A stretch of DNA of 7,573 nt from an uncultured archaeon (GTDB taxonomy: Archaea; Asgardarchaeota; Lokiarchaeia; Sigyniarchaeales; Promethearchaeaceae). Numbering within the stretch: position 1 is the first letter of the stretch; each line of letters opens with the position of its first letter. A program made the translations under genes and the position numbers. Of this stretch, positions 1 through 7,573 are shown in pieces. Under the pieces are notes generated by a model that was given only the letters and a program-made list of their open reading frames with translations, searched no databases and had not been told where the DNA came from. The stretch covers positions 1 through 7,573 of the forward strand of contig CAYRPF010000109.1 in the NCBI GenBank assembly GCA_964426185.1. The letters run 5' to 3'.

Positions 1-43
1 CTTTGAAGCAGATATTTTTTAGGTTTTCTAATTTTCGATTCAT
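1..43 (-). CDS. 5' end of a gene running off the left edge (MNRKLENLKNICFK...), product unknown
   Basis: ATG at 43-41, open to the window edge (14 codons). It is preceded by SD-like GAAGTGA (56-50) and a TATA-like TTTAAATA (107-100) on the minus strand. The start context is nearly identical to that of the 5097 gene. Confidence 0.65.
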   Translation of the reverse strand, partial: MNRKLENLKNICFK

Positions 44-65
44 AATTTTTCACTTCTTTATCATG

Positions 66-136
66 AGTGTGTATTATAATTATATAATAGTGTGTATTAT
101 ATTTAAAGGTTTGTAATTTTATGTAAAAAAATTACA
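66..136 (-). promoter_or_regulatory. Promoter/operator region of the left-edge gene: 13-bp direct repeat, TATA-like box and 9-bp inverted repeat
   Basis: AGTGTGTATTATA at 66-78 and 89-101; minus-strand TTTAAATA at 107-100; TGTAATTTT(112-120)-N7-AAAATTACA(128-136). Confidence 0.5.
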
Positions 137-290
137 TATTGTTAAAGTAAGCTTTGGAACCCCAAAATTTTTCAAATTTAGCATTATATTACGATTAAAT
201 TATATTTCTTTGAAAAGTTCCAGCAAAACTAGGAATTTTGGCGCATAATAAGAAATCAATTGCATGAATTCGAAGATTTTTCGTTGTATA

Positions 291-342
291 CTTACACATT
301 ATTACAAAGATTTATAATTTTTTCATGATTTCTTACACATTA
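291..342 (+). repeat. 11-bp direct repeat CTTACACATTA upstream of the acyltransferase gene
   Basis: Exact copies at 291-301 and 332-342 flank a TTTATAA TATA-like element at 311-317. Confidence 0.5.
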
Positions 343-408
343 ATTTTGTAAAACTTTCAAATTACCCTCCATTGTCCGTGCAAAGAATGAATATTGAAAA
401 GGTGTGGA

Positions 409-1710
409 ATGATTTATCAATTAAGTAACATGTCGATATCTAATTCAAATTTAAATAATAATGAAGAACAAGAATTCAATAAAAATTCATTAGAGTTTGA
501 TCCTTCATCAATTCCCAAGATTGAATTAAATAAACAGGAGGTTTCCTTATTCCAAATTGATGCTTTAAAAGCCATTGCGATGGTATTGGTAATAATGGAT
601 CACAGTTTTACTCATCAGTTTCTCCATCAATATGGTGCACCTTTTTGGGAGAGAATCGCTATCCCGATATTTATGATCATCATGGGTTTTAATATAGGGC
701 TCTCTTTTCGCAAGCGGGGCGAGATGAGCCTTGAAGAGCTTTATTCTTGGCAATATTTTGAAGCTAAATTGCGTAGGTATATGATACCTTATTTATTGTT
801 GTATTTTATCCATGGAATCATTCGGTTAATCGTTTATACATTGAACATTCCTGTAAATAGTGTCTATTTTTACGATGAGCCAATTTACCGGTTTTTGGGA
901 TATACTTTCTTTTTTGGTCCAGGTCTATGGTTTATTCCAGTTATCTTTGGGTCAATATTGATTTTCCCTTTGATTTATTACTTTTACACCAAGTTTCCAA
1001 CATTAGCCGTAATAGTTACCTTTGAAATCGAATTACTTACACACGGATTAGCTTTTGCTCTCTTAGCACTCAATGGTTTCGTATTCAATTTCGTTTTATT
1101 ATTCTTTCTCTATAGTTTAAGCTCCATGCTCAGCGCTGTTGGTATAGGACTGTGGCTTTCTACGGATTATCGCTGGAATTCACTAAGAAATGTTTTTCTC
1201 TGGATAATTTTTCCAATCGGGATTTTATATATGGTCTTAGATTTTAAGAATATGCTTCCATTCAATTTTCCTTTCGGAGATTACCACATGTTTTATTTTA
1301 TGTATTCAGGGGGCTTATTTATGATAGCCATGCGATTATTTCCAAAAAATCCACAAGGAAAACTGGCAGATTTTATTCGATTGGTTAGTAAGGCTACATA
1401 TCATATTTTATTAGCACAAATCTTTTATTTTTCGATTATCTATCAATTTTTCTTGCATATGAATGATGGAATTCCAGTAACTCCAGATATTTTCGATGGA
1501 AACCCCATTAATTATCTGTGGTACTACCCGCTTAATCTCATTATTACATTTTCCATAGGAATTGTTTGGTATCGATCGGAGACTCACTTTCATCAAAAAA
1601 GGAAAAACAATGTAATATACCAGCAAATCTATCAAATTTTAATCAAATTATCTTTCATAGCGTTCATCTTGTGGCTGGTTGGAAAAGTATTATTCCTCTT
1701 TTTTGCATAA
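409..1710 (+). CDS. Acyltransferase family 3 (AT3, OafA/YrhL-like) integral membrane O-acyltransferase without an SGNH domain
   Basis: QIDALKAIAMVLVIMDH fits the D-x-L-R/K and R/K-x10-H motif of the first helix. AIPIFMIIMGF, KLRRYMIPY, GLWFI and SKATYHILL match the usual AT3 blocks, and there are about 10-11 hydrophobic segments. The start is uncertain: TTG 394, ATG 409 or ATG 430. Confidence 0.88.
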   Translation: MIYQLSNMSISNSNLNNNEEQEFNKNSLEFDPSSIPKIELNKQEVSLFQIDALKAIAMVLVIMDHSFTHQFLHQYGAPFWERIAIPIFMIIMGFNIGLSFRKRGEMSLEELYSWQYFEAKLRRYMIPYLLLYFIHGIIRLIVYTLNIPVNSVYFYDEPIYRFLGYTFFFGPGLWFIPVIFGSILIFPLIYYFYTKFPTLAVIVTFEIELLTHGLAFALLALNGFVFNFVLLFFLYSLSSMLSAVGIGLWLSTDYRWNSLRNVFLWIIFPIGILYMVLDFKNMLPFNFPFGDYHMFYFMYSGGLFMIAMRLFPKNPQGKLADFIRLVSKATYHILLAQIFYFSIIYQFFLHMNDGIPVTPDIFDGNPINYLWYYPLNLIITFSIGIVWYRSETHFHQKRKNNVIYQQIYQILIKLSFIAFILWLVGKVLFLFFA

Positions 1711-1795
1711 TTTTTTCTTTTCAAATTTAAGAACAATTAGGAAAAATAGGAAAATAAAGGAGAAAAAATGGCAAAAAGATGAAAGTAGGGGTTTA
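1711..1795. terminator. Convergent intergenic region with oligo-T tracts on both strands (archaeal-type intrinsic terminators)
   Basis: TTTTTTCTTTT at 1711-1721 on +. The purine/A-rich 1741-1785 reads as U-rich tracts on - after the 1796 stop. Confidence 0.5.
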
Positions 1796-2143
1796 TTATA
1801 TTAAAAGGAGTATGCCTCCAAATAATACCAAAACTCCACCAATTAGATTACCGAAAATAATCCCAAGAATGCCCAAAACTAACATTATCACACCATTGAA
1901 TCCTACTTTAGTTTTAGAAGATTTAATCACACCTGTTGAAATTAAAACCAAGATTCCAACAACAATTGCAATTATGGCGTTGATTAAAACACCCAAACTT
2001 CCCAGAAAACCGCCTTCTCCTGGAATTCCCAGTGAGAAATTGAAGATTCCCAAGTGTTCTATTAATGCAAAAACACCTTGTATAGTAATTACAAGGCCTC
2101 CAATGATGGCTAAAACTTTAGCTAATCCAGTATTTTTCGCCAT
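1796..2143 (-). CDS. Small Gly-rich hypothetical membrane protein, 115 aa, about 4 TM segments
   Basis: ATG start; hydrophobic G/I/L/V-rich segments with a Lys-rich loop (KSSKTK); C-terminal GGVLVLFGGILLLI. The Pro/Lys/Thr-rich ORF on the opposite strand is its shadow. Confidence 0.85.
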   Translation of the reverse strand: MAKNTGLAKVLAIIGGLVITIQGVFALIEHLGIFNFSLGIPGEGGFLGSLGVLINAIIAIVVGILVLISTGVIKSSKTKVGFNGVIMLVLGILGIIFGNLIGGVLVLFGGILLLI

Positions 2144-2262
2144 GAATATGATTCATCAAAAGAATTTTTAATCTTATCACTTAAAATCGATAAAGGATAT
2201 TTCTCCGATGTCATCTATGAATTTCCCAACTACGTGAAAGGTTTATTTCCCGTTTTCTGATG

Positions 2263-2767
2263 TTATCCAGATATTCCCAATGAAAATTTAGGGAAAATCG
2301 GAGTAGCAGGGTGATTAGATAAATTAATGAGATTTTCTCGTTGATGAAAATTAAAACATGATATTTCTTTATCTATATTATTACTTTTATGTATAAATGA
2401 TTTTTGTCCGCTTGTTTCGAAATATATGAAATTATTATCATGTAAATCATATCCAGAATATTCTACGTTCAACTAAGAGAACATGGTAATAATTTGTTTG
2501 TTTAAATGAACAATATCATATCTCGTTTTTTTCCATAAACAGAGTAATGGATAGATACGATCTGCATCATCAATGCTCAAAAAACTTTAAGAACGACATG
2601 TATTATCAATTTCAAGAAATTCACTGAAATTATATTCAGATTTGGTATTAATGTAATTGAAATCGGTAGAATAGGCATTCATATAACTCAATTCCAATAT
2701 TATCCCCAATGTTCAAAAAATTCATCAGAAATATCAAAGAAAAGAAAAATATTATTCTTTTAAGCAA
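2263..2767 (-). pseudogene. Probable decayed gene, possibly for a secreted protein
   Basis: One minus frame runs 2712-2263 (about 149 codons) with only two internal stops (TAA 2589-2587, TAG 2475-2473). A neighbouring frame supplies a signal-like LLKRIIFFFSLIFLMNFL from TTG 2767. No family recognised. Confidence 0.35.
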
Positions 2768-2870
2768 ATTTGATGCAATGTGATTTGATTTCCACTGTTA
2801 TCACAACGATTTTTGGCATAATAGATAATCATTGCACTTTTAATAGAAAGTAGTAAATTTAGATAAAAAA

Positions 2871-4283
2871 TTACTCTCCATTAATAAGTTGTGCTGGATA
2901 ATACAGCGTTTTTCTGCCCTTTTTTTCACTAACGATAATTTCTGCATCTAAAAGCTTATCTATATGGTATTTCACGGTCTTATGGTCCAAATCCATCCGA
3001 TGTGCAATCTGTTTTTGGAATATACCAGGATGGTCGTGAATAATTTGCATAATTTCTAATGTAGTTCGGCTTTTTTGCACTGCAGGATCTAGTTTTGCAA
3101 CGGGATTTTTCTCATAGTATGGATAATACACCAAGTACTGTCCCATTCTTTGTTTTCGAACAACTTTGAATGTTTCCAAAATATCCAAATGCCACGCAAG
3201 ATTTCCAGCAGATAATCCCGTTTTGCGCAAAATTTCGTTGAAATGAACTCCAGGTTCATACAAAACTATTTCTATAATTTTATTCCTATTCTCATTTTCT
3301 AATACATCCTCCATCGAAAGCCTGTGAGCACCTTTATCAATATGCAGTACGCGATTTAGGAGAAAGTGGCGATATTCTTGTGAACTCATCAAAATGCCAA
3401 ATAACAAAACTACTATGACAATCCCAATTAGGATAATCCAGAAAATTTTTAAATTCGTAGGAGAAAAGAGGGAACTTTCTTCCAATTTTACAAGGGTAAG
3501 CGTAAAAATATTGGGTATTTCAGATTGATCTGAGTCGAAAGTAAATGCAATTCCGTTCTCTATTGGCTCTGAATTGAGGGAAATCCATTCTTGATTTTCT
3601 GGAACATATATTGCCCATAGATATTTTGAGAAATCTTTTACTACACCAAAATCTGAGTAGTTAAGTAAGGTATATACTTCTAAAGAATCTAATTTCTCTG
3701 GTTCTACTGAAACAGTAAAATAAGTAACGAATTGAAAATTAGGATCTAAAGTTAAATAGTCATCGGTTGAAGAAGCACTAGGTTTTACAAGAAGCTTAGA
3801 TGTTTGGTAAAGGGATTGAGAGATAGATTGAGGAATAGATTTAAAAATATTTTCAATATTTGATGGAGAATAGGATTCATTAAGCGTATTTGTGCTTCCT
3901 TTTTCTTGATTTGATTTTTTTCGGAGAGTAGTTTTTATTGGATGTTCAAATTTACTAAGATAATCTATTTTAACGCTTGTATTGTCGGTATTGTTTATTT
4001 TCATACCAAAAAATCGGTTTATAACATTCTCATCGTAGGAAATCGAAAAATTTACTCCATGCTGAGCTTGTAGTTCAAAAGAAAGATTATTTCCAAATTG
4101 ATAGCGAGATGGTTTTTGTGAACCATGCTGTTGATTCCCATTAAAATTTCCAGGATTATCTGGAGGTCCTTGAGCAAAAATCTCTGTAAAAGAACTAAAA
4201 ATAGAGAGAAAAACAATAGTAAGAACAAGCAAGACATTCATTCTTTTTTTAAATTTTCGCCAAAGAGATTCCATGATACTCAA
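2871..4283 (-). CDS. Membrane-anchored transcriptional regulator: N-terminal signal/TM, ~240-aa ectodomain, one TM, tandem winged-HTH domains (COG3398-like)
   Basis: Basic then hydrophobic N-terminus ending IFA-QG; TM at aa 280-299. Two wHTH repeats: VLENENRNKIIEIVLYEPGVHFNEILRKTGLSAGNLAWHLDILE...YYP and TLEIMQIIHDHPGIFQKQIAHRMDLDHKTVKYHIDKLLDAEII...YYP. Six N-x-S/T sequons lie before the TM and none after. Start may be TTG 4283, ATG 4274 or ATG 4241. Confidence 0.9.
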   Translation of the reverse strand: MSIMESLWRKFKKRMNVLLVLTIVFLSIFSSFTEIFAQGPPDNPGNFNGNQQHGSQKPSRYQFGNNLSFELQAQHGVNFSISYDENVINRFFGMKINNTDNTSVKIDYLSKFEHPIKTTLRKKSNQEKGSTNTLNESYSPSNIENIFKSIPQSISQSLYQTSKLLVKPSASSTDDYLTLDPNFQFVTYFTVSVEPEKLDSLEVYTLLNYSDFGVVKDFSKYLWAIYVPENQEWISLNSEPIENGIAFTFDSDQSEIPNIFTLTLVKLEESSLFSPTNLKIFWIILIGIVIVVLLFGILMSSQEYRHFLLNRVLHIDKGAHRLSMEDVLENENRNKIIEIVLYEPGVHFNEILRKTGLSAGNLAWHLDILETFKVVRKQRMGQYLVYYPYYEKNPVAKLDPAVQKSRTTLEIMQIIHDHPGIFQKQIAHRMDLDHKTVKYHIDKLLDAEIIVSEKKGRKTLYYPAQLINGE

Positions 4284-4312
4284 TTAAATGATTTTAGTAT
4301 ATCTTATTCAGT

Positions 4313-4330
4313 AAGAAAAGAAAAAATAAA
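4313..4330 (-). terminator. Oligo-T tract downstream of the surface-protein gene (candidate terminator)
   Basis: Minus strand reads TTTATTTTTTCTTTTCTT, about 70 nt after the 4402 stop and about 30 nt before the regulator start. Confidence 0.35.
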
Positions 4331-4401
4331 TTTCGCTTATTTATTTCGGTTAAGGTAAAATTTTACACTTGATTTCATCGGCAAATTGATATTTTCATTA
4401 C

Positions 4402-5097
4402 TTAATTACGTTTTCTTCTCAAGACAAAAGAAATAAAACCAATTGCAATTACTGAAGGTACACCTATCCAGAGATATCCTGGAATAGAAATGTTATCAGA
4501 GGATTCTTCTCTGGTAAGAATAGTCCATGATGAGAAATGATCCGTCATTGCGACCAACATTCCGTTTTCATAATTACTCTCAACAGGAACCCATTCTTCT
4601 TCTGCTTCATCATAATATGCCCAAGTTGAATTCGATTCTTTCATTTTTAAAGCCAGACGAGCTTGCAAAGAAACCGATTCATTTAGACTTACATTGATCA
4701 TAAATTGTTCTTGATAACGATACTGCATGCGGTTTCTATTTTGCACTATACTACCATTGGTTAATCCAATATCACTATTTTCAGTTTGAATTGTCATTTC
4801 TGCTTGAATAGATTCGCTGATATTTAGTTCCATTTCAAATTCACGATCTGCTAAACCCGGATCATCGCAATTAATGCTTAAATTTAAGGTTTGATTAACA
4901 CGCATTTGCATTTGAAAGCGATTTTGGAAAGTGAATCGATTGGTTGAATTTCCCACTAAAGTTCCTTGGTGTTTGTTTCCACCAACATTTATTTCATTTG
5001 GTCCACCTTGTGCAGCTACATATTGTGCGGTTAAAGCGGAGATAATGAACACGCTAAAAATGGCCATAATTAATAATCCACGGGTGATTTTCTTCAT
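4402..5097 (-). CDS. Cell-surface glycoprotein with signal peptide, HFS-motif beta-rich domain and IPGY-TM-basic (Loki-CTERM/PGF-CTERM-like) sorting tail
   Basis: MKKITR plus a hydrophobic stretch and VAA-Q cleavage site; nine N-x-S/T sequons in about 175 aa; WAYYDEAEEEWVPVES...TDHFSSWTIL; IPGY (4485-4474) then a TM and RRKRN; SD-like GAAGTGA upstream. Confidence 0.88.
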   Translation of the reverse strand: MKKITRGLLIMAIFSVFIISALTAQYVAAQGGPNEINVGGNKHQGTLVGNSTNRFTFQNRFQMQMRVNQTLNLSINCDDPGLADREFEMELNISESIQAEMTIQTENSDIGLTNGSIVQNRNRMQYRYQEQFMINVSLNESVSLQARLALKMKESNSTWAYYDEAEEEWVPVESNYENGMLVAMTDHFSSWTILTREESSDNISIPGYLWIGVPSVIAIGFISFVLRRKRN

Positions 5098-5099
5098 AG

Positions 5100-5156
5100 T
5101 TTTTCACTTCGAAGCATTTAATGCTTAAATAAAAGATCTTTTGGTGAATATATAAA
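5100..5156 (-). promoter_or_regulatory. Promoter of the surface-protein gene: TATA box, two palindromes and an SD-like motif
   Basis: TTTATATA at 5156-5149; AAAAGATCTTTT at 5131-5142; AAGCATT-T-AATGCTT at 5112-5126; GAAGTGAAAAA at 5110-5100. Confidence 0.55.
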
Positions 5157-5227
5157 GAATCAGAGACGCTTCTCCCCATTTTTCTTACTAAAATCTATAG
5201 TTAGCCCTATATTTTATATTCACATTA

Positions 5228-5755
5228 ATGAGTAGATTACTGGATTTTTTAAAACGCAATAAGTATTTTTTATTGGCCCATCACCCAAAATGTGATAAAT
5301 TTCAAGATGATACAATACAAATTAAGAATACTCAGCTGTGTATCGGGTGTTTTGTCGCCATTCCCATGTTTTTCATCACTCTAACTGTAGGCGTATTTAG
5401 TCATCTTTTTCCAAATCTTTCGATAAAAACACTTCTAATTACAAGCGGAATTCTAACTTCGGGTTATTTAATTGGAAAAATACCGTTTAAAATCCATAAA
5501 ATCGTAAAAATTGTTTCAAAAGGAATGGTCGGAACAGGCGGGGCATTTTTAGTAGGAGTTTTATGGCATTTCCCTTTTTCGCCCTTCGGCCGTTTTCTTC
5601 TCGTATTTGTGATTTTAGAATTTGCTTTTTTGGGTCATGGAATACTTCGGGCAATTTCGATCTATAGAACTTGCAATAAATGTCCCTTTCATTTTGAATG
5701 GAAACGATGTCCTGGAATGAATGAGATAACTAGCCAATTAGATAAAGGATTTTAA
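5228..5755 (+). CDS. Hypothetical ~4-TM membrane protein with Cys/His clusters at both ends (loosely DUF2085-like; probably metal-binding)
   Basis: HHPKC-x15-CIGC before TM1 and CNKC-x8-CPG after the last TM; ATG start; 175 aa. Confidence 0.8.
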   Translation: MSRLLDFLKRNKYFLLAHHPKCDKFQDDTIQIKNTQLCIGCFVAIPMFFITLTVGVFSHLFPNLSIKTLLITSGILTSGYLIGKIPFKIHKIVKIVSKGMVGTGGAFLVGVLWHFPFSPFGRFLLVFVILEFAFLGHGILRAISIYRTCNKCPFHFEWKRCPGMNEITSQLDKGF

Positions 5756-5764
5756 CATTCATGA

Positions 5765-5804
5765 AAAATTAAAAGGAAATAGAAAAGAAAAAACAAGAAA
5801 AAAA
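5765..5804 (-). terminator. U-rich terminator tract for the 5815 gene
   Basis: The plus strand is almost pure A/G (AAAAGGAAATAGAAAAGAAAAAACAAGAAAAAAAG), giving repeated oligo-T runs on minus right after the stop. Confidence 0.55.
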
Positions 5805-5814
5805 GTATAATCTA

Positions 5815-6212
5815 TTATACTGATGGGATCATACCAAGTAGGTCTGTTGGAACTAATCCAGCAAAGTAGATGATCACAATTAATATGAGTTCCACCAAAA
5901 CTGAAAGAAGCGCAGCAATTAACCATGCAAGAATTGCTTTTCCATAACTGGTTTCATGTCTAGCAGAAATAACCCACCATGCCAGAAAAATCCCAGCACA
6001 CGGAACCATACTCACTAATCCCATCAAAATCATGGTTAAAAATACGGGGCCAAATTCCGTTTTGTTTCCATCTACTTTTGTTATTCCGACTTTCAAGAAT
6101 AAGGTTCCAATTAGAAGCATTACAACGACAAATACAATTGTAACAATTAAGAAAATGCCAGTAAGGCAGCTAAAATTGTATCTGGATCAATATCTGTAAA
6201 AAGGTCCGTCAT
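5815..6212 (-). pseudogene. Small membrane protein (weakly Yip1-like C-terminus) split by a 1-nt frameshift; a true pseudogene or a sequencing error
   Basis: ATG 6212 gives MTDLFTDIDPDTILAALLAFS* (stop 6149-6147). The frame of ORF 5815-6120 is open upstream of its ATG as LTGIFLIVTIVFVVV-MLLIG, so that ATG falls mid-helix. Adding one base near 6165 fuses them into 132 aa. C-terminus is VPCAGIFLAWWVISARHETSYGKAILAWL. Confidence 0.7.
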
Positions 6213-6391
6213 AACAATCACAACTTCTCTTCATATCAAAAAATATGAAGAATGTAATAACATTTGTTTGGATCAAATATAAAATTATCAGCTACGATTG
6301 TATTTGTGGATCGAAAGTTATTTATGCTTTTCCACCCAAAATATTTTTAGCATCCCGCTGATATAGATCATACTAATAGGGAAATTTCAAT

Positions 6392-6481
6392 TTACGATTA
6401 GGAAAATGGATTAACCAATTAGGTTTAAAAATTGAATCTAAAATTGGGACACAGATTGTTTTTCCATTTTTAGAATCGTAA
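6392..6481 (+). repeat. Nested imperfect inverted repeat, a potential ~90-nt RNA hairpin
   Basis: TTACGATT-AGG-AAAATGGA (6392-6410) is complementary to 6463-6481 at 16/19 positions. Inner stems are CCAAT/ATTGG (6415-6419/6443-6447) and TAGGTTTA/TGAATCTA (6420-6427/6433-6440, two G-U pairs). Confidence 0.6.
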
Positions 6482-6499
6482 CATGGAGTTTTGAATATT

Positions 6500-6766
6500 A
6501 TGGCAAAAAAAGAATTATTTATCAAACGAGTATATGAAATCGTGCAGGAATTAAAGATTCCACTGGTAGACGAACGAGTTTATAGTAAAAGCAACATTGC
6601 TGAAGCTCGATATGGAACAATCGTGCAGTTTACTTTTGAAGATGATGAATCTGTAATACGAGGCTTTTTGGGGTTGGCAGAATACTATCATACTATCGTT
6701 TTGAAGATAAAAAACACATTCTACATATCTTCAAACACAATTTTGTTCAAATTGGATTCTAAATAG
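6500..6766 (+). CDS. Small soluble hypothetical protein (88 aa)
   Basis: Protein-like alpha/beta pattern (FIKRVYEIVQELKIPLVDERVY...DESVIRGFLGLAEYYHT). GGAG at 6485-6488 fits ATG 6500 better than TTG 6491. T-tracts follow the stop. Confidence 0.8.
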   Translation: MAKKELFIKRVYEIVQELKIPLVDERVYSKSNIAEARYGTIVQFTFEDDESVIRGFLGLAEYYHTIVLKIKNTFYISSNTILFKLDSK

Positions 6767-6770
6767 AAAT

Positions 6771-6800
6771 ATTTTTTTCTAAACAGAATAATTTTTTTCT
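6771..6800 (+). terminator. Duplicated oligo-T terminator
   Basis: ATTTTTTTCT at 6771-6780 and 6791-6800, directly after the 6766 stop. Confidence 0.6.
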
Positions 6801-6814
6801 TTATTTAGCAGTGG

Positions 6815-6822
6815 TTTTAAAA
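6815..6822 (+). promoter_or_regulatory. TATA-like box, implying a leaderless transcript for the HXXEE gene
   Basis: TTTTAAAA ends about 22 nt before ATG 6845, and there is no SD-like purine run in between. Confidence 0.4.
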
Positions 6823-6844
6823 ATCTCTTTTCATTTACCTATTT

Positions 6845-7450
6845 ATGGAATTAAAAAGAATAAATGAAATCTGGCCTAAAATCGGTGGTTTTCTTGCTGT
6901 GCTTATCACTATCATCGTGATAATTTTATGGATTGGTGATAATGCAATCCCTGTACTGGCATTCATGTACTGGCTCAATTTGGCAATTCTTATGTTTCAT
7001 GAATTTGAAGAATATGTATTTCCGGGGGGATTTAAGACATTTATTAATACTAAAACTGTACTTTCACTACCGGAACCTAATAAATCAAGTCCTATTTCAG
7101 ATGGTGTTATTATAGTTATCAATTTAGGTATATGGATCGTTTTCATTATTGCAGCATTATTAGTAAATATTGCCCCATGGTTAGGATTGAGCATGGTTAT
7201 TTTTAATATAGTAAATATTGTCGGACATCTCCTTATCTTTCAAAAAAAGGTAAGAGGATACAATCCAGGCATGATCACTGCTATTCTTATGATTCCCTTT
7301 TTGGTAATTGTATTTGTAATTGTGATTAACCAAGATTTATTAACGCCTCTTGAATATGGCGTTGCAGGAATAATTGGATTTCTTTCAGGTATTTCACTTC
7401 CGATTTATGGTTCAATAATTCGGAAAACAGAAATGCTTAAGTCTCAATAA
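6845..7450 (+). CDS. HXXEE domain-containing membrane protein
   Basis: MFHEFEEYVFPGGF (HxxEE), NIVGH and YNPGMITA motifs characteristic of the HXXEE family; about 6 TM segments. Confidence 0.92.
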   Translation: MELKRINEIWPKIGGFLAVLITIIVIILWIGDNAIPVLAFMYWLNLAILMFHEFEEYVFPGGFKTFINTKTVLSLPEPNKSSPISDGVIIVINLGIWIVFIIAALLVNIAPWLGLSMVIFNIVNIVGHLLIFQKKVRGYNPGMITAILMIPFLVIVFVIVINQDLLTPLEYGVAGIIGFLSGISLPIYGSIIRKTEMLKSQ

Positions 7451-7454
7451 TCTC

Positions 7455-7573
7455 CTATTTTAGAAGCTTTTTTTTCTGTTTAAGAAATTCCTCTTGAATT
7501 TTGATGAAGCTTATCGGTATATTTTTAGGAAAAATTTCCGATTTAAGTAAATTCCAAGTTACTTCTAGTTGAT
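7455..7573 (-). CDS. 3' end of a gene entering from the right edge (...QLEVTWNLLKSEIFPKNIPISFIKIQEEFLKQKKKLLK*)
   Basis: 38 stop-free codons from 7571 to TAG 7457-7455 in AT-rich DNA; the other two minus frames close within 10 codons. It converges on the HXXEE gene with a 4-nt gap. Confidence 0.6.
   Translation of the reverse strand, partial: QLEVTWNLLKSEIFPKNIPISFIKIQEEFLKQKKKLLK

Follow-up and report, generated by a model that had tools for sequence, protein, structure and literature searches.

A candidate two-gene module of Loki-type Asgard archaea: a predicted self-cleaving surface protein and a membrane-bound regulator with a homologous ectodomain

Why does a surface protein of an uncultured archaeon of the Lokiarchaeia lie beside a membrane-bound transcription regulator whose extracellular part resembles it, and do the two proteins act together? 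The window analyzed here (the whole stretch of 7,573 nucleotides of contig CAYRPF010000109.1, assembly GCA_964426185.1) harbors both genes, S and R, which we recovered as two open reading frames where the initial annotation had placed them; all features described below lie on the minus strand, and all coordinates are those of the window. That annotation had proposed that a duplication produced a ligand or decoy plus a receptor-type transcription factor, with the two ectodomains relaying envelope state or cell contact to transcription, perhaps of the surface gene itself.

Architecture of the two proteins

Gene S (P0002, 231 aa; 4402..5097) encodes a signal peptide, one MAIN/GAIN_B-like domain (MAIN, Microbial Autoproteolysis INducing), a C-terminal transmembrane (TM) anchor, and a basic tail. 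The putative signal peptide (aa 1–29; 5011..5097) is recognizable from a basic n-region, a hydrophobic core, and small residues ahead of QGGP, with cleavage predicted after VAA, and precedes the ectodomain (aa 30–204; 4486..5010), a predicted β-sandwich that carries nine N-x-S/T sequons and was modeled by AlphaFold2 with a pLDDT of 92.5. The TM helix (aa 209–226; 4420..4473), likewise read from the sequence, is followed by RRKRN (4405–4419), and a TM helix plus basic tail is found in all aligned S homologues. The initial annotation had viewed this C terminus as an IPGY sorting tail; however, I/L-P-G-Y is confined to the window's own genome family, and S proteins of the large sister family end in a plain TM helix and KKRK, without a PGF-like motif. 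NCBIfam returned no PGF-CTERM match on S, and a search of the 92%-complete genome for an exosortase/archaeosortase (PF09721) found none, under conditions in which the control genome of M. jannaschii scored. With the motif restricted to one family and PF09721 not found, we rejected the S tail as a PGF-CTERM/archaeosortase substrate.

Gene R (2871..4283) encodes a single-pass, N-out/C-in membrane transcription regulator of 470 aa from a TTG start (P0001) or 467 aa from an ATG at 4274 (P0014). An N-terminal signal peptide or signal anchor (aa 15–37; 4173..4241), assigned by the same kind of reading and kept in orthologues, leads into an ectodomain (aa 38–276; 3456..4172) that is a MAIN-like paralogue without the H-x-S/T motif and that harbors an S/N/Q-rich, genus-specific insert (aa 128–172; 3768..3902). 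This insert is predicted to be disordered (pLDDT <50 at ectodomain residues 91–135) and is missing from sister-family regulators. The TM helix (aa 280–299; 3387..3446), similarly assigned, aligns in all orthologues and is followed by a conserved juxtamembrane segment, QEYRxFLLNR...KGAHRL. Both cytoplasmic winged helix-turn-helix (wHTH) domains noted at the outset score above their cut-offs: wHTH 1 (aa 330–389; 3117..3296) matches PF24266, HTH_HVO_0163_N (E 6.1e-20, 71.5 bits versus a cut-off of 31), and wHTH 2 (aa 406–450; 2934..3068) is HTH_24/MarR-like (E 2e-14, 53.3 bits versus 21.9). R thus unites DNA-binding and TM segments within a single polypeptide, as do transmembrane transcription regulators (TTRs), and its PF24266 domain, above gathering score and followed by HTH_24/MarR, makes it an HVO_0163-type double-wHTH protein; we found no functional literature on HVO_0163.

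Homology of the ectodomains and the H-F-S motif

To place the two ectodomains relative to one another, we compared them at the level of sequences, profiles, and models. BLASTP aligns R 11–97 with S 1–92 at 30% identity (E 6e-8) over a stretch that includes the signal peptides, which bears out the N-terminal likeness that had been seen by eye. The C-terminal likeness seen in the same way (WAIYVPENQEW... versus WAYYDEAEEEW...) is missed by BLASTP and paired exactly by hhalign, which, given alignments restricted to the ectodomains of 33 R and 37 S orthologues, aligns the two families over 152 columns (probability 98.15%, E 6.2e-14) from the first strand to the last-but-one strand. The S HMM matches R ectodomains in nearly every locus, with near-full coverage in three (L014, 6–227; L025, 19–226; and L042, 15–226, of 228), and these matches are reciprocal. 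AlphaFold2 models of both ectodomains are all-β with the same strand order, that of R having a pLDDT of 77.4 and the disordered insert. The EESS at the end of the C-terminal block, also listed by the initial annotation as a shared feature, sits in nonconserved linkers and is best set aside.

Low pairwise identity (15–30%) and the richness of both proteins in N, S, Q, and E could point to chance or composition in an AT-rich genome as the source of this likeness, an explanation to which we give practically no credence: it is refuted by the profile–profile alignment and the reciprocal matches across loci, and the agreement in strand order between independent models also stands against it. The ectodomains of S and R are homologous along their whole length.

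The domain common to both proteins, whose fold the initial annotation did not name, is tentatively assigned, at middling scores, to the GAIN_B/MAIN-like autoproteolytic β-sandwich fold. Best structural matches of the S model are the GAIN domains of adhesion GPCRs (BAI3, CD97, CELSR1, and latrophilin), all with Z <8, a range that possibly reflects a common arrangement only, and with a Foldseek E of 0.07. For the R model, GAIN domains tie with glycosidase β-sandwiches, and Foldseek returned generic β-sandwiches only. A Pfam scan of S gave nothing except DUF4468 at E 0.077, and the S profile run against PDB sequences gave chance matches only (picornavirus VP2, E ~0.7).

More specific links come from MAIN proteins such as Bacillus subtilis YfkN, which a May 2026 preprint describes from both archaea and bacteria (Brogan and Rudner, bioRxiv 10.64898/2026.05.12.724683). 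The MAIN domain of YfkN was shown to be cut between F and S of an HFS motif, with the fragments remaining associated, and the MAIN proteins described there are large, averaging 158 kDa, with adhesion or enzyme passengers N-terminal to MAIN (10.64898/2026.05.12.724683). The NCBIfam YfkN-type nucleotidase model matches S at profile positions 1213–1338 (E 0.005) and 4 of the 37 S members overall (best E 6.6e-4). Conversely, the S profile finds SLH-anchored adhesins, two of them, 1460 and 1488 aa long, at library-wide E values of 7e-7 and 4e-5; across P0133, P0158, and P0162, E ranges from 7e-7 to 1e-4 in 1.8 billion proteins. The matched region contains H-L-T/H-F-T-x-F/Y-A-V immediately ahead of the SLH anchor; these matches cover mainly the C-terminal third of the domain, and the MAIN status of the adhesins follows from their architecture.

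S harbors the H-F-S motif at aa 187–189 (4531..4539), a predicted autoproteolysis site (F/S) in the turn joining the penultimate and final strands (151–156 and 161–167 of the ectodomain model). HFS is found in 34 of 37 S homologues, with HLS in one more, and H-x-S/T in none of the 33 R proteins. In ectodomain numbering, S160 and W162 are invariant, and conservation at H158, F159, and T163 reaches at least 90%. No other positions in the family are as well conserved as these H, F, S, W, and T residues, and the motif is also conserved in every unit of tandem-repeat proteins. By analogy with bacterial MAIN domains, S probably cleaves itself between F188 and S189. Alternatively, S might not cleave itself at all, with H-F-S kept for structural reasons, S serving as a structural surface protein, R regulating other genes, and the locus reflecting a local domain duplication and nothing more. 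We consider this improbable given the exceptional conservation of the motif residues, their position exactly in the turn preceding the last strand, retention of the motif in each tandem-repeat unit, and the nearly family-specific promoter box upstream of S described below.

S resembles MAIN proteins in its predicted GAIN_B-like β-sandwich, in which H-F-S occupies the turn preceding the final strand, in its N-terminal signal peptide and a surface anchor right after the domain, and, through weak direct links, in a sequence relationship to typical bacterial MAIN proteins. It differs in that its ectodomain (~175 aa) is the domain alone, with signal peptide and anchor but without a passenger; since the passenger is absent, S would belong to the MAIN fold family and lie outside the described architecture, and any "release" has no obvious cargo. 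The R ectodomain is homologous to S and lacks the catalytic motif in 33 of 33 proteins, a pattern that marks it as a cleavage-dead relative and not, functionally, a MAIN domain.

Linkage, descent, and the promoter box

Of 153 further genomes in the order, 132 encode a member of the S family (~230-aa proteins). Conserved adjacency, on which the proposed pairing depended, was borne out: in 28 of 29 loci, taken from different genomes across the order, R comes after S in the same orientation, and many more such pairs can be read from match coordinates beyond these loci. The pair is present in the cultured Promethearchaeum syntrophicum MK-D1, where the regulator QEE17106.1 comes after DSAG12_02936 and DSAG12_02937; the module also occurs in a second cultured organism, Lokiarchaeum ossiferum, with the member NEF87_003083. 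A joint tree resolves an S clade and an R clade, each with the same genome-family split; this topology agrees with the proposed duplication and supports a single old event predating that split, with S and R apparently descending in parallel since. R ectodomains evolve much faster than those of S, with end branches of about 0.5 to 1.2 versus 0.1 to 0.4. Together, S and R make up a two-gene module that is conserved in Promethearchaeales (Loki-type Asgard archaea).

The two genes are separated by a spacer with a median length of 81 nt (34–146), and a T run of 6 to 13 is present in all 25 loci measured. In the window, a T-rich tract after the S stop codon (4313..4330) might serve as an archaeal terminator or attenuator preceding R. 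The presence of oligo-T after S in every measured locus suggests that S and R are not simply cotranscribed; among public runs, none was listed with RNA for positions 2871–5200.

Ahead of S, about 50 nt from its start codon, a conserved promoter box (aaTGGGGAgAAGCGTCTCTGATTC; 5147..5180) runs into a TATA box (about 5148–5156). This 25-nt box lies directly upstream of the TATA box and, by a simple filter, is found upstream of 31 of 37 S genes, with a sequence that differs between genome families. In a PWM scan of the window's genome, its own box scores 31.4 bits versus 18.7 for the next site, a score that is partly circular because the window site is among the 23 instances used to build the PWM; the next-best sites (18.7 and 16.4 bits) are barely above background (16.2 and 15.4). 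Two other box-like sites lie at C18:44797 and C1:103116. The protein downstream of a second box-like site, P0018, gave no usable match in the ESM Atlas. For the sister-family box, one or two sites per genome were found over 75 genomes and 0 with the reversed control, and 22 of the first 25 sites listed lie about 40 to 110 nt upstream of a family gene. Checked sites are mostly upstream of S or of S paralogues of about 300 aa. Among the exceptions, one sister-family site is on a different contig from the S gene (G165:C66), and two genomes (G180 and G189) have a site and no family match at E <= 0.001. A perfect inverted repeat, AAGCATT-A-AATGCTT (5112..5126), is located downstream of the TATA box, ahead of the S start codon, and is not conserved in other genera.

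The near family-specificity of the box lends indirect support to the earlier suggestion that the regulator acts on the surface gene itself; that R is the factor that binds the box is our inference. Each genome encodes further proteins with the same double-wHTH module, and nothing links R, as opposed to another factor, to the box.

Proposed coupling of S and R and its relation to known systems

Do S and R sense one another? A complex prediction for the two ectodomains scored 0.00 against a mark of 0.32 and speaks neither for nor against binding. Two natural single-chain proteins were found. P0075, encoded on a 14.6-kb Logan contig, comprises a signal peptide, an HFS-bearing MAIN domain, a TM helix, and the same two wHTH domains; it is a singleton among 5.8 billion proteins, a word-index search with its ectodomain found only P0075 itself, and a search of genome contigs for related loci found nothing. 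P0031 (L079; contig Ga0114919_10074434) joins an S-type MAIN domain with HFS to a TM helix and the R cytoplasmic part in one open frame, and its ectodomain nests within the S clade of the joint tree; P0031 might be a mis-assembly, because its sole source is one 2.5-kb metagenome contig.

The main competing account is that R and S share descent and a promoter neighborhood without mutual sensing, the R ectodomain binding an outside cue (for example, a glycan, the surface of a partner cell, or an envelope component) and S acting as an independent adhesin or surface coat, possibly an R target. The fast evolution and lineage-specific inserts of R ectodomains are as expected for a protein that tracks a changing ligand; the same genomes encode other regulators that share the cytoplasmic module and have unrelated, larger ectodomains of 510 to 854 aa; archaea commonly possess transmembrane regulators whose sensor domains vary (PMC10269533); and the tandem-MAIN S gene of Lokiarchaeum ossiferum is not linked to the R gene (L012 and L046). 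However, linkage has held in 28 of 29 loci over deep divergence, the two fusions couple an S-type MAIN domain directly to the R output, and an unrelated ligand sensor would have no evident reason to retain its neighbor's fold for so long. On balance, we regard independence of the two proteins as the rather unlikely, although serious, alternative.

We instead favor a model in which a two-copy GAIN_B/MAIN module makes R action on the box dependent on the state of S, and we judge this model as a whole to be somewhat likelier true than false. S would be exported and anchored by its C-terminal membrane helix and, by homology with MAIN domains, would cut itself at F188/S189 within H-F-S, leaving a glycosylated N-terminal fragment of ~160 residues held noncovalently on a membrane-tethered last β-strand. 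The R ectodomain would be the faster-evolving copy that has lost the cleavage motif, and its wHTH domains would sit a short distance from the membrane on the cytoplasmic side, such that R may act from the membrane on the box that precedes the TATA box in the promoters of S and its paralogues. R activity would depend on whether surface S is intact or has had its N-terminal fragment stripped by force, contact, or proteolysis, a state that R might read via the paralogous ectodomains or the neighboring membrane helices, the presumed direction of regulation being that the cell replaces or adjusts S. The initial proposal survives in its duplication and in its receptor-type transcription factor; because S keeps H-F-S and R has lost it, the likely mechanism shifts from a ligand or decoy to a cleavable sensor part and an uncleavable transducer.

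The initial annotation knew of no described system of this kind. MAIN domains and archaeal transmembrane regulators have each been described (10.64898/2026.05.12.724683; PMC10269533), and we found no description of their combination. MAIN domains are stated not to act in transmembrane signaling and are viewed as surface tethers, with an anchored fragment without linked signaling; the preprint leaves open the effect of tethered peptides on cell physiology and makes no mention of Asgard archaea (10.64898/2026.05.12.724683). In the module described here, by contrast, a TM helix connects a cleavage-dead copy to a DNA-binding output, and the gene lies in conserved linkage with that of a copy predicted to be cleavage-competent.

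S resembles adhesion GPCRs in a putative autoproteolytic motif one strand ahead of the membrane and in its best structural matches, and the concept of a shed N-terminal fragment with a tethered strand that signals across the membrane is similar. Neither S nor R is a GAIN domain fused to 7TM: 7TM families match neither protein, each of which has one TM helix besides its signal peptide. S and R are further distinguished by the lack of a G protein and of a GAIN_A helical subdomain, by an output that is a membrane-tethered transcription factor, and by the distribution of cleavable and transducing parts over two proteins, except in P0075 and P0031. TTRs include ToxR and CadC in bacteria and ArnR/ArnR1 in Sulfolobus, as given in the passages cited (PMC10269533; PMC13286277 citing PeerJ 2019;7:e6459), and are common in archaea, at about four per genome (PMC10269533). 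Like these, R is a single protein with both DNA-binding and membrane-spanning parts and presumably acts on DNA from the membrane. The DNA-binding domain of ToxR, CadC, and ArnR is N-terminal, whereas R is reversed, with the sensor outside and the DNA-binding domain C-terminal, and those passages describe for them neither a GAIN/MAIN-like sensor nor a paralogous partner gene. RsgI/SigI (SEAL) systems likewise couple an extracytoplasmic autoproteolytic domain, whose fragments remain associated, to transcription, with proposed force sensing (10.64898/2026.05.12.724683), but are bacterial, have a SEA-like fold, employ an anti-sigma factor and intramembrane proteolysis, and have no paralogous dead copy. 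Finally, ZU5/FIIND domains (PIDD, UNC5CL, NLRP1, and CARD8) are cytoplasmic, eukaryotic, and devoted to death-fold signaling, and no sequence-level link to them was found.

The module is a concrete candidate in which a putatively cleavage-competent MAIN protein is genetically tied to a membrane transcription factor with a dead copy, and it may be the first link of a MAIN domain to signaling into the cell. Its presence in cultured P. syntrophicum MK-D1 and L. ossiferum makes existing cultures, transcriptomes, and proteomes usable. A bolder and decidedly tentative reading, which we doubt more than we believe, is that Loki-type Asgard archaea possess a signaling route akin to adhesion GPCRs or Notch, in which a self-cleaved MAIN domain loses its N-terminal fragment to force or cell contact and a cleavage-dead paralogue on a membrane-tethered double-wHTH factor reads that loss and switches a small surface-gene regulon via a dedicated box. 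Were this true, P0075-type chains (cleavable MAIN, TM, and wHTH) would represent the undivided version, and the route, in the archaea most closely related to eukaryotes, would give prokaryotic GAIN-like domains their first signaling role. If coupling of S and R holds, it would bear on contact sensing by syntrophic, protrusion-forming cells and on the origin of eukaryotic GAIN-based mechanosensing.

Two genes with a common ectodomain

The flagged region is filled by two co-oriented genes on the minus strand of the window (contig C109; the genome measures 3.26 Mb at 92% completeness). The names given to close homologues in databases assign the genome to Candidatus Harpocratesius, a member of Promethearchaeales (Loki-type Asgard archaea). 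The surface protein gene S (4402..5097, minus strand) encodes 231 residues with a signal peptide, an ectodomain of ≈175 residues in which nine N-x-S/T sequons occur, and a C-terminal membrane helix that is followed by the tail RRKRN. The adjoining regulator gene R (2871..4283, minus strand) encodes 470 residues (467 when counted from ATG), beginning with a hydrophobic signal that precedes an ectodomain of ≈240 residues, one membrane helix (residues 280–299), and the two cytoplasmic winged helix-turn-helix (wHTH) domains proposed in the initial annotation, which match PF24266 HTH_HVO_0163_N (71.5 bits) and HTH_24 (53.3 bits). A predicted disordered insert of ≈45 residues, rich in Ser, Asn, and Gln (3768–3902, minus strand), interrupts the R ectodomain midway; this insert is genus-specific and absent from regulators of the sister family, the large genome family of Promethearchaeales next to the window's own. 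The neighboring genes encode membrane proteins throughout, namely an Acyl_transf_3 acyltransferase (394–1710, plus strand; E 4e-17), an HXXEE-motif protein (PF13787; 6845–7450, plus strand; E 1e-16), and two proteins without a family match, one of 175 residues with several Cys pairs (5228–5755, plus strand) and one Gly-rich, of 115 residues (1796–2143, minus strand).

The initial annotation had aligned the two ectodomains by eye in motif stretches at either end, the N and C blocks. BLASTP of S against R matches the N block alone, at 30% identity (93 residues, E 6e-8; this stretch takes in the signal peptides). We searched whole genomes across the order for orthologues, trimmed these to their ectodomains by reference, and built alignments of 33 R and 37 S sequences (A3 and A4). 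Profile–profile comparison of the two sets gives a probability of 98.15% and an E value of 6.2e-14 over 152 columns, spanning the first strand to almost the end, and recovers the C-block pairing that BLASTP had missed. Reciprocal HMM matches are found in nearly all loci, and AlphaFold2 models of both ectodomains are all-beta with identical strand order (pLDDT 92.5 for S and 77.4 for R, in which the genus-specific disordered insert occupies ectodomain residues 91–135). The proposed similarity of the two ectodomains is thus real.

A probable MAIN-type fold and the HFS motif of S

A search of 1.8 billion proteins with the S profile returned its own family and bacterial giant adhesins of 1460 (E 7e-7) and 1488 residues (E 4e-5), the match covering ...YYD-x-W-V-x-V...H-L-T/H-F-T-x-F/Y-A-V directly ahead of the SLH anchor domains; an NCBIfam model of YfkN-type nucleotidases also matches S weakly, at profile positions 1213–1338. 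The H-F-S of S (residues 187–189) is placed by the model in the turn separating the last two strands and, together with the following W-T, comprises the best-conserved positions of the family. Microbial Autoproteolysis INducing (MAIN) domains, defined by Brogan and Rudner as GAIN_B-like and present in bacteria and archaea (preprint, May 2026, 10.64898/2026.05.12.724683, which makes no mention of Asgard archaea), include that of Bacillus subtilis YfkN, whose HFS is cleaved at the F–S bond with the fragments remaining associated. Because the HFS turn and the adhesin and YfkN-model matches fit this definition, the most fitting reading of S is a MAIN domain that stands alone on its membrane anchor; S differs from the described MAIN proteins in having no passenger domain. 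The earlier reading of the S tail as a PGF-CTERM-like sorting signal fails, since I-P-G-Y is confined to one genome family and no exosortase or archaeosortase was found in the window's 92%-complete genome.

Of the 37 S homologues, 34 carry HFS (the other three have HLS, SFS, and EFS), and no H-x-S/T occurs within the final 60 residues of any of the 33 R ectodomains, where a longer loop takes the place of the tight turn of S. In a joint tree of both ectodomains (quick search, LG+G4), R and S sequences separate into two clades (SH-aLRT 81 and 88, respectively), with much longer branches in R. Since both clades repeat the same split between genome families, the tree indicates a single duplication predating family divergence, followed by parallel descent of S and R, in keeping with the duplication origin originally suggested.

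Gene linkage and the promoter box

S-family matches occur in 132 of the 153 other genomes of the order, with weaker relatives elsewhere in the phylum. The adjacency noted in the window is widely kept: S is followed by R on the same strand in 28 of 29 loci, each from a different genome, and the same arrangement can be read from coordinates in many further genomes. In Promethearchaeum syntrophicum MK-D1, exact look-ups place two S copies (DSAG12_02936 and DSAG12_02937) ahead of QEE17106.1, a wHTH regulator; the S protein of Lokiarchaeum ossiferum (NEF87_003083) has two MAIN domains in tandem, with the R gene of this organism at a separate genomic location. A literature search found no mention of the module genes of either organism. 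The regulator beside S is split into two overlapping ORFs in loci L013 (genome G149; 301 + 222 residues) and L031 (G225; 133 + 308 residues), which could reflect frameshift, sequencing error, or decay. The S–R spacer (median 81 nt) holds, in all 25 loci measured, a run of 6–13 T followed by an A/T-rich stretch; in the window this tract lies at 4313–4330 (minus strand). Oligo-T runs are an archaeal terminator signal. As every measured spacer holds one, the S transcript may be terminated there, with R either reached by read-through or started separately at a weak promoter.

Upstream of S, a conserved box, aaTGGGGAgAAGCGTCTCTGATTC-TTTATATAT (5180..5147, minus strand), runs into the TATA box; between the latter and the start codon lies a perfect inverted repeat, AAGCATT-A-AATGCTT (5112–5126, minus strand), without conservation in other genera. 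The sister-family form of the box, TGGGGAaAAnTrTTCCTyAATsCTTTTTATAT, searched with ≤2 mismatches, is found in 75 genomes at one or two sites each, and the reversed control gives no hit. Among the first 25 sites listed, 22 lie 40–110 nt upstream of an S-family gene, and five checked sites precede S paralogues of ≈300 residues (HFS-bearing MAIN with an insert, e.g., P0029). The other three were without mapping: G165:C66, where the S gene is on another contig, and sites in genomes G180 and G189, which have no S-family match at E ≤ 0.001. The window's box scores 31.4 bits against a PWM built from 23 instances that include it; the next two sites in its genome score 18.7 and 16.4 bits, with background close behind (16.2 and 15.4 bits). 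These two weaker box-like sites, G000:C18:44797 (L052) and G000:C1:103116 (L053), lie ≈65 nt ahead of genes at contig ends that encode predicted secreted or anchored proteins, one of which, P0018, has no match in Pfam or Atlas; the sites in this genome may constitute a small regulon. A 122-nt tRNA match, long enough for an intron, lies just upstream of the box-like site in L053 (351–472; G000:C1, about 102950–103071).

Because the box is so specific and so conserved, it implies a dedicated factor, for which R would be the obvious candidate. R might sense an unrelated outside cue and merely regulate S, which we regard as possible but rather unlikely; natural fusions of the two proteins bear on this point.

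Natural fusions and a proposed surface-to-promoter pathway

P0075 (481 residues), a singleton in the searched databases, begins with a signal peptide and a Pro/Gly-rich linker; its MAIN domain retains an intact HFS and is followed by a TM helix and the two wHTH domains known from R. P0075 shares ≈32% identity (E 2e-52) with sister-family regulators across ectodomain, TM, and wHTH, and its ectodomain has no resolved placement at the base of the joint tree. In P0031 (contig L079), a single open frame starts as an S-type MAIN domain that carries HFS, passes through a TM helix, and continues as the cytoplasmic part of R, from the juxtamembrane segment through the two wHTH domains. The P0031 ectodomain falls within the S clade (support 95), and a separate S gene is found on a sister contig from the same sample. 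Each a single observation, these fusions speak for a pathway that S and R have in common. An account in which S does not cleave and the pair is uncoupled appears improbable.

We lean toward a reading, somewhat probable as a whole, in which S is exported and cuts itself at F188|S189, its N-terminal fragment staying bound non-covalently to the last strand, which remains tethered. R, whose copy of the fold cannot be cut and whose wHTH module is tethered to the membrane, would bind the box at S-family promoters, raising or lowering expression. The activity of R would depend on whether surface S is still intact or has been stripped through force, contact, or protease action, with transmission by way of contact between the paralogous ectodomains or the membrane helices. 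This logic resembles that of adhesion GPCRs, Notch, and RsgI, except that the cleavable and transducing parts sit on two proteins. Compared with described MAIN domains and transmembrane transcription regulators (PMC10269533; ArnR/ArnR1, as cited in PMC13286277), the present system is set apart by an N-out/C-in regulator whose sensor is a putatively cleavage-dead MAIN, by the conserved pairing of this regulator with S, served by a private promoter box, and by the existence of single-chain forms.

Tandem arrays of 2–5 MAIN units on one anchor occur in many relatives (P0019, P0020, P0021, P0066, P0068, P0077, P0091, and the L. ossiferum protein, locus L012), with most units carrying their own HFS; if all were cut, non-covalent contacts alone would hold such a chain of fragments together. 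The double-wHTH cytoplasmic module also recurs in several larger ORFs per genome (e.g., G135:C1:1333516, 854 residues; G141:C22:9741, 781 residues; G136:C21:8878, 833 residues), presumably transmembrane regulators with other ectodomains. If so, N-out/C-in regulators would be an expanded family in these archaea.

Follow-up and report, generated by a model that had tools for sequence, protein, structure and literature searches.

Microbial domains that resemble the GAIN_B sandwich and adjoin the cell-surface anchor of their host protein were described under the name MAIN, in bacteria and archaea, by Brogan and Rudner in a preprint of May 2026 (10.64898/2026.05.12.724683). These domains are cut at HF|S, as established by Edman degradation for YfkN of B. 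subtilis, in which the S1346A substitution blocks the reaction and replacement of the serine by threonine restores it (10.64898/2026.05.12.724683). The domain of the S. agalactiae (GBS) IgA Fc receptor was also shown to cleave, and the fragments of MAIN domains remain associated (10.64898/2026.05.12.724683). MAIN proteins have a mean mass of 158 kDa, their passengers are adhesins, enzymes and toxins, and their anchors are of the sortase, SLH and wall-binding types (10.64898/2026.05.12.724683). The preprint gives no signalling role for any MAIN domain, proposes force-triggered release, and leaves open the effect of the tethered stub on cell physiology; no Asgard names were found in the accessible part of its supplement text (10.64898/2026.05.12.724683).

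[quoted passage not shown] H-X-S/T with a hydrophobic X is the autoproteolysis rule for GAIN and MAIN alike (10.64898/2026.05.12.724683), and the catalytic serine of CD97 is S531, for which an S531A mutant has been described (PMC12519206). The motif does not guarantee cutting, because certain GAIN domains of eukaryotes are reported to stay uncleaved although their H-X-S/T is intact (PMC13062082). The FIIND (ZU5-UPA) of NLRP1 and CARD8 and the ZU5 domains of PIDD1 and UNC5CL are likewise cleaved at F|S, and the strand that begins at the new N-terminus remains part of the sheet; in rat NLRP1 (rNLRP1), the bond is F968|S969 (10.1101/2020.08.13.250241). These domains lie in the cytosol, ahead of UPA and a death-fold domain, and become active when the proteasome removes the N-terminal fragment. 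Among systems that reach a transcription factor, the SEAL domains of RsgI anti-sigma factors are extracytoplasmic and self-cleaving, and mechanical force is proposed to separate their fragments (PMC10556640). They are bacterial, have a SEA-like fold, and their output is intramembrane proteolysis with release of a sigma factor. In the membrane one-component regulators ToxR and CadC, the DNA-binding domain is N-terminal.

The window considered here, that is, the whole stretch of DNA analysed, comprises 7,573 nucleotides (contig CAYRPF010000109.1 of assembly GCA_964426185.1) from an uncultured archaeon. The open reading frame list and translation place on its minus strand, at 4402..5097 with the stop codon at 4402–4404, the gene for a 231-residue surface protein, P0001; all features described below are on the same strand. 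Residues 1–29 (5011..5097) form a signal peptide-like helix, hydrophobic over residues 3–29 in the model and followed by AAQGGP; it is kept in homologues and is presumed to be cleaved before residue 30. Residues 34–196 (4510..4998) are modelled as a single GAIN_B/MAIN-like β-sandwich of 16 strands. Towards the end of the sandwich, the span 4498–4623 encodes residues 159–200, which read W-x9-W followed by LVAMTD-HFS-SWTILT-REESS; the W159-x9-W169 block (4591..4623) lies N-terminal of the site. The original prediction had located H-F-S at residues 187–189, nucleotides 4539–4531, in the context W-x9-W…HFS-SWTILT, and the translation bears this out. H187-F188-S189 (4531..4539) is the predicted autoproteolysis site, with the predicted scissile bond F188|S189 falling between nucleotides 4534 and 4533. 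Beyond it come the last β-strand, S190–R196 (SWTILTR; 4510..4530), which conforms to a conserved x-W-T-[VIL]-[LIV] pattern; an acidic and polar stalk, residues 197–204 (4486..4509), where the pLDDT dips to ~60 and the homologue alignment is variable; and the membrane anchor (4405..4485), made up of IPGY (205–208), a transmembrane helix (209–226) and RRKRN, modelled as a helix over residues 208–230. The arrangement is that of MAIN proteins, with an N-terminal hydrophobic helix and a sandwich that ends 12 residues before the IPGY-TM-RRKRN anchor.

The ectodomain contains nine N-x-S/T sequons where 3.1 are expected from shuffled sequences (P = 0.00075), and the sequon at N139 is retained in 49 of 60 relatives; P0001 is probably exported and N-glycosylated. 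It has a single cysteine. In the AlphaFold2 model, the sandwich of residues 34–196 constitutes the whole ectodomain and a passenger domain is absent, as had been supposed from the start. A dedicated search for longer, passenger-bearing relatives returned none, which is weak evidence, and the longer relatives among the sequence matches described below are tandem copies of the same HFS domain. The tail of P0001 resembles the Loki-CTERM sorting signal: NF033507 (Loki-CTERM) is matched by five of 60 relatives, the best at E 0.004 and 17.4 bits, below the cut-off of 19.9 bits. No NF033507 match was reported for P0001 itself, and the archaeosortase/exosortase family PF09721 was not found in the genome to which the window belongs, which is 92% complete; this result is neutral as regards processing of the tail.

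When phmmer was run exhaustively against 1.84 billion representatives, it gave 103 matches. Homologues carry the names Candidatus Harpocratesius, Promethearchaeota and Lokiarchaeota, which confirms the Asgard origin of the window that had been put forward as probable. About 90 of the 103 show the pattern T-[DNT]-H-F-S-x-W-T-[VIL], as do all the domain copies in tandem forms; the close homologues retain HFS in 12 of 12 cases, including both copies of two-domain forms. An alignment of 60 full-length members, with a mean column identity of 23%, allowed conservation to be assessed column by column. Near-invariance is limited to F57, L148, W159, G179, H187, F188 and S189. At the first tryptophan position, 159, Trp is found in 59 of 60 sequences, and at position 169 there are 43 Trp and 13 Phe. 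Within the triad, His is present in 59/60; the central residue is Phe in 55, Tyr in two, Leu in two and Ile in one; and the last is Ser in 58 and Thr in two. The central residue is accordingly hydrophobic in 60/60 and the third Ser or Thr in 60/60, so that the substitutions (S to T; F to Y, L or I) are confined to those that the H-X(hydrophobic)-S/T rule permits. A lone HFS tripeptide in a single protein might arise by chance, but its conservation across 60 homologues at 23% mean identity does not.

With the 60-sequence alignment as input, AlphaFold2 returned a model of P0001 with a pLDDT of 91.2, consisting of one β-sandwich over residues 34–196. HFS sits in the turn that joins the last two strands, 180–185 and 190–196. 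When the model was compared with the PDB using Foldseek, the first and third hits were the GAIN domains of BAI3 and BAI2 (prob 0.97, E 0.07), and no hit fell below E 0.001. A VIA search, which is independent of Foldseek and covered 48,161 chains, placed GAIN domains at all of ranks 1–4: BAI3 (Z 7.8, 126 residues aligned, rmsd 3.5), CD97 (Z 7.2, 138 aligned), CELSR1 (Z 6.3) and CD97 again (Z 6.1). These were followed by the CARD8 FIIND (5.7), ankyrin ZU5 (5.4) and four further GAIN domains near Z 5. In a second VIA search, GAIN chains again came first, and the FIIND of rNLRP1 scored Z 6.4. The families matched are those known to cut at an H/S-F/L-S/T turn. The Z-scores are all below 8, middling values that can reflect a common β-sandwich arrangement; taken alone, they would indicate a GAIN_B/ZU5-like sandwich rather than homology, and we regard the match as moderate, not overwhelming. 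The original prediction had set the site beside those of GAIN, ZU5 and Nup98. The best matches of the model are indeed GAIN, then FIIND/ZU5, autoproteolytic domains, while the comparison with Nup98 finds no support, there being no Nup98 chain among the best 50 matches listed in each of three structure searches.

The register of the structural alignments is consistent across families. Judged from the ends of the aligned ranges rather than from residue-by-residue superposition, the alignment with CD97 (model 41–198, chain 302–540) ends nine residues past the catalytic S531, and that with rNLRP1 (model 31–198, chain 839–978) ends nine residues past S969; residue 198 of the model, where both ranges end, lies nine residues past S189.

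At the level of sequence, matches to described families are weak. P0001 matches no Pfam family, the only candidate being DUF4468 at E 0.077, and the families listed for the 60 members include neither ZU5 nor GPS nor GAIN. A profile search of PDB sequences gave nothing meaningful (best E 1.1), and the ESM Atlas yielded archaeal clusters only, all below 0.9. The NCBIfam model of YfkN is matched near its C-terminus by seven of 60 members, the best at E 0.0014, and by P0001 itself at E 0.005 over positions 1213–1338 of 1411; both are weak matches, far below the curated full-length cut-off. The BAC model of the GBS IgA receptor is also matched by seven of 60 members (best E 6e-5), far below its full-length cut-off; here, residues 161–205 of P0036, containing the W…HFS block, align weakly with positions 993–1037 of 1127 at E 6e-5. 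The YfkN and BAC matches cover mainly this block, and they agree in direction with the result from the fold. A tblastn search of a plasmid collection with P0036 gave only haloarchaeal VWA proteins in which glutamine replaces the histidine, and these were set aside.

P0001 shares with MAIN domains a secreted, surface-anchored sandwich adjoining the anchor and a conserved H-F-S in a β-turn. It differs from them in that the domain is the entire ectodomain, without a passenger, in that the anchor is a transmembrane, Loki-CTERM-like tail, and in that its gene is locked to that of a membrane transcription factor bearing a dead paralogue, whereas MAIN domains are without a known signalling partner. 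The GAIN domains of BAI3 (4dlo) and CD97 (9mqr) are its best structural matches and are likewise juxtamembrane, with H-X-S/T in the last β-turn. The spacing of the GPS motif in GAIN domains resembles W…W…H-x-S of P0001. In contrast to those receptors, P0001 is without GAIN_A, without GPS disulfides and without a 7TM or polycystin body on which a tethered agonist could act. No helix is found in the AlphaFold2 model between the signal peptide and the transmembrane anchor that could represent the GAIN_A helical subdomain; there is neither a Pfam GPS match nor, with a single ectodomain cysteine, a GPS disulfide; and the chain ends with one transmembrane helix and five cytoplasmic residues. Since these are all that the C-terminal fragment contains besides its strand and stalk, the proposal that the strand exposed by cleavage would act like a Stachel agonist is left without a receptor target in P0001.

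Downstream of P0001, beyond a 118-nt spacer (4284..4401) with a weak A/U hairpin and a T-rich tract at 4313–4346, lies the co-oriented gene for P0002 (2871..4283), which starts at TTG 4283 or, more likely, at ATG 4274. Its product begins with a signal/TM segment, continues with an ectodomain and a TM helix, and ends in two winged-helix (wHTH) domains, for which Pfam gives HTH_HVO_0163_N (6e-20) and HTH_24 (2e-14). P0002 is predicted to be a single-pass, N-out/C-in tandem winged-helix transcription factor. In this it is like the membrane one-component regulators (ToxR/CadC and the archaeal wHTH of the HVO_0163 type, PF24266), combining an HVO_0163 N-terminal HTH with a second wHTH in a single-pass protein. 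It differs from ToxR and CadC in that the DNA-binding part is C-terminal and cytoplasmic, behind an N-out, GAIN-like ectodomain. The AlphaFold2 model of P0002 (pLDDT 71.8) has a sandwich at residues 45–266 with a disordered insert at 124–176, a long TM helix and the two wHTH domains. The N-terminal block matches P0001 with a BLASTP E of 5e-8, and alignment of the HFS family with the regulator family by hhalign gives prob 99.9 and E 5.2e-31 over 220 columns, from the signal peptide to the TM helix. We conclude that the ectodomain of P0002 is a paralogue of the P0001 sandwich, which substantiates the earlier suggestion of a paralogous transcription factor alongside.

What most regulators lack is the triad. 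N258-I259-F260 of P0002 (3504..3512) aligns with H-F-S using both MAFFT and hhalign. Among 174 distinct regulators, the histidine column holds Tyr in 75, a gap in 55, Leu in 17 and His in only six; the regulator consensus at the HFS position is T-[ED]-Y-[FY]-I-T, and an HFS-type motif is absent from the ectodomain in 109 of 117 regulators examined. As judged from these residues, the ectodomain of P0002 is catalytically dead and predicted to be unable to cut itself.

The two genes are closely tied. Downstream DNA of at least 700 nt was available for 71 distinct single-domain HFS genes. The regulator follows on the same strand in 65 of these, with a median spacer of 78 nt (range 49–179), and three others are followed first by another copy of the HFS gene or by a regulator that is split. 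Conversely, an HFS gene stands in front of 52 of 52 regulators on metagenome contigs with at least 800 nt of upstream DNA. The HFS gene and the regulator gene therefore make up a near-obligate two-gene unit. The remaining neighbours of the pair in the window are kept only in Ca. Harpocratesius repetitus, and the genome of the window has only one such pair. When 301 genomes were sampled across the phylum, 106 had the family, and in the order to which the window belongs the figure was 67 of 75 (6/6 and 61/69 in its two families); named hosts are Harpocratesius, Promethearchaeum and the Thor-, Hod- and Hermodarchaeota. HFS proteins without the regulator occur in a few Bathyarchaeota and in one match from Uhrbacteria, and also among tandem forms. 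In Lokiarchaeum ossiferum, a tandem two-HFS protein occurs and the regulator gene is unlinked; this separation of the two genes is a counter-point to the partnership.

The fusion of two genes is a classic sign that their products cooperate. In P0030, P0115, P0116 and P0117, an intact HFS ectodomain is followed by one TM helix and the same wHTH pair. These four proteins share 80–100% identity and are encoded on separate contigs from JGI and ENA, and their HFS ectodomains are 66–71% identical to the free 230-residue proteins. The divergent P0063 is a separate case, in which an intact HFS domain is joined to the wHTH pair through one TM helix. Natural fusions of this kind support a functional link, and we consider a functional partnership of P0001 and P0002 to be likely.

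The following course of events may be envisaged. P0001 would be exported and probably N-glycosylated, and its 163-residue β-sandwich would fold. By homology, His187 would then activate Ser189 for attack on the carbonyl of Phe188, and an N-to-O acyl shift followed by hydrolysis would cut the chain at F188|S189. The N-terminal fragment (residues 30–188; 159 residues, ~18 kDa before glycans) would be held non-covalently, and would stay bound because SWTILTR, the first seven residues after the cut site, forms the last strand of the sandwich. This strand would be tied to the membrane through the short stalk and the IPGY-TM-RRKRN anchor. The ectodomain of the regulator would read the cleavable subunit, sensing whether the complex is intact or has lost its N-terminal fragment through force, ligand or damage, and that loss would change transcription through P0002. 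The coupling of P0001 to the regulator, and its direction, we infer from context only; should the exposed strand signal at all, the regulator ectodomain would be its likely target. Autoproteolysis of P0001 at HFS is the step that we hold with most assurance, as probable. On balance, we favour the reading of P0001 as a minimal self-cleaving surface domain of the GAIN/MAIN class that is partnered with the downstream regulator. The full two-protein Asgard device, in which P0001 is a sheddable, self-cleaving 'fuse' and the dead ectodomain of P0002 reads whether the fuse is intact, we advance only tentatively, as a proposal that may well prove wrong. A functional analogue is the SEAL domain of RsgI, where a single-pass membrane protein likewise bears a self-cleaving ectodomain and controls a transcription factor.

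Self-cleavage might instead serve shedding alone, in the manner of the MAIN release model, with the regulator controlling expression and taking no part in sensing. Such a view accords with the preprint, which has no signalling role to offer and proposes force-triggered release (10.64898/2026.05.12.724683), with the tandem and Bathyarchaeota forms that do without a regulator, and with the separate location of the two genes in L. ossiferum. It fits poorly with P0001, however, where there is nothing to release, the fragment being the domain itself; nor would it explain that the sensor domain of the regulator is a paralogue of the HFS domain (E 5e-31), that the linkage extends to 52/52 regulators, or that natural fusions place the cleavable domain directly on the regulator. 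We consider shedding as the sole function to be unlikely, and prefer self-cleavage in partnership with the regulator.

The other possibility of substance is that P0001 is a stable, uncleaved glycoprotein domain, a small coat or adaptor protein in which HFS serves packing or ligand binding. Cleavage at HFS is a prediction, the structural Z-scores are below 8, the matches include the ZU5 domain of ankyrin, which is not a protease, and cleavage-resistant GAIN domains that possess the motif are reported (PMC13062082). The regulator ectodomains weigh against this explanation, for they keep the fold without the His or the Ser; folding thus does not depend on HFS, and the fact that the triad is invariant among P0001 relatives argues for a catalytic rather than a structural role. 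Furthermore, the only substitutions that occur are those that would preserve catalysis (S to T; F to Y, L or I), and the motif is situated exactly in the last β-turn, like that of the proven cases. An uncleaved P0001 seems to us rather improbable, a little more so than shedding alone, and the self-cleaving reading is retained.

That P0001 is a ZU5/FIIND-type module, kin to the cytosolic, death-fold-associated autoproteases rather than to GAIN and MAIN, is very improbable, for although its sandwich is similar (rNLRP1 FIIND at Z 6.4, CARD8 at 5.7 and ankyrin ZU5 at 5.4–5.6, close behind GAIN), its F|S dipeptide is that of FIIND, and the domain parser used in the MAIN preprint labels MAIN domains 'ZU5' (10.64898/2026.05.12.724683), it is an extracellular, juxtamembrane domain like GAIN and MAIN, with sequons and a signal peptide, both searches are headed by GAIN chains, there is no Pfam ZU5 match, and in the AlphaFold2 model no UPA subdomain follows the site, the chain running straight to the TM anchor; the distinction may in any case be largely one of naming, the folds being alike.

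The cleavage chemistry and the class of domain are already known, from the 2026 MAIN preprint and from earlier work on GAIN and FIIND, and the caution in the original prediction that the motif alone may not be new was well placed, since MAIN domains had been found to cut at HF|S (10.64898/2026.05.12.724683). Three features are new: the absence of a passenger, the nearly obligatory association with a membrane transcription factor whose ectodomain is a dead version of the domain, and the broad distribution among Asgard archaea. The gene pair offers a concrete test case for the question of the tethered stub raised by the MAIN preprint. The proteins are small and easily expressed, so that cleavage and binding are directly testable, and Lokiarchaeum ossiferum, an isolate with a complete genome, has both a tandem HFS protein and the regulator. 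If P0001 and P0002 do act as a fuse and its reader, gene expression would be switched whenever force, contact or damage to the surface removed the N-terminal fragment, and the direct fusions would act as one-piece receptors in the style of Notch or RsgI. This would be the first prokaryotic MAIN/GAIN domain tied to signalling, and it would come from the closest relatives of eukaryotes. The presence of the unit in Asgard archaea also bears on the origin of juxtamembrane autoproteolytic receptors such as the adhesion GPCRs and those of Notch-like logic.

In the spacer between the gene of the surface protein P0001, which carries the predicted HFS self-cleavage site, and that of the membrane-bound regulator P0002, the minus strand contains a weak 8-bp A/U hairpin formed by pairing of nucleotides 4346–4339 with 4331–4324. 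A T-rich tract lies 3' of this hairpin, and the two elements together span window positions 4313–4346, some 60–90 nt past the P0001 stop codon. This arrangement is a candidate oligo-T terminator or attenuator, which could fix the ratio of the P0001 and P0002 proteins. The regulator itself contains an insert of about 53 residues (aa 124–176, window 3756–3914), rich in Ser, Thr and Asn and predicted to be disordered (pLDDT < 50), that is absent from typical regulators of 415–420 aa.

The neighbours of the pair in the window, all on the plus strand, are an Acyl_transf_3 membrane acyltransferase (394–1710; E = 3.6e-17), a 175-aa Cys-containing membrane protein belonging to no family (5228–5755) and an HXXEE-motif membrane protein (6845–7450; E = 1.3e-16). 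Outside Ca. Harpocratesius, none of the three is conserved beside the pair.

Among the relatives of P0001, tandem proteins contain two or three HFS domains each: P0014 (577 aa), P0053 (627 aa; three domains) and a 397-aa protein of Lokiarchaeum ossiferum (L038, 2395–3588; two domains). If every site in these proteins cuts, the product would be a chain of domains joined solely by non-covalent strand insertion. Otherwise typical HFS proteins from Hermodarchaeota and relatives, namely P0041 (306 aa) and forms of about 300 aa in loci L089, L090 and L095–L098, have a sandwich interrupted by some 70 residues of Cys-rich C-x-C-x-C repeat, and no regulator gene follows them.

The sole bacterial match of the pattern scan is a 332-aa protein of Candidatus Uhrbacteria bacterium containing TNHFSSWTLL (L106, 2539–3537), with no regulator gene downstream. 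On a Natribaculum luteum plasmid (L111, 1617–6905), an internal segment of a 1762-aa VWA-domain protein matches the conserved W...HFS block, its site reading T-Q-F-S-T-F-V-V-F with Gln replacing His. This segment looks like a non-catalytic relative within a large haloarchaeal surface protein.

P0063 (481 aa) is a divergent regulator in which the HFS is still intact, and P0061 (275 aa) is a free HFS protein from the same source; the longest contig given for each is 14,578 nt, and their genes may adjoin each other. If so, both partners in this lineage would be predicted to be capable of cleavage, a hint that the dead copy, the regulator ectodomain lacking the catalytic His, is the derived state.
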